From positions 137,371-201,370 of the forward strand of contig CACJXQ010000001.1 of the NCBI GenBank assembly GCA_902597385.1: DNA of 64,000 bases, given 5' to 3'. The notes under the pieces were generated by a model, which was given only the letters and a program-made list of their open reading frames with translations, ran no database searches and was not told where the DNA came from. This DNA is from an uncultured Pseudomonadota bacterium. Lineage in GTDB: Bacteria; Pseudomonadota; Gammaproteobacteria; Ga0077536. Positions 1 to 64,000 of the stretch are shown piece by piece. Each line of letters starts with the position of its first letter. Position 1 is the stretch's first letter. A program made the translations under genes and the position numbers.

Positions 1-96
1 GGCGACTTTAAGCAAGATTCCTTATCACTAGTCGATGTTGCATCCTATCGAAAGAAGGCCATTATGATTGCGGATAGGGTAGGCTACAATGATTAG
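1..96 (+). CDS. 3' end of a truncated ORF; possibly the periplasmic substrate-binding component of the downstream ABC importer
   Basis: Open frame from the window edge to TAG at 94-96 (...SLVDVASYRKKAIMIADRVGYND*), 31 nt upstream of the permease gene on the same strand. Function is inferred only from the usual SBP-permease-ATPase gene order. Confidence 0.35.
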   Translation, partial: GDFKQDSLSLVDVASYRKKAIMIADRVGYND

Positions 97-127
97 TCAT
101 ATTTTCTATTGATTCTTTCGTTTTAAA

Positions 128-1777
128 ATGAGTTTCGCATCACTGAAATTCAACCCTTGGTCAGCAGGTACCGTGGTCTTGTCTATCATTCTAATGTTTC
201 CGGTTTTGTGTGTTACCTATTTTGCTTTTGAGTCTAGTGGGGAAATATGGAGGCACTTAGTTTCTACTAGCTTGCCGATTTACGTGCGTAATACGATCAC
301 TTTAATGTGTGGCGTAGGTGTGCTCGTGTTTGTTATAGGGGTGGGGGTTGCATGGTTGATTACAATGTGTAATTTTCCGGGAAAAAAATTCTTTGAATGG
401 CTTTTGATTTTCCCGCTTGCATTTCCGGCTTACGTAATTGCATATGCTTATACAGATCTTTTGGAATATGCTGGGCCAGTGCAAGCTTTACTGCGAGACT
501 TTTTTTATTGGACGAACTCTGAAGATTATTGGTTTCCAGAAATTAGATCGATGGGCGGAGCAATTCTCATGATGAGCTTTGTTCTCTATCCTTATGTCTA
601 TCTTATGGCAAGAACAGCTATTTTAGAGATGTCAGTTAATACTATCGATGTTCATCGTGTAATGGGCAGCACTCCGAGACAAACTTTTTTGCAGGTTATA
701 TTTCCAGCCGCTAGGCCCGCAGTTGTGGTGGGTATTTCTCTGGCTTTAATGGAAACGATGAACGACTTTGGTACAGTCGAATATTTTGCTGTCTCTACTA
801 TGACGGTTGGTTTGGTAGACGTTTGGTTAGGTATGGGGAGTCTTGCTGGGGGTGCTCAAATAGCGATGGTTATGCTTTTCTTTGTGATGGCGCTTATCCT
901 AGTTGAACGAATAGGCCGACTAAATCAAAAGTTATACCAGCAGCCGTCAAGCAGGTTCCAGGAGTTGCCCTGCTATGAGCTGACACGTTGTAAAGCTTGG
1001 CTTGCCACTAGTTTTTGTTTTATTCCTATCTTATTCGGTTTTATTATTCCTCTACTTGTATTGGTCCGATTAGCTCAAATTTACTTTCACCGGTCATGGA
1101 GTTCCGAGTTCCTCGGGTTAATAGTAAATAGTTTCCTTCTCGCCTCATGTGCTGCGTTTCTTGTGGTAGCATTGTCGCTATTTCTCGCCTATGGTAAACG
1201 CTTGTCAGAGAATCCACTTCTTGTTTTTTCATCTAAGTTGTGCAAGTTAGGTTACGCCGTTCCAGGGGTGGTGTTAGCGATCGGTGTTATGGTGCCTCTG
1301 GCGACTGTTGATAATTTGATAGACCTTTGGGCTAGAACTCAATTTGGATTTTCTACTGGCCTCCTCTTGAGTGGTTCTGTTTTTGCAATTATTTTTGCTT
1401 ATGTGGTGCGCTTTCTGATCTTAGGTTTGGGTCAAATCGATAATAGTCTCGCAAAAGTGTCTCCCTCAATGGACATGGCTGCCAGAACGTTAGGTAGTAG
1501 TCCTCTTAGAGTTTTGCTGAAATTCCATACGCCGGTTTTGAAAGGAGGGATTTTTGTAGGAGCAATGCTTGTTTTTGTTGACTGCATGAAAGAGTTGCCG
1601 GCGACGCTCATATTACGCCCCTTCAATTTTGAGACGTTGGCCACCCACGTATATCTTTTTGCATCAGATGAAATGTTGGGAGAGGCTGCTTTAGGTTCGA
1701 TCACTATTGTAATGGTTGGTTTGATACCAGTAATTATTTTAAGTTCGATGATTAGGCGGTCCCGAAAACTACTTTAG
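128..1777 (+). CDS. Iron(III)/thiamine-type ABC transporter permease, fused double-domain (FbpB-like)
   Basis: 549 aa and strongly hydrophobic throughout. Two EAA-type cytoplasmic loops, one per half (DVHRVMGSTPRQTFLQVIFPAARP and DMAARTLGSSPLRVLLKFHTPVLK). Followed 18 nt later by the ATPase gene. Confidence 0.85.
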   Translation: MSFASLKFNPWSAGTVVLSIILMFPVLCVTYFAFESSGEIWRHLVSTSLPIYVRNTITLMCGVGVLVFVIGVGVAWLITMCNFPGKKFFEWLLIFPLAFPAYVIAYAYTDLLEYAGPVQALLRDFFYWTNSEDYWFPEIRSMGGAILMMSFVLYPYVYLMARTAILEMSVNTIDVHRVMGSTPRQTFLQVIFPAARPAVVVGISLALMETMNDFGTVEYFAVSTMTVGLVDVWLGMGSLAGGAQIAMVMLFFVMALILVERIGRLNQKLYQQPSSRFQELPCYELTRCKAWLATSFCFIPILFGFIIPLLVLVRLAQIYFHRSWSSEFLGLIVNSFLLASCAAFLVVALSLFLAYGKRLSENPLLVFSSKLCKLGYAVPGVVLAIGVMVPLATVDNLIDLWARTQFGFSTGLLLSGSVFAIIFAYVVRFLILGLGQIDNSLAKVSPSMDMAARTLGSSPLRVLLKFHTPVLKGGIFVGAMLVFVDCMKELPATLILRPFNFETLATHVYLFASDEMLGEAALGSITIVMVGLIPVIILSSMIRRSRKLL

Positions 1778-1795
1778 ATTGAGGTATAATCACCT

Positions 1796-2833
1796 ATGTT
1801 TCTCAAAGTTCAGAATATTAGCTGCAAATATAATGCTGAACCTGTGGTGCGTGATTTAAGCTTTTCTATAGAGAAGGGAGAACAAGCTTGTTTGTTAGGA
1901 CCCAGTGGTTGCGGTAAAACAACAGTTTTGAGAATGATTGCCGGCTTTCAAAAAATATCAGAGGGTATGATATCAATCGGCGGCTACGAAAAATCTTCAG
2001 AAAAATATCATGTGGCCCCGGAGGAGAGAAAATTAGGTATGGTTTTTCAAGATCATGCATTATTTCCTCATTTGAACGTTGAGCAAAACATAGCTGTGGG
2101 CCTTAATTCTCTCGCACCTAAAAATCGCACTATCCGTGTAAACGAATTCCTGGAACGCATGGGACTGTTATCTGAGAAAAAAAAGTTCCCTCATGAGCTG
2201 TCTGGAGGTCAAGCCCAAAGGGTTGCCTTAGCCAGGTCATTAGCACCCAGTCCCCAACTTTTACTTATGGATGAACCTTTTTCCAGTTTAGATTCAGATT
2301 TACGGGAGAGAATGAACGTGGAAGTGTCCGAATTACTTCGTGAACAAAAGATGACTGCTTTAATGGTTACCCATGATCAAAATGATGCGTTTGCTTTTGG
2401 GAAAGAACTCGGAATAATGCGGGGGGGAATGCTCGAGCAATGGGCTTCTCCTCATGAAATTTATCATCAGCCTAAAAACCGATTTGTTGCAGATTTTATC
2501 GGGAGCGGAGTTTTTTTAAGTGGATACGTTAAAGGCTCCGACAATATAATTACGGATTATACTGAATTAACATTTCTGAATTTAGAGAATTGGTGTGATG
2601 GAACAAAACTAGATGTATTAATAAGACCCGACGACATTGTTTTTGACCCCAATGGTGACAAAAAGTTGAAGGTTTTTTCTAAATCCTTTCAAGGCGCACA
2701 AACCTTGTATAAGCTAGGTGCAGAAAAAGGAGAGCCTCTATTAGCCCTATTTCCTAGCCATGAAAATTTCTTGGTTGGAGACATAGTTCCGGTTAGATTT
2801 AAAGTGGACCATGTAGTTGCTTACCGTGCCTAG
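1796..2833 (+). CDS. ABC transporter ATP-binding protein (FbpC/PotA-like, with C-terminal TOBE-like extension)
   Basis: Walker A GPSGCGKTT, ABC signature LSGGQAQRVALARSL, Walker B LLLMDEPFSSLD, H-loop VTHDQ. 345 aa. Confidence 0.9.
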   Translation: MFLKVQNISCKYNAEPVVRDLSFSIEKGEQACLLGPSGCGKTTVLRMIAGFQKISEGMISIGGYEKSSEKYHVAPEERKLGMVFQDHALFPHLNVEQNIAVGLNSLAPKNRTIRVNEFLERMGLLSEKKKFPHELSGGQAQRVALARSLAPSPQLLLMDEPFSSLDSDLRERMNVEVSELLREQKMTALMVTHDQNDAFAFGKELGIMRGGMLEQWASPHEIYHQPKNRFVADFIGSGVFLSGYVKGSDNIITDYTELTFLNLENWCDGTKLDVLIRPDDIVFDPNGDKKLKVFSKSFQGAQTLYKLGAEKGEPLLALFPSHENFLVGDIVPVRFKVDHVVAYRA

Positions 2834-3390
2834 TTACCACAGGGAATTATTTCTTCCTCTGTAATAATCTTATCTAATGTCTGGTCATGGTCTTCCGGCA
2901 CTATGCCATTAAACAGTTGACAGCTGAAAGCTAGCCCTATTTTTTCTGTGTGCTTATTTTTTGAGAGCCATCGGTCGTAGTATCCCCTTCCGTAGCCTAT
3001 ACGGGCGCCAGATCGTGATGCGGCAACAGTAGGAATGATGGATACCTCAGGTAAGCAATTTGTATTGATACTACTAGCAGAAGTAGGTTCAAAATTCTTT
3101 GAGAGCTCCAGGGTGTCCTTGTTCAAAGGGGCAAAGCCCATTTCATTCTCCGATAGTATTACCGGGACAGATACCCATTTTCCCAAAGTTGTTAAAGCAT
3201 CAATTATTGCCACGGTTGTCACCTCAGTACCGATAGAAACGTAACATGAGAAAGAGGAATGTTCTGCTACTGAATCTAAAGCTAAGAATCTTTCAGATAT
3301 TGCTTTGTTCCAACGCTCTCTATCTGATTTTGTTATAGATGCTCGCAAGGAAAGCGCTTTTTTTCGGATGACTGTTTTTTTTGGCTCCAC
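2830..3390 (-). CDS. 5-formyltetrahydrofolate cyclo-ligase
   Basis: 186 aa. N-terminal RKKALSLR... and C-terminal GYGRGYYDRWL motif are typical of the MTHFS family. Its 3' end overlaps the convergent ABC ATPase gene by 4 nt. Confidence 0.8.
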   Translation of the reverse strand: MEPKKTVIRKKALSLRASITKSDRERWNKAISERFLALDSVAEHSSFSCYVSIGTEVTTVAIIDALTTLGKWVSVPVILSENEMGFAPLNKDTLELSKNFEPTSASSINTNCLPEVSIIPTVAASRSGARIGYGRGYYDRWLSKNKHTEKIGLAFSCQLFNGIVPEDHDQTLDKIITEEEIIPCGN

Positions 3391-3408
3391 TTTATTTTTA
3401 TTATTCGG

Positions 3409-4116
3409 TTAAACAATTTCTGTTAATACCCCAACACTAGCTCCAAGTAGGCCTCCAAAAAAAGCCCCCCACACGACCAACCACCCTAGATGTTTCCTTA
3501 TGATATCTTCAATTATTTGTTTAACATTTTGAGGCGTTAAATCATTTAGGCGGCCGTCTACTATTTTAATAATCTCTTTTCTTAATTTCTCGGCGTTTTT
3601 TCCTCCAATTTTTTCGCTCTCATCATGTCCGATTTTCTTTATAATTTCTTGCAATTTTACTTTTATCGGATCCCTGAGGGATTCAAGCATTTTTGGACCG
3701 CCAAAAAGGTTAATTGAAGGACCTAAGGACGATCTCGTTATAGCGTCTATAAGACCTTCGTAGATTTTATCCATATCAAGAGTTTTTAAAAATTCATCAG
3801 TTGCTTTGGAAGAGGACATCCTTCCAAATTTAGCAATATCATCTAACTTGAAAAATTCTTCTAGGATAAGGCTGCGTATGCCTTTCTTGAAATCACTGAA
3901 TCTTTCTGTGATTACACCGGATCCATACAGGAATGGCACTTTATTAAACAGCATATGAATTGCAATCCAGTTTGTTATTCCACCCGATAGGGAGAAGAGT
4001 CCTATGGTAATTAGTAGATCTCCCTGCCAAGGTGAGAAAAGCCCGCAAACTAAAACTGCAGCAGCCGCCACATTCGCCATAAGTGATTTGTTTAATGAAA
4101 GAGATTCTTCTGGCAT
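3409..4116 (-). CDS. DUF445-like membrane protein
   Basis: 235 aa. TM helices at both ends flank a charged helical middle region, the layout and composition I associate with DUF445. Start overlaps the stop of the upstream cupin gene by 1 nt. Confidence 0.55.
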   Translation of the reverse strand: MPEESLSLNKSLMANVAAAAVLVCGLFSPWQGDLLITIGLFSLSGGITNWIAIHMLFNKVPFLYGSGVITERFSDFKKGIRSLILEEFFKLDDIAKFGRMSSSKATDEFLKTLDMDKIYEGLIDAITRSSLGPSINLFGGPKMLESLRDPIKVKLQEIIKKIGHDESEKIGGKNAEKLRKEIIKIVDGRLNDLTPQNVKQIIEDIIRKHLGWLVVWGAFFGGLLGASVGVLTEIV

Positions 4117-4484
4117 TAGTCTAGTGTCACAAAGATTGATTTTCTTGGTTTGTTATTTATGGCTCTGCTTTTATGGCCTTGTCCTTCGGTGTCCTCGGCT
4201 AGGAAAATTTGTCCGTCGGAGAAAACCTTTGTAGTGCCATCACCTACCGTTATTTCAACAGAACCTTCTAGAACTATCACAAACTGTCGTTCGGGCGCAT
4301 TATGCCAGCCGTAATCATAGTCGCCAGTAGTTTCTCTAAATATTACACCAGAGGCTTCTTTTCTTTCAGATAGGAATCCGATTTTACCCTCGTCAGTAAG
4401 CGGTATCTCGAAGTCTTCAAAGTGAGATTTTTGGTCTGTTCCGTTATAAATTCTTGTAGCTTTTATAGTTCGATCGAGACCCAA
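4116..4484 (-). CDS. Cupin domain protein
   Basis: 122 aa. Beta-rich small barrel pattern (WHNAPERQFVIVLEGSVEITVGDG...). Confidence 0.6.
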   Translation of the reverse strand: MGLDRTIKATRIYNGTDQKSHFEDFEIPLTDEGKIGFLSERKEASGVIFRETTGDYDYGWHNAPERQFVIVLEGSVEITVGDGTTKVFSDGQIFLAEDTEGQGHKSRAINNKPRKSIFVTLD

Positions 4485-4565
4485 GTCAGATTTCCTTACG
4501 GCGAGATGGTTTTGTTTTGGTTTCTTTGTGAGAAAGCATCTGCTCCCTGTAGTAAAGTATAGGAA

Positions 4566-5171
4566 TTATAGGTTTACCTCAATGCGAGTTCTCTTTTTTT
4601 CCAGAGCTCTACTGATAAATTTATGGAGGCCAAAAATTATAAATGAATAAAGTATCGTTGAGGCCGCTAGTTTTAGAAAAAACGGGAATCCGAGGCTATA
4701 GCATAAGATAAGTCCTTGCATTGTCTTTTCAAATGGCATTCCCGAGAGAATGTTTATTCCACCACCGAACCAAACCCCAAAATCAGCTAGAATCCAATGG
4801 GTTAAAGCAGACGCTACGGATGCTGAAAAGATGGTTGTGAACTTGATTATCTCGGATATTCTTTCTCCAAAAAAAACCGTTATGATAAATGCGAGGTAGG
4901 TCCATATCCAACCGGAGTAAAGAAAACCGCCATAGGTTTCTGAGACCATTAGAAGATCGCTAACTAGTAAAACAGCCATTGGGAATATGTAACGTATTTT
5001 CCTATTTGAGAGTTTTGCTCCAGCAAATAAAGCAATAGCTCCGATAGGAGTGAAATTACCAAGTAAGTTTGTTGAACCATCCACGAAAAAGGCTCTCCAC
5101 AATGCTAGGCCAATAATCAAAGCGGCGATGTCGGTCCATCGAGTTTCTATCTTTCTGTTTTCTTCTCTCAT
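4566..5171 (-). CDS. Integral membrane protein (DUF6580-like putative transporter component)
   Basis: 201 aa with 5-6 predicted TM helices. The NFTPIGAIALFAGA motif is remembered from the DUF6580 family. First gene of a four-gene minus-strand string 5171->2830. Confidence 0.5.
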   Translation of the reverse strand: MREENRKIETRWTDIAALIIGLALWRAFFVDGSTNLLGNFTPIGAIALFAGAKLSNRKIRYIFPMAVLLVSDLLMVSETYGGFLYSGWIWTYLAFIITVFFGERISEIIKFTTIFSASVASALTHWILADFGVWFGGGINILSGMPFEKTMQGLILCYSLGFPFFLKLAASTILYSFIIFGLHKFISRALEKKRTRIEVNL

Positions 5172-5261
5172 AAGTAAATTATATTTTTGCTACAATGTAG
5201 TTTAAAAGATACTGCTAAATATAACTATTCCTAATGCTAATTAGCAATACAAATTTAACAG

Positions 5262-6050
5262 ATGCGGGTAATTTCAGAGAACTTAACGCCTAATTACCGA
5301 AAAAACCATCTGAAGAGTAACTTGAGTGATGTAAATCAAGGGCAGGTTGTTAAACTGATTCAACTCCTGAACGATGGATCCTATAATGCCGTCATGAAAT
5401 ATTTTTTGTTTGGAAGAAGCCAAAATGGCCTAGCTATTGACGCAATATCTTTTGGTTCAACTGGTAAACATGTGTTGATACTTGGTGGGGTACATGGTGA
5501 CGAAATAGAAGGCGTTGCATTAGTAAAGTTTTTGGTTGCAGAACTTAGTGAAAACTTAGATTTTCCTCTGAAAGTCACCCTTGTGCCATGTCTAAATATC
5601 GATGGATTTTTAGCGGGGACTCGACAAAATGCAAATAATGTCGATTTGAATCGAAATCTTCCAACTGACGATTGGAACCCCACTGCATTCAATGATAGGT
5701 ATTCCCCTGGAGGTATGGCCAACAGCGAGCTTGAAAATAAGGCCTTGGTAGAATTTATCAAAACACAAAGGATAGATTTTATTTTATCACTCCACTCGTT
5801 TTCTCGTTCTTTACTGAATGTAAACGGTAATTGCGAACCAGTGTCTGGCTTAATAAGTGATCTTACTGGTTTGCCGGTTGAGAAATCCATCGGCTACCCA
5901 ACGCCTGGATGTTTAGGGACTTACGCAGGGTTGGAAAGAAATATCCCAACGATCACTTATGAACTTCCTCGAGGCTCTGATATTCGCGAAATTATCAAAC
6001 TGCATGGAAAGAGCATCAAGGAAGCTTTAAAAGTCTACGCATCCTGTTGA
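5262..6050 (+). CDS. M14 family zinc carboxypeptidase / murein peptide amidase A-like
   Basis: HxxE zinc motif in LILGGVHGDEIEGV, DLNRNLP motif, later H in LSLHSF. 262 aa. Ends with a normal TGA stop (6048-6050). Confidence 0.7.
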   Translation: MRVISENLTPNYRKNHLKSNLSDVNQGQVVKLIQLLNDGSYNAVMKYFLFGRSQNGLAIDAISFGSTGKHVLILGGVHGDEIEGVALVKFLVAELSENLDFPLKVTLVPCLNIDGFLAGTRQNANNVDLNRNLPTDDWNPTAFNDRYSPGGMANSELENKALVEFIKTQRIDFILSLHSFSRSLLNVNGNCEPVSGLISDLTGLPVEKSIGYPTPGCLGTYAGLERNIPTITYELPRGSDIREIIKLHGKSIKEALKVYASC

Positions 6051-6107
6051 TTTTTTATTTCGGTTTGGAAAGCAGTCCTAAGACAGATTATATAGTTGAA
6101 GTGCGAA

Positions 6108-6818
6108 TCAATTGTAGGACGCAATTTTGGCGGCCATCGAGCGACCTTTTTTATCTGTGTGTTCTATCCTAACCGGTAGCCAATCTAGTTCTTCTGCGCA
6201 ATACACAGTGGTCTCCTTTGATGAATGAGGATCCTTTCTGTTTACCACGAATGTTTTGAACTTACCCATGGGAGTGGAAACTTTCTTCTCTTTTATAAAA
6301 GTGACGTTATATGTGACTATCTTTTTTTGGCTTGCGATATCATATTTTAAATCTTCTTTTAACATGCTACTTAAGTCCATCATCATTTGAGCTTGATAGC
6401 TAAGTTTGTCAAAAGTGTCTTCTTTTAAAATTTCCTCATAACCTTCCGCAGCATCAACCCTTTTAACCAAGTTACTTATTCGGTCAAAAGTCAATTCATA
6501 ATTTTTATCCGCCTTGTCAGTTTCTCTTAAATAAGTGTGAGGGATAATTTTATCTTCGATAATTTCTCCCTTGCTGGTTTCAAGTAACAGTGATCCACTG
6601 AGAAATTTAGCGAACCCCTTGGATTCCATACGAGATGTAAAAGTGTACTGTCCATCGTCTTTTATTCTCAAGTTCCGAGAAATTGCTCCCACTTTGAGAG
6701 GGCCTTTATAAATATTGTAGGTGACATTGAAGGGCTCTAAGGCTAATACGCTAGGGCTGGTTAAAAAATTGGACCCTAGGAGCAATAAAATCGATGCTAT
6801 GAAATTTTTCTCGACCAT
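6108..6818 (-). CDS. Secreted DUF3108-like protein
   Basis: N-terminal signal peptide (ILLLLGSNFLTSPSVLA), beta-rich 236-aa body. Family call is from memory of overall pattern. Confidence 0.45.
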   Translation of the reverse strand: MVEKNFIASILLLLGSNFLTSPSVLALEPFNVTYNIYKGPLKVGAISRNLRIKDDGQYTFTSRMESKGFAKFLSGSLLLETSKGEIIEDKIIPHTYLRETDKADKNYELTFDRISNLVKRVDAAEGYEEILKEDTFDKLSYQAQMMMDLSSMLKEDLKYDIASQKKIVTYNVTFIKEKKVSTPMGKFKTFVVNRKDPHSSKETTVYCAEELDWLPVRIEHTDKKGRSMAAKIASYN

Positions 6819-6849
6819 AAGTTTAATTGATCCGAATGCTTAGATTCTT

Positions 6850-7788
6850 TTAGTAATTTACTTCTTGAGTGTATTCAGGCTTTTCATGTGCAGCCCAATA
6901 CTCTGAATAAATTTTCTGATAAATTGGGCCAGGCTTGCCCTTGCCTACAGGCTTACCATCTAGAATGCTAACTGGCATTATCCCGCCAGCTGTGCTCGTG
7001 AGAAAAATTTCAGAGGCTTTTTCCAATAGGTCCCTTTTGAAATTTATTACTTTGACAGGCACCTGCTCAGATGCTGCTATTTCTATTACTGTTCTTCTAG
7101 TTATTCCTTCTAGCATCCCACTTTCAGGAGTCCAGAGTTGTCCATCTGAAAAAGCAAAAATATTAAATCCCGGCCCCTCCGTAATATAACCATCTGCATT
7201 TGGTAGTACTGTTGTTTCAGCTTCTGTCCCATAGGCTTCATAAAGTGCTTTAGTCATATCCCCCCAGTGGAAATTTTTCACTTTAGGGTCTACTGACCGC
7301 GGATCTATTCTGATAGACTGCTTAGCGATAGCAAGGTGGATCCCTGTAAGTTGGTCCTCGGGTTTTACAATCCATACGTAGGGTATGGCGTAGGCATAGA
7401 ATCTATTGGAAAATTTACGAGGATCTCTTTCTCCATTTACTGGTATGCCTCTAGTTACAATCATTTCTACATAAGAATCACGTAGCCCAGATTTTTTTAC
7501 GCATTCAATTAAGATATCTTTCATTTGAAGCTTATTTACGGGGGGTTTAAGTCTTAGCTTTTTCCAGTTTTCTTCAAAACGATCAAGGTGTTCTTCAAGC
7601 TTAAAAAACTTTCCCTTCCAGGTTGCCACTACATCATAGGTGCAATCAGATTTAGAGAATCCTACATCCATGATAGGTACCCCCGCATCTTCTATAGGTA
7701 GGTAGTGATTGTTTATCCAAGCACAGCCATTTTTAAAGTTTTTTTGCTTGTGTGCTTCAGCGGTAATTGTTTTTATAGTGACACTCAT
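6850..7788 (-). CDS. Fold-type IV (class IV) PLP aminotransferase, (R)-selective amine transaminase-like
   Basis: 312 aa. Motifs DVGFSKSDCTYDV, RDSYVEMIVTRG, VDPKVKNFHWGD (catalytic Lys region), TEGPGFNIF, TSTAGGIMPV. Confidence 0.8.
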   Translation of the reverse strand: MSVTIKTITAEAHKQKNFKNGCAWINNHYLPIEDAGVPIMDVGFSKSDCTYDVVATWKGKFFKLEEHLDRFEENWKKLRLKPPVNKLQMKDILIECVKKSGLRDSYVEMIVTRGIPVNGERDPRKFSNRFYAYAIPYVWIVKPEDQLTGIHLAIAKQSIRIDPRSVDPKVKNFHWGDMTKALYEAYGTEAETTVLPNADGYITEGPGFNIFAFSDGQLWTPESGMLEGITRRTVIEIAASEQVPVKVINFKRDLLEKASEIFLTSTAGGIMPVSILDGKPVGKGKPGPIYQKIYSEYWAAHEKPEYTQEVNY

Positions 7789-8152
7789 AAGATGATGGTC
7801 TCTGTTTTTTAAGTAAACCAGAATTTATTAAATTTCCCTGGTAAAGTATAAATGCAAGAAAGATTTAAAGATACTTGGAGAAATATTTTTCTTGGTTTAA
7901 ATCTACAACGGTATCGTGTGAGGCGCAAGTCAGCTATCGAATTAAGGGGTGAGTTTACCTTTATAAGGGTAGGTAGCTAAAACGAAATCAAAGTAGAATT
8001 GGAATCTTTATTTACGATCTTGTGTCTCATCTAAATTCCAGCTATTGTCCGTTTTGGGAAGTAATCATTGAGACTTGTAAATTTCTTATTTTTTGTCTTC
8101 CTTTTCAATTTATAAGGGTTATATTTTTTGTAAGAATAACTAGGGTTAATTT

Positions 8153-9655
8153 GTGTCTTCGGAAAATACAAGAGACTTCATAGCTGCACTTGATCTAGGC
8201 TCCAACAGTTTCCATCTTATAGTAGCAAGAAGAAATAATGCCGGTTATCGAGTGATTGATAAACATAAGGAAACCGTTCGTTTAGCATCAGGGTTTGATG
8301 GGCAGGGTAATTTAAAGCAAGAAGCTATAGGTAAAGCAGTCAAAGCTTTGGAAAGGCTGGGAGAAAGAGTCCGTAAAATACCAAACAGTAATCTCCGGAT
8401 AGTGGGAACGAACACTTTGCGCAAAGCAAAAAATGCTGATGTTTTGATCGAGGCGGCAGAGCACGTTTTGGGTCATTCTATAGATGTGATAGCGGGTGCC
8501 GAAGAGGCGAGATTGATTTTTTCTGGTGTTACCAGAGGTTTGAATTTGGAGGATAGAAAATATCTGGTTATCGACATCGGTGGTGGTAGTACAGAAATAA
8601 TCGCCGGATATTGCGAAAAGCCTGAACTACTAAATAGTCTACACATGGGTTGTATTAGCGTTACTCTAAACCATTTCTCAAAAGGTATGTTATCACGCGA
8701 ATCCTTTGAGGTTGCGCATATGTCGGTGGCTCAAGAGTTAGAGCCTATTCTGCGATCTTATAAAGAATATGGTTGGGATGAAGTTATAGGTTCCTCTGGA
8801 ACAGTCCTGGCGATAAGAGATATGCTGGTGAAAAATAATTGGGATAGAGAAGGTATCACTATCAAAGGTCTCAATTGCCTAACTGAGTATTTGATTGAGA
8901 AGGGTTCTACTGAAGCATTGAATCTCAAAGGCCTGTCTAATAATCGTAAAGGAATTTTACCTGGTGGGCTTGCGATCTTAAATGGTTTTTTTAAAGGAAT
9001 GGCAATTGAAAGATTATCGGTAAGTGATAATGCTTTAAGGGAGGGAGTGTTAAATGATCTGGTTGGCCGTATAAAAAATCAAGATTACCGCGATATCACA
9101 GTGAAGAAACTAGTGGAGTTGTATGAGCTAGATGTTTCTCAATGTGAAAGGGTGAATGACTCAGCGTTTTATATATTTAACTGCATAAAAGACTCTTGGG
9201 GGTTGAGTAAGATAGAACATTTATGTTTTTTAAATTGGGCTGCCTGCCTTTCGGAAATTGGACTCGCGATTTCATTCAGTCAATTTCATAAGCATGGTGC
9301 CTATTTAGTGCAGAATCTAGATATGCCGGGTTTTTCCGAGAAGGAAAAGAAGATTTTATCTTTGCTAGTTAGAGCGCAACGACGAAAGTTTCCTATTAGG
9401 GAGTTTCTTCACCTGAATCTGTCTGAAAGAGAAAAGCTTGTTAAAATCAGTGTGATACTTAGGTTGGCTCTGTTGCTACATCGGTCCCGATCCGATTTTC
9501 CGTTCCAACACTGTGGCTTTGAAGCAAGCGATAACTCATTAAATATCCGGTTTCCAGTTGACTGGTTGAAAAACCATTCTTTAACTTTAGCTGATCTTCG
9601 AGCGGAAAAGGAATATCTGAGAGCTATAGATGTTGATTTATGCTTTAATTGCTGA
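8153..9655 (+). CDS. ppx: Exopolyphosphatase (Ppx/GppA family)
   Basis: GTG start. ASKHA phosphate motifs DLGSNSFHL and DIGGGSTE. 500 aa with C-terminal HD-like region. Convergent with ppk1, stops 5 nt apart. TGA stop at 9653-9655. Confidence 0.85.
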   Translation: MSSENTRDFIAALDLGSNSFHLIVARRNNAGYRVIDKHKETVRLASGFDGQGNLKQEAIGKAVKALERLGERVRKIPNSNLRIVGTNTLRKAKNADVLIEAAEHVLGHSIDVIAGAEEARLIFSGVTRGLNLEDRKYLVIDIGGGSTEIIAGYCEKPELLNSLHMGCISVTLNHFSKGMLSRESFEVAHMSVAQELEPILRSYKEYGWDEVIGSSGTVLAIRDMLVKNNWDREGITIKGLNCLTEYLIEKGSTEALNLKGLSNNRKGILPGGLAILNGFFKGMAIERLSVSDNALREGVLNDLVGRIKNQDYRDITVKKLVELYELDVSQCERVNDSAFYIFNCIKDSWGLSKIEHLCFLNWAACLSEIGLAISFSQFHKHGAYLVQNLDMPGFSEKEKKILSLLVRAQRRKFPIREFLHLNLSEREKLVKISVILRLALLLHRSRSDFPFQHCGFEASDNSLNIRFPVDWLKNHSLTLADLRAEKEYLRAIDVDLCFNC

Positions 9656-9660
9656 TTAAT

Positions 9661-11736
9661 CTAGAAGCGCGAGAGCTTTTCCAGCAGTCTCTTCTGAGCT
9701 TCATATTCTCTATTTTTTCTGTTCGCTACCTTGTGATATTTGCCGTTTTTTCTCAAAATCCATGAGTTATAGTTGTCATTTAGATAATATCTCAAGCCTT
9801 CAGAAACTATCCTTCTGTTCAAGACTTTATCCTCTATAGGTACTGCTATTTCTACTCTGGAGAAAAAATTGCGATCCATCCAGTCTGCGCTCGCTATGTA
9901 TGTTTTAGGACTGCCGTCATTTTCAAAATAATAAATTCGAGTGTGCTCTAAAAATCGGCCCAGAATAGATTTAACGGTGATGTTTTCGGAAAGGCCTTTT
10001 ATTCCTGGTCTCAAAGTACACGCACTTCTAACTATTAGTTCAATTTTCACGCCGGCTTGAGAAGCGGAATAAAGTTTATCGACTATTTTTTTCTCGGTTA
10101 AAGCGTTCATTTTAGCGATTATTCTTGCCGGCCGGCCAGCCTTTGCGTTTTTTATCTCTTTATTTATGAGGCGGATTATGCGGGAGTGAAGAGTAAAGGG
10201 GGCTTGCAGCAGTTTCTTAAGCCTAAGTTCTCTACCAGGCGATGTTATTTGTTGGAACATGCGTTGCACGTCATTTCCGATTGTAGGAGAACAGGTTAGT
10301 AAACCAAAATCGGTATATAGGTTTGAAGTGACAGGATGATAGTTGCCAGTACCAATATGAACATAACGACGTAGTCTTTTGCCTTCTCTCCGAACGACCA
10401 AAATCATTTTCGCATGCGTTTTGTGTCCAACAACTCCATATACAACGATAGCACCCGAATCCTGTAGGCGGCTTGCGAGTGCGATGTTGTCTTGCTCATC
10501 GAATCTAGCTTTTAACTCGATTGCTACGGTTACTTCTTTTCCGTTTTGTGCTGCCTTAATTAACGCATTGACAATTGGGGAGTCAGGTCCGGTGCGATAT
10601 AGCGTTTGTTTAATAGTAATTACATTTGGGTCATTAGCCGCTTGAACTAGGAAATCTATCACAGGGAAGAACGATTCAAATGGATGGTGGAGCAGAATAT
10701 CATTTCCATTGATTGACTCAAAAATGGTTTGCCCGACTCTTAAATTCCTGTTAGTACTCGGTTTGAATTCTCTGAATCTGAAAGATTTATTTTCGATCAT
10801 GTTCGGCAGCTGATTCAACCGCATCAGATTTACAGGGCCATCGCAGCGATATACATCATCTTCATTAAGATTAAATTCTCGCTGCAGTAATTTGGATATA
10901 TCGTTCGGGCAATCAGAAGAGATTTCAAGCCGTACAGCGTTACCAAGTCTTCTCTGCATCAGTTCGCCTTCTAAGGCCTGCCTCAAATTTCCAATAGCCT
11001 CATCGTCTAAGAAAAGATCGCTATTTCGTGTAACTCGAAACTGATATAGGCCTACAACTGACATTCCAGGGAATATTGCTGTGATATAGGCATTTATTAT
11101 TGAAGAGAGAAAGACAAAATCATCCCGTTTTTTTCTTGACGTATTGGGTATTTTAACGATTCTAGGTAGTGCTCTGGGGGCTTGTAAGATAGCTAGGTTT
11201 CCCTGCCGGCCATAGGCATCAACTCCTTCTAGGTTGACAGCGAAACACAGATTTTTGTTTAAAACCTTTGGGAAGGGGTGGGAGGGATCCAGGCTGACAG
11301 GACTAAGAACAGGTAAAAGCTCCCTGTGAAAATAGTTTCTTATCCATCTTCTCTGGGTTGGATTCCATTTATTTTTGTCTAAAAAAAAGATCTTTTTTTC
11401 TTCCATGGTTGGCAGCACAGATCGATTATATAAGTTGTACTGATCCTTCACGAGATCACGAGCCCTTTGAGCGATTGCGGAAAGCTGGAGGGCTGGTGAT
11501 TCCCCTTCTGTGTCTTGTCCAAACGAACTTAGGCTTATTTCTTGTTCTTTGAGTCCTGCTACACGTATCTCAAAAAACTCATCTAAATTACTGCTACTAA
11601 TGCATAGATAGCGGAGTCTTTCTAATACCGGTATGTTTTCATCTCTGGCTTGCTCTAAAACACGCGCGTTAAATTCTAATTGGCTCAGTTCTCTATTTAG
11701 ATAGAATTCTTGATGATCTGGCGCGGTATTTTTCAT
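9661..11736 (-). CDS. ppk: Polyphosphate kinase 1
   Basis: 691 aa. N-terminal YLNRELSQLEFNARVL, PLD-like HxK motif (GHKTHAKMILVVRRE), second PLD-like domain. Full-length PPK1 architecture. Confidence 0.95.
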   Translation of the reverse strand: MKNTAPDHQEFYLNRELSQLEFNARVLEQARDENIPVLERLRYLCISSSNLDEFFEIRVAGLKEQEISLSSFGQDTEGESPALQLSAIAQRARDLVKDQYNLYNRSVLPTMEEKKIFFLDKNKWNPTQRRWIRNYFHRELLPVLSPVSLDPSHPFPKVLNKNLCFAVNLEGVDAYGRQGNLAILQAPRALPRIVKIPNTSRKKRDDFVFLSSIINAYITAIFPGMSVVGLYQFRVTRNSDLFLDDEAIGNLRQALEGELMQRRLGNAVRLEISSDCPNDISKLLQREFNLNEDDVYRCDGPVNLMRLNQLPNMIENKSFRFREFKPSTNRNLRVGQTIFESINGNDILLHHPFESFFPVIDFLVQAANDPNVITIKQTLYRTGPDSPIVNALIKAAQNGKEVTVAIELKARFDEQDNIALASRLQDSGAIVVYGVVGHKTHAKMILVVRREGKRLRRYVHIGTGNYHPVTSNLYTDFGLLTCSPTIGNDVQRMFQQITSPGRELRLKKLLQAPFTLHSRIIRLINKEIKNAKAGRPARIIAKMNALTEKKIVDKLYSASQAGVKIELIVRSACTLRPGIKGLSENITVKSILGRFLEHTRIYYFENDGSPKTYIASADWMDRNFFSRVEIAVPIEDKVLNRRIVSEGLRYYLNDNYNSWILRKNGKYHKVANRKNREYEAQKRLLEKLSRF

Positions 11737-11792
11737 TTTATCAAATGTCTATAAAAGGTTAATATTTTTACTCTATTAATCAGTTCTATTTT

Positions 11793-12515
11793 TTAATCTT
11801 GAGCAGCTTCTAGGATAGCTTGGCTAAGGGATTTAGGGTTTGTGAAGCAGAGCTCGTGGCTTCCTCTTACTTGAATTAGTCTGAAGATGCCTAATTTTTC
11901 CGATAGCCTGGGATGCCAGCCCTCACTTTGTGGTAAAGCAGTATCATCCATGCAATTTATAAAAGACTTTCCAATATCCAATTGGTCAGGATTTGTTTTG
12001 AGTTGGATAGGATCAGAAAAAGTTTTTCGAGGGTGAGGGTTCAGCTGGGCGTATGTGTCTAAAGCGATTTCCAAAGGTGCATCATTGATGAAGCTTTCTC
12101 TCCAAATCTCAAATGGAAGCATAAAAGAACCATCTGGCTTCGTGAGTGTATCGAGCAAATCCACAAAAGCTGGAGTCACCATATCTTCTAGACTTTCGCC
12201 ATGTTTAGGTACGAACGCGTTCCAATAAATCAATCTCTTAAGTCGTTCCCCCAACCTGTCCGCTACCCCTGTTATAATCATACCTCCGTAACTATGGCCA
12301 CATAGAACTATATCATTTAAATCGTGTTTGATAATGTAGGACTCTATAGACGAAATGGCTTCAGCAAGTCCTATGTTTTTAGGATCTCCTGGTCCATTTC
12401 CAAAAACGGTCGGTGTGTGTATAGACGCTCCCTGCGCAATAAGATACTCGGTCGATTTTTTAAAAGCGGAGGAATCATGCCAGGCTCCATGAACTAATAC
12501 TAAAGATGCCATCAT
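11793..12515 (-). CDS. Alpha/beta hydrolase (methylesterase/SABP2-like)
   Basis: LVLVHGAWH oxyanion region and GHSYGG nucleophile elbow. 240 aa. Confidence 0.75.
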   Translation of the reverse strand: MMASLVLVHGAWHDSSAFKKSTEYLIAQGASIHTPTVFGNGPGDPKNIGLAEAISSIESYIIKHDLNDIVLCGHSYGGMIITGVADRLGERLKRLIYWNAFVPKHGESLEDMVTPAFVDLLDTLTKPDGSFMLPFEIWRESFINDAPLEIALDTYAQLNPHPRKTFSDPIQLKTNPDQLDIGKSFINCMDDTALPQSEGWHPRLSEKLGIFRLIQVRGSHELCFTNPKSLSQAILEAAQD

Positions 12516-12614
12516 TACCTCACTATAAATAAATGCTAGACTTCCTCGTTAATTATTGATTGCTTTATCTTGGTCGTAAAGGTTTATTTATAAATTAAGT
12601 GGAGAGACTGTTTT

Positions 12615-12791
12615 TTGAGTAGAAAAAAAATCAAGGAATGTTCTATCTGTGAAGGTACATTTGAATGCGGGCGTTGGGAGGAGGGTTGTTGGTGTATGAA
12701 AATGCCCGTGAAAAATATCGTCGAGGATTTAGACTGTATGTGTCCTAAATGTTTTGAGGAAGAACTTTTGACAGCTGTAGGCAAAGTTTAA
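12615..12791 (+). CDS. Cysteine-rich CWC family small protein (58 codons; below the ORF-track cutoff)
   Basis: TTG start 8 nt after GGAGAG. Translation (M)SRKKIKECSICEGTFECGRWEEGCWCMKMPVKNIVEDLDCMCPKCFEEELLTAVGKV* has 8 Cys, including CxxC...C...CWC and CMCPKC. The listed antisense ORF 12584..12784 is compositionally implausible. Confidence 0.5.
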   Translation: MSRKKIKECSICEGTFECGRWEEGCWCMKMPVKNIVEDLDCMCPKCFEEELLTAVGKV

Positions 12792-12808
12792 AAGCTTTTA
12801 GGATTTCC

Positions 12809-13165
12809 TTAGTTTTGTTCAGCTTCGTCTTTCATTTTTCCTGCAGCTTTTTGGGCGGCCTCAGGCGTGTCAAATAACTGATCTTCAAAGAGCTTCAACG
12901 GCTTAGCTCTATCGGCGCAAAGTTGCCCCACGCACCATTTTGTTCCTGACACAACTTCTACTGCCATATAAAAACCATCCATAGGACCGACTTTATAGTT
13001 ATTAAAGGCGTATAAAACTTCCGAGAGGTCACTTAATTTGTCGGGATCTAAATCCTTTAGTATTTTGCTCTCAAGTTTATTTAATTCCTCAACCCGTGTG
13101 GGAATCACGTGCTTGCCAGCAGGATTAGGAACCATCTCAATGCCTGAATTCTTTACTTTAGTCAT
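12809..13165 (-). CDS. Hypothetical protein, third gene of the DMFase-like operon
   Basis: 118 aa. Starts 5 nt after the stop of the 785-aa gene. No motif recognised. Confidence 0.5.
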   Translation of the reverse strand: MTKVKNSGIEMVPNPAGKHVIPTRVEELNKLESKILKDLDPDKLSDLSEVLYAFNNYKVGPMDGFYMAVEVVSGTKWCVGQLCADRAKPLKLFEDQLFDTPEAAQKAAGKMKDEAEQN

Positions 13166-13170
13166 TACTC

Positions 13171-15528
13171 TTAAGGCAAGGGTCCTGGTTTTAGGAAGCC
13201 TCGTATGACGTTTTCCATGAGCTTGGACACGTTATTCTTATAATCATTATGTGAGAGGCTACCGCACCACGCCAAAGAACCCGGAGCAAACACGGCACCG
13301 TCGTTAGGTGTCTTGTAATAAATCATGTCGGCTCGCACCATGGGGTTTTCATCTCCACCTCCATAATATCCTCGGCAGGTGAAGTGTATTTCCTCGTTGA
13401 CTTGCATCATAAGGTCCGTATGGCCTTCTGATCGTGCTAGCAAAAAAGCCTCATGGGGGGTGCCAAATTCCAAGTCGTAACGATCAATTTCTAGGCCTGC
13501 AGCACCACCCCCAACTAATCCAAAGTCACCTATTATTTCATCGCTCCCTATCCCTTTGAACATCCAAGCACATTCTTTTCGCTTGGAATCGGGTTCTCTT
13601 CTATAGTATGAGGATACATCGAAACCATAGGCTGTAAATGTTAATCCGCAGACCTTAGTTGGTATTCGCCCACGAGCCCTCCACATGCCGCCAAATTTAC
13701 CATCAAAAGCATTGTTGTATTCTCCCGGGTTTGCGGTCCAGGCTCTGGTTCCAGCTTCTCCTTTTCGAACTTCTATAATATTGCTGTCATCAGGATGGTA
13801 TTGACTAACCCAATAAAAACCGTCGGCGCCCAAGTACAGCCACCTTCCTCCTGCCTGTTGGTAGGCTTCGTATGCAGTAAGCATATTTTCAGAGGAATAT
13901 TCTGGATGACTCCCTGTTAGTACTACAGGGTATCTATTGAGGAGATCAACGCCCTCTCGATCTAGATCTTCATCTGTATGTACATCGTAATCTATCCCCT
14001 TTGCCTCTAACCAATCTGTGAGGTGCAGATCGGCATTTAATTGCCATAGAGAAGGAGAAAGCCAATGGCGATATTTAGGTCGCATATTGAGGATAGGTCG
14101 TAGCCTAGAGGAGAAGCACACTCCACTTCCGTCTGAATGACAAGAGTATGTGGATAGCCCGTACTCTCTATGTTCATTCAAATACAGATCAGAAGCTTGC
14201 ATAATCGGTACGCGTCCGGAGAGTAACTCTGCCACAACCGAGTTTGTTGCTAAGTTATCATTAGAATAAGCCATGTAGGAATTGGTGGGTATTATTAAGC
14301 AAACCTTTGCGGTGGTCTGGCCCTTCGGAGGTCTTACAAAGAATGGTACATAATCCTCTGTTTCGGGACTTTCGATACCATTTATTCTCAGTCTCGCTCC
14401 GTAAACACCACTGCGTAATTTGCTAGGTAGCTTATAAGCGAAACTCTCTTCCCAACGTGCATCATCGATATCGTCATCATGAAAGTGAATAGCGCCATAC
14501 TCCTGCGGTACATGATGATAAACGATATCATCACTTGTCCAGTTATAACCCGTCATCCCCCGGGCAGGTAAATTCACAGTAAATCCGTTTATTTTATTGG
14601 GTGAGGTATCTAATATTTGGCAAGAAGATATTTTATCGGTGATGTTCTCATGAAAATCCCATGCCCCTACGATAGAATTTCTGAGTTCCGCGTCACAACC
14701 GTCTATCCCCCTGGCCAAGGAATCAATATCATTTTTTTCTAGAGCTCGATTGGCAAATCGCGGCCTATCTATCTTTCCGTTATACAATTGAGTTTGTTCC
14801 GGAAGAGAGAACGGTTCGAGAGCTTCCTTGTACATGCCACCTGTCAGGAATCTCCCAGATTTTACGGATCTTGTGCTAGCAGCCATGAGGAGAGGGGCAG
14901 CATTCTCCTCAGGCATTAATCTGACGCTTGATGTGACAGCTCCTGTCGTAGAACTAGATGGGTGTAGGAGAGAAAGACCCAATCCTCCGTTAGTCGGAGT
15001 CACTACTGGGACTTGGTAGACTCGCACTCTCTTTGTTTTGGAGTCAAAAGTGACTGCTGCGAGATACCAAACTTTGCGCATCAATGGTTTTTTACTTGAG
15101 ACAGTTTCTACCTTGCCTTTTTTCCCTCCAATCCAACAAGATAGACAGCCCTTTTCGTCTATGAACATCCCGAAACCGGTGTTATTTTTTTCTGACCACT
15201 TTGTGATTATTCCCTGAACACCTTTTTCGGGGGTTGTGGGAAATATAAAAGCTTGGAGTGTGAAACTATCCACATTCATTCTGTGATCGTGTTGAAAGCA
15301 AGCGTAGGAGCCACCATGAATTTTTTGGTTTTTCCCTTTGTATTTCTTGTTGCAGGAGGAACGAACTACTTTTTCTTTGAACCCTGGCCCCTCGGGGTTT
15401 GTATCCCCGTGGATTAGTCTTACGATGTCTACCTGATAATCTTCGTTTTTTTCAGAGTTGACATAAAATTTTATTTCTTCCCCGGGACAAACCGAGTATT
15501 TGTCGCTGTAACCAGTAATTCTTAGCAT
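13171..15528 (-). CDS. N,N-dimethylformamidase large (beta) subunit-like protein
   Basis: 785 aa. N-terminus MLRITGYSDKYSVCPGEEIKFYV and overall length match my memory of the DMFase beta-subunit family (LamG-like N-domain plus large C-terminal domain). Preceded by a small-subunit-sized gene. Confidence 0.65.
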   Translation of the reverse strand: MLRITGYSDKYSVCPGEEIKFYVNSEKNEDYQVDIVRLIHGDTNPEGPGFKEKVVRSSCNKKYKGKNQKIHGGSYACFQHDHRMNVDSFTLQAFIFPTTPEKGVQGIITKWSEKNNTGFGMFIDEKGCLSCWIGGKKGKVETVSSKKPLMRKVWYLAAVTFDSKTKRVRVYQVPVVTPTNGGLGLSLLHPSSSTTGAVTSSVRLMPEENAAPLLMAASTRSVKSGRFLTGGMYKEALEPFSLPEQTQLYNGKIDRPRFANRALEKNDIDSLARGIDGCDAELRNSIVGAWDFHENITDKISSCQILDTSPNKINGFTVNLPARGMTGYNWTSDDIVYHHVPQEYGAIHFHDDDIDDARWEESFAYKLPSKLRSGVYGARLRINGIESPETEDYVPFFVRPPKGQTTAKVCLIIPTNSYMAYSNDNLATNSVVAELLSGRVPIMQASDLYLNEHREYGLSTYSCHSDGSGVCFSSRLRPILNMRPKYRHWLSPSLWQLNADLHLTDWLEAKGIDYDVHTDEDLDREGVDLLNRYPVVLTGSHPEYSSENMLTAYEAYQQAGGRWLYLGADGFYWVSQYHPDDSNIIEVRKGEAGTRAWTANPGEYNNAFDGKFGGMWRARGRIPTKVCGLTFTAYGFDVSSYYRREPDSKRKECAWMFKGIGSDEIIGDFGLVGGGAAGLEIDRYDLEFGTPHEAFLLARSEGHTDLMMQVNEEIHFTCRGYYGGGDENPMVRADMIYYKTPNDGAVFAPGSLAWCGSLSHNDYKNNVSKLMENVIRGFLKPGPLP

Positions 15529-15581
15529 TTTTTTGCTCCCTTAGATTCTGATTTTTCGAGAGACCGGTCTATTCTTCTTCT

Positions 15582-15995
15582 CTAAGAATTATAGCCGTAC
15601 TCTTTCAAGAGATCGGTGATTCTCTTTTTGAAAATCGCGTGCTCGCAGCTGTCCTCGCTCGGATAGGATTTAGAAAGAATTTTGACAGGTTTTCCTCTTA
15701 TACCGCTGACAATCCCAATACGGTAATCGGTATGGGGAACTCTGCATACTCGGACGTATTTGCCTTCCATAGGATGACGTCTGAATTTATCTATTACCCT
15801 AGCTAGGTCCTCGCTGTGTTGGACTGCTGATTTGCCTTTCTTGCCAGGAATTCCTATAGGATTATGAAGATGTTCATTTATAAGTTCCTGACGTTTAACC
15901 TTATCAGTCAACAGAGGCAGGATGTGAGTTCTTGTTATGAAGTCATCGGTTTGGGTGTATCCCCGGTTTTCTTGTACACCAGTCTTTTTAGCCAT
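15582..15995 (-). CDS. Small protein in the position of the DMFase small (alpha) subunit
   Basis: 137 aa, immediately upstream (53 nt) of the large-subunit-like gene, as in dmfA1-dmfA2. The C-terminal pattern ...YRIGIVSGIRGKP...EDSCEHAIFKKRI resembles what I recall of the small subunit, unverified. Confidence 0.4.
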   Translation of the reverse strand: MAKKTGVQENRGYTQTDDFITRTHILPLLTDKVKRQELINEHLHNPIGIPGKKGKSAVQHSEDLARVIDKFRRHPMEGKYVRVCRVPHTDYRIGIVSGIRGKPVKILSKSYPSEDSCEHAIFKKRITDLLKEYGYNS

Positions 15996-16175
15996 TTGCT
16001 ACCCCTTTTTCTTGAGTTAACAACACGGAAAGTCACTTAGGCCAGTGGCTAGTAAATCAGCATGCATAAACGGCGTCCTTGAGTCTCCTATTTATGACCG
16101 TACCAGACATTTGTAAATAGTAAAGTGTTTTTTTATTAATAGTTATCTAAAAAACTATCTAAAGTTAGGTCATTT

Positions 16176-16538
16176 TTAGGAACTTGAGGATTTCTCTATA
16201 AATTTTACTGCCAGCGAAGGTGGCCTGGCAATAATGGCCTTCCCTTTTGTGATGACAACCGGTCTTTGTAAGAGCTCAGGAGCCGCGGCTATGGCTTCGG
16301 CTATTCGTTTATGTTTGTTTGATTTGCCGACATTTCTTGGTTCATCATTAAAGCTCTGTCTCATTAGACTCTCGGGATTTTCCAACTCTAATAACGAGAT
16401 TAAATTGAGAATTTCTTCTTCCGACAGAGGATGAGTGAGATAATTCCTCATAACAAATTGAATACCGGTGGTTCTTACCAGGTTAAGTAGCTCTCTAGAT
16501 TTTGAGCAGTCGGGGTTGTATAAAATTGTGTTCTCCAT
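16176..16538 (-). CDS. ArsC/Spx-family arsenate reductase-like protein
   Basis: 120 aa. N-terminal ILYNPDCSKSR (catalytic Cys motif) and LLQRPVV near the C-terminus. Confidence 0.8.
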   Translation of the reverse strand: MENTILYNPDCSKSRELLNLVRTTGIQFVMRNYLTHPLSEEEILNLISLLELENPESLMRQSFNDEPRNVGKSNKHKRIAEAIAAAPELLQRPVVITKGKAIIARPPSLAVKFIEKSSSS

Positions 16539-16549
16539 TCTTATAGATT

Positions 16550-17458
16550 ATGTTCAGCCTGAAGAAAACTCAAATCTCTATTGTTCGGAGGCAAAAAAGA
16601 TTGAGACAGTTAATAAATAGAGTCTTAGGCGTGAAAAACGCGCCTATTCTAAAGGCAAAGTACTATAAGCAACGTAGTGTTTTTAAACCAAAAAATCTTC
16701 TTCGCGAGGCGAGAAGACAACTGGGTGTAGCTTTTGGTTCAGTTCCCGACTTCGTCGTGTTAGATCCTGATGGTGATATTTTAGATCATCTAGCTAAAAC
16801 AGGCGAGGTGACTTTAAATCCTTATTGGGCATGTTACCACACGAAGTTATACGAGTTTAAGTTAGGCAGATCTAAGCTGGGTATCATCGGCCGAGCAGTG
16901 GGAGGCTCCTTTGCTGTTCTACTAGCCGAACAACTCTTCGCTTCGGGATGTAAATTTATTATTAACATCACATCAGCCGGTAAGATAGAAGATAATTTGA
17001 AAACCCCGAGCTATATTCTTGTTAATAAGGCATTGCGGGACGAAGGAACAAGTCTTCATTACTTGCCCCCTGCCGATTTTGTTTCTATAAGACCCGAGCT
17101 GCTCTCTGTTTTTTCGTTAGCTAGTTGGAGGAAGGAGTTGCGAGTGAAGGTTGGATCTGTCTGGACAACAGATGCGCCTTACAGGGAGACAGCTGGCGCA
17201 ATAGAATCAGCAAAAAGACGGGGGCTATTGGCGGTCGAAATGGAAACAGCTTCTTTGTACGCCTTCGCGGAGGCCACCTCTAATTTTGTAATTTCATTTG
17301 CGTTTGTCACCAATGAAATGGCTCAAAAGGGCGAAGACTTTGAGAAAGGCGATTCTGGGGGTGCCATAGACGCCCTAGAACTCATCGAGGAGACGGTTGG
17401 CGTCCTTAATGATTTTCTATTGAGCCGAGGCCGCTTGAAGTCGCAGGAGGCTTTCTAA
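16550..17458 (+). CDS. Nucleoside phosphorylase family protein (PNP/UDP_1)
   Basis: SVFKPKNLLREARRQ N-terminal motif and AVEMETASLYAFA. The true start may be GTG at 16631. The 3' end overlaps the convergent selenoprotein gene by 42 nt. Confidence 0.7.
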   Translation: MFSLKKTQISIVRRQKRLRQLINRVLGVKNAPILKAKYYKQRSVFKPKNLLREARRQLGVAFGSVPDFVVLDPDGDILDHLAKTGEVTLNPYWACYHTKLYEFKLGRSKLGIIGRAVGGSFAVLLAEQLFASGCKFIINITSAGKIEDNLKTPSYILVNKALRDEGTSLHYLPPADFVSIRPELLSVFSLASWRKELRVKVGSVWTTDAPYRETAGAIESAKRRGLLAVEMETASLYAFAEATSNFVISFAFVTNEMAQKGEDFEKGDSGGAIDALELIEETVGVLNDFLLSRGRLKSQEAF

Positions 17459-18079
17459 GGTAGCGCTGGGCTCTGGTCTAGAGGTGTAGTCTGGATCTGC
17501 TTCAACCTCGAAAATTGTGCCACCTTTTCTCACTATGATTCTGGAAGGAATCGGTAAGGTCCAACTCTCATCTCCATTTGTTTGGGCGAGGTTGATCTTA
17601 AACCCTTCATAAATTGATTTGATATTCGATGGTATTTGGAAGCGCAGTCCTAGTTCAGCGGCATAGGTGTTTCCTGGGTCACTTAAGATGTCAAATCCCA
17701 AAGAATGCGACGCTACCATTTGAGAATTGAATGAGACTTTTTGAGGACTAAGCGCTAGCAGAACCGTGTTTGTTTCTTCTATCTTTCCTAAGGTTGCTTG
17801 CAGAGCTTCCAGCTCTGCGTTGCAATATGGTCACCAGTGCCCACGAAATATGGTTATCACTAAATTTTTTTTTGCCAACAGCTCGTTTGAAGCGATCTCA
17901 ATACCGTCTTGGTTCTTTAACTTGAAAGCTGGTAGAGGGCTGTTGGATTTAACTATACCATCAAGGATACCTGACTCGCGTAGCTGACTCGTGGCTCTGA
18001 GCATCTCCGAGAGGGTTTTTTGGGGAATATTTTCTGCTGCTTGACGCTTCATTGCGTCTAGCTTTTGTTTCAAGTTCAT
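17417..18079 (-). CDS. Peroxiredoxin-like (AhpC/TSA, PRX_like2-type) probable selenoprotein; 220 codons read through in-frame UGA (Sec) at 17831-17833, motif W-U-P-Y-C
   Basis: ORFs 17831..18079 and 17417..17719 are in the same frame, with no other stop in the 111 nt between them. The joined translation ...NLVITIFRGHW-U-PYCNAELEALQATLGKIEETNTVLLALSPQ...SHSLGFDILSDPGN... is a continuous thioredoxin-fold Prx-like protein. A SECIS-like hairpin follows the UGA. Confidence 0.75.
17794..17825 (-). promoter_or_regulatory. Bacterial SECIS-like stem-loop downstream of the in-frame UGA
   Basis: mRNA 5'-UUGC-AAC-GCAGAGC-UGGAA-GCUCUGC-AA-GCAA-3'. Perfect 7-bp upper stem (17818-17812 / 17806-17800), 5-nt apical loop containing GG, 4-bp lower stem. 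The upper stem starts 12 nt after UGA. Confidence 0.65.
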
Positions 18080-18094
18080 TATGGTTGTTTCTCC

Positions 18095-18136
18095 CCAAAA
18101 AGTGATGCTAGCCGGCTTAAATAGGAGCCGGCTAGC
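18095..18136 (-). terminator. Rho-independent terminator after the 76-aa gene
   Basis: Perfect 11-bp inverted repeat GCTAGCCGGCT / AGCCGGCTAGC (18107-18117 / 18126-18136) with an 8-nt loop. On the minus-strand RNA it is followed by AUCACUUUUU. Confidence 0.7.
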
Positions 18137-18159
18137 GCAGATTCCCTAGTTTTTAACCA

Positions 18160-18390
18160 TTAGTTTAGTAGATTGAGTGCATCTTCGAAATACTTAGTTG
18201 CTAATTGAGCATTTGAATGCTCATTTTCAATACCTAGGTCGCGCAGTTTTGTTACCTCGGTTTTGACTGTTTCGGAAACGTTAGACATCTTTAGTTTCTC
18301 ATTTACAGCTTTGATCTTGTCGCTCATACAGCCAGCGTAACTAATCGAAGTAAATGCCAGTAATAACAGGGTAAGATATAGTTTTTTCAT
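18160..18390 (-). CDS. Small exported protein (signal peptide, possible lipoprotein)
   Basis: 76 aa. MKKLYLTLLLLAFTSISYAGC... then a helical charged body. Followed by a strong terminator. Confidence 0.5.
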   Translation of the reverse strand: MKKLYLTLLLLAFTSISYAGCMSDKIKAVNEKLKMSNVSETVKTEVTKLRDLGIENEHSNAQLATKYFEDALNLLN

Positions 18391-18473
18391 TTATTAAGAC
18401 TCCAGTTTTAATATTTTGGTTCTTAAATACTACGTCAGAAAGCTTAAAAAATATCAATATTTTTCTATTTTAG

Positions 18474-19313
18474 CTAGAAATCTTTAGAACTATGACGTTC
18501 TTTTAATTGTTCTTCATCAGGCCCCCACGTTTTATTCACTCTACGGCCTCTCACTACTGCTGGTCTTTTTTCTATCTCTTTCGCCCATCTAACAACGTTA
18601 TTGTAGGACGCAACGTCGAGAAACTCTGCGGCCTCGTAGATATTGTGTAGTACAAGATATCCATACCATGGGTAAGTTGCGATATCAGCAATAGTGTAAT
18701 CGTTTCCGCAAAGATATTTTCTGTCGGATAGGTTTCTATTAAGTACATCTAGCTGGCGTTTTACTTCCATACTAAATCTGTTGATAGGGTATTCGTATTT
18801 TTCGGGTGCGTACGCATAAAAGTGACCGAAACCTCCGCCTAGATAGGGTGCACTACCCATTTGCCAAAAAAGCCACGATAGACACTCAGCCATTTTGTCT
18901 TGTGATTTAGGGTAGAAGTGTCCGAATTTTTCGCCTAAATAGAGTAGAATTGCGCCAGATTCGAAAATCCGCACATTTGGGGAAACACTTCGATCTAATA
19001 GGGCGGGAATTTTAGAATTCGGATTTATTTCCACAAATCCGCTACCGAATTGTTGTCCTTCGCTTATATCGATCAAAAAAGCATCATATTCTGCGTCACT
19101 CACACCTAACTCTAATAGCTCTTCAAGCATTATTGTTACTTTGACACCGTTTGGGGTGCCTAAAGAATGTAATTGCAGAGGATGCTTCCCCGTAGGAAGC
19201 TCCTTATCATGGGTTGCACCGGCTATGGGTCTGTTTATGTTTGCAAATTTTCCACCACTCTCGGTATCCCATCTCCAAACTTTTGGCGGCGTGTAAGTTT
19301 TGTCTTCACTCAA
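18474..19313 (-). CDS. yghU: Nu-class glutathione transferase / GSH-dependent disulfide-bond oxidoreductase (YghU-like)
   Basis: 279 aa. N-terminus TYTPPKVWRWD...GGKFANINRPIAGATHDKELPTGKHPLQLHSLGTPNGVKV is characteristic of YghU. Confidence 0.85.
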   Translation of the reverse strand: MSEDKTYTPPKVWRWDTESGGKFANINRPIAGATHDKELPTGKHPLQLHSLGTPNGVKVTIMLEELLELGVSDAEYDAFLIDISEGQQFGSGFVEINPNSKIPALLDRSVSPNVRIFESGAILLYLGEKFGHFYPKSQDKMAECLSWLFWQMGSAPYLGGGFGHFYAYAPEKYEYPINRFSMEVKRQLDVLNRNLSDRKYLCGNDYTIADIATYPWYGYLVLHNIYEAAEFLDVASYNNVVRWAKEIEKRPAVVRGRRVNKTWGPDEEQLKERHSSKDF

Positions 19314-19763
19314 TTTGCTGTTCTCCTTTAGAGTTTTTTAATAACCCGTTTACTGAATCCGTCTCTAGCGGCTCCATTTCCGCAATTAGGATGTTATCTT
19401 ACCAGATTGTATTTTTCTAATACCTGGTATCAAACATTATGTTGAGTTTGATTGCAAAAGTCTTTGTAGGGGAAAGTCAGTTAAGCTAAATCTGTGAAGG
19501 GGTCGTATTTTTAATAATTTGGGGGCTGGTGATACCTCGACAATTATCGCAACTACTTGCCCTTGCGGCCTTAATTTATTGAGGTAATAACTTAATATTA
19601 TTTTAGAATCTGAAAGTCTGGTTGAGAGCTAGTAGATATAAGTTTTGTAAGAAATGAAATAAATGTCTTTTGCAGGGAATTCAAATCTGGGATATTTTTA
19701 GTTTAGCAGTTGTTGTTTAAGTCCGGGATCTCTAGGGGTTAGATGAGTTAAAAGGGGGCAATA

Positions 19764-20648
19764 ATGGGAGATCAAATTAAAGTAGAACCTTTGAATGTAG
19801 TTTTTGGTGCTCGAGTTTCAGGTGTTAAGTTATCTTCAATATCAGATACTGATTTTGAAGAACTGTACCAAGCCTGGTTAGAGTATGGTTTGCTTATCTG
19901 TGAGGCTCAATTTTTAAGTCATGATGAGCAAATAGAGTTTGCGCGAAGATTTGGGGAACTGGAATTTGAATTGGCCGCTCTAAGTAACGTGTTAGAGGAT
20001 GGGAAGTTACGTTGTGACGATGGCTCTGATGATGTGATGAATATTTTGAAAGGTAACATGGATTGGCATCACGATAGTACCTATATGCCGATTCAGGCTA
20101 AAGGAGCGGTTTTTTCAGCAGAAATAGTACCTTCTGAAGGTGGGGAGACCGGGTTTGCTGATATGAGGGCAGCCTACAGTGCGTTGGATCTTAAAATTCA
20201 AAAGAAATTGATGGGTCTCAGTGCTTACCACTCTCTGCACTATAGCCAAAAAAAATTAGGCTATGCCAGTCAGAGTTTAAAGGGAAAAGGCATTAATGAT
20301 GATGGTGATCTCGATGGTTACGGGTTCCATGACGGACCCGTATCAATTAGACCGCTGGTCAAAGAACATCCCGAGACTGGATGTCCGAATCTTATAATTG
20401 GACGACATGCTTACAATATAATTGGGCTATCTGAAAAGGAATCGTCAGAGCTCCTTGAGTATCTGAAAGTTTTTTCTTGTAGACCTCCCAGGATTTATCA
20501 TCATCAGTGGCAACCCGGGGACACAGTGGTTTGGGATAACCGGAGACTTATGCACCAAGCCACTCCTTGGCCCACCGATCAGGCAAGAGTAATGTGGCAT
20601 AGTAGGATAGCCGGAGACCCTGAAACCGAATCTGCTCTACATGACTAA
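19764..20648 (+). CDS. TauD/TfdA family Fe(II)/2-oxoglutarate dioxygenase
   Basis: 294 aa. HxD iron motif in DWHHDSTY, distal H/R region (VVWDNRRLMHQA). Confidence 0.8.
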   Translation: MGDQIKVEPLNVVFGARVSGVKLSSISDTDFEELYQAWLEYGLLICEAQFLSHDEQIEFARRFGELEFELAALSNVLEDGKLRCDDGSDDVMNILKGNMDWHHDSTYMPIQAKGAVFSAEIVPSEGGETGFADMRAAYSALDLKIQKKLMGLSAYHSLHYSQKKLGYASQSLKGKGINDDGDLDGYGFHDGPVSIRPLVKEHPETGCPNLIIGRHAYNIIGLSEKESSELLEYLKVFSCRPPRIYHHQWQPGDTVVWDNRRLMHQATPWPTDQARVMWHSRIAGDPETESALHD

Positions 20649-20696
20649 CTCAGTGAGGTTCTGGATTGCGACATTGGTGCTTCACAGTGCACGCAC

Positions 20697-21668
20697 TTAT
20701 TCCTCAAGTTGATAATTGAGTAATGACGCAATGGGCTCGCAATGTTTCAGTATTTCTTCTTGTTCATCCAGGTGCATTATCTTTTTCCACTCCGAATCTT
20801 GTTTTACAACGCCATCGAATTTCGCAATCATTCTATTGCCAATAATATGATGGGGTTTCTTTGGCGTGGAAAAAACACTTTCTTCCTCTAAATCCAAAAA
20901 TTTAAATATTCTTTTCATTTCAATTTCAGGCCTAATGGAAAGATTCTCGTAAAAAACTGGGAGATATTCGCATTTATCCATTTGGGGAAAGGTTTGTAAG
21001 ACTGTTCCGTGGAAACCTTTCCACATTTCTGAACCCAGGGTCGTGTGATTCTCTAATTTTGGAAAATTCCGTTTTAAAGATGTTATGTAAGCTCTGGGAT
21101 CCCGAACTAGATGAATTACTCTGATCCTTTCGGAGACTATATGTTTAATGCAAAGACAGCGATTAATATCTTTTGTTCCATCTATGAATACTTTTTTTCT
21201 GTGAAAGGACGCTACTTCTGCAGAGAAAGACTCTACTGATTTTCTGAAGTCTTGACTTTTTTGGGGGAAAAAATTCCAAATGGAAAAAAACTTCTGAAAA
21301 TGTTCGTTAAGCCTATTTATTCTCTCTATGGTACCAACCGATAAATTTGGCAAAAGTGGGGCTATGTGCTCGGAGCGTGAGTGGTTATAGGGTATTTGGG
21401 TTTCTTCGATGTGACTCCAAAAGATACAGTCCTTAATCAACGGGCCACAGGAACAATAAAAATTCTCGGTTTTCCTTGTGGGTATAGTATCGCCTAAGGA
21501 AATAACTTTAGAATGATTATTAAGTAAAATTGCTAAAAGGGAAGCACCGTGGAAGGAGGGACATAATACAAAATTAAATTGTTTTGGAAGATTGCGCTTG
21601 TCCACTAATTTGAGTCCCTTAAGAAATAGCCTCATTTTTTGGCCAACGATAATTGTAGTTAGGTTCAC
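20697..21668 (-). CDS. Sulfotransferase family protein
   Basis: 5'-PSB-like CPSFHGASLLAILL and 3'-PB-like HLVRDPRAYITS motifs. The start is uncertain (ATG at 21635 or GTG at 21605 are more likely than 21668). Overlaps or abuts the upstream kinase gene. Confidence 0.5.
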   Translation of the reverse strand: MNLTTIIVGQKMRLFLKGLKLVDKRNLPKQFNFVLCPSFHGASLLAILLNNHSKVISLGDTIPTRKTENFYCSCGPLIKDCIFWSHIEETQIPYNHSRSEHIAPLLPNLSVGTIERINRLNEHFQKFFSIWNFFPQKSQDFRKSVESFSAEVASFHRKKVFIDGTKDINRCLCIKHIVSERIRVIHLVRDPRAYITSLKRNFPKLENHTTLGSEMWKGFHGTVLQTFPQMDKCEYLPVFYENLSIRPEIEMKRIFKFLDLEEESVFSTPKKPHHIIGNRMIAKFDGVVKQDSEWKKIMHLDEQEEILKHCEPIASLLNYQLEE

Positions 21669-22437
21669 AAGTTATTGTGATATTTGCTAATTTGGGAAGA
21701 TGTTTCCACAGAGCGTGCGTCCAAGATTCAAAATGATAACAAAACTCCCTAATATCTTGTTGTGAAACCGAGTTTTTCGCTCCTGAGTGCTCGAGGTTGT
21801 TTATCTCCTGGTTCCATCTGTTATTAACGATGTGTTCAAAATTGTCTTGTTTTATAAAGATCATAAAGTCCAAAGTTTCCCAAATACTTTGGTATTTAAC
21901 TGATTCTATTATTGTCCAGGATTTCCAAAGTCCATCAGGGTCATTTTTTTTTTCCCATGAAGTTAGAGGATCCTTTAAGAGAAAGGAAGGTTTTGCACCT
22001 ATGCACCACCCTTCCAGGATAATAATTTGAGGATGAGGTGGGCAGATTCTCCATTGTTTTTTTGATATTAGATCGTCAGATAACTTTGAGAAGATAGGAA
22101 TCTTTATTTTATCGCTCGGACTTTTTTCACTTAGGTTTGCGAGAACTTCCTTTAACAAATTCACATCATGAGTACCAGGGACTCCTCGAGTAAAGGCAAG
22201 AGGGTGTAGGCGATCCGCTAATTCTCTTCTTTTTGCTTTCGATAAATAAAAATCATCAAGCGATAAGACGCAGCAAGAAACTTTTTTATTTGTTAATAAT
22301 TCTTCTAATTTTTGGCATAGAGTTGTCTTCCCAGACCCTTGGCCTCCGCTTAAGCCAACTATAAAGGGTCGACTCCTTCCTTCACTTTTTTCTGTTATCA
22401 GTTTAAGGAGTTTTATTGCGATAGATTCAATTTTCAT
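21619..22437 (-). CDS. P-loop kinase (D-glycerate 3-kinase / uridine-kinase-like family)
   Basis: Walker A GLSGGQGSGKTT. 272 aa. LSLDDFY and ILEGW motifs as in GLYK/YFH7-type kinases. Confidence 0.55.
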   Translation of the reverse strand: MKIESIAIKLLKLITEKSEGRSRPFIVGLSGGQGSGKTTLCQKLEELLTNKKVSCCVLSLDDFYLSKAKRRELADRLHPLAFTRGVPGTHDVNLLKEVLANLSEKSPSDKIKIPIFSKLSDDLISKKQWRICPPHPQIIILEGWCIGAKPSFLLKDPLTSWEKKNDPDGLWKSWTIIESVKYQSIWETLDFMIFIKQDNFEHIVNNRWNQEINNLEHSGAKNSVSQQDIREFCYHFESWTHALWKHLPKLANITITCEPNYNYRWPKNEAIS

Positions 22438-22475
22438 AGGTCTTAATTCTACCAGTTTATGTTACGGTTGACGTA

Positions 22476-23033
22476 ATGTTGTTTTTTCTTACCTCAATAT
22501 TCAAAAGGAGGAGTGTAGTGTGGCAGTATGACGGTTCACAAAGACCGGGTTTCGCTAAAGAGACAAGGAAAGGTCAAGAGTCAGTTTGGGATTATCCTCG
22601 TCCACCAAGCTTGCGACGATTGGATTTAAAAATAGAGGTGAAATATGACGGTGCAGTACTAGCCAATTCGACAGAAGCACTGTGTGTTTCCGAGACCGCG
22701 TCTCCCCCGGTTTTTTACATATCCTTTGCTAATGTAGTCTTTGGTATGCTTTGTAAAGCACCCGGTAGTTCCTTCTGCGAGTGGAAGGGGAAGGCAAGTT
22801 ATTGGGGTATAAAAAGTAATTTGAATCGCTCCGATTCGGTGGCGTGGAGTTACGAGGAGCCTCTGAAGTCCTATGAGAAATTGAAAGATCATATGGCCTT
22901 CTATCCAGGCAAAGTGGACTGCTATCTTGATGGTGAGAAAGTAGCCCCGCAACCAGGCGGTTTTTACGGAGGGTGGATGACAACAAAAATCTGTGGGCCG
23001 GTTAAAGGTAGCCCTGGTACTGAATGGTGGTAA
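22476..23033 (+). CDS. DUF427 domain protein
   Basis: ESVWDYPRPP motif and CEWKGKASYW motif typical of DUF427. The N-terminal start is uncertain. Confidence 0.7.
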   Translation: MLFFLTSIFKRRSVVWQYDGSQRPGFAKETRKGQESVWDYPRPPSLRRLDLKIEVKYDGAVLANSTEALCVSETASPPVFYISFANVVFGMLCKAPGSSFCEWKGKASYWGIKSNLNRSDSVAWSYEEPLKSYEKLKDHMAFYPGKVDCYLDGEKVAPQPGGFYGGWMTTKICGPVKGSPGTEWW

Positions 23034-23156
23034 AACTCATAATGGCTAAAAGTTGTATTCAAGTAATGAATTGCGAGTAATTACAGAAATCATTGGTATA
23101 GTAAACCTCACTCACGGTAACATTTATTTGAAAGTAAACTGAAGGATTTCAAGATT

Positions 23157-24254
23157 ATGGCAACAAATAAAAATAGGCAATGGTTACTAAAATCCAGGCC
23201 GGAAGGAATGATATCGCCAGACCAGTTCCAACTGGCTGAATCAGAAGTGCCTAGGCTAAACGACGGAGAAGTGCTTGCTAAAGTTTTGTTGCTTTCTTTT
23301 GATCCGACCCAAAGGGCTTGGATGTCAATGGATACCTATATACCAGCGGTGAATCTGGGGGAACCCATGAGAGCAGGGGGAATAGCACAAGTAATAGAGT
23401 CGAGACACTCCAAGTTCAGGCCAGGTGATTTGGTCAACTCCTTCTGTGGATGGCAAGAATATGTTGTCTTTCAACCTGACAAACCCAAATTTGTTCCAGT
23501 TACTCGTATTCCTGGGCATCTAGACCCGAAATTGATTTTGGCTTTGTCCCTGACTGGCTTGACTGCGTATTTTGGAATGTTGGAAATTGGTTGTCCCAAG
23601 CGAGGGGAAACTGTACTGATCAGCGGTGCTGCGGGTGCTACAGGTTCTGTGGCTGGTCAAATAGCAAAGTTAAAAGGTTGTAAAGTCGTAGGTATCGCGG
23701 GTGGAGAGGAGAAGTGCAAGTGGTTAAAAGAAATTGGGAAATTTGACTTTGCTATAGACTATAAAAGCCAAGATATAGGGCGAGAGTTGGACCGAATTTG
23801 TCCAGAGGGTGTTGATGTTTACTTCGATAATGTAGGGGGACCAATAACTGACGAGGTCCTCTTACGTATTAACCAAAAAGCTCGGGTTGTACTGTGCGGT
23901 GCAATTTCACAATATAACCAAAAAGTTGAAGAGATGTATGGGTTACAAAATTATTTATCATTAGTTATTAATCGGGCGCGGGCGGAAGGATTTATTATAT
24001 TGGATTATTTAGATAGGGCACTTGAAGGTCTGTTAAAACTGACGTCTTGGGTCGAAAGCGGAAATCTGATTCAGGAGATTGATTTGCAAAACGGGTTTGA
24101 AAATATTCCATCTACTCTCTTACGCATCTTCAATGGTGATAATGTGGGCAAGCAAATCTTACAATTAGCGGAGCCTCCATTGCCAATTCGAACTAATCCT
24201 GCTGAACAATTGATATTTAGAATCATGCAGAAATTAAGTGGTCTAAGGGGATGA
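23157..24254 (+). CDS. NADP-dependent oxidoreductase (MDR superfamily, alkenal/one reductase YncB/PTGR-like)
   Basis: 365 aa. Cofactor motif ISGAAGATGSVAGQIAKLKG. No zinc-ligand Cys cluster. Confidence 0.8.
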   Translation: MATNKNRQWLLKSRPEGMISPDQFQLAESEVPRLNDGEVLAKVLLLSFDPTQRAWMSMDTYIPAVNLGEPMRAGGIAQVIESRHSKFRPGDLVNSFCGWQEYVVFQPDKPKFVPVTRIPGHLDPKLILALSLTGLTAYFGMLEIGCPKRGETVLISGAAGATGSVAGQIAKLKGCKVVGIAGGEEKCKWLKEIGKFDFAIDYKSQDIGRELDRICPEGVDVYFDNVGGPITDEVLLRINQKARVVLCGAISQYNQKVEEMYGLQNYLSLVINRARAEGFIILDYLDRALEGLLKLTSWVESGNLIQEIDLQNGFENIPSTLLRIFNGDNVGKQILQLAEPPLPIRTNPAEQLIFRIMQKLSGLRG

Positions 24255-24271
24255 TTTTATCAATTATCCAA

Positions 24272-24970
24272 CTATTCAGTGAACCAATAGTGGGAAACTT
24301 CCCAATTTACTTTATTGCTTCTGGCTAATCCTAACTGATGCATAGTGTGCCGTATAAGCCCTAAATGTTCTCGTCCAAACATTCCTATTTTTCTGTCGTT
24401 ATAGAGAAAGGCTAAGTGCGGAACGCCGACGGCACCTGTCTCTTCGGCTTCTTTTTTAAACATTTGTAAATCATGTGGTCCATGATTTTTAACATATTCT
24501 TGAAAGCCTTCGACTTGTTCAGGTTTTAAACCGGAAGACATTAAGGTACCCTTTAAATTATCGATATTCGTCATGTCATAATCTCGCCAACCGTTAGGCC
24601 ATCCAGCGCTATAAATTTCTGTTAGGTAGTTGGCGGATTTTCCGTATTTTAAAGCATAAGCAATTCCCATGTTGGCCTTCTCAGCGCTTAATAGGATTTC
24701 TGGTCCTCTAAGGTTTAAACCCATGGCTTTCGCGTATACTCTTGCCACTGTGTAGTACATCCTTGCTCTCCGATCTTGGGTCTTATCTTTGGGTTTTCTT
24801 ACAGGGTTTTCTGGATCGTGATCTGTGGTTACATTAATATCTACGTAGCTAAGATCGTAGGGTTTGAAATTAACTTTACATGAATAATCTTTCTCAAGGT
24901 ATAAGGCGGGCTTCATCATTAGATAGGAGTGGGGACTCTTCACATCAAGATATATATCAATTTCAAACAT
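24272..24970 (-). CDS. DsbA-like thioredoxin-fold protein (2-hydroxychromene-2-carboxylate isomerase / kappa-GST-like)
   Basis: 232 aa. N-terminal IDIYLDVKSPHSYL pattern typical of the HCCA isomerase family (Ser in place of CxxC). Confidence 0.6.
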   Translation of the reverse strand: MFEIDIYLDVKSPHSYLMMKPALYLEKDYSCKVNFKPYDLSYVDINVTTDHDPENPVRKPKDKTQDRRARMYYTVARVYAKAMGLNLRGPEILLSAEKANMGIAYALKYGKSANYLTEIYSAGWPNGWRDYDMTNIDNLKGTLMSSGLKPEQVEGFQEYVKNHGPHDLQMFKKEAEETGAVGVPHLAFLYNDRKIGMFGREHLGLIRHTMHQLGLARSNKVNWEVSHYWFTE

Positions 24971-24989
24971 GTAGTATGCCTTTTACAAT

Positions 24990-25370
24990 TTAGTAAACAA
25001 TTTTGAGCACTATCCAAGAGGACCTTCTCCTACCAATCCTAGCAAAAATGTCTACTAAAAACATTTGCCAAGAATATTTCTTATACATGAGCGCTATAAC
25101 TTTTTGCAGATCCTTTCCTTCAGAAGACAATGTGACGGTAGCCTCAGACCATGAAGATAGGATTTCCCCTCTAAGAGAGCAAAGCGCTATTTCTGATGTA
25201 GACTTGTTCCTGATCCGCTTTACCTTTCCAGAGGTCTCATTGGTAAAGGCGAAAAATGTCCGTGTATCTTGCTCTTTGAGATGTGGAACCACCCACAATG
25301 GAGTTGCTACGGTTCGCCCATTTTTCTTGTAGGTCTTAAGGGATATATATCTCGGATTTTCAAAAGACAT
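24990..25370 (-). CDS. PPOX-class (pyridoxamine 5'-phosphate oxidase-like, F420/FMN-binding split barrel) protein
   Basis: 126 aa. ISLKTYKKNGRTVATPLWVV...FFAFTNETSGKVKRIRN pattern. Confidence 0.55.
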   Translation of the reverse strand: MSFENPRYISLKTYKKNGRTVATPLWVVPHLKEQDTRTFFAFTNETSGKVKRIRNKSTSEIALCSLRGEILSSWSEATVTLSSEGKDLQKVIALMYKKYSWQMFLVDIFARIGRRRSSWIVLKIVY

Positions 25371-25382
25371 AGTTTGCTTGTA

Positions 25383-25982
25383 TTAAGCGCCTTTAAAAGT
25401 GCACAGATCTCTTTCTAGGAGGCGTTGGAGATACTCAGAGAGGTTGGTAAAACTCTGCAGATGCCCGGCATTTTTAGCCCAGTTAAGGGTAAAGCCAACT
25501 ACTATATCAGTTACTGAAAAACTATCTCCTGTTAGATATCTGTAACCATCCAACCCTTTTTCAACAGCTTCAAGACCGTTCCTAATTTCTAAGGTGTTGT
25601 TAGGTACAATTTCGGCTATTCGCATCTCTGCAGGATAAAGTTTCTGGTTTTTAAAGGAACTCCATAAATAAGCTTCTATTTCAGTGAGAGCAAAAGAGCA
25701 CCATTGGCTATGAAGCGCACGTTCATGTGTCCCTGGGTTCGCAATAAGGTTGGCAGCAGGATGTAAATCGCATAGATGCGAACAAATAGCTGCTGATTCG
25801 AAGTACGCCTTACCGTTGATTAAGATCGCGGGCAATTTGCCCAAAGGGTGCATTTTTTTTAGTTCTTCTGATCCAATAAGTGAGTCGCCTTCAATGTATT
25901 CGAATTCTACACCTAATTCTAAGAGCGTCCACCTGCAGCGACTCGAGCGAGAAGTGCCGCTACCAAAAAGGGTGATTTCCAA
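25383..25982 (-). CDS. Glutathione S-transferase
   Basis: 199 aa. N-terminal thioredoxin-like domain (GKLPAILINGKAYFESAAICSHL) and helical C-domain. Confidence 0.8.
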   Translation of the reverse strand: MEITLFGSGTSRSSRCRWTLLELGVEFEYIEGDSLIGSEELKKMHPLGKLPAILINGKAYFESAAICSHLCDLHPAANLIANPGTHERALHSQWCSFALTEIEAYLWSSFKNQKLYPAEMRIAEIVPNNTLEIRNGLEAVEKGLDGYRYLTGDSFSVTDIVVGFTLNWAKNAGHLQSFTNLSEYLQRLLERDLCTFKGA

Positions 25983-26005
25983 ATCCTAAATTCCCTGCAT
26001 CATCG

Positions 26006-26782
26006 TTATCTGTTCCACCAAGGCGTATCAGAAAAGGAACGTAGGTCTATTTCGTGTGCCCACGCTGATCGATGCTGTTGCGCAATATGGTAGTAGGTGT
26101 CGGCGACTTTGTCAGGCAACAGCAATCCATCGTTTTCCAACCCAATTTCTTCTCGAAGTTTTTGGAATTTGGTAGGCCCAAGCATTTTCCCTAGGGTGTC
26201 GGGAGCGTCCACTGCCCCATCAATAATCACATGAGCGACGTGTATGTTCTTAGAGGAAAATTCAGCATTTAAAGTTTGACATAGCATTCGTCTTCCGCCC
26301 ATAGCGGCGGCATGCGAGTGTTGGCCTCCGTTTCCTCTGACAGCGGCGGTCGAGGAAGTGACAATTAAAGTTCCCTTTTCGCGCGCCACCATTTTAGGAA
26401 ACAAGCTGGAAGCAAGTCTGAACAATCCAAATGTTCCCAGTCTCCATCCGAGTTCAAATTGTTTTTGACTTGTTTCAGTGAGCAACTTATCTCCTATCTG
26501 AGCACCTAAATTATAAACGGCAACTTCAATTGGCCCAATGGTTTGTTCGACTTCTGTAATTAGATTTTCGATAGTCTCGTTTTGAGTAGCGTCTAGCATG
26601 AAGCCTTTTGCCTCAAATCCATCTTGCTTGATTTCGTTAACAATCGTCTCTAAACCTTTGGAGTCACTTCGTCGACATAGACATGAAAAATAACCCTCGG
26701 CGGCAAATTTCTTACCGGTATGGCCTCCTATACCAGCACCGGCACCAACAACTAGACAGACTGGTTTCATCGATTTCTCCAA
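26006..26782 (-). CDS. SDR-family oxidoreductase, atypical (no YxxxK seen)
   Basis: Rossmann motif VVGAGAGIGGH, NLGA, IVTSST. The expected catalytic segment reads GGQHSHAAAMGGRR, with neither Tyr nor Lys. Confidence 0.7.
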   Translation of the reverse strand: MEKSMKPVCLVVGAGAGIGGHTGKKFAAEGYFSCLCRRSDSKGLETIVNEIKQDGFEAKGFMLDATQNETIENLITEVEQTIGPIEVAVYNLGAQIGDKLLTETSQKQFELGWRLGTFGLFRLASSLFPKMVAREKGTLIVTSSTAAVRGNGGQHSHAAAMGGRRMLCQTLNAEFSSKNIHVAHVIIDGAVDAPDTLGKMLGPTKFQKLREEIGLENDGLLLPDKVADTYYHIAQQHRSAWAHEIDLRSFSDTPWWNR

Positions 26783-26810
26783 TTTTTTTTAATATGCAGG
26801 ATTTTCAGCC

Positions 26811-27899
26811 TCAGTTCAAATTTTGAGCTTCTGCAACGGGTTTGCACGTTATAGATCCTTTATGAATGTTGATTCCAGAGTGGAGTGGGTGGTTGGTAGA
26901 TTGCGCTATTTTTTCTGCTCCATCTTTGGCTAAAAGTTTGAGATAGGGTAAAGTGGCCAGCTCGAGACAGCGGGTAGAGGTTCTAGGAACAGCGCTTGGT
27001 ATATTGGCTACGCAATAATGCAAAACCTCTTCTTCGACGTAAACGGGATTGTCGTGATCGGTTGGCTTAGAGGTTTCAAAACAGCCCCCTTGATCAATGG
27101 CTATATCAACAAGTAATGATCTTTTTTTCATAGAGGGCAACATTTCACGATTAATTAGTTTTGGTGCAGATGCACCTGGGATTAACACTGCGCCAATTAC
27201 AACCTCTGCGTCGTAAATTTCCTCGTGGAAAGCCTCTTCCTCAGGGAGTACACAACTTGCTTGTCCTTTGAAAATTTTCCTAAGCTCTCCGAGACGCTTT
27301 TCAGATTTGTCGAAAATCACAACTTCTGCGCCGAGACCGAGCGCAACCTTTGCAGCACTTTCCCCCGCGGTTCCACCTCCTATGACCACGACTTTGCCTT
27401 GACTAAGGCCATCCTCTCCTCCAAGTAATATTCCCCTGCCGCCGAGGGGGCTTTGTAAATAATAAGTGGCTGTCTGCATCGCCACACGACCCGCTATTTT
27501 ACTCATCGGAATAAGCATAGGTAACTCATTTCCTATTGAGACAGTTTCATAGGCGATCGCTGTTGCTTTAGATCGGCAGAGAGATTTGGTCTGCTCAGGG
27601 AAAGCAGCAAGATGCAAGTAACAAAAAATAGTTTGCTTCTCTCCCAGTAATTCGCATTCCACTAACGAAGGTTCTTTTACTTTTATAAGGAGCTCCGATT
27701 GTTTGAAAACTTCTTCTGCATTAGAGACTAACATCGCACCAGCATCTTCGTAATCGCTATTTTTGATACCCACGGATTTACCTGCATCTTTTTCGACAAA
27801 TATTTCGTGATTGTCTCGGAGCAATTCTGCTACTCCAGTATGAGTTATCGCTACCCTATGCTCACCTACTTTTGTCTCCTTCAGTAATCCGATTCGCAT
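26811..27899 (-). CDS. ald: Alanine dehydrogenase
   Basis: 362 aa. MRIGLLKETKVGEHRVAITHTGVAEL N-terminus, NAD motif VIGGGTAGESAA. Full-length AlaDH/PNT architecture. Confidence 0.85.
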   Translation of the reverse strand: MRIGLLKETKVGEHRVAITHTGVAELLRDNHEIFVEKDAGKSVGIKNSDYEDAGAMLVSNAEEVFKQSELLIKVKEPSLVECELLGEKQTIFCYLHLAAFPEQTKSLCRSKATAIAYETVSIGNELPMLIPMSKIAGRVAMQTATYYLQSPLGGRGILLGGEDGLSQGKVVVIGGGTAGESAAKVALGLGAEVVIFDKSEKRLGELRKIFKGQASCVLPEEEAFHEEIYDAEVVIGAVLIPGASAPKLINREMLPSMKKRSLLVDIAIDQGGCFETSKPTDHDNPVYVEEEVLHYCVANIPSAVPRTSTRCLELATLPYLKLLAKDGAEKIAQSTNHPLHSGINIHKGSITCKPVAEAQNLN

Positions 27900-28195
27900 G
27901 TTGGTAGTCTCCTATTGTTCTGTTTGGCTTCGTTGAGTCAGCCGCCTGCACTACTCATAGCAGATATTAACAAAAATACGAGCGATACCACGAGGAAAAT
28001 CTTAAAAGCATAGTCAGAGAAGAAGGACTGCTGGGCTGATATCTGGGAAAATATAATGGTTTTCTAGCGATTAGTTTGTCCTCTGGAAGTCTTCAATAGA
28101 GACGCGTGGTTATTTTTCTGAATATTACTTAGGTTAGTTTTAAAAACTGCAACATTTGTGGTGACTAGTCTTTTTGTGTTGTGATCTCGAAATGT

Positions 28196-29398
28196 CTAGA
28201 AAGGGTTTTGAGTTTCCATTCCTAAAGTTAATCGACCCAGCTGCTCAGTTATTCTGTCAATATGACCATTAATGTGTAAGGGCATTGCTTGGAAGTCACG
28301 GTAACGACGTTCGAAGTTAGTTCCTTCTCTTAGCCCGTTTCCTCCTATGGTTCTCAAAATTAACTTAAGAGATTCGTCACAGAGCTGAACGGCCTGCATT
28401 CCGCCTGCGCATTGCCTAAAGTAATCCCCTTCGGTCGGGATTACTCCTCTCTCAATACGTGCGTCGGTTTCTTTCAAAGCCGCATACACTGTATCGGTAG
28501 CAGCGTTCAAAAGTGATCGTATTTTTCCAAGGTTTACATGGATTGTCGATTTTTCGCCCATCTTGGTTCCAAAAATAGCTATCCGGTCCTTGATATTATT
28601 TGTGGCTTCTTCGAACGCAGCCTCAACTAATCCAGTAGCCATTGCCCCTAGCCACATAACGGATATTGCCACCCAATCTTCTCGATAACGATGGTGAATC
28701 ATTTCTGTAGCGGGGTTTCTAAAATGTTCGCGATATTTGAAGGGCCAGGGTACCACCAAACCAGTAGGTATCAATGTCTTTTTGTAATGAATATGGTCTG
28801 TCGCAGACGCTCTTAAACTCATTGCTTCCCAGGTTTCTTCTATTCTCACTCCAGGAAGTCTCAAGTCTGCAAAAGCAAATTGTGGCGATTTCGACGAATC
28901 ATCGTTAAAGACCACGCCAGCCCATTCGGCATAACGAGCGCCTGAACCAAATGAGGCGATACCATTTAACTCCACAGAGCCTTGTTCTTTCTGTGAACCA
29001 TTTACTTTTGTAGCCGCTCCAGCCGGAAAGCATACCCATTCATGTTTGGCTACTATTTCTCCAAGCAAATTAATATTGTCTTTGCCTAATAACCCAGCAA
29101 AATGATGGAAAGTACACAGATGGTTCCAAAGACACCAAGCGGTTGAGGTACACCGTCCCGCGATTGCTCGTAATTCGTTTCCAATATTGACGGTGGTTTC
29201 ATTTATGCCCGATATTTCTGGACTCGCCGAAAGTCTCATAACATCGTTTTTTTTAATAGCCGTAATTAAACCCTCATCTATCGACCTCGTGGCGTCAGCA
29301 GTCTCTGCTTGTTTCTGAATGTCGTTTAGTAGCGGCCCAATATATTTAGGTTCATTCCAAATGCGGCCTTCTTGGGAAAAAATTGTAGTAGAGTCCAT
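28196..29398 (-). CDS. Acyl-CoA dehydrogenase-fold flavoprotein (group D flavin monooxygenase-like)
   Basis: 400 aa. ACAD-like three-domain pattern with C-terminal RRYRDFQAMPLH helix bundle. Preceded by a VOC gene. Confidence 0.6.
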   Translation of the reverse strand: MDSTTIFSQEGRIWNEPKYIGPLLNDIQKQAETADATRSIDEGLITAIKKNDVMRLSASPEISGINETTVNIGNELRAIAGRCTSTAWCLWNHLCTFHHFAGLLGKDNINLLGEIVAKHEWVCFPAGAATKVNGSQKEQGSVELNGIASFGSGARYAEWAGVVFNDDSSKSPQFAFADLRLPGVRIEETWEAMSLRASATDHIHYKKTLIPTGLVVPWPFKYREHFRNPATEMIHHRYREDWVAISVMWLGAMATGLVEAAFEEATNNIKDRIAIFGTKMGEKSTIHVNLGKIRSLLNAATDTVYAALKETDARIERGVIPTEGDYFRQCAGGMQAVQLCDESLKLILRTIGGNGLREGTNFERRYRDFQAMPLHINGHIDRITEQLGRLTLGMETQNPF

Positions 29399-29432
29399 AT
29401 CGGAATCCTCATTTGAATGTTATGTGAATATT

Positions 29433-30110
29433 TCATCTATTGACGTGAGCAACCTCAATCCAATTTCCGTCAGGATCAGTCACAAATCCTAGCCTTGCAA
29501 TTGAACCATAATCAATGGCCGGTATCGCAATCTTACCGCCCCTGCCCGCTATCTTTTCAAGAGCCGAATCAGCATCCGTTACATGTAGAGTGAGATATCT
29601 AAACCCAGTTCCCACAAAAGTAGAGGTTTCCGTTCCACTTTTTCCGTCCTCTATAAAAATCAGTGTCTCTCCAGCTGCAACTTTTCTGTTACCAAGCGAC
29701 TGGAATTGCATTACTTCTGTATAGAAATCTACTAACCGGTCAGTATTTTCTGATGTAACGGTGACTCCTAGTCCTGTCAGGCCGAGATGGCCTTTAGGCG
29801 CCAAAGTGATAGTTTCTCCAGAGATAACTTCAAAAGATGATGGTGCTCTTACATTCCCAGCTATAAGAAGACTGCTGTAACCTGAGGGCCCCTCACTCCT
29901 CTGTGGAAGGTCGCTTTGGTAATCATTTACTTTTATGATCGAATCTTGCACCTTGTAACGATACTGAATCGTCGGGTGCGCGACTATGCCCTCTCCTAAT
30001 TCTAGTGTTCCCTGGAATTCTAATTGAAGTTTATTACCCCAAAAGTCTCGGTCGGCTTCTAATTCTGTACAAAAAAAACCTACATCAAGTGATTTTTTTC
30101 TTAGTTTCAT
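29433..30110 (-). CDS. VOC (glyoxalase/bleomycin-resistance/dioxygenase) family protein, two-domain
   Basis: 225 aa. C-terminal GFRYLTLHVTD...GFVTDPDGNWIEV motif. Confidence 0.6.
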   Translation of the reverse strand: MKLRKKSLDVGFFCTELEADRDFWGNKLQLEFQGTLELGEGIVAHPTIQYRYKVQDSIIKVNDYQSDLPQRSEGPSGYSSLLIAGNVRAPSSFEVISGETITLAPKGHLGLTGLGVTVTSENTDRLVDFYTEVMQFQSLGNRKVAAGETLIFIEDGKSGTETSTFVGTGFRYLTLHVTDADSALEKIAGRGGKIAIPAIDYGSIARLGFVTDPDGNWIEVAHVNR

Positions 30111-30200
30111 TGGTATGCCCTTATGTTTTAAGGTCCAGTATAGATAGAAATATAACTTGTAGAAGGAGATAAATCTAAGGGTTTATGCTATATAGCTTGT

Positions 30201-30638
30201 GTGTACACGTCCTTTTCTATGGTATCCATAATGAAGTTAATTTTGTTCAATTTATCACTATTACTTGTTCTTTCGGCTACGGCAGAGATTTTCGAAGATA
30301 AAGATCTAATAGAGTATTCGGGCCGCAAGTATGCGCCGGTCGCTGGGTTGGTGGTGAAAAAGAACGAGAGCGGACAGATTGTGGAGAAAACTTTCTATAA
30401 GGATGGTCTCAAGAACGGGTTGACAGAGTCTTTTCATACGACTGGCCAACCTAGTGTGGTAGGAGAATTCTTGATGAATGAACGAGAGAGTCTTTGGTCT
30501 TGGTATAGAGCTGACGGCTCTCTCCAAAGAGAAGGTCAATATGCCAAGGGGCTATGGGAAGGAGAATGGCAGTGGTATGACGAGGCAGGAACGCTAACTA
30601 TGAAGAAAAAATATCGAAATGGAAAGGAGGAGCAGTAG
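30201..30638 (+). CDS. MORN-variant repeat protein (YwqK-like), exported
   Basis: Signal peptide followed by repeated G-x-W/Y-x-DG units (YKDGLKNGLTESFH, EGQYAKGLWEGEWQWYDEAG). Confidence 0.6.
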   Translation: MYTSFSMVSIMKLILFNLSLLLVLSATAEIFEDKDLIEYSGRKYAPVAGLVVKKNESGQIVEKTFYKDGLKNGLTESFHTTGQPSVVGEFLMNERESLWSWYRADGSLQREGQYAKGLWEGEWQWYDEAGTLTMKKKYRNGKEEQ

Positions 30639-30639
30639 A

Positions 30640-31371
30640 TTATTTTTTCGTGCCTATTCTTGGGAAAAGCATAGGTACCTTTTTCTGGTATTCCTGGTAG
30701 TCATTTTTAAATTGACTTACCAAGTCGCGTTCTTCTAGTAGAGCTCCAACTACACTATATCCTGTGGCACCCACGGCAAAAAGCAAATGGGCTGCAGTCA
30801 TCGTTGGAGTGGCCCAAAATGCTACAGCGAACCCAAAATATATTGGGTGTCTCACATACTTGTAAAATAAAGGGGTTCGAAATGGAATGCTTTCCATCCT
30901 TTTACCTCGGAAATTGCAATAGACTTGTTTAAGACCGAATAACTCAAAATGATCGAGTAGGAAGGTGCTTATGAGAACTATCAGCCATCCTATCGCGCAA
31001 ATTGCCCATATGACCGGTACATAGGGTTCAGCTGAGACGTCCCAAACTATGATGTTTACCGGTTTCCAGAAATAGATTAAGGCGATTAAAGCAACGTTTG
31101 TCGCCATGACATAGGTGCTTCGCTCAATGACATCCGGAATGAGTGAGGTCCACCATAATTTGAACTTTTGCCTAGCCATTATACTGTGCTGCAAGGCAAA
31201 AATTCCTAAAAGCCCTATATTGGTCGCTGTGGCGGTAAGCCAATACACGTCGGTGCCGCTATCCATGGTCTTTGGTACTAGAAAATTGCCTACAAACCCT
31301 ATCGTGTATAGGAATACTAGTAAAAATGTGAGATAACAGAAAAGTCCATATAGTAAAAATAGCGTTTTCAT
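30640..31371 (-). CDS. ICMT/PEMT-family membrane methyltransferase (MddA-like methanethiol S-methyltransferase candidate)
   Basis: 243 aa with at least 5 TM helices. C-terminal RHPIYFGFAVAFWATPTMTAAHLLFAVG...EERDL...YQEYQKKVPMLFP. Confidence 0.6.
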   Translation of the reverse strand: MKTLFLLYGLFCYLTFLLVFLYTIGFVGNFLVPKTMDSGTDVYWLTATATNIGLLGIFALQHSIMARQKFKLWWTSLIPDVIERSTYVMATNVALIALIYFWKPVNIIVWDVSAEPYVPVIWAICAIGWLIVLISTFLLDHFELFGLKQVYCNFRGKRMESIPFRTPLFYKYVRHPIYFGFAVAFWATPTMTAAHLLFAVGATGYSVVGALLEERDLVSQFKNDYQEYQKKVPMLFPRIGTKK

Positions 31372-31586
31372 GTGCTCCTCCCCCTGAATACCACTCTAAT
31401 ATTAGAAATTACAGCAATTACTTGACTGCTTTACAGTAAAAACTTTGTTTTTACTCAACTAAAATTTGTTAAAATCTCCAAGTAATGGTTATTAAACATA
31501 CTAGTGCTCAGCATTTTTGTAAATGCGATGTATTTTGGGCACTATGGTTTACCCGTTAATGCTAAATAATTGAAGAAGCAACATCG

Positions 31587-32108
31587 ATGGAATATTACGC
31601 AGATAGAGTTAAGTTTGTAATTCTCGAAGCCGCTTGGCCTCTTTTTACGATAACCATTTTAACTTTGATGGTCACGCTAGTAGAGGCTGGAGAATATGAG
31701 GAAGGGCTGGCTGCAGTGAAGAAAGAGGATTATCAAACTGCGTTTGCTAAGTGGAAACCACTAGCAGAAAAAGGTAACTCCGATGCGCAGTTTGGACTTG
31801 GCTATATGTATCTGCAAGGGCAAGGGGTAGTGTTAAATTACAAGAAGGCCATGAGATGGTTTCGCATGGCCGCAGAACAAGGCGATCCTGATGCGCAAAA
31901 TAACTTAGGTCTGATGTATGCAGTAGGCACGGGTGTGTTGGAAGACCCAATATATGCCCTAATGTGGTTTGAGCTAGCTGCTGCGAATGGTTCGGAGGGA
32001 GCTAAGAAAAACATTATTGCCTCTGAAAAAAATCTTTCACAGTCGGATTTATCTGTCGCTCGCAAAATGGCGGCCGAATGCACTCAAAAAAAACATAAAG
32101 ATTGCTAA
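31587..32108 (+). CDS. Sel1-like (SLR/TPR) repeat protein
   Basis: TM/signal anchor, then three repeats GNSDAQFGLGYMYLQGQGV / GDPDAQNNLGLMYAVGTGV / NGSEGAKKN. Confidence 0.8.
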   Translation: MEYYADRVKFVILEAAWPLFTITILTLMVTLVEAGEYEEGLAAVKKEDYQTAFAKWKPLAEKGNSDAQFGLGYMYLQGQGVVLNYKKAMRWFRMAAEQGDPDAQNNLGLMYAVGTGVLEDPIYALMWFELAAANGSEGAKKNIIASEKNLSQSDLSVARKMAAECTQKKHKDC

Positions 32109-32149
32109 ATTAATTCCACTTAAAACTCACAGATAGGCAAGCACTAAAG

Positions 32150-32923
32150 ATGTTCATTATTGAAGATTTGCTAAAAGAGCTAATCAATATCTCCTCTATT
32201 GTTGAAGTTGGAAAAGACGAAGATTTTGATTTTACAAGGGATAATGAAGCATTTGTAATTGAGTCTGGAAATATACTCTCTTTTGCTGATAAAAAGTCTG
32301 TGGTCGGTGTGAGAGCTACTCAAACATTCGGTCCCTTTGATCCTATTGGTTTTGCTGAGGTCATCGGTGCTAAAGAAAAAACAACCTCCTTTAAGCCGTT
32401 AACCGATCTGCGACTTCATAAGTTTTCAGCCTCGGTAATTAAAACTAAAATTGGTGTCAGTAATATCCTAGCTGAAAGTATAATAAAATATAGTATTGGT
32501 AGAATATTTTCGCATAGGAAGACTGGCGGAAATATCCTCTTAGAAGACAAATTTATATACAGTAACTATAAGTCATTGGGACAATTTAATGTTCCCGAGG
32601 GCGAGTTTATTTTTAAAGTCGGAGAACAAGCGGAGGTAATGTATTTCATTGAAAAAGGAGGGGTTGAAATAGTTACTGGTAATGGTAAGCCGATAGCAAG
32701 ATTGATAGCGGGCGATTGTTTCGGTGAGGCAGCATTAATTAAAGAACGTGCCAGAAACTTCAGTGCGAGAGCTGTGCGACCGACTAGGCTGGTTTTAATT
32801 GAGCGAGAGGTTGTAAAAAAAGAATTGGAGCGAGAGCACGCATTAGTGAGATTAGCGGTGATTTTACTTCTAAAACGACTAGATCTCACGAACAAGTTAA
32901 ACCTTATACAGACCGAAAGCTAA
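32150..32923 (+). CDS. Cyclic nucleotide-binding domain protein without DNA-binding domain
   Basis: cNMP-binding cassette at aa ~140-235 (FKVGEQAEVMYFIEKG...GDCFGEAALI...RSARAV-type). No HTH follows it. Confidence 0.7.
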   Translation: MFIIEDLLKELINISSIVEVGKDEDFDFTRDNEAFVIESGNILSFADKKSVVGVRATQTFGPFDPIGFAEVIGAKEKTTSFKPLTDLRLHKFSASVIKTKIGVSNILAESIIKYSIGRIFSHRKTGGNILLEDKFIYSNYKSLGQFNVPEGEFIFKVGEQAEVMYFIEKGGVEIVTGNGKPIARLIAGDCFGEAALIKERARNFSARAVRPTRLVLIEREVVKKELEREHALVRLAVILLLKRLDLTNKLNLIQTES

Positions 32924-32996
32924 ATAGTTAAAGAACGAAAAGAAGTTATGAAATTCATCACGAGCCTTCTATCTTGAGGAGCACAGTAAAGCTTAT

Positions 32997-33740
32997 ATGG
33001 ATATTGTTTTTAGAAGAAGACTTTTAGAAAAGAAAGTTTTGAACGGAATCATGTTGACGGTTGGGGAACAGGCTATCGTGGAAGCATTGAGCCAAGTAGG
33101 TTTTGATTGGCTCTTTGTGGAAACCGAGCACGCGCCAAATTTGGCTGATCGGCTTAATAAAATTGTTCTAGCTGCGGGAGAAGTTCCCTGCTTAGTAAGG
33201 TTATCCAGAAATGACGAAATCTCGGTGAAAAGAGCGTTGGATGCAGGAGCGGCAGGAGTCATAGCGCCCCGTGTTAGCTCAGCGGAAGTTTGTGAAGATA
33301 TCGTTAGGTTCGCAAAATTTCCACCCGAGGGAGTGCGAGGAATTGGTGTGAGCAGAGCCAATCAATACGGCAATAACATAGATTCCTACTTAAGCAACGC
33401 GAACGGTGGGGTGTCTGTCGTAATTCAAATCGAAGATAAAGCTGGCGTGGATAATTTAGAAAGTATTCTGCAGGTGGAAGGTTTAGATTCCGTGTTTGTT
33501 GGTCCCTATGATCTCTCGGCAAGTATTGGAAGAACGGGTGATTTGAAACACCCAGAAGTTCAGGCGTTGATTGACTATGTACGAAAAAAATGTATCGAGG
33601 TCGATAAACCAGTTGGTATTTTTGAGCCCGACATAGAGGCGGCACGTAGGCGGATAGAGCAAGGATTCTCTCTGATCACCATTTCTACCGATATCTCCTG
33701 TATAATCCATCAAACCAAAACGATGCTCCAAAGTATTTGA
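32997..33740 (+). CDS. HpcH/HpaI family aldolase
   Basis: 247 aa. VETEHAP, VRLSRND, QIEDKAGVDNLESIL, VGPYDLSASIG motifs. Confidence 0.8.
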   Translation: MDIVFRRRLLEKKVLNGIMLTVGEQAIVEALSQVGFDWLFVETEHAPNLADRLNKIVLAAGEVPCLVRLSRNDEISVKRALDAGAAGVIAPRVSSAEVCEDIVRFAKFPPEGVRGIGVSRANQYGNNIDSYLSNANGGVSVVIQIEDKAGVDNLESILQVEGLDSVFVGPYDLSASIGRTGDLKHPEVQALIDYVRKKCIEVDKPVGIFEPDIEAARRRIEQGFSLITISTDISCIIHQTKTMLQSI

Positions 33741-33858
33741 AGTTACCTTTAAAGAGGGCACTTATTGGCCCTTTGAAATTCGATGTTCCTCTATAAAATG
33801 AGAGTTGATTGGGACTCTCTGAGCATTTTGAAAATCTGAAAAAATACTGAGAAAACGA

Positions 33859-35676
33859 ATGAAAGTGGAAGATCTGAGAAACATTGCGATTGTAGCCCAT
33901 GTGGATCATGGGAAGACGACTTTAGTTAGCGAACTGCTCTGGCAGTCAGGTTTCCAGTCCGACGAGAAGAGTACTCACCTTTTAGATAGTAATGCTTTGG
34001 AAAAAGAGAGAGGAATAACGATTCTTGCTAAAAATACAGCTCTGACCTGGAAGGGTGTGAAAATAAATATGGTTGATACCCCAGGCCATGCGGATTTTAG
34101 TGGTGAAATAGAGCGTATCTTGTCCATGGTAGATTCGGTTTTGGTCTTAGTAGATGCGGTGGAGGGGCCGATGCCGCAGACACGCTTTGTGACAGAGATG
34201 GCTTTGTCAAATGGTTTGTCTCCGATTGTAGTTATAAATAAATGTGATCGGCCTGCCGCTCGGCCCTCCTGGGTCCTAGATAAAACCTTCGATCTTTTTG
34301 AACAGCTGGGCGCTACAGATTCTCAACTAGATTTTCCAACAGTCTATTGTTCTGCCACTGAGGGGTACGCAAGGTTGGATCCTCTCCACAAAAATGAAGA
34401 CATGGCCTGTCTCTTAGATGGTATTCTTGAATATGTCTCTCCGCCTCACGTTGAGGAAGGTCCATTCCAAATGCAGATAAGTGCCCTTGATCACTCGGAC
34501 TATGTTGGAACTATTGGTATCGGAAAAGTTGTAAGAGGCGACCTAGAGAAAGGAACTAGGGTAGAGGTATTAAGCTTTGACGGTAAATCTAGGAGCTCAA
34601 AAGTCAATGAAATATTTGGGTATGAAGGTTTGAATAGAGTGGCAATCGATAAGGCTTTAACTGGGGATATAGTGGCCATCACGGGACTAACCGAATTAAA
34701 AATATCGGATACCGTCTGTGATATGAATTTCCCAGAGCGCCTTCCCGGGTTAAAAGTTGAAGAGCCGACCATAACTGTTTCAATGGATGTTTCTGATTCC
34801 CCCTTTGCATCAGTAGAAGGCGATTTCGTTACCAGTCGACAAATTCTGGAACGTTTACAGCGTGAAGTGGTTCATAATGTGGCACTAAGAATGACAACTG
34901 TTAGCGATTCATCGGCCATCCTGGTTTCCGGTAGGGGGGAACTACATCTTTCAGTTTTATTTGAAACTATGAGGAGAGAAGGGTTCTCATTTTGCGTTGG
35001 ACGGCCGCAAGCAATTGTTCGGACTATAGATGGAGAAGCCAGTGAGCCTTATGAAGTCTTAGTAGCTGATGTTCCGCAAGAATTTCAGGGCCGGGTTATG
35101 GAGCAACTGGGTAACCGAGGTGGTAGGGTGCAGGATATAGGAACGAGTGGAGGTGGCGATTGCAGACTAGAGTATCTGATTCCTTCGAGAGGCCTCATCG
35201 GTTATAGGACCGAATTCATGACAAGTACAAGCGGGCAGGGCAGGCTTAATGCAAGATTTGAGAAGTATGGACCTATAGAGAAATTACGGAGGAAAAATCG
35301 CAACAATGGTGTTTTAGTCTCAAAAGAAAATGGCAAGTGTTCTGCATTTGCTCTTTTTAATTTGCAAGAGCGAGGAAAAATTATTGTGATGCCTGGAGCT
35401 GAGATATTCGAAGGGATGATCGTAGGCATTCATTCCCGAGATAATGACTTGGTTGTGAACCCGATAAAAGGGAAGCAATTGACAAATATTAGGGCTGCTT
35501 CGAGTGATGAGAATATCGTTTTGACACCACCCATAGAGTTTACCTTAGAGCAGGCGCTGGAATTTATTGAGGATGATGAGTTGGTAGATGTCACACCAAA
35601 AGCTATACGGTTGAGAAAGAAAATACTTCGTGAATCGGATAGGAAAAGATTAGAGAAAAAACGCGAAACTCTATAA
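33859..35676 (+). CDS. typA: Translational GTPase TypA/BipA
   Basis: G1 [11 protein letters not shown]3 DTPGHADF, G4 NKCDR. 605 aa with EF-G-like domains. Confidence 0.95.
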
Positions 35677-35701
35677 GTACTTTCTTAAAGATGAATATTT
35701 T

Positions 35702-36931
35702 TTAGTGAAACTCTACAGGCAAACGTTTGAGTACTCTAAAAAAAGAATTCGACCATTCAATTTCGTTTTCTCTTAATTTTATATTTGGCGCCTTGGATAG
35801 AAATTGCCCTATCGCTGCTATTCCCTCCGCCTTGGCAAACTGGTTTCCCAGACAAAAATGAGGGCCGCCGCCAAAGGCTAAATGTTTTATGTCTTTTCGT
35901 GTAATATCAAAATTATTTGGTAAATCAAATCTTTCGGGATCCCTGTTACCTGCGCCTAACATTAGCCAAATTACTGAATCTGCAGGTAGAGTTTTTTCTC
36001 CGATGACGACCGTTTCCCGCGTAACTCGCCAATTAAAAACAACCGGTGCATCGTATCTGAGACATTCGTCGATGGCATTAGGTAAAAAGCTTGGTTGCTC
36101 TTTGAGTATGAGTCTTTGATCGGGGTTTTTGATGAAGGCCATTAGCCCATTCGAAATTAAACCAATGGTGGTTTCATATGCGGCCACTAATAGCCCTATA
36201 GCTTGGATAACTAACTCTCCATCTTTGAGGCGATCCCCTTCTTCTTCAACTTTTATCAGCTCCGAAATTAAATCTTCACCGAGAGCTTTTTTTCTCTGTT
36301 TGACTAATTGCTCGAAATAATCAGCTAGCGCAATTCCAGCTGATCTTACTTTGTGTTTCTCCTCCTCGGGTAGGAAACGAGCCCAAAAAGCTTTAGTTCT
36401 AGCTCCAGCCCATTCTAAGAATAATAATCTATCAGCGTCAGGAATTCCCATAATACGACAAGTCATTCTACTGGGGAGATCAACTGCGAGATCAGAACAA
36501 ATATCCATTCCGCCTGCGGTAAGGCCCTTTTCGATTGCGGTCGCTACTAGTTCATGAATCGTAGTCTCCATCAATTTAACCGCATTTCCAGTAAATGCTT
36601 TAATAACCAGTCTGCGCAATCTGAGATGCTCAGGCCCGTCTAGGTTAAGCATGAAGTTGTTAAAGTCTCCCCTGTTATCCAAAGGATCAAAATTGGGAGA
36701 ACTTCCATCTGCTAAGGTTTGTGCTACTGGAAGATTTTTAAATACGCGATTTATATCTTCGTACCGTGTTAACCGCCAGACACCTATAGGACTCAGGTTC
36801 ACTGGGTCCGTTTCACGAAGGTTTTTTAAACCCGGATAGGGATTTGCCCGAAATTCCGGAGATAGCGGGTTGGAGCCTTGCCAATCTTCATCGGTTAACT
36901 TCATAACCGTTTCAAGTAAGTTATCACTCAT
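35702..36931 (-). CDS. Cytochrome P450
   Basis: Heme-thiolate loop FGGGPHFCLG, I-helix AAYETT, ExxR (ECLR). 409 aa. Confidence 0.9.
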   Translation of the reverse strand: MSDNLLETVMKLTDEDWQGSNPLSPEFRANPYPGLKNLRETDPVNLSPIGVWRLTRYEDINRVFKNLPVAQTLADGSSPNFDPLDNRGDFNNFMLNLDGPEHLRLRRLVIKAFTGNAVKLMETTIHELVATAIEKGLTAGGMDICSDLAVDLPSRMTCRIMGIPDADRLLFLEWAGARTKAFWARFLPEEEKHKVRSAGIALADYFEQLVKQRKKALGEDLISELIKVEEEGDRLKDGELVIQAIGLLVAAYETTIGLISNGLMAFIKNPDQRLILKEQPSFLPNAIDECLRYDAPVVFNWRVTRETVVIGEKTLPADSVIWLMLGAGNRDPERFDLPNNFDITRKDIKHLAFGGGPHFCLGNQFAKAEGIAAIGQFLSKAPNIKLRENEIEWSNSFFRVLKRLPVEFH

Positions 36932-37397
36932 GAGTTTTTAGCTCCTTCCTGAGCTGTAGATCTAAAATCATTTTAATGTGTTTTATTCCTTCCTCAATGA
37001 AAGAAGTCCCCTCTTCAAGAAATCCTTCTTTCTCGTAAAAATCCTTCGCCTGCATTTGGCTATGTAGAACAAGCCTCTTATTTAATTCAGGTTTTATCTC
37101 CCATTCGACAATAATCGCTTCAATCAGCTTAGAGCCGATACCGTGATGACGATTATTTAATATTACTGCCATACGCTCGATTTTATATTCTGTGGGCGAT
37201 ATTTTTCTCAACCTTCCAGTACCAACTGGTATATTAGCGCTAACGCACAAAAAATGTTGTGACTCATCATCGAAACCGTCGAATTCAGCTTTAGGATTGA
37301 CTTTTTGTTCTTCGCAAAAAACCTCTCTTCGAATTTGTCGACAAAAGGAGAGTTCCTCTTCAGTGTCTATTAATTTTATGTGCATATTAGGATACAT
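36924..37397 (-). CDS. GNAT family N-acetyltransferase (ElaA/YjcF-like)
   Basis: RREVFCEEQKV and RHHGIGSKLIE (acetyl-CoA loop). The likely start is ATG at 37397 or 37385, although the ORF extends to 37454. The stop overlaps the P450 start by 8 nt. Confidence 0.75.
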   Translation of the reverse strand: MYPNMHIKLIDTEEELSFCRQIRREVFCEEQKVNPKAEFDGFDDESQHFLCVSANIPVGTGRLRKISPTEYKIERMAVILNNRHHGIGSKLIEAIIVEWEIKPELNKRLVLHSQMQAKDFYEKEGFLEEGTSFIEEGIKHIKMILDLQLRKELKTHE

Positions 37398-37523
37398 GAT
37401 GGAAAATAGGTTAGTAATATTTAAGATGTTTAGGCAAAAAAACAATTCCCCCATTTCGAGTGGATGACAGCTGGTGGCTGAAGTTGATTATAATCTACAT
37501 GGTTAGCTGCCTTATGCAATCGA

Positions 37524-37548
37524 AAATTTCTGGAGATTCCAGAAATTT
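37524..37548. promoter_or_regulatory. Perfect 11-bp inverted repeat with 3-nt spacer (candidate operator) in the GNAT/P450 - GST divergent region
   Basis: AAATTTCTGGA-gat-TCCAGAAATTT read directly, 57 nt upstream of the GST start codon. The repeat itself is certain; a regulatory role is not. Confidence 0.4.
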
Positions 37549-37604
37549 AATACATACCTTCAATTTTTTGGAAGTGATTGAACGCAACCATAGGAGTTAA
37601 ATAA

Positions 37605-38306
37605 ATGGCTAATATAACGCTTTACACCGCACCCACTGCAAATGGATACAAGGTTTCTATTGCGCTTGAAGAGTTGTGTTTAGAATATGCTGTTCGTCAT
37701 CTACATTTTGAAAAAAACGAACAAAAAACTAAGGAATTTCTGTCCCTTAACCCGAATGGTCGAATTCCTGTGATTGTTGATCACTCTTCCAATGATTTCG
37801 TGCTTAGCGAATCTGGTGCTATTTTAATTTATCTTGCTGAAAAATCAGGAAGGCTGATACCAGAAAACGAGTATCTGCGTTTTGAGGTGTTGCAGTGGGT
37901 AATGTTTCAGATGAGTGCGGTTGGACCCATGATGGGTCAAGCAATGTTCTTTCAGAGGATCGCTGCTCCTAAAGGTATAGTAGATGATTATGCAATTAAC
38001 AGATACGTAAAGGAATCACGGAGGCTATTAGAAATAATTGATCATAGAGTATCGGATAGAGAGTATATTTGTGACGAGTTTTCGATAGCTGACATAGCGA
38101 TATTTCCTTGGGCTAGAGCACATCGCTGGGGGAATATCGACGTGTCCGACTTAGTGCATTTATCGCGTTGGTTCGAATTGATGGAGGCAAAAGATTCAGT
38201 TCAGAAGGGTATCAGAGTCCCCAGTGGCAAATACCCAGTAGCATTTTCGAGTGTTGCTGATCTGTCGGAAGCAACCCGCCTAAATTCGGAGAAATATGAG
38301 GCTTGA
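37605..38306 (+). CDS. Glutathione S-transferase (Nu-class YfcG-like)
   Basis: ITLYTAPTANGYKVSIALEEL, NPNGRIPVIVD, SESGAILIYLAEK. 233 aa. Confidence 0.8.
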   Translation: MANITLYTAPTANGYKVSIALEELCLEYAVRHLHFEKNEQKTKEFLSLNPNGRIPVIVDHSSNDFVLSESGAILIYLAEKSGRLIPENEYLRFEVLQWVMFQMSAVGPMMGQAMFFQRIAAPKGIVDDYAINRYVKESRRLLEIIDHRVSDREYICDEFSIADIAIFPWARAHRWGNIDVSDLVHLSRWFELMEAKDSVQKGIRVPSGKYPVAFSSVADLSEATRLNSEKYEA

Positions 38307-38315
38307 TTGAGCGGC

Positions 38316-39569
38316 TTAAAAATTCAATAAAATATCAGCTTGTAGTACATTCTGACTTACGTTCGTATCGTAGTCTTCGGTAGAATAAAAATCTAATCCT
38401 AATCGGAGGCTCTTATTTAATCTGTATTGCAACTCGGCCTCGTGCCCTTTGATCCCCGTGTGTCCGTTAAATCTATCGGAATCAGGTAAAAAATCGGGTA
38501 TGGAGTCATGTTCTAACTTCGCGTATAAATATTTAAATTTCCACGGAGATTTCAATATTTGAAAGCCTACTGAGTATGCCAGGTTTTCGTGACTATTTGT
38601 GTCTACATTTTTCACCATGTCGCCAATTAAAGCGTACCTATAAGTGCCTTTATAAGAAACAAATTCTCCGGATAATTGAAAAGCATTCAGGTTATTATCT
38701 GTATTTGTATTCGAAGAGTGCTGAAAGATTTGGGAAACTTGTGACTCGTTCATATCTGCATAAAGATATTTAGTTCCTGCGAGTTTAAATTGCAAATTCT
38801 CGGATTCAAAAGAATGTCCTAGCTGGAGATATACTAGGTAAGGATCGTCGGATGAATTTTGCACTTCTTCTAACACCCAAAGCCCTGAGCTAGCCCAAAA
38901 AGAACCGAGTTGAGCGTTAGTGGAATAATTTGCGGATACTCCTTCGGGATTGATATCAGAATCCCACATAAGGTCGGTCGCATTCCATAGATACTTTTTT
39001 CGATTAAACTTGCCGGCGACCCAAGAGATGTTTGTCCTCTCATTTTCTATATAAGCATAATCTAAAAGGATATTTTTAGTAGAGAATGTGTCTCCTAAAT
39101 CTACGTTAGATCCTCTAGGGTTATCGCTTCCAGAAGTAAGTCCGATCCCAGCTTCCCAGCCCTCTGTGGGTTTCCCAGTCACACCTATTTTTCCTCGTAA
39201 TCTTCCTCTGTGGCGACTATCCGGGGCCTGAACCCCAGCCACCGTCCGGTCCTCCAAATGATTGTATTGATAACGAACTCTAACGTTCCCGTGAATTTGT
39301 AATTTTTCTTCTTCTTTTTTCTTCTTTTTTGTTTGGGCTATAGTAGTTTTTTCGACCTTTTCTTTCGATCCGGAAATTTCCTTAGATGCATTTAGCAGAG
39401 ATTCGTATTCATCCTGGGACAGTGTACCTTTGTCTTTTAAAACTTTGAGGAGTTGATAAAAGGCTTCTCCCTGAGCACTTGCTTCCAATGCAAAAAATTG
39501 AGCAGAAAAAATAAGGGGAATAGAGAATAGGAGTTTTCTCAAGAGCCCGGAATCTGACTTTATGCTCAT
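38316..39569 (-). CDS. Putative outer-membrane porin
   Basis: Signal peptide, Lys/Glu-rich linker, alternating beta-strand pattern, C-terminal ...ADILLNF (terminal Phe). 417 aa. Confidence 0.55.
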   Translation of the reverse strand: MSIKSDSGLLRKLLFSIPLIFSAQFFALEASAQGEAFYQLLKVLKDKGTLSQDEYESLLNASKEISGSKEKVEKTTIAQTKKKKKEEEKLQIHGNVRVRYQYNHLEDRTVAGVQAPDSRHRGRLRGKIGVTGKPTEGWEAGIGLTSGSDNPRGSNVDLGDTFSTKNILLDYAYIENERTNISWVAGKFNRKKYLWNATDLMWDSDINPEGVSANYSTNAQLGSFWASSGLWVLEEVQNSSDDPYLVYLQLGHSFESENLQFKLAGTKYLYADMNESQVSQIFQHSSNTNTDNNLNAFQLSGEFVSYKGTYRYALIGDMVKNVDTNSHENLAYSVGFQILKSPWKFKYLYAKLEHDSIPDFLPDSDRFNGHTGIKGHEAELQYRLNKSLRLGLDFYSTEDYDTNVSQNVLQADILLNF

Positions 39570-39584
39570 GAAATATTATCTGTG

Positions 39585-40160
39585 CTATTTCCTTTCTTGG
39601 AAAAAAAGGTTGAACGATACCGGGACAGATTCCGCTATGGAGGAGAGTTTTGCTACCACTCGCAACGCGTCTATCCCTGCACTTAAATGGTGAGCGGAAG
39701 CATTCACTATAACAGGGCGAACACTATCCACCCTTACTGCACCATCCTTTTCTAATGTTACTGCTACATTAGCCTCGTTTTCTTGTTGAAAGCCATGTAA
39801 ATCAATAGAGAAATTTTCTTTTCGTTGTATTATTTCGCCTACCGAAGCGCCTTTGGAAAATGATAGATCGATTTTTGATGTGACTAGGGCATTTGCAAAT
39901 TTCGATGTTTCAAATAGCATCTTCTTCATTCTTTCGTTACGGATCGGGATTTTTGTCTCGACACTACTTAACGGGATTTTAATTTCTAAGTTTCCTTCAT
40001 CATCTATTGTTCCCGAAAGATTCCGAAATTCGTGAGTTTCAGCGATGGACAAATTTTTGATAGATATGAATGAGATTTCAGATCTGGATTCATCTAATAC
40101 CCAGCCAGCTCTACTAGTTAACGGTAAGAGAACGATAAGAAAAAATATAAGACGCATCAA
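39585..40160 (-). CDS. YceI family periplasmic protein
   Basis: Signal peptide then WVLDESRSEISFISIK. 191 aa. 15 nt upstream of the porin gene. Confidence 0.7.
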   Translation of the reverse strand: MMRLIFFLIVLLPLTSRAGWVLDESRSEISFISIKNLSIAETHEFRNLSGTIDDEGNLEIKIPLSSVETKIPIRNERMKKMLFETSKFANALVTSKIDLSFSKGASVGEIIQRKENFSIDLHGFQQENEANVAVTLEKDGAVRVDSVRPVIVNASAHHLSAGIDALRVVAKLSSIAESVPVSFNLFFQERK

Positions 40161-40262
40161 TTTGCTCCCGTTTACGCTTAAGTTAATTGTAACAAAAACT
40201 TCAGTATTGTGATATTTGAGTAATTATTTTAGGTTGAAATTTGATGGTGTATTAGTAAATGA

Positions 40263-41252
40263 TTAAATCAATGCTTCCTTCAGACTTTCGGATATATGCA
40301 TACCGCTGAGAAAGCCATCTTCAATGTTTTGCCCTAAACACCAATCTCCACATGCAGCAAGTCGGAGTGTTCTGTCGATATAACTTGCCGAGTCTGCTGG
40401 GGTTTCTGTAACTGCATGGCGCCAAAAGTGAAGGTCAGACTGCTCTATGTACTCGTGGTCTAATCCCGTTAATTCGCAGAAATTCTTCTCTAAAAGATCC
40501 TGTACGTGCTGCTTGTCAAGGTGAACATTATCTTTCGCCCAGTCATAAGAGCTGTGTATTACATAGGTGGGGATAGGACTTCTTCCTGGTTTAGAAGAGT
40601 TTTCGGAAATCCATCTTATTATGTTTCCTTGCACCGAAGCTGCTTGTATCAGAGGTTGTACTTTCTTCGCAGTTTGCAGCATGAGAGTATAGCATGGAAA
40701 CATTTTTACTTTTTTCAGGTTAAGAGCGCTCCCAAAAGAGTCAGGGTAAAGTGCTAAAATTTGTGCGGCTGGCATGGCGGCTACAACCCAGTCGAATGCA
40801 AGCGGTTTTTGCTTATTAGCAAAGTGAAGATAGTTTTTATTCCCAACAGGTTCTACCTCTTCGACAGTCATCGAGAGATTGACATTTAAATCTTTTGCTA
40901 ACTGCTTACATAAACTAGTCATCTTTGGAAAGCCAATATAGTGCTCTTCGAACCAGTATCTCTTGTGGGAAGTGCCATACTCAGAAAAACCAAGCACTTT
41001 AGGCTCCCACCTAGCGACTTTGTCGCTACTGATGAATGGCTTTAGGAATTCCTTGAATTGCTTCGTCCGAACAGTAAAGAACTGAGCTCCATGATCAAAG
41101 TAATGATCTTCTTTTGAGCGGGTGGCCATTCGGCCCCCGACTCCTGTAGATTTGTCGTAAAGCTGTATTTCACCTTTACCCTGTAAGTTTCTTGCTACGG
41201 TTAATCCTGTTATTCCCGAACCTATAACCGCAATTTTTCTTACCTTTGGCAT
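40263..41252 (-). CDS. NAD(P)/FAD-dependent oxidoreductase (renalase-like amine-oxidase fold)
   Basis: Dinucleotide motif IAVIGSGITGLTVA...YDKSTGVGGR. 329 aa. The start overlaps the nei stop by 13 nt. Confidence 0.75.
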   Translation of the reverse strand: MPKVRKIAVIGSGITGLTVARNLQGKGEIQLYDKSTGVGGRMATRSKEDHYFDHGAQFFTVRTKQFKEFLKPFISSDKVARWEPKVLGFSEYGTSHKRYWFEEHYIGFPKMTSLCKQLAKDLNVNLSMTVEEVEPVGNKNYLHFANKQKPLAFDWVVAAMPAAQILALYPDSFGSALNLKKVKMFPCYTLMLQTAKKVQPLIQAASVQGNIIRWISENSSKPGRSPIPTYVIHSSYDWAKDNVHLDKQHVQDLLEKNFCELTGLDHEYIEQSDLHFWRHAVTETPADSASYIDRTLRLAACGDWCLGQNIEDGFLSGMHISESLKEALI

Positions 41253-42040
41253 GTTGGGCAGAAGTACAATCTTCGGGAGTTAACATATATTTTTTTGATT
41301 TTAGTACTGCAGAGTAAACATTCTTTTCCGGCTCTAGCAAAAACCGAAAAGCGGCTCTTTGCTTTTCGGGATTTCCGGAGGCTTGCAGTTAGAGTGGACC
41401 CATTGCTCTTGTAAGACCGTCTGGCAACGGTAAGGGAGTGCTTCGCGAGCTTTCTGATGGTCTTATCATCTAGATTTTTGGGGATCTTATCTCCTCTGAG
41501 ACCGGCAAAAAAAAGAATCTCAGACCTTAAGTAATTTCCTATTCCGGCTAAAAACTTCTGATCTAAATAAAGTGAGGACAGTTGACGTCTACTGAATCGA
41601 CTTTCTTTCAATCGTTTAAACACAGCTTTTTCGCTCACTTCAGAATCCAAAACATTAAGACCTAGGTTTGCTAAGTAAGTATGATTTTTGAATTGTTCCC
41701 TATCCAGAAGCTCAATCATAGATGCGCTATATAAAAGTGCTTGGTGATCAGAAGTTACAAGGGATAACCGTAATTGACGGTTGGTTTGAAGGCTTTCGCC
41801 CGCAGGGATTACGAACCACTTTCCATACAATTGGTTATGGGAGTAAATGTATTTTGAACCAGGGAATTCTATTAATAGAGCTTTTCCCATGCTAAATACA
41901 TTTTTTACCCTTTTTCCGTGAAAAAGCGCTAGATTTTTGTTTAATTCTGGGTATTCAGCCCAGATTTTCTTTATGACTTTCCCGGTCAACGCGCTGGAAA
42001 TTATGTCGGCTTCGCGCCGAACTTCGGGCCCTTCTGGCAT
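41240..42040 (-). CDS. nei: Endonuclease VIII (Fpg/Nei family DNA glycosylase)
   Basis: MPEGPEVRR N-terminus (catalytic Pro2) at ATG 42040; the ORF extends to an upstream TTG at 42061. H2TH region and C-terminal zinc finger CLLC-x16-CPTC. Confidence 0.85.
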   Translation of the reverse strand: MPEGPEVRREADIISSALTGKVIKKIWAEYPELNKNLALFHGKRVKNVFSMGKALLIEFPGSKYIYSHNQLYGKWFVIPAGESLQTNRQLRLSLVTSDHQALLYSASMIELLDREQFKNHTYLANLGLNVLDSEVSEKAVFKRLKESRFSRRQLSSLYLDQKFLAGIGNYLRSEILFFAGLRGDKIPKNLDDKTIRKLAKHSLTVARRSYKSNGSTLTASLRKSRKAKSRFSVFARAGKECLLCSTKIKKIYVNSRRLYFCPTCQR

Positions 42041-42181
42041 AGGTACATACCTTAACAACAAATAAATAATACGATTTTTGATTGAAAATGGTTTGTCTAG
42101 CAGATAACCCCATTATTCCTAGTTTTGGAAAATATATTCGTCACACGTATTAACTCGCCGTTACAGAATCAATGAAATCCA

Positions 42182-42946
42182 CTATTCAATATAGGGGATG
42201 GCTTCATCTACCATTTTCCAAATCTGATATCCTGCGGGTTCAGTTTGCTCCTCGAGTATGTGGCCGACGAGGCCCGCGCATCGCGCAATTAGATTGAAGC
42301 CACGAGCAATTGAGGGAGGCATGTCAGCCTCTAGTAAAACAGCTCCTATTGTAGCGTTCACGTTAATCACTATATTTTTCTGGCTTACTTCTTTTATAGC
42401 ATCACCCAAGAGATACATTGCATCCAGAAACTCACCTTTCGCGCCCGCCGACCGGGCGATTGATTCTAGGCGTTTTACACGGGGGTCTCCATTGATGTGT
42501 ATTGGATGTCCAAAACCTGGTAAGAACTTACCTGATGCATTAAATTGAGACGCAATATCCTTTGCTTCCTTTTTTCGCTCCTCTGAAGGCTTGTTCACAA
42601 TCTTCTTCAAGAGCTCCGCAGCTTGATCGGCAGTTCCCACAAAACGTGACCCTGCACCCAGTAGCCCGGAGGCTACCGCACCTTGTAGAGATTCAGGGGC
42701 TCCTAGGTAGGTTACACGGCTTGCTATAGCGGATGGAGTGAGGCCGTGTTCCATTATGCACACTAGCACTCCATCGACGACCGCTTTTTGTAACGATGTG
42801 GCATCTTTACCTAAAAAATGAAAGACCACGAACTCCCCAAATGACATTTTACCCATTAAATCGTCACAAAGGTTGCGACCGCGCACCCATATGTTGTCGA
42901 CATCACTTGTGCATAGTCTAGTCACAGGATCTTTTTTCTTGTACAT
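42182..42946 (-). CDS. Citryl-CoA lyase / short citrate-synthase-like family protein
   Basis: 254 aa. IMEHGLTPSA, GFGHPIH, ARCAGLVGHILEE motifs of the citrate synthase fold. Confidence 0.65.
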   Translation of the reverse strand: MYKKKDPVTRLCTSDVDNIWVRGRNLCDDLMGKMSFGEFVVFHFLGKDATSLQKAVVDGVLVCIMEHGLTPSAIASRVTYLGAPESLQGAVASGLLGAGSRFVGTADQAAELLKKIVNKPSEERKKEAKDIASQFNASGKFLPGFGHPIHINGDPRVKRLESIARSAGAKGEFLDAMYLLGDAIKEVSQKNIVINVNATIGAVLLEADMPPSIARGFNLIARCAGLVGHILEEQTEPAGYQIWKMVDEAIPYIE

Positions 42947-43003
42947 CGTATATTTTCCAATTCACTTGTTCATCAGAATGTCTAAGTTTTAATTGCCCTA
43001 TAT

Positions 43004-43474
43004 TTAAGCCGCTTCCTCCTGTGGCCATTTGTCTTTCCAGTCTTTTTCAAATTCGGCTGTGGTGATTGCTTTTTTCAAGGTTAGATCGGGGTTAAGAAGC
43101 TCATAGATAACATCCGAATTAGTCTTCATGCTGAAGAAAATGATTGCCTGTTTATCACCGCTTCCTTCAATATGTACTTCCCCCTCTCCACCTATCGAAT
43201 AGCTTCCTGCTGGCTTGATATTAATTTCTTCTTTCCCGTCGACGAGTTCTCTCACTATCAATTCGCCTTCTAGCACCATGGTTGTAGTTGTTGCTACATG
43301 TCGGTGATACATACATTGGCTATTAGGTTCAAATTTCACGATCATTTCCGCTAAGCCGTTTTTCACATCAACATGAAAGAGCTTATAAAAGCAGCCTTCA
43401 GTGATGAAGGGCTTCCAATCGATATTAGAGGTGTCGTACTTATACTTTATTTCGTTCGTGGTGTTAGAGTTCAT
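43004..43474 (-). CDS. Cupin domain protein (ChrR / dihydroxyacetophenone-dioxygenase-like)
   Basis: 156 aa. MYHRHVATTTTMVLEGELIV cupin motif. Confidence 0.55.
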   Translation of the reverse strand: MNSNTTNEIKYKYDTSNIDWKPFITEGCFYKLFHVDVKNGLAEMIVKFEPNSQCMYHRHVATTTTMVLEGELIVRELVDGKEEINIKPAGSYSIGGEGEVHIEGSGDKQAIIFFSMKTNSDVIYELLNPDLTLKKAITTAEFEKDWKDKWPQEEAA

Positions 43475-43617
43475 ATTAGATTTGCTCCGTTGAATGATTC
43501 CTTATCTTTTAAAGTTTAGATCGAAATTTTACCATGCGTTGAATATTATAATTTAGACCAAAATGACACTAGTATATATTAGTTATAAATTCCTTCTTAC
43601 AAATAAGGCTAGAAATT

Positions 43618-43639
43618 CTAACCTCTAGCTAGAGGTTAG
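43618..43639. promoter_or_regulatory. Perfect 22-bp palindrome covering the probable Shine-Dalgarno of the MFS gene
   Basis: CTAACCTCTAG|CTAGAGGTTAG read directly and self-complementary over all 22 nt. It ends 7 nt before ATG 43647, and the right arm contains AGAGG. Confidence 0.45.
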
Positions 43640-43646
43640 TTCAAAT

Positions 43647-44888
43647 ATGCAAAGTCCAATTCGCCTTACTGAATCTTCATATGCTTGGAGTCGTCTATTC
43701 GCAAGCTTATTTATTTCTACGGTTGGTAGCGCGGGGATGTATCTTGTGGTGATTATTTTGCCAGAAATACAGAATGATTTTGGCGTTTCACGAGGGGCTG
43801 CTTCATTTTCATATACTATGGTGATGTTGGGATTCGGGCTCGGCGGCATCCTATTTGGGCGGTTGGTGGATCTGCATGGGATATTGAAACCACTCATGAT
43901 ATCGGTTTTGGCTCTAGCGACATCCTTTGTTGTTACGGGTATGGTTCGAACTATTTACATGCTTTATTTAATGCACTTTATGATAGGTTTTTTCGGATGC
44001 GCAGTTGTTTTTGCGCCTTTGGTATCCGATATATCGAAATGGTTTAATAAGCGTCGAGGGTTTGCTGTTTCTATTTGTGCATGTGGGAATTTCTTAGCCG
44101 GAGCTATTTGGCCACCGCTTTTTGTGATAGCGCTGTCATCAGTGGGTTGGCGATTAGGCTATATTTATGCAGGAATTTTAAGCTTATTGATGATGCTTCC
44201 GGTCTCGTTTTTTTTGCGCCTTCCTTCACCTCAAAACGCTGGTTCAGAAAGTTCGAAGGGTAGTGTGGGGGACGCCGACACTTTTGGAATGAACTCCAAC
44301 CAATTGACTGGTGTTTTGTGTCTCGCGGGTTTGGCATGCTGTATTGCAATGGCAATGCCTACCGTGCATATCGTCGCCCTATGTTCTGATCGCGGGTTCG
44401 GGATTGCTGTGGGAGCGAAAATGTTATCGGCGATGCTTTTTTTCGGAGTTATCTCTAGATTGGGTTTTGGTTATATTTCAGATAAGTTGGGTGGGTTACG
44501 CACAATACTTATTGGATCAGGCCTACAAGCTATCGCGCTAATCTTTTATTTGTTCGCTGAAACATTGCCTGGTTTATTCGCTGTATCGGTGATATTCGGA
44601 TTGTTTCAAGGGGGCATAGTACCTTGCTATGCGTTGATTGTTAGAGAATATTTTCCGAGCTCGGAAGCGGGAGTCAGACTTGGTGTTGTAATATCTGCTA
44701 CGGTTTTGGGTATGGCGATAGGTGGCTGGATTTCAGGGGCCATCTACGATTGGACGGGTTCCTACAGCATGGCATTAGTCCACGGTATTGCTTGGAACTG
44801 CGTAAATTTCTCGGTTATTTTATTTCTTTTGTATAAATTATCCTCTTTTATGCGCAAAGAAATTTATCCTCTTCGAATTAATGAGTAG
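43647..44888 (+). CDS. MFS transporter (oxalate/formate-antiporter-like subfamily)
   Basis: 413 aa with 12 predicted TM helices. GRLVDLHG loop 2-3 motif. Confidence 0.85.
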   Translation: MQSPIRLTESSYAWSRLFASLFISTVGSAGMYLVVIILPEIQNDFGVSRGAASFSYTMVMLGFGLGGILFGRLVDLHGILKPLMISVLALATSFVVTGMVRTIYMLYLMHFMIGFFGCAVVFAPLVSDISKWFNKRRGFAVSICACGNFLAGAIWPPLFVIALSSVGWRLGYIYAGILSLLMMLPVSFFLRLPSPQNAGSESSKGSVGDADTFGMNSNQLTGVLCLAGLACCIAMAMPTVHIVALCSDRGFGIAVGAKMLSAMLFFGVISRLGFGYISDKLGGLRTILIGSGLQAIALIFYLFAETLPGLFAVSVIFGLFQGGIVPCYALIVREYFPSSEAGVRLGVVISATVLGMAIGGWISGAIYDWTGSYSMALVHGIAWNCVNFSVILFLLYKLSSFMRKEIYPLRINE

Positions 44889-44918
44889 CCAAATATTTAT
44901 AAGAAAAGCGTAGGTAAT

Positions 44919-45908
44919 TTAATCAATAGCATTAAAAAGTCGCTCTTTCGGATACTCGGCTCCCGCTACGTGTTGAATAGTAGCGAGGCGAACCATCTGA
45001 TAAGTGCGGATCCTGAACGCTGGGTCACAAGACATACGCACATAAATATCTCGGGGTGGGATCTGATACTCCTCCTCTAACCATTCCATAAGATTGGCAG
45101 TGGCATCATAAATAGCATGTTCCATCGGCCGGTTGATCCCAATTGCTACTATTGAATTAGGCTTTTCAATTCTAACACAGGGTAGTTGCTTATTTTTAAT
45201 CACCTGACACCGTAGTTGTACGGTTGCTCGAGTTTCATCTGCAATTCCTGTGAATTCTGTATCTCCTTGGCCACCGTGTACATCGCCAATGTAAAGTAAG
45301 CCTCCTTGGTTATAAGAATTTAAATAAATAGTATGATCTGGACAGACGTCTCGGCAGTCAATGTTGCCCCCAAAAGGGCCTTGTCCAAGAACTGAGGTGA
45401 AAACCTCTCGTTCTGGTGCGGTCGCAAGCGTTCCTACAAAAGGCTCTAGTTTCCAAGTGAGGGAATCGGAATACTTTCCAAACCCATCTCGAGTGAATCC
45501 ACTCGGGCCTGGTAAATGTTCAATTACATGAACATAGCCCTCACTACAGTCTTGATACCTAAGAGAATCACCAAGAGGGCCCATTTTAGGTAACACACCT
45601 GAAAAGCCATAACGCCAAGGGTCTATCCAGTCGATGTTGACAGCTAATACATCTCCAGCCTCGCAGCCTTCTATAAAGATAGGACCAACTACCGGATTGA
45701 ATAACCCCGGTGAAGCTTTTGCGAGGGTTGTGAAATGTTCACTATCAAACCCGTGTACTTTTGGATTATCACTATCATCGGCCACCATTCCAGAAAGCGC
45801 ATCGTCCGTTTCAACTTGGAATGGCTCGTTCTCTTTTACCCTTAAGCATGGCGTATCATTTTTATCAAAGGCATATTTTTGTACCGCGCCCCTTTGTATT
45901 TTCTGCAT
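44919..45908 (-). CDS. Acetamidase/formamidase family protein
   Basis: GPIFIEGCEAGDVLAVNI motif. The likely start is ATG 45908, preceded by AGAGGAA (the ORF extends to 46007). Confidence 0.75.
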   Translation of the reverse strand: MQKIQRGAVQKYAFDKNDTPCLRVKENEPFQVETDDALSGMVADDSDNPKVHGFDSEHFTTLAKASPGLFNPVVGPIFIEGCEAGDVLAVNIDWIDPWRYGFSGVLPKMGPLGDSLRYQDCSEGYVHVIEHLPGPSGFTRDGFGKYSDSLTWKLEPFVGTLATAPEREVFTSVLGQGPFGGNIDCRDVCPDHTIYLNSYNQGGLLYIGDVHGGQGDTEFTGIADETRATVQLRCQVIKNKQLPCVRIEKPNSIVAIGINRPMEHAIYDATANLMEWLEEEYQIPPRDIYVRMSCDPAFRIRTYQMVRLATIQHVAGAEYPKERLFNAID

Positions 45909-45949
45909 ATTACATTCCTCTTTTTTGGAAAAATAATTTAAAGATAGAT

Positions 45950-47113
45950 TTAACCGGATATTGATTTTTGTATTATATTGTTTCCTGCTCCTCTTATAGC
46001 ATGACAATCTAGCGAGATGCTCGCGTCTCGAATAGGATGTAATGGAACTCTGCAGCCTAAGGCAGTTGGCCTCGTTGCTTCGAACCAGGCTGGCCCGCTT
46101 TCGTAGTTAGTCTCCGAAACTGAGGAAAGGGTGAGGTATCTTCTAACTACAATATCGTCTAGATTGGAATCAATTTTTTTTAGAACAACTTGTAAATTCT
46201 CGGTGCATATATTTCTTTGTTCGCTCCAATTTCCTGGTTCTAAAACATTTCCTGAGGAGTTTGTAGGGTAAATAGTGCTTAGATAAATATCTTGGTCAAT
46301 GGATATGGATTCTGAAAAAGGGGCCAAAGTTGGATGAATAATATTTTTTTTATCCGAGGTATTCTTTGTCGTCGCCTCTGCTTCGACGATTAGAGTATTT
46401 TTGGTGGGTATTCCGATAAAGGAGATTGTTGGATTTTGGAGACTAAGCATTTGTGCCACCTTACTTGGAGCGGTCCAAAAATCTTCAATACTTGCAGAAT
46501 ATAACTTAAGACAAACAATGTGTTCATTGCCAAGACCAAAATTGCTTAGGGCATTACTTAGGAAAATATTTGCGTCTGATAACTGTTCGTTTAGATTATT
46601 ACCTTTCGCGGCATAACCAGGAACAAAAATTCTTGAACCAAGCCTAAGTGCGCCAGAAGATTGGTGGTGTTTATAATTGTCACCTTCAAATTTGTGTATA
46701 ACGTCGTTTGCCAAGCCTTCAAACTCTATCTCGACTAGTTGCTGGGGTCTGGTGAGACCACTAATTTCGAAAGTCGTAATTGCCAAGCTTTTTCCTTTAG
46801 GGTTCAGATTCGTAGTTAAAGCCTTTTCAGCTTCTATAATATTTTCCTCTCCTTTGACGTAAATTCGTGCTCTATAGGTGTTGTGAAGGCACCCTCCTGC
46901 AGCGGTCATGCTGTTCTCGGCGATTGATAAGATAGCTTCTACTTGTTCTGCGACGTTTACTCCTAGTATGTTTCCTTGGGTATCTATAGCCGTGGTTCCA
47001 GATTGGAGGATAAGATCATTTATTCGGATTGCACGAGAAAACTTGGCCTTCTCTTCAATAGGTCGACCGGAAGTGATGTTGACTCTAAGTACTTTCCCAT
47101 TATTCATAAACAT
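45950..47113 (-). CDS. RidA/YjgF-like protein with three tandem RidA-like modules in one chain
   Basis: 387 aa. Module 1 (aa ~5-135) ends ...TRPQQLVEIEFEG as in RidA. Modules 2 (~150-250) and 3 (~260-385) repeat the beta-alpha-beta pattern (...LIVEAEA, ...ISLDCHAI). Confidence 0.6.
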   Translation of the reverse strand: MFMNNGKVLRVNITSGRPIEEKAKFSRAIRINDLILQSGTTAIDTQGNILGVNVAEQVEAILSIAENSMTAAGGCLHNTYRARIYVKGEENIIEAEKALTTNLNPKGKSLAITTFEISGLTRPQQLVEIEFEGLANDVIHKFEGDNYKHHQSSGALRLGSRIFVPGYAAKGNNLNEQLSDANIFLSNALSNFGLGNEHIVCLKLYSASIEDFWTAPSKVAQMLSLQNPTISFIGIPTKNTLIVEAEATTKNTSDKKNIIHPTLAPFSESISIDQDIYLSTIYPTNSSGNVLEPGNWSEQRNICTENLQVVLKKIDSNLDDIVVRRYLTLSSVSETNYESGPAWFEATRPTALGCRVPLHPIRDASISLDCHAIRGAGNNIIQKSISG

Positions 47114-47277
47114 TCCATCAAAATGGTCCTTTATCGTCTTGATTGCTAGGGTATCGTTTGAAACAGATTATCGCATTTCTTCAAGTTTTGTTAATTTTCT
47201 CTGGTTCGTATGGGCAATAGATAATAAAGATGGCATTATTTAGGTCATTACAAGTTACTTTGTTGTGGAGGAAGTTC

Positions 47278-49098
47278 ATGGAAACCGTTAAAAATAAAAC
47301 CTTCAATATTCCCTCAGTTGAGGAGCTTGGCTTCGACCCTGTTGTACTGAGAAAAAAATATGCAGAAGAACGAGAAAAAAGACTTAGAAAAGACGGTAAC
47401 GCCCAATACCAGGAAGTGACAGGAGATTTTGACCAGTATAATTTAGATCCCTACGTTTGCGAGAAGATTGTTAGAGAGCCTGTGACGGAAATAATTGATG
47501 CTGCAATAATCGGGGGAGGATTTGGTGGATTGCTTGCCGCTGTTCGGTTATTGGAAGCAGGCATCAAAAATATTCGAATCATAGAAAAAGCTGGAGATTT
47601 TGGAGGAACCTGGTATTGGAATCGGTACCCGGGAGCGCAGTGCGACATTGAATCCTACATATATCTTCCTCTACTCGAGGAAGTGAATTACATCCCTAAA
47701 GAAAAATATTCCTTCAGAGATGAGATATTTGAGCATGCTCAACGCATTGGACGTCATTATGATTTATATAAGAGGGCTTTTTTCCAAACTCAGGTTAGAG
47801 GTTCAAACTGGGATGAAAAAAACGGAAGGTGGAGGATTGAGACTGATAGGGGTGATGTTCTCAATGCGAAATTTCTCATTATGTCTAGCGGTCCATTGAA
47901 TCGGCCCAAATTACCAGCAATACCAGGGATTGAACAATTTAAAGGACATACTTTCCATACAAGTAGGTGGGATTATGATTATACAGGTGGAGATTCTATA
48001 GGAGGGCTTTCTCGACTATCTGAGAAGCGAGTTGGGATAATCGGTACTGGAGCAACCGCTATTCAATGTGTTTCGCATCTAGGAGCAGCGGCAAAAGAAT
48101 TATATGTGTTTCAGAGAACTCCATCTGCAATTGATGAACGGCTCAACAAACCAACGGATAAAGAGTGGGCGGCCTCTCTGAATCCTGGTTGGCACGCTGA
48201 AAGAAACACAAACTTTGCGTCCATATTGAGTGGTATTCCTCAAGAAGTAGATTTAGTAAATGATAGATGGACTGATCTGTTTAAATCTCTTAGCGAATTG
48301 ATGTCCTCAGATCAGGCTATATCTATGGAAGACATGGCGGTTATGGCAGAAATTGCTGATTATCAAAAAATGAATAAACTGAGAGCTCGGGTAGAAGAAA
48401 CGGTGGGAGACAAAGAGACAGTAGAAGCCTTGAAACCTTGGTACCGACAGTGGTGTAAAAGACCAGTATTTAACGATGAGTTCTTGCCAACTTTTAATCG
48501 AAACAATGCTCATCTAGTTGATACTAACGGAAAGGGAGTGGAGCGAGTTACGGAAAATAGTGTTTTCGTCGATGGGGTGGAATATGAACTAGATTGCCTA
48601 ATTTTTGCGACGGGCTTTGAAGTGGGTACGGCTTACACGCAGCAGGCTGAGTTTGAACTCATTGGGAAGAACGGGATCAAGCTTACGGATTATTGGAAAG
48701 ATGGTATGCGAACCTATCATGGTTTTCATGCCCGTGGATTTCCCAATTGCTTTCATATGGGTTTGACGCAAACCGGTTTGGCTCCTTGCTTCACCTATAT
48801 GTTGGATCACCAAGCTCAAAACGTAGCCTACATTGCGGAAGAAGTTTTGAAGAGGAAAGCTCGTAGTGTGGAGACTAGTGTTGAGTCGGAAGCCGACTGG
48901 ATAGAAACGGTCAACCAACCTACTTTTATGAGTGAGTACCAAAGTCATTGCACTCCAGGCTACTATAACAATGAGGGCAAGAAGGGTGGTAAGGGGTTTT
49001 TGGAGGGACACTATCCAGAAGGTCCCGTTCAATTTTACGCGATGTTAAAAAAATGGCGGGAAGAGGGTGATCTAAAAGGTTTGGAATTTCATTTGTAA
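47278..49098 (+). CDS. Type I Baeyer-Villiger monooxygenase, long form with N-terminal extension
   Basis: FAD GxGxxG (IIGGGFGG), BVMO fingerprint FKGHTFHTSRWD, NADPH GxGxxA (IIGTGATA). ATG 47278 is preceded by GGAGGAA (the ORF extends to 47230). Confidence 0.9.
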   Translation: METVKNKTFNIPSVEELGFDPVVLRKKYAEEREKRLRKDGNAQYQEVTGDFDQYNLDPYVCEKIVREPVTEIIDAAIIGGGFGGLLAAVRLLEAGIKNIRIIEKAGDFGGTWYWNRYPGAQCDIESYIYLPLLEEVNYIPKEKYSFRDEIFEHAQRIGRHYDLYKRAFFQTQVRGSNWDEKNGRWRIETDRGDVLNAKFLIMSSGPLNRPKLPAIPGIEQFKGHTFHTSRWDYDYTGGDSIGGLSRLSEKRVGIIGTGATAIQCVSHLGAAAKELYVFQRTPSAIDERLNKPTDKEWAASLNPGWHAERNTNFASILSGIPQEVDLVNDRWTDLFKSLSELMSSDQAISMEDMAVMAEIADYQKMNKLRARVEETVGDKETVEALKPWYRQWCKRPVFNDEFLPTFNRNNAHLVDTNGKGVERVTENSVFVDGVEYELDCLIFATGFEVGTAYTQQAEFELIGKNGIKLTDYWKDGMRTYHGFHARGFPNCFHMGLTQTGLAPCFTYMLDHQAQNVAYIAEEVLKRKARSVETSVESEADWIETVNQPTFMSEYQSHCTPGYYNNEGKKGGKGFLEGHYPEGPVQFYAMLKKWREEGDLKGLEFHL

Positions 49099-49115
49099 AT
49101 TAGAAGATTTTAGCC

Positions 49116-50366
49116 CTACTCAGATAATTGAACAGTAAGGCTAGTGAAGCCACTGAAAAAGGGAAGTGTTCGACGGATAGGAGGTTGTCGGTGACTAAGG
49201 CGAATTCTAGGATACTTTGTCAGTAGCTCTTTAAAAGCTAATTGTGATTCTAAGCGAGCTAACGCAGCACCGAGACAAAGATGGATTCCTGTTCCAAACG
49301 CAATGTGGTCATTTTTGCTGCGATCTAATCGAAACTCGTGTGGATTCGAAAATCTTTCGGGGTCGTGATTAGCCGCAGAAAGTGATGCGGTCACCGTCTC
49401 GTGGGATTTTATTAGATGATTGTCCAACAAGGTATCTTCCTGAGCAATTCGTCCGGTCTCCGATATGGGACAATCAAATCTCAGCATTTCTTCTACCGCA
49501 CTCTCTAATAACTCTGGATTTTTATTTAATAATTCTAGTGAGCCGGGCGAGTTGAGAAGTGCGTAGAAGCCGTTACCTATGAGGTCAGAAGTCGTAACAT
49601 TGCCTGCGACCATTAATTGGGTGCAAAGGCTAATTATCTCAAGATCGCTTAAAAGACCTTTTTGTTCCTTTGCTTCCAACATGGCGGACATGAGTGAAGG
49701 TTTTTCTTTTACTACCATTGATTGTATGTTTTCTTTGAAGGTGTTGGACATCTCCAAATAACCGGTTCGTATTTTTTTTCTATCGTCGCTGGTTCGTTCG
49801 GGATCGTATCCCATTAAAATGTCCTCGGACCATTTTCTCATATTTGATACTGAATCCTCGGGTAGCCCTAGCATTTTCAGAATAACTAGTGTTGAAAGCG
49901 GAGCTGCATAGTCGGTGATAAGATCCATGCTTTTTTTTCCATCTACTTTGTCCAATAGATCTGAAGCAATTTTAATTATTGGATCATGCATTTTTTCCAC
50001 TGCCTTGGGTGTAAAAAACTTAGTTATCAATTGTCGGACACGTCGATGATCGGGATCGTCAAGCAAGACTAGAGGTGGCTCATAAGCTGTTTGTCTCTTA
50101 TTAGAATCAAGTCCCGTGGCAGCCAGATTTCGCATATAACTATCTTCTTCGCTAAATTGAGCTCTCACGCTAAAGTTAGGACATTTTAGTATTGATTCGA
50201 CGTCACGAAATTTGGTTAAAAGTGTTCTTCCATACTCATCGTCTTTGAACTTTGGAGCGCTTAAACGAATTTGGTCATATATCTCTTGTCTATTTTTTAA
50301 GAACTGTTCATCGTGTGGTGTGAGGGCACGTCCTTTGGGGGAATCATTTTTTTCCTTGTCCATCAA
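49116..50366 (-). CDS. Cytochrome P450
   Basis: FGTGIHLCLG heme loop, EMLR (ExxR), I-helix MVAGNVTT. 416 aa. Confidence 0.9.
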   Translation of the reverse strand: MMDKEKNDSPKGRALTPHDEQFLKNRQEIYDQIRLSAPKFKDDEYGRTLLTKFRDVESILKCPNFSVRAQFSEEDSYMRNLAATGLDSNKRQTAYEPPLVLLDDPDHRRVRQLITKFFTPKAVEKMHDPIIKIASDLLDKVDGKKSMDLITDYAAPLSTLVILKMLGLPEDSVSNMRKWSEDILMGYDPERTSDDRKKIRTGYLEMSNTFKENIQSMVVKEKPSLMSAMLEAKEQKGLLSDLEIISLCTQLMVAGNVTTSDLIGNGFYALLNSPGSLELLNKNPELLESAVEEMLRFDCPISETGRIAQEDTLLDNHLIKSHETVTASLSAANHDPERFSNPHEFRLDRSKNDHIAFGTGIHLCLGAALARLESQLAFKELLTKYPRIRLSHRQPPIRRTLPFFSGFTSLTVQLSE

Positions 50367-50446
50367 ATTTTACTCCGCTGGGCATCGATAATAGAGAAAG
50401 CAAATAGAGAAATATTTCCCATTAGCAGCAGTTTATTGACCTCAAA

Positions 50447-51130
50447 TCATTCCGGTTTTAGATAACCTAATCGCTCATAATATTTGGCAGGAATGTCTTT
50501 TTTATTTTTATAGCAGATAACTGAGCAGTGATCTTTTCCTAGTTTTTCTGCAGGTTCGACCACTATGAATGGTGAGCCTGTGTCCTCAATATCAATTCTT
50601 TCCATAGCTGACTCATGCGCACAGTAGACTGGAAAATTTGGAGTATTGTAATTAAGCCGATGCGGCTTTTCCATTTTTAAAAAACCGTTTTCTCCCTCAT
50701 ATAGGCCCTCCTGAATTAATCTACCTCCGCTTCCACAAGGTTTCATTTTAATAGTTATTTTTTCTTGGTCCTCAGTGATCTCTAGTGGCTGGAGATGACC
50801 ATGTAGCCCAGATACAAACATTTTTAATTTAGCCCGAAGATCTTTGCCTCCTTCATCCATCTTTTTTCTCAGAGGTGCCCACCAAGCTCGACAGCCATCA
50901 GTCATGATCTCCTCAAGGGCTTCATCGCCATACTTTCGTCCGACCTCGCTAAGGGTTGCGGTTATCCAGTTGCGATAAAGATCGTGCATTGCCAGGAATT
51001 CGTTATACATTTTTTTGGAAAGTTTTTTAGCTTTTTCTGGCTCTTCATTCTCAATAGCTTCTAAAATACGGTCAAGCGTTCGTTTTTCCATTTCAACAAT
51101 TTCTTCATTTGAAAAAAAATCATCAGACAT
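50447..51130 (-). CDS. Hypothetical protein with 5 Cys, directly upstream of the P450 on the same strand
   Basis: 227 aa. Acidic helical N-half, then a C-half with KPCGSGGRL, VYCAHESAME, DHCSVICYK. No family recognised. Confidence 0.5.
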   Translation of the reverse strand: MSDDFFSNEEIVEMEKRTLDRILEAIENEEPEKAKKLSKKMYNEFLAMHDLYRNWITATLSEVGRKYGDEALEEIMTDGCRAWWAPLRKKMDEGGKDLRAKLKMFVSGLHGHLQPLEITEDQEKITIKMKPCGSGGRLIQEGLYEGENGFLKMEKPHRLNYNTPNFPVYCAHESAMERIDIEDTGSPFIVVEPAEKLGKDHCSVICYKNKKDIPAKYYERLGYLKPE

Positions 51131-51486
51131 TATTAAGCTCCCTGTTAGTTTAAAAGTTTTAGATGATATTTAAAGGATGCGTGTTAGGTGATAGAGAATT
51201 AAATGTTAGAGCCTCAACATGAAAGAGTTGTTGCTTTTCACTCCTTCTTTTCATCATCGGTAGGCGGGGGTAGTTCCGCTTTAGACGAAAAGATTGGTCT
51301 ATCTACGTCGATGTAAAATTTAGAGGCCCTCTTCTATAAAGTCTAAAATCTACTTAATTAACACCCTTGCGTCTACTGTTTTATTGTCGAATCAGTCCTC
51401 AAAAGATATGCTTGTTATTCAAATATAATAGGTTAGGCTATGGGAGTAATACTGCTGTAAATGTAAATTTGTACGGGGGGCTTGAT

Positions 51487-52863
51487 GTGGACAGTCTTTT
51501 GAAAAAGAGTGGTCAGGAATTATCTGAATTAATCAAAGGTAAGGCGGTCTCGAGCGTCGAAGTGATTGAGGCGCACCTAGAGCGAATCCGGGCAATAAAT
51601 CCTTATCTAAATGCAGTGACCCTAACCTTAGAAGAATCCGCTTTGGAGGCCGCAGAAAAAGCAGATAATGGTACAGACTTAGAAAGGCGCCGGCCCTTAC
51701 ATGGTGTGCCTTTCACGATCAAAGAAAATATAGACGTCTTGGGAACCCCTACGACCAACGGTTTGCCTATTTTAGCTGAAGCTATGCCGAGCAGGAATGA
51801 TCCAATAGTCGAAAGAATGATTCAAGCGGGAGCAATACCCATAGGTAGGACAAATCTCCCTGAGATGGGAATGCGTCTCGATACTGATAACCCACTTAGA
51901 GGCAGAACGATTAATCCATGGAACGCTGGTTTAACACCAGGGGGTTCCAGTGGTGGTGACGCCGTCGCGATTGCCACTGGTATGACTCCGATGGGATTGG
52001 GAAATGATATCGGTGGATCTTTACGAAATCCAGCTTATTGTTGTGGCATCAAATCTCTAAAACCGTCTATGGGACGTTTACCATGGGCGCCGTCACTAGA
52101 ACCGATCGATATGGGTATTCCTAGGTTACTTCTTTCGAATGGTCCAATGACCAGATCGGTTCGCGACCTTGGTTTGATGTTGTCTATTCTCTCAGGCCGC
52201 CATGTGGCTGATCCGGAATCGATTGATGTTCCCCTGCATGGAACAGTACCAGTAGAAAAAAAAGCTGCGATAGTAACAAATTTACCTAAAGTATCCCTAC
52301 CAAATTCCACCACCAAAGCGATCGTAAAGGCGGGTAAAATTTTGGAGAAAGCGGGTTGGGTAGTAGAGGAGGTAGAGGTGCCAGAATTAGAAAGGGTACA
52401 TGAGGTATGGAGTACCCTTTTAGCGCCTCTCACTGCGAGTCTTCCGAGGGAGATTTTCAAACCGGAAACTAGAGCCTATCTGGATCGAATTTCGGATTTG
52501 CATTTGGAATTAGATTTTGGTCACGCTTTGCGCGAGAGGCAACGGTTAATGAGATTATACTCAGGATTTTTTAAGAAGTTTACAGTATGTATCGGTCCCA
52601 TTTGGGGGAATCTGCCTTGGCCTATTAATAGCGATTTAGATCCAAATGTGGGTAATGAGTTATTAAGACAAAGCTTTTCATTTATTACTCCAGGAAATTG
52701 CCTAGGTCTACCTGCGGTAGCTTTATCTACTGGAGTTGCGGATGGTTTGCCGACTGGAATACAAATATACTCCGAATTATATCGGGACGATTTGTGCTTA
52801 TTAGCGGCGGAGATCATCGAGTCGTCATCTGATCAAATTACTCCTATTGAACCTATAAAATGA
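51487..52863 (+). CDS. Amidase (amidase-signature family)
   Basis: KENIDVLGTPTTNG (catalytic Lys region) and GGSSGGDAVAIATG. The probable start is GTG 51487 after a G-rich SD (the ORF extends to 51367). Confidence 0.85.
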   Translation: MDSLLKKSGQELSELIKGKAVSSVEVIEAHLERIRAINPYLNAVTLTLEESALEAAEKADNGTDLERRRPLHGVPFTIKENIDVLGTPTTNGLPILAEAMPSRNDPIVERMIQAGAIPIGRTNLPEMGMRLDTDNPLRGRTINPWNAGLTPGGSSGGDAVAIATGMTPMGLGNDIGGSLRNPAYCCGIKSLKPSMGRLPWAPSLEPIDMGIPRLLLSNGPMTRSVRDLGLMLSILSGRHVADPESIDVPLHGTVPVEKKAAIVTNLPKVSLPNSTTKAIVKAGKILEKAGWVVEEVEVPELERVHEVWSTLLAPLTASLPREIFKPETRAYLDRISDLHLELDFGHALRERQRLMRLYSGFFKKFTVCIGPIWGNLPWPINSDLDPNVGNELLRQSFSFITPGNCLGLPAVALSTGVADGLPTGIQIYSELYRDDLCLLAAEIIESSSDQITPIEPIK

Positions 52864-52914
52864 TAGAAAATAGAACACATCAAAGAAATAAAATAGGCTG
52901 GTTAAATAAGTGAA

Positions 52915-53970
52915 TTGGAATGTCGAATGAGTGGAATTGAAAAGCAACCTGAAGGTTATGACATAAAAGCGGTAGAAGGATGGATCAAAGAAAATATTGA
53001 GCAACTCAACCCACCTTTTGAATGGTCCCGTTTGGAAGGAGGACATTCGAATCTTACTTATAAATTGGAAGATAATAGGGGTCAGCAGGCGGTCATTAGA
53101 AGACCTCCACTTGGCAAATTGTTACCAAAAGCTCATGATATGGAGCGAGAATGGTCGATCATCTCGGCCCTCGGACATACCGATGTTCCGGTTGCGCCCG
53201 CACTAGGCTTTTACCCTGATTCGGATCTCATAGGGGCTCACTTCTACGTAATGGGTCTTGTCCCTGGAAAAGCTCTCTACAACGCCATGGATACCGAAGC
53301 ATGGGTAGAAAAAGATAAGAGGGTAGAGCTTGCTACTTCCTTTATAAATGTTTTGGCCGATTTACACTCTCTGGATCCAGATCGGGTTGGCCTTGCTGGT
53401 CTGGGTAAAAAAGAAGACTATGTTGGTCGTCAGCTGAAGACTTGGTATCGTTCCTGGAATGCTTCAATGGAAGCTGCGGAGTACGATGATCCGCGCTTAC
53501 ATGAACTTCATCGATATCTTACCTCTAATGTGCCGGACCAAGGGCAAGCTCGGATTGTGCATGGTGACTATGGATTACATAATTGTTTGGTTGGTTCTGA
53601 TGCCAAAATAGCTGCAGTACTTGATTGGGAAATCTCTACTTTGGGTGATCCACTGGCAGACTTGGCGTATGCCCTGAATCAATGGGCACTTCCAGAAGAT
53701 GAAACACCAGGAAGAGATAATGCAGCTACGGCCCTTCCGGGATTTCCGACTAGAGGTGATTTGGCGGAGATTTACAGTAAAAGAACAGGAAGAGACCTAT
53801 CTAACCTTAGTTTTTATATAGCCTTTAATTGGTGTAAATCTGCAATGATTATTCACGGCGTATATGCGAGATATAAGGAGGGAAAGAAGACGACTGTAGG
53901 GGTTGATATGGAGGACCTTCGGGAGCGGGTAGGACGATGCATTGATCTGGCTGAGAGTGCATTGAAATAA
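52915..53970 (+). CDS. Phosphotransferase family protein (APH/ACAD10-type kinase fold)
   Basis: Catalytic loop VHGDYGLHNCL and DWEISTLGDP. 351 aa. The start could be ATG 52927. Confidence 0.8.
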   Translation: MECRMSGIEKQPEGYDIKAVEGWIKENIEQLNPPFEWSRLEGGHSNLTYKLEDNRGQQAVIRRPPLGKLLPKAHDMEREWSIISALGHTDVPVAPALGFYPDSDLIGAHFYVMGLVPGKALYNAMDTEAWVEKDKRVELATSFINVLADLHSLDPDRVGLAGLGKKEDYVGRQLKTWYRSWNASMEAAEYDDPRLHELHRYLTSNVPDQGQARIVHGDYGLHNCLVGSDAKIAAVLDWEISTLGDPLADLAYALNQWALPEDETPGRDNAATALPGFPTRGDLAEIYSKRTGRDLSNLSFYIAFNWCKSAMIIHGVYARYKEGKKTTVGVDMEDLRERVGRCIDLAESALK

Positions 53971-53973
53971 AAA

Positions 53974-54834
53974 GTGCAAGCCTTCAAGTATATAGCTAGC
54001 TATTGGACCTTAGCCGGGAAAGTCGTTCCACTTGGCAATCCTGAGCAAGAAGCGAGCGATGTTGGATTCCAAGACCGCCTGGAGGTTGCTGCGAAAGCCG
54101 GATATTCTGGAGTAGGATTGATAAGTTCAGATTTAATAAAAATACGTAAAAAATTTAGTCTTGTTGAGATAAGGTCTCTGTTGAAAGATTACGGTCTACC
54201 TTATCTTGAATTAGAGTTTCTCACTGGATGGATGGCTGACGGACGTGAATTATCTGATTCAGAAAAAATGTTCACTGACATGTTGGAAGTGGCTGATGTA
54301 GTGGGCGTAAGACATATTAAAGTAGGTCCGGATATGGAGGGAAAGGATTGGCCATTGGAGCGAATGGTGGAGCGATTTGCCAGGTTATGTGAACGAGCGA
54401 AGAGTGTCGGAACGATGCTTTCACTAGAAATGATGCCTTGGAGTAATCTGAACAATTTAGAATCTGCTCTGCCTGTTGTTCAGGGTGCGAATTATGACAA
54501 TGGTGGTCTCTTGCTCGATATTTGGCACGTTGCTAGAGCTGATATTCCCTACGGAGCAATTTCAAGTATTCCCAGTAGAATGATCAATTATGTAGAAATC
54601 AATGATGCGGATCGGGAAGTTAAAGGGAGTCTTCTAGAAGATACGCTGAATCATCGAAGATTTTGTGGTGATGGAAGTTTTGATGTTCCAGAATTTTTGA
54701 AAGCAGTTTTATCACAAGGTTATAAAGGGCCTTTTGGTTTGGAGATTATTTCGGAAGCTCAGCGTCAGCGGTCGTTTCGTGAGGTGGCTTATGATGCTAT
54801 CAAAAAAGCGAAAGAGCAGGCGTCTAAAATTTAA
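53974..54834 (+). CDS. Sugar phosphate isomerase/epimerase (xylose-isomerase-like TIM barrel)
   Basis: GTG start 3 nt after the previous stop. LELEFL, LSLEMMPWS, DIWHV, EINDAD pattern. 286 aa. Confidence 0.7.
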   Translation: MQAFKYIASYWTLAGKVVPLGNPEQEASDVGFQDRLEVAAKAGYSGVGLISSDLIKIRKKFSLVEIRSLLKDYGLPYLELEFLTGWMADGRELSDSEKMFTDMLEVADVVGVRHIKVGPDMEGKDWPLERMVERFARLCERAKSVGTMLSLEMMPWSNLNNLESALPVVQGANYDNGGLLLDIWHVARADIPYGAISSIPSRMINYVEINDADREVKGSLLEDTLNHRRFCGDGSFDVPEFLKAVLSQGYKGPFGLEIISEAQRQRSFREVAYDAIKKAKEQASKI

Positions 54835-54976
54835 AAAATCCGTCTTTTGCTGAGCAACGACTGATCGGTATGGGTTATTATTGGAGCTCTCATCGACCAA
54901 GATTGAGAATTATTATGACGACATGCTGAATGTCCCCAATGGTTCCCTTGAAAACTAAAATATCTCTATGAAGTTC

Positions 54977-55441
54977 TCAGTCGCCGGAACTGACAGGTAC
55001 TTTATCGGGAATGATAACTGTCGCAATCTTCCAGGCCCCTTTTACTTTCAACAATAAATAGGTTACGTCCGATCGAACGATGAGATTGTGCTTGTTATCT
55101 AGTCGGGAGAAATTCATTTTCAGTACGGCGGATTCATTGTCCTCAAAAGGAACAGAGGAACTGTTGATGACGGATCTTGCCCAGCCTGTCGATTCTATCT
55201 TTTGGTAATCAATATAGTCATTCCAGCGAGTATAAGAGGTGATTCTACCAGCTGTTACTCGTAGGAGCGGTTCATTAAAGACAGTCTTAAGGACACTCGA
55301 GTTTTTGTCATTAAAGGCTTCAATAAAATATTGAAGAAAAACTTCTGGTTCCATCTCTTTGGCAAGGAGTTTTTCTACGATACCAATCTGCATAGTAAAA
55401 ATTATAAGTAAGAAGCATAGTTTACTCTTGATTCTCGACAT
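54977..55441 (-). CDS. Small exported hypothetical protein (possibly NTF2/SnoaL-like)
   Basis: 154 aa with an N-terminal signal/anchor. The fold assignment is a guess from size and pattern. Confidence 0.4.
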   Translation of the reverse strand: MSRIKSKLCFLLIIFTMQIGIVEKLLAKEMEPEVFLQYFIEAFNDKNSSVLKTVFNEPLLRVTAGRITSYTRWNDYIDYQKIESTGWARSVINSSSVPFEDNESAVLKMNFSRLDNKHNLIVRSDVTYLLLKVKGAWKIATVIIPDKVPVSSGD

Positions 55442-55540
55442 CTAGTTTATTCCCCATAAATAAATTTGAGAATGATTATTTTGGCCTGGTTTCGGATCTA
55501 CAGCCATCCCAATGAAAACTTTCACCGGTTTCATATCATG

Positions 55541-56518
55541 CTAAGGGTTCAAGACTACTTTTCCAAGCACTTTTCGGTTGGAGATATACTTTAAAGCGTC
55601 TACGCAATTTTCCAAATGAAACCGCTGATTGACTTTCGGCTTAACGATATCATTTGCCAACCATTGCTGTAGTTCTATCCTGTTATTTTCGTAGAGTTCT
55701 GGCTCCGCTTCAATAAATGTTCCCCAGAAAACGCCGACTATTGAAAACCCTTTGACTAGTGCTAAATTGACAGGAAATTGCGGAATCCTTCCAGAAGCAA
55801 AGCCGACTACAAGTAACCTTCCATTCCACGTGATAGCCCTAGTAGAGGCATCAAAAGCATCCCCACCTATGGTGTCGTAGATGACATCTGCACCCTTTCC
55901 GTTGGTCAAATTCCTTATCGAAGTTCTTAGATCCTCGTTGGAGTAGTTTATGCACTCGTCTGCGCCTAGTGATTTAGCGAAGTCTAATTTTGAGTCTGAC
56001 GAACAAGCAGCGATAACCCTTGCTCCGATGGCTTTCCCGATTTGCACGGCTGCGCTTCCAGTGCCGCCGGCGGCTCCAAGGACAACCAAGGTTTCATTCT
56101 CTTTTAAATTAGCTTTTTGTCTGAGTGCATGGTGCGCGGTTCCGGTTGCAGCTAGAAGTGCTGCGCCCTCATCAAAGGAAAGATTCTCTGGTAGTCTACT
56201 GACGATTTTTTCTTTGAAGACCACTTTTTCGGCAAAAGCTCCAAATGCTTGATTATAGCCATATACTCTATCGCCCACTTTGTATTTTTTACAGTTCGTG
56301 CCAAGTGCAATTATTTCTCCCGAGGCTTCCGTACCTGGTACGAAAGGCAAGGGGGGTGAAGCTTGATACTTCCCCTGAATAAGTAATGAATCTGCAAAAT
56401 TCACCCCTATTGCGCGCACTTTGATTAATATTTCGTCATTTTTCGGTGTGGGATCGGGTGTATCTAGATAATTTAAATTTTCAATACTCCCAAAATTTCT
56501 ACAGACCTGAGCTTTCAA
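55541..56518 (-). CDS. NADPH:quinone oxidoreductase family protein (MDR)
   Basis: 325 aa. LGAAGGTGSAAVQIGKAIGA cofactor motif, GTEASGEI substrate-domain motif. Confidence 0.85.
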   Translation of the reverse strand: MKAQVCRNFGSIENLNYLDTPDPTPKNDEILIKVRAIGVNFADSLLIQGKYQASPPLPFVPGTEASGEIIALGTNCKKYKVGDRVYGYNQAFGAFAEKVVFKEKIVSRLPENLSFDEGAALLAATGTAHHALRQKANLKENETLVVLGAAGGTGSAAVQIGKAIGARVIAACSSDSKLDFAKSLGADECINYSNEDLRTSIRNLTNGKGADVIYDTIGGDAFDASTRAITWNGRLLVVGFASGRIPQFPVNLALVKGFSIVGVFWGTFIEAEPELYENNRIELQQWLANDIVKPKVNQRFHLENCVDALKYISNRKVLGKVVLNP

Positions 56519-56678
56519 ATGTTCTCTCCAGTGCTTTGCTGATGATTCGAATATTTAATGAGTGCGGCTTGGTAATTTTTCTTCTGATTGGCGAATGCCA
56601 ACTATTCACACCTTTTTATTAAACAGATAGACTACAGCGTATATAAAATATTTTAGTCATTCAATAAAAGGAAGATTA

Positions 56679-58502
56679 ATGCCAGTGAATGAGATTGATC
56701 ATTTGTTAAATTCAGATAGGTTTGGTTTTGACCCGACAGAACTGCGCGCCAAATATAAAAAGGAAAGGGACAAAAGAATACGGACTGAAGGTAATGAGCA
56801 ATATGTAGAAGTAAAAGGAGATTTTTCACATTATGTCGACGATCCCTATATTGATGTTCCTTTAGAAAGAAAGCCACTCACCGATGAGGTGGATGCCTTA
56901 GTAGTAGGAGGCGGATTTGGTGGATTGTTAGCTGGTGCAAGGTTGAGGCAAGCAGGAGTCAAAAAAATCAGATTGGTGGAAAAAGGTTCTGACTTCGGGG
57001 GTACGTGGTATTGGAATCGTTATCCAGGGGCTATGTGCGACATTGAATCCTATATTTATCTCCCTCTTCTGGAGGAATTAGGTTATGTACCCAAGGAAAA
57101 ATACACTAAAGCTCCGGAAATATTAGAACACACCCGACGCATCGCTGAACATTTCGACCTATACTCTGACGCCTTGCTGCAAACTCAAGTGACGGAAGCA
57201 CGTTGGGTCGAGGCAGATAAAAATTGGCGAATAACTACTAATCGTGACGACGAGATAAGGGCAAAATATTTGGTAATGGCAAATGGTCCTTTAAATAGGC
57301 CCAAACTTCCTGGAATTAAGGGAATAGATAAGTTTCAAGGGCATACCTTTCACACGAGCCGTTGGGATTATGATTATACGGGAGGCGATGCCTCAGGTGG
57401 GCTTTCTAAGTTAAAGGATAAACGTGTGGGTGTAATAGGAACCGGTGCAACCGCCGTCCAGTGTATCCCTCACCTAGGAGCCGCGGCGGAAAGTTTGTTT
57501 GTGTTTCAGAGAACTCCATCTTCTGTTGATGTGCGAGCAAATCAAGTTACTGATACTAATTGGGTAAAAACGCTTACACCAGGCTGGCAAAAAAGAAGGA
57601 TGGAAAACTTTAACACTTTGGTTAGTGGAGGGTATGAGAAAGAGGATTTTGTGCAAGATGGTTGGACGGAAATATTCAGAAACCTTACCGGAGTATTACC
57701 ACCAGAAGGTTATGAGGCAATACCAAAAAATAAGCTTTATCTAGCCACTGAATTAGCTGACTTTGAGAAGATGGAAAAAATACGTTCTCGAGTAGATTCT
57801 TTAGTTCGGGATGAATCTACTGCTGAGGCTTTGAAGCCTTACTATCGACAATTTTGCAAAAGGCCTTGTTTTCATGATGAATATCTTGAGACATACAATC
57901 TTCCAAATGTAAATTTGGTAGATACTGCGGGTAAGGGTGTTGCTGAGGTTACCTCCCGAGGAGTGATCGTAGATGGAAAGGAATATGAATTAGATTGCCT
58001 CATATTTGCAACAGGTTTTGAAGTGGGTACTAGTTACACTCGACGATCCGGATATGACGTGATTGGTCAAAATGGGCGTAGGCTAGGTAAGAAATGGGAG
58101 AAAGGTCCGACGACCTTTCATGGTATGCACTGTGCAGAATTCCCAAATTGCTTTTTTATGGGCTTTATACAAACTGCCTTAACACCTAACTTTGTTCATC
58201 TTCTTCTAGAGCAAAGTAAACACATTGCTCATCTAGTTCACCATGCTGAAAAAAACAAGATAGGATCTATAGTGGCTTCGCAGGCGGCTGAAGATGAATG
58301 GTGTGCAACGATAAAGCGTCTGGCAAAGTCAGGAGAAAAGTTTTTCAGGGAATGTACTCCAGGATACTATAACAATGAAGGTAAAGCAGATGAGGGCTAT
58401 GGCTTTATTCAGAATTCATACGGCGGTGGCCCTGTCGAGTTTTTTCAAATCCTTGAAAATTGGAGAGAGCAGGGGGACATGGACGGACTTATCTTAGAAT
58501 AA
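56679..58502 (+). CDS. Type I Baeyer-Villiger monooxygenase, long form (paralogue of 47278..49098)
   Basis: VVGGGFGG, FQGHTFHTSRWD, VIGTGATA. Colinear with the other BVMO from the N-terminal FDPxxLRxKYxxERxKR to the C-terminal CTPGYYNNEGK. Confidence 0.9.
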   Translation: MPVNEIDHLLNSDRFGFDPTELRAKYKKERDKRIRTEGNEQYVEVKGDFSHYVDDPYIDVPLERKPLTDEVDALVVGGGFGGLLAGARLRQAGVKKIRLVEKGSDFGGTWYWNRYPGAMCDIESYIYLPLLEELGYVPKEKYTKAPEILEHTRRIAEHFDLYSDALLQTQVTEARWVEADKNWRITTNRDDEIRAKYLVMANGPLNRPKLPGIKGIDKFQGHTFHTSRWDYDYTGGDASGGLSKLKDKRVGVIGTGATAVQCIPHLGAAAESLFVFQRTPSSVDVRANQVTDTNWVKTLTPGWQKRRMENFNTLVSGGYEKEDFVQDGWTEIFRNLTGVLPPEGYEAIPKNKLYLATELADFEKMEKIRSRVDSLVRDESTAEALKPYYRQFCKRPCFHDEYLETYNLPNVNLVDTAGKGVAEVTSRGVIVDGKEYELDCLIFATGFEVGTSYTRRSGYDVIGQNGRRLGKKWEKGPTTFHGMHCAEFPNCFFMGFIQTALTPNFVHLLLEQSKHIAHLVHHAEKNKIGSIVASQAAEDEWCATIKRLAKSGEKFFRECTPGYYNNEGKADEGYGFIQNSYGGGPVEFFQILENWREQGDMDGLILE

Positions 58503-58509
58503 TTCTAAG

Positions 58510-59508
58510 CTAATCCCGAATCTTATAGACTTTATGTGCCGTTTTTTTGTAAAGCGATTCTTTGTCATTTTCGGAAAAGGTGCGGGTTATTTTTTTGAAA
58601 GAATTCCATAATACATTGTAGGAGCAGCTGACTTTGTCCATAGGGAAATTGCTCTCAAACATGCATCGAGTAGGCCCGAAAGTGTCTATCATGAAAAGAT
58701 AGTAGTCTCGAGTGAGGGTTGCAATCTCTGTTGAGGTGGGAGGTTTGTCTCTTTTATGAAGGCCAAAGCCTGAAAGACTCATAAGGAGCCCTCCTAATTT
58801 GGCAAAGACATTCGGGTAGGCTGCTAAGCATCGGATATTTTTTTTCCAGCTGTGAAAGATTTCTTTACGCTTGCCTGCGTAAGGGCCAATCCCGACTGGT
58901 CCGCCTAGATGGTCTAAGACGATTACTTGATTGGGAAAGTTTCTAGCCAATTCTGTTAACTCGGGTATTTGGGGGTGGTATAGCCATGCGTCAAAGCTAA
59001 GATTACGTTTCTCAAGTTCAGCGAATCCTCTCTTAAAATCTGAGTTCCCAAAAAGCATTTCAACCGGGTGGGTGTGTGCGTTTCTTATATTTTTGTTTTT
59101 GTCCCAAGCACTGGCATGTCTTACTCCAACCATAAGATTGCTTGCATCTATCAGTTCATCTAGAGTTTTTGTAGAATTTTTGTCGGTAAGATTTGCATAT
59201 CCAACGATTGCGTTACAGATCCTAGTACTAGACGAATTATTCCCATTAAAAGATGTGGCTGAATCTCTCACGAAATCAACCTCTCCAACCGAGCGTAAGA
59301 AGTCTGGTCCTTCCTCTCGATACTTGGAGCCGCACTCTACGTACACAGTTGACGTGATATTGTGGCCAGAGGTTACATCTTTTATATAATCGTCCGCAAG
59401 GTATCTGCTGTCAGGGTAATCCCAAAGGTGGTGGTGCGCATCACAAATTTCTCTCGATGGTTCGAGAGCCTCTTCCTGGTGCTTATTTAACCAATTTGAA
59501 TTTCTCAT
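58510..59508 (-). CDS. Amidohydrolase-2 family protein (LigI/decarboxylase-type TIM-barrel hydrolase)
   Basis: N-terminal ICDAHHHLWD motif, later VLDHLGGP. 332 aa. Convergent with BVMO2, 7 nt apart. Confidence 0.8.
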   Translation of the reverse strand: MRNSNWLNKHQEEALEPSREICDAHHHLWDYPDSRYLADDYIKDVTSGHNITSTVYVECGSKYREEGPDFLRSVGEVDFVRDSATSFNGNNSSSTRICNAIVGYANLTDKNSTKTLDELIDASNLMVGVRHASAWDKNKNIRNAHTHPVEMLFGNSDFKRGFAELEKRNLSFDAWLYHPQIPELTELARNFPNQVIVLDHLGGPVGIGPYAGKRKEIFHSWKKNIRCLAAYPNVFAKLGGLLMSLSGFGLHKRDKPPTSTEIATLTRDYYLFMIDTFGPTRCMFESNFPMDKVSCSYNVLWNSFKKITRTFSENDKESLYKKTAHKVYKIRD

Positions 59509-59631
59509 GACGCAAGATTACATTGAAGTTAGTCTAATCCGCAAATAGACTGAGGGTTAAAGGGGAGGTTAACTAAGTACTGTAGTAAATTATAGAAAAA
59601 CTTAGTGATTTTTGATAAGAGGGGGACTCGA

Positions 59632-61029
59632 ATGGTGGCCAAAAAACTAAAGAAGCAACTACATTTTACTTTATTTACTTTTCCTCCTTTCGTGCATCAT
59701 TATCCTGACGGTTGGCGGCATCCTCAGGAAATGATGGGCGGTATTTATAATCCCTTGGAGCCAGAAATCTGGGCTAGAGTAGCGCGCACACTAGAATCCA
59801 TGAAAGTCGACGCTTTTTTTGTTGGTGATGGAGGTGCGATCTACAATAGTAATGAAAATAGCCCTTCAACGTCTCTTCATTATGGAAGCCAGACGATAGA
59901 ATTCTTCGCGCCACAGTTTGTATCAATGGTAGCCACTATGGCGCCAACCCTAGGGGCTGTTTCTACAGTTAACACGGAGGAATTGAATCCTTGGACTTTT
60001 TCTAGGATGGCTCAAACGATGGACCACCTGACCAAAGGTAGAGTAGGCTTCAATATAGTGACGGGCTTGAATCCAGGAGGCCTTGCAGATAATTTGGGGG
60101 TCGAAGTTCGAGAGCACGACGCTCGTTACGAAAGAGCTGAGGAATTCATGGAAGTCTGCTACGCGCTATGGCAGAGTTGGGATTCCGATGCTTTGGTGCG
60201 GGATAAGGAACGCTCGCTTTTTGCAGATCCGAAAAAAATTAGAGAGGTTAATTATAATGGGAAACACTTTCAATGTAGAGGCCCTTCCCAGCTACCTCGA
60301 TCTCCGCAAGAGATACCAGTTTTATTTCAAGCCGGTCAATCTCCTAGAGGGCGACAGTTTGCAGCTCGTCATGCTGAGGGAGTGTTTACCATTAGCCCAG
60401 ATCTACCGGCAATGCAATCCTATTACCGGGATGTCAAAGACAGACTAGTAAATGAGGGAAGACGGGAATCGGATTTGGCTATTTTGACTGGAATCTTTCC
60501 CATAGTTGGCTCATCCGAAGCTGCAGCGCAGGAAAAGTATGAGCAATTGGTTGAGCTGGCGACTCCGGAAGCTGGATTAGCATGGTGCTCCGGCTACGCC
60601 AGTTACAATTTTGCCCAAGTTCCTTTTGACACCAAGTTGTCTGAACTCGATCCAAAAGATTTTGCGGGAATCCAATCCATTTTCGAGCTTACTATGGCGA
60701 GTTCAAGCGATGCTGCAAGTCTCACACCCTATTTACGCGCGTATCCACATGTAGATGAGCCGACTGTTCGTGATTTGTGTGTTGCAAACGCTCAGTCGAT
60801 AGTGCCAAAGGTTGTTGGCACTGTTGAGCAGGTGGCCGACCAACTTGAGCAAATTGTGGATGAGGGTGGGAGTGACGGGTTTATGTTTTCAACAGTTCAC
60901 ATGCCAGGCTCAATAGAGGAACTGGGTCCGGTTATAGCAGAGCTTCAGCAACGCAAAAGGTTCAGGGCCGCCTACGAAGGGCCCACTCTAAGGGATAGAT
61001 TAGGTACTCGCCCATATCCATGGAGATAG
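59632..61029 (+). CDS. LLM-class flavin-dependent monooxygenase (NtaA/SnaA/DszA subfamily)
   Basis: About 465 aa. FNIVTG..., long insertion typical of the NtaA/DszA group, C-terminal GFMF. ATG 59632 follows GAGGGGGA (the ORF extends to GTG 59605). Confidence 0.8.
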   Translation: MVAKKLKKQLHFTLFTFPPFVHHYPDGWRHPQEMMGGIYNPLEPEIWARVARTLESMKVDAFFVGDGGAIYNSNENSPSTSLHYGSQTIEFFAPQFVSMVATMAPTLGAVSTVNTEELNPWTFSRMAQTMDHLTKGRVGFNIVTGLNPGGLADNLGVEVREHDARYERAEEFMEVCYALWQSWDSDALVRDKERSLFADPKKIREVNYNGKHFQCRGPSQLPRSPQEIPVLFQAGQSPRGRQFAARHAEGVFTISPDLPAMQSYYRDVKDRLVNEGRRESDLAILTGIFPIVGSSEAAAQEKYEQLVELATPEAGLAWCSGYASYNFAQVPFDTKLSELDPKDFAGIQSIFELTMASSSDAASLTPYLRAYPHVDEPTVRDLCVANAQSIVPKVVGTVEQVADQLEQIVDEGGSDGFMFSTVHMPGSIEELGPVIAELQQRKRFRAAYEGPTLRDRLGTRPYPWR

Positions 61030-61066
61030 AAAAAAAGATTGTTTTTAATGTGTTACTGTTAAGCTA

Positions 61067-61423
61067 TCAGTGATTGCTATTATCAGTTTCTCTCTGAGAA
61101 TACCTTTCAGCAACTTTGGTCATACTACCGCCATTAGTTACATTGCTGTAGCCCAGTTTAGTTAATATATTCCTTGCTAGTTCTGAGCGACGCCCGCTTC
61201 GGCAATAGAGTGTGATGTTCTCGTTTGTGTTATTGACTATATCTTCAATTCGGGTGTGTATTACATCGAGCGGTACATTTATCGCTCCTGGAATATGGTT
61301 TTTGTGAAACTCCTCTTCTGTCCGCACATCTATTAATACGTTATGCCTATCATCCGCTAGAGGAATTGTATTTAATAAAAATACTATAGCAAACGAAATT
61401 ATGATTTTTTTTAGTTGATCCAT
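61067..61423 (-). CDS. Rhodanese-like domain protein, exported
   Basis: Signal peptide, IDVRTEEEF, active-site loop CRSGRRS. 118 aa. Confidence 0.8.
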   Translation of the reverse strand: MDQLKKIIISFAIVFLLNTIPLADDRHNVLIDVRTEEEFHKNHIPGAINVPLDVIHTRIEDIVNNTNENITLYCRSGRRSELARNILTKLGYSNVTNGGSMTKVAERYSQRETDNSNH

Positions 61424-61455
61424 GAATCTAATATTTTAACTGTTTAGGGTTTATA

Positions 61456-63762
61456 TTATTTAGAGTCCATTACCCAGATGCCTTTCCAATGAGTGTTTTT
61501 ATTATTTTTTAATTTATTACATCTATCTAGGTACATTTGAGATAAAAGGTCATTTTTGTTAATCTTCAAGCAAGTCTCGAAAGACTTTATCGCTTTTTCA
61601 AAGTTGCCTTCTCTATAGTGTTCCCTTCCTTCCTGAAAGTGGCCTATAACATCCATCAAGCCAGGAAATGATCGTTTATCGTGGTAATCGAGAACTTCGA
61701 AAACACCAACTGGCTCAGTTTTACCTTTCACAATGACATCATCTATATGCCTGATTTTATAAGTTCCTCGAAGTTTCTTGAAAGTGTACTCACTTATAAG
61801 AATCTTGGCGTTGTATTGTTTGCACGCACTCTCCAGGCGTGCCGCTAAGTTGACGCCGTCACCGATCATGGTGTAGTCCATCCTTTTTTCCGAACCAATG
61901 TTACCTGCAACTACTTTGTCCGTGTTGAGGCCTAGCCCCATATCTATTTCTGCTTTATTCTCTTTTAGCCTCTGAGCGTTCCATTCCCCGAGTCGCTTTA
62001 TCATGTTGATTCCAGCGCGAAGTCCTCTGTCTTCATCATCTTCATGACTTATAGGTAGCCCGAATGCTGCCATTATTGCATCCCCTATGAACTTATCGAG
62101 TATCCCACCTTGCTCCGTGATACATTCAACCATAATTTCGAAGTATTCGTTTAGCAATTTTACCGTTCCTTGAGCACCAAGCTTTTCGGTAATGCTGGTA
62201 AAACTTCTTATGTCGGAAAACAATAAGGTAGCAGTTGTTTCTTGACCCCCTAAAATTTCGGAACCAGTTTCTAATAATTGATTGGCTATTCCCGGATCAA
62301 TATATCTGGACATCGTGGACTTTATCCGCTTTTCTGAAGATATGTCCTCAAGCATTATTAATACTCCGGAAAAATTACTGACTTGGTCAGTTCGACCCTC
62401 TAGGTCATCATTTACCAGGGGAACCACGTTTATATTTATAGAGATGATTTCCTTTTCTTGGGTTGTACTGTCGACCACGGATATTTCGCTATCAAGTCTG
62501 GTTTCTGGTTTTCTGTGCTCTTGGACGGAGTTCACGAGATCTTCTACCCAATGCCTAGAATCGCAGAAAAAAGCGCTAGATTTTTGACCAACAATTTGTT
62601 CCCTTTTGGTCCTTAAAATTTTCAAGCTGGCTGAATTGCAGGTTACAATCACCCCCTCATTATTGATGGTTATCACGCCGTTTGACATGCTGGAGAGCAT
62701 GCTCTCATTATATTTTTGCGCCTTAGAAACATCCTCGAAGAGCTTAGCATTTTCTAAAGAAATCGCGATTTGTTGAGTGAAGGCTTGAAGTCGCGACTCG
62801 TCTTCAGCAGAGAAAGGTCCTCCGACCTTGTTTAGGACCTGAGCGCAGCCAATTATTTTGCCTTCTTTATTTGAAATAGGGGTGCATAAAATTGATTGGG
62901 TAAAATATCCCGTCTCTTTATCAAATGCTGGGTTGAACCGAAGGTCAGCATAGGCGTGGGGTATATTCATTGTCCTGCCGGTGCTAAAAACAGTCCCCGC
63001 TATCCCAATATTATTCGGGAAGCGAATCTCCGAGATGTTTTCACCCAAAACCGTTCTTGAAAAAAGCTCTTCATTTTTCTCGTCGTTTAAAAAAAGGGTT
63101 GCTCGATCGGCATTTAGCATGCGAGCAGATTCGGTCATGACCCGTCTTAGTAACGCATCTAAATTTATCTCCGATGCTATCTCTGAGACTAGGTCGAGGA
63201 ACTCTAGCTCTCTTTTTCTGTTTTTCTCGAAATTCTCCTTATTCTGTGCATTTTGAATAGATTTGGCAGCTCTGCTGGCAGCTGCTTCTAAAAAAACTAA
63301 ATTATCTTTGGTAAATCTTCCCTTCTTCTTGTTCAGAATCTCCAGTACTCCAATGGTTTCACCGGCCATTGTATTAACAGGACAGCAAATGATGTTTTTT
63401 GTTTTGTACCCCGTTTCTTTGTCTATTTTGGAGTTAAACCGGGAGTCAAGATAAGCATCGTGGATAATTTCGCCTTGTTTGGTTTGAAAAACCGCTCCCG
63501 CAATACCGACGTTATTTAATACCCTTATTTCTCTGGAAAGTTCACCTTGGGCTACTCGAGAGTAAAGTTCTCCCGTCTCGTTATCACTCAGAAATAAGGT
63601 TCCTCTTTCCGCATTAAGTTCACTACTAGCGAATTCTACTATTTTCCATAGAATTTCACTTAAGTCTTCCAGGCCAGCGACTTGACTGTTTATTTCTAGC
63701 AGTAATTCAGTGCGCTTGAGTTTTTGTTGAACGCTCTCGACGGTTTCTATCTTTTTATTCAT
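61456..63762 (-). CDS. GAF-GAF-PAS-class III adenylate/guanylate cyclase with C-terminal TPR-like tail
   Basis: 768 aa. Two GAF modules (RGTLFLSD..., RATLFLND...), a PAS-like segment, and cyclase motifs LLFSDIRSFT and KFIGDAIMAAFG. Confidence 0.85.
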   Translation of the reverse strand: MNKKIETVESVQQKLKRTELLLEINSQVAGLEDLSEILWKIVEFASSELNAERGTLFLSDNETGELYSRVAQGELSREIRVLNNVGIAGAVFQTKQGEIIHDAYLDSRFNSKIDKETGYKTKNIICCPVNTMAGETIGVLEILNKKKGRFTKDNLVFLEAAASRAAKSIQNAQNKENFEKNRKRELEFLDLVSEIASEINLDALLRRVMTESARMLNADRATLFLNDEKNEELFSRTVLGENISEIRFPNNIGIAGTVFSTGRTMNIPHAYADLRFNPAFDKETGYFTQSILCTPISNKEGKIIGCAQVLNKVGGPFSAEDESRLQAFTQQIAISLENAKLFEDVSKAQKYNESMLSSMSNGVITINNEGVIVTCNSASLKILRTKREQIVGQKSSAFFCDSRHWVEDLVNSVQEHRKPETRLDSEISVVDSTTQEKEIISININVVPLVNDDLEGRTDQVSNFSGVLIMLEDISSEKRIKSTMSRYIDPGIANQLLETGSEILGGQETTATLLFSDIRSFTSITEKLGAQGTVKLLNEYFEIMVECITEQGGILDKFIGDAIMAAFGLPISHEDDEDRGLRAGINMIKRLGEWNAQRLKENKAEIDMGLGLNTDKVVAGNIGSEKRMDYTMIGDGVNLAARLESACKQYNAKILISEYTFKKLRGTYKIRHIDDVIVKGKTEPVGVFEVLDYHDKRSFPGLMDVIGHFQEGREHYREGNFEKAIKSFETCLKINKNDLLSQMYLDRCNKLKNNKNTHWKGIWVMDSK

Positions 63763-63768
63763 TATCCA

Positions 63769-64000
63769 TCAGTTTCGGAAGTTCTCCGCCCTATCTGTCG
63801 TTCGTTCTAGTTCTGCACGGAGAGTTTTTACCGAATTTTTTAAATGTTCTATTTCGTCTCGAGTTTGAATTCTAATCTTTTGGATTGCTTCCTTTTTTTC
63901 AAATTCAACCGATTCAAGAGCCGCTCGAACTTCTACCACAGTTTCCCGTAGATTTTTGATTTCTAAATTTTTAGCTACGATGGCTGCTTGTTCTAACTCT
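63769..64000 (-). CDS. 3' end of a coiled-coil protein gene (5' part outside the window)
   Basis: Open minus-strand frame from the window edge to TGA at 63769-63771 (...LRETVVEVRAALESVEFEKKEAIQKIRIQTRDEIEHLKNSVKTLRAELERTTDRAENFRN*), with heptad-like charge pattern. It stops 6 nt before the cyclase start codon. Confidence 0.45.
   Translation of the reverse strand, partial: ELEQAAIVAKNLEIKNLRETVVEVRAALESVEFEKKEAIQKIRIQTRDEIEHLKNSVKTLRAELERTTDRAENFRN

Follow-up and report, generated by a model that had tools for sequence, protein, structure and literature searches.

Positions 17417..18079 on the (-) strand of the window (the whole 64-kb stretch of DNA analyzed) very probably constitute one gene for a 220-residue selenoprotein. 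The product belongs to the family known as "Prx-like 1" or "Prx-like thiol:disulfide oxidoreductase", and UGA-83 is read as selenocysteine (Sec) under the direction of a SECIS element. The coordinates of the gene and its signals are collected in Table 1.

Table 1. Features of the selenoprotein locus, in window positions
Feature	Position	Strand	Details
Prx-like (AhpC/TSA fold) UxxC thiol oxidoreductase selenoprotein CDS (predicted)	17417..18079	(-)	ATG 18079-18077; terminal TAG 17419-17417
In-frame UGA (codon 83), predicted selenocysteine codon; first residue of U-P-Y-C	17831..17833	(-)	alignment with the Cys of homologues
UGC codon, Cys86, second residue of the UxxC center	17822..17824	(-)	invariant in all aligned homologues
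Predicted SECIS upper stem-loop, GCAGAGC-UGGAA-GCUCUGC	17800..17818	(-)	nt 16-34, with the U of UGA as 1; G24 and G25 in the apical loop
UGA plus SECIS unit, extent of covariance-model match	17795..17833	(-)	model of the family's Sec-form sequences
Extended hairpin with 4-bp lower stem (UUGC 17825-17822 : GCAA 17797-17794)	17794..17825	(-)	RNAfold -15.1 kcal/mol
Putative Shine-Dalgarno-like GGGGAG	18091..18096	(-)	11 nt 5' of the ATG; seen in the sequence

A Single Reading Frame Divided by Gene Calling

The locus appears in the list of open reading frames as two entries in the same frame, an 82-aa ORF (17831..18079, (-)) that ends in ...FRGHW immediately before a TGA and a 100-aa ORF (17417..17719, (-)). 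The 111 nt that separate them (17720-17830) contain no stop, and the joined frame runs for 220 codons including Sec83, with one in-frame TGA, before it terminates at TAG. The joined product matched the Pfam AhpC-TSA family (PF00578; E=1.3e-18, 67.6 bits against a cut-off of 26) over residues 48-189, which lie on both sides of the TGA, and also matched the Redoxin family (E=1.1e-14). An earlier note on this DNA had read the two ORFs as one 220-codon gene that ordinary ORF calling breaks into fragments; the shared frame, the stop-free interval and the Pfam match across the TGA bear out the first part. The second holds too: ordinary gene callers break this gene into ORFs of 82 aa and ~100-125 aa, and in the related contigs examined gene calling always yields two pieces, an ORF of 82-95 aa that matches no Pfam family and a 122-131-aa fragment labeled "AhpC-TSA". 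As a consequence, this selenoprotein, widespread in sea and soil, is present in protein databases only as halves, and the joined protein was absent from the protein collection searched. Full-length homologues are 39-46% identical to it, and its nearest genome relative is an orthologue (L011) in SAG AG-365-F14 (assembly CACDEI01), at 89% identity. The tryptic peptide spanning Sec83 would be GHW-U-PYCNAELEALQATLGK. The practical worth of the finding lies in annotation: rejoining the ORFs recovers one gene and marks the source organism as a probable user of selenocysteine.

UGA-83 Occupies a Cysteine Position in an Otherwise Standard Code

In alignments with full-length homologues, U83 falls on the first Cys of W-C-P-Y-C, as had been proposed, and homology continues on both flanks. 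When bacterial and archaeal genomes were scanned, the 80 closest loci divided into 60 with TGA at the identical codon and 20 with TGC or TGT, giving the alternation that the earlier note had suggested looking for. TGA also occupies codon 83 in four distinct metagenome lineages. The TGA-form loci are distributed over Gamma- and Alphaproteobacteria, Acidobacteriota, Myxococcota, Rokubacteria, Verrucomicrobiia, Desulfobacterales, Nitrospinaceae and others.

Conservation of the full length demands that the UGA be read through but not that selenium specifically be inserted. The codon could in principle be reassigned to Trp or Gly, be read by a near-cognate tRNA or receive Cys, and the window itself is silent on Sec machinery: selA, selB, selD and tRNA-Sec are all missing from its 64 kb, tblastn searches of it with Escherichia coli SelA, SelB and SelD returned just a 25%-identical GTPase that is TypA/BipA, and no tRNA genes of any kind were found in it. 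Decoding of this kind is nevertheless very improbable. TGA terminates 12 of the window's 54 long ORFs (it is an ordinary stop at 6048-6050 and 9653-9655, for example), and a search of the 64 kb for other same-frame ORF pairs split by one TGA yielded no other credible locus. With TGA used as a stop in this way and read-through required by none of the window's other genes, the code is standard, in agreement with the earlier reading. Non-TGA homologues have Cys at position 83 in all but two cases, which have Ser, and never Trp or Gly. The hairpin 3' of the codon, described below, fits the model of a SelB-dependent SECIS, and orthologues are physically linked to the machinery for selenocysteine. 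In three gammaproteobacterial orthologous loci (L013, L015 and L017), a tRNA-Sec gene (Rfam 62-66 bits) precedes the orthologue by 30-145 nt, with selA-selB 3-6 kb away, and the cluster order in some gammaproteobacteria is selA-selB-(two ORFs)-tRNA-Sec-prxL(U)-...-ndh/selD. These relatives lend indirect support to the earlier note's inference that the source organism would carry selABCD.

The Frame Downstream of the UGA Is Maintained

A Cys-type Prx-like gene killed by a TGC/TGT-to-TGA change would also be called as two ORFs, here as decaying remnants of one gene. The fragments called in the window and in related contigs, the lack of sel genes in the window and a second, premature stop in one related locus (L044) would all be in keeping with such a history. 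Against it, 60 genomes belonging to many phyla share a TGA at this very codon, and 59 of them retain 120-140 open codons beyond it. Comparison with L011 revealed no decay of the frame: of the 137 codons 3' of the TGA, 107 are identical, 19 differ synonymously and 11 non-synonymously, and the corresponding counts 5' of it are 58, 12 and 12. Judged by these substitutions, the codons 3' of the TGA are under purifying selection. In addition, selection on synonymous sites keeps the hairpin in the TGA forms only (see below). Collectively, the comparative data effectively refute the idea of a nonsense pseudogene.

A Conserved Hairpin Follows the UGA

The RNA after the UGA reads CCAUA-UUGC-AAC-GCAGAGC-UGGAA-GCUCUGC-AA-GCAA (17830..17794). 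In the RNAfold structure, a stem of 8 bp closes a GGA loop (equivalent to 7 bp around UGGAA, the eighth pair being U23-A27), and a 4-bp lower stem is also present. The upper stem begins 12 nt past the UGA, and the stem-loop alone has a predicted energy of -11.7 kcal/mol. As a single sequence the fold is unremarkable (the 66-nt fold of the window sequence has z = -1.32, and 24 of 200 shuffled sequences were at least as stable), so the significance of the hairpin rests solely on comparison with relatives.

That comparison separates the two forms of the gene. Across 65 Sec-form sequences, 96.9% of the cells of the upper helix are paired, five C-G to U-A compensatory double changes are present, and all seven pairs occur in 53 sequences; Cys forms retain only three to five of the seven. 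Three synonymous sites are frozen in the Sec forms relative to the Cys forms: GAG (65/65 vs 9/17; p = 7e-7), CTG (65/65 vs 7/20; p = 1e-10) and GCT (61/65 vs 0/18; p = 1e-14). These sites persist in loci ranging from 41% to 73% GC. The 39-nt unit of UGA plus SECIS is near-invariant in sequence across at least eight phyla, with a mean column identity of 86%. The earlier note had proposed a 7-bp upper stem with a 5-nt loop beginning 12 nt after the UGA, and this part of its geometry is conserved in relatives carrying TGA. The 4-bp lower stem that it had added is paired in just 60.8% of cells across the family; it was dropped as a conserved feature on that account, is specific to the window and has probably not been selected.

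A covariance model (R1) was made with 63 Sec-form loci, among them neither the window nor L011. Its sole significant match in the 64 kb was the UGA-83 site, at 57.2 bits (E 8.5e-19); a weak second match (8.3 bits, E 1.8) came from this palindromic hairpin read on the other strand. In 20 Cys-form loci the corresponding sites scored 9.4-26.6 bits, so the model check that had been suggested for the site favored a SECIS. The element also agrees with the bSECIS definition quoted from a 2026 review, which specifies a loop of 3-9 nt, an upper stem of 4-16 bp, an MFE of -7.5 kcal/mol or lower, a G at loop position 1 or 2 with G or U as the next base, and a distance of 16-37 nt from UGA to loop. In the UGGAA (or GGA) loop here, G occupies position 2 (or 1) and the next base is also G, the stem is 7-8 bp, the spacing is 19-20 nt, and the stem-loop energy given above is below the limit. 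Rfam returned no match, either over the whole window at the gathering score or over 17650-17950 at E <= 10. This null result is uninformative because Rfam is not known to include a general family or model for bacterial SECIS elements.

That the locus holds two separate small genes or a deliberate 82-aa product, with the hairpin a by-product of encoding A-E-L-x-A-L-Q, is scarcely credible: the GAGCU/AGCUC generated by Glu-Leu and Ala-Leu codons is indeed intrinsically self-complementary, and some Cys forms have a partial 5-bp stem, but Cys forms that encode E-L-x-A-L choose other codons, a contrast in codon usage that holds throughout the GC range above and led to rejection of the by-product explanation, while a full thioredoxin fold is found in neither fragment alone, both the Pfam domain and the modeled fold cross the junction, and the first ATG 3' of the TGA (at 17719) is 37 codons on.

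Fold and the UxxC Center

The fold was taken from the AlphaFold model of P0006, a 42%-identical Cys homologue (pLDDT 93). The model aligned with the BCP/AhpE peroxiredoxins 5epf, 3hjp and 1xxu with target-normalized TM-scores of 0.87-0.89, and residue 83 directly precedes helix 84-94. On this model, the product of the gene has a peroxiredoxin (BCP/PrxQ-like) thioredoxin fold. The AhpC/TSA peroxiredoxin-like fold assigned in the earlier note is thus upheld by the Pfam match and the model, with the qualification that U is not located at the peroxidatic position of peroxiredoxins. In profile alignments to true peroxiredoxins (BCP/PrxQ structures), C86 falls on the peroxidatic Cys and U83 on the Thr/Ser of T/SxxC, which makes U83 the N-terminal residue of a thioredoxin-like UxxC center. 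Cys86 is presumed to be the resolving partner of Sec83, through a selenenylsulfide.

Proposed Decoding and Redox Mechanism

Inferring from the conserved RNA features and the established mechanism of Sec insertion, we propose that the hairpin 16-34 nt downstream of UGA-83 would act as a bacterial SECIS, its G-containing apical loop being bound by SelB-GTP with Sec-tRNA(Sec). With the UGA in the ribosomal A site, selenocysteine would then be inserted in place of termination, and 137 further codons would be translated. The product is predicted to have an N-terminal two-helix extension, with Sec83 just ahead of the active-site helix and Cys86 one turn on. The Sec83/Cys86 center would cycle between the selenolate/thiol and selenenylsulfide states as it reduces a disulfide or peroxide substrate.

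A broader scenario makes this gene the main client, perhaps even the sole one, of a "selenocysteine trait island" that moves horizontally; transfer, and not repeated origin from Cys forms, would account for the spread of the Sec form and its SECIS, and the window copy would be a dispersed descendant. We regard this as conceivable but rather unlikely.

Relationship to Known Systems

The predicted protein resembles the BCP/PrxQ and AhpE peroxiredoxins in fold, and its best sequence-profile match in the PDB was 2cx3 (E = 3e-16). The invariant Arg180 of the family precedes a β-strand, as the catalytic Arg of peroxiredoxins does, and may be its equivalent. In contrast to canonical peroxiredoxins, Sec is found at the Thr/Ser of PxxxT/SxxC rather than at the peroxidatic position, the Pro of that motif is replaced by Arg79, and the CxxC spacing of the family is thioredoxin-like. 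The family also has an additional N-terminal helical hairpin of ~45 residues and an insertion with NGDxSWTLP, and its UxxC differs from the TxxU motif of Sec-containing peroxiredoxins. The P0006 model has a peroxiredoxin-type thioredoxin fold, but the active-site motif of canonical peroxiredoxins is absent, and the NCBIfam thiol peroxidase model scored 30 bits against a cut-off of 140. ResA/TlpA/DsbE and SelL-related proteins share a W-C-x-x-C-type motif where the active-site helix begins, and PDB profile matches to ResA had E values of 1e-8 to 1e-12. The structural match of the P0006 model to this type is weaker than that to peroxiredoxins (TM-score 0.47-0.54, normalized to the model), and no signal peptide or membrane anchor is evident in the window protein. 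The family models of these groups also scored far short of their cut-offs, with 22 bits for the SelL-related redox protein model (NF040769, SelL_rel_redox; cut-off 120), 18.6 bits for ResA (cut-off 170) and 17 bits for DsbE (cut-off 123).

The RNA element is of the type represented by E. coli fdhF and the bSECISearch model, in which a stem-loop lies inside the coding sequence directly 3' of the UGA, and it has the G[G/U] in a small apical loop ~20 nt past the UGA that the model describes. It bears no sequence resemblance to the fdhF element. The fdhF stem contains a bulged U, whereas the window stem is a short, perfect helix of 7-8 bp with none.

The family itself was catalogued by Zhang and Gladyshev as the "Prx-like protein" of the Sargasso Sea (2005), as "Prx-like 1" of the GOS data (2008) and as the "Prx-like thiol:disulfide oxidoreductase", predicted bacterial selenoproteins with PF00578 and UxxC (PMC2398784, PMC1088965, PMC1794560, PMC13188914). 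The 2026 review grades it as "predicted with high confidence" and not experimentally verified, and no report of selenium incorporation or enzymatic activity was found for any member. The published "Prx-like 1" bin is heterogeneous; members with ...RGHWUPYCRRQL..., for example, represent different subfamilies. The window gene adds one member to this family and raises no new question. The GOS read JCVI_READ_1565530, which that dataset places after the "#Prx-like 1" header and before the "#Prx-like 2" one, is 74% identical to the window protein over 189 aa (E = 3e-111), and the two share FRGHWUPYCNAEL, NGDESWTLPIPSR and ADPDYT. The window gene is therefore a member of a selenoprotein family already catalogued in marine bacteria in 2005-2008, and the earlier note was correct that the family is not new. 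Like Prx-like 1, the gene is of marine origin and combines PF00578, UxxC (as W-U-P-Y-C) and an in-frame TGA that a hairpin follows; nothing material differs, and the window copy represents the family with a new sequence.

A Single Gene with an In-Frame TGA

The upstream member of two minus-strand ORFs (82 aa) ends in ...VITIFRGHW followed by TGA, and the second (100 aa) lies in the identical frame, with zero stops in the intervening 111 nt. Translation from 18079 to 17417 gives 220 codons with a single internal TGA, codon 83, and a terminal TAG. This confirmed the claim of an earlier note that the split ORFs share a frame and are one gene. Of the 54 long ORFs in the window, 12 end in TGA, among them both that the note had cited for TGA as an ordinary stop, and no other TGA-split, same-frame ORF pair in the window is gene-like; the genetic code is therefore standard, as had been proposed.

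Features of the locus, its neighbors, and the Sec-trait clusters of related contigs
Feature	Position	Strand	Remarks
N,N-dimethylformamidase beta-subunit-like protein	13171..15528	-	
ArsC-family protein	16176..16538	-	C-S-K-S motif
PNP_UDP_1 phosphorylase-family gene	16550..17458	+	convergent; 3' end overlaps 3' end of selenoprotein gene by 42 nt (17417-17458)
Downstream ORF	17417..17719	-	100 aa
In-frame TGA	17831-17833	-	codon 83
Upstream ORF	17831..18079	-	82 aa
Terminator-like hairpin	18107-18136	-	strong; 11 bp, 8 G-C, then T-run; between 76-aa ORF and selenoprotein start
76-aa ORF	18160..18390	-	upstream of selenoprotein gene
GST-like protein	18474..19313	-	
TauD-family dioxygenase	19764..20648	+	
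Compact Sec-trait cluster, contig L013	3344-10642		tRNA-Sec directly upstream of Sec-form Prx-like gene
Compact Sec-trait cluster, contig L015	3970-14994		as in L013
Compact Sec-trait cluster, contig L017	5149-10633		as in L013

The neighbors of the gene (13171-20648) include several redox or detoxification families. In metagenome contig L001, the ortholog also has a convergent PNP_UDP_1 neighbor and a DMF_alpha gene close by. No sigma-70-like promoter was found between the terminator-like hairpin and the ATG of the selenoprotein gene.

TGA and Cys Codons Alternate Among Relatives

A genome scan, in which each GTDB species was represented by one genome, yielded 80 loci. At exactly the codon-83 position, 60 contain TGA (Sec forms) and 20 contain TGC or TGT (Cys forms), the alternation for which the earlier note had recommended a search. 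Hosts of TGA forms include Gamma- and Alphaproteobacteria, Acidobacteriota, Myxococcota, Rokubacteria, Verrucomicrobiia, Desulfobacterales, Nitrospinaceae, and others. In protein databases, the nearer matches (45-66% identity) are C-terminal fragments only (122-131 aa). The contigs encoding them are all split alike, with an 82-95-aa ORF (no Pfam match) preceding the fragment, and in four distinct lineages read-through places FRGHW-TGA-PYC exactly where the window gene has it; standard ORF calling thus mis-splits these genes as well as the window gene, for which the note had asserted it.

A pseudogene would be expected to decay past the TGA, and the frame remains open for 120-140 codons in 59 of the 60 TGA loci. 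The nearest relative, from single-cell genome AG-365-F14 (89% identity), was compared with the window codon by codon: the 137 codons past the TGA comprise 107 identical, 19 synonymous, and 11 non-synonymous, and those upstream 58, 12, and 12, respectively. Constraint downstream of the TGA is at least as strong as upstream, which excludes a pseudogene. Unique among the 60 is contig L044 (10241 onwards), in which a premature TAA occurs 39 codons past the Sec-TGA; the copy is either decaying or misassembled.

A SECIS-Type Hairpin Is Conserved in Sec Forms

The RNA sequence reported earlier 3' of the UGA matches the window exactly. RNAfold gives GCAGAGCU-GGA-AGCUCUGC, equivalent to a 7-bp stem and UGGAA loop, with UUGC and GCAA on the flanks. 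By itself this fold is unremarkable (z = -1.32; 24/200 shuffles as stable or more). Across 65 distinct Sec-form sequences, the stem (nt 16-22/28-34, counting U of UGA as 1) forms all pairs in 53 and 5-6 pairs in the others, versus 3-5 pairs at the homologous positions of Cys forms (n = 20). By explicit count, 96.9% of cells in the upper helix of Sec forms are paired, with A-U/G-U and G-C/G-U alternation at two pairs; a third pair shows double changes from C-G to U-A in five cases. The window's lower stem is only 60.8% paired across the family and is not a family feature, so of the SECIS geometry described earlier the 7-bp upper stem is conserved and the 4-bp lower stem is not. In some Sec-form members, another register (CUGCAA with UUGCAG) competes with the conserved helix; RNAfold prefers it, around a weakened upper stem, in L004:503-541 and L019:1786-1824.

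The hairpin could arise as a by-product of the encoded A-E-L-x-A-L peptide. The Glu codon is GAG in 65/65 Sec forms versus 9/17 Cys forms (Fisher p = 7e-7), the Leu codon CTG in 65/65 versus 7/20 (p = 1e-10), and the Ala codon GCT in 61/65 versus 0/18 (p = 1e-14). This freezing of synonymous sites is confined to Sec forms and seen in loci of 41% to 73% GC, which rules out a peptide by-product.

The bacterial SECIS consensus quoted in PMC13188914 specifies a loop of 3-9 nt, a stem of 4-16 bp, a UGA-to-loop distance of 16-37 nt, G in the first two loop positions followed by G or U, and MFE <= -7.5 kcal/mol. The window hairpin conforms to all four bacterial SECIS constraints (UGA-to-loop 19-20 nt; MFE -11.7 kcal/mol). 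Following the check suggested in the note, a covariance model was built from 63 Sec-form sites, omitting the window and its nearest relative. It scored the window site at 57.2 bits (E 8.5e-19), its sole significant match in 64 kb, versus 9.4-26.6 bits for homologous sites of 20 Cys-form loci. No Rfam family matched the hairpin.

Selenocysteine Machinery Is Linked to Three Orthologs

No tRNA genes were found in the 64-kb window, nor were selA, selB, or selD by tblastn with E. coli queries; the single weak SelB match (33859-35676) is TypA/BipA. Three gammaproteobacterial MAG contigs (L013, L015, and L017) carry a Sec-form ortholog with selA and selB 3-6 kb upstream. In each, a tRNA-Sec gene (ARAGORN anticodon tca; 62-66 bits with Rfam RF01852) lies 2.6-3.2 kb beyond selA and selB and stops 30-145 nt short of the ortholog start. 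On the other side of the Prx-like gene in L015, a nearby Pyr_redox_2+AIRS ORF encodes an Ndh-SelD fusion. This linkage lends indirect support to the selABCD machinery that the note had inferred for the source organism.

The Predicted Product Is a Prx-Like Protein with a UxxC Center

Profile comparisons used the joined protein with Cys placed at position 83. Pfam AhpC-TSA matched residues 48-189 (E = 1.3e-18), spanning the TGA position, and Redoxin also matched; scores were far under every cut-off for NCBIfam thiol peroxidase, SelL-related protein, ResA, and DsbE. Full-length homologs from a search of ~5.8 billion proteins (39-46% identity) carry W-C-P-Y-C, with two exceptions. These two (P0001 and P0002) are the closest full-length homologs (43-46% identity) and have Ser at the Sec/Cys position (W-S-P-[FY]-C), a third and presumably redox-altered state of the motif.

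An AlphaFold model of Cys homolog P0006 (pLDDT 93), which shares 42% identity with the window protein, shows a peroxiredoxin fold; the closest structures are BCP/PrxQ and AhpE, at a target-normalised TM-score of 0.87-0.89. The model has two extra N-terminal helices, and residue 83 falls directly ahead of helix 84-94. In a profile alignment with solved BCPs, U falls on the Thr/Ser of T/SxxC, and the peroxidatic Cys corresponds to Cys86. Homologs have the first Cys of W-C-P-Y-C at the UGA, in line with the earlier description of a UGA at the redox Cys of a peroxiredoxin-like protein, but the UxxC center is thioredoxin-like: U is its N-terminal residue and not the canonical Prx peroxidatic residue.

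Collectively, the family shows a conserved Sec/Cys pair, RNA-level selection on a SECIS-type hairpin, and a downstream frame that is both intact and constrained, and the window gene is supported as a predicted selenoprotein gene. If decoding follows the pathway established in bacteria, SelB-GTP with its Sec-tRNA(Sec) would bind the apical loop of the hairpin and then deliver Sec at the UGA. The predicted chemistry is likely a thioredoxin-like UxxC selenolate/selenenylsulfide cycle.

Relationship to Known Selenoprotein Families

The note had assigned the gene to an established bacterial selenoprotein family, and the literature agrees. The Sargasso Sea selenoproteome (PMC1088965) includes a "Prx-like protein" family with UXXC; the GOS study (PMC2398784) defines "Prx-like 1" as pfam00578 with UxxC (225 sequences); and a 2026 review (PMC13188914) grades "Prx-like thiol:disulfide oxidoreductase" as a high-confidence prediction. 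Sec-Prx (TxxU) is separated from Prx-like (UxxC) in the literature, and the alignment of U with Thr/Ser in the window protein agrees with the latter. In the GOS supplementary dataset, JCVI_READ_1565530 sits after the header "#Prx-like 1" and before "#Prx-like 2". This Prx-like 1 read shares 74% identity with the window protein across 189 aa, as well as FRGHWUPYCNAEL, NGDESWTLPIPSR, and ADPDYT, so the orthologous group has been in the catalogue since 2008. The mis-split gene is thereby correctly re-annotated as an ordinary member of a selenoprotein family that was already known.
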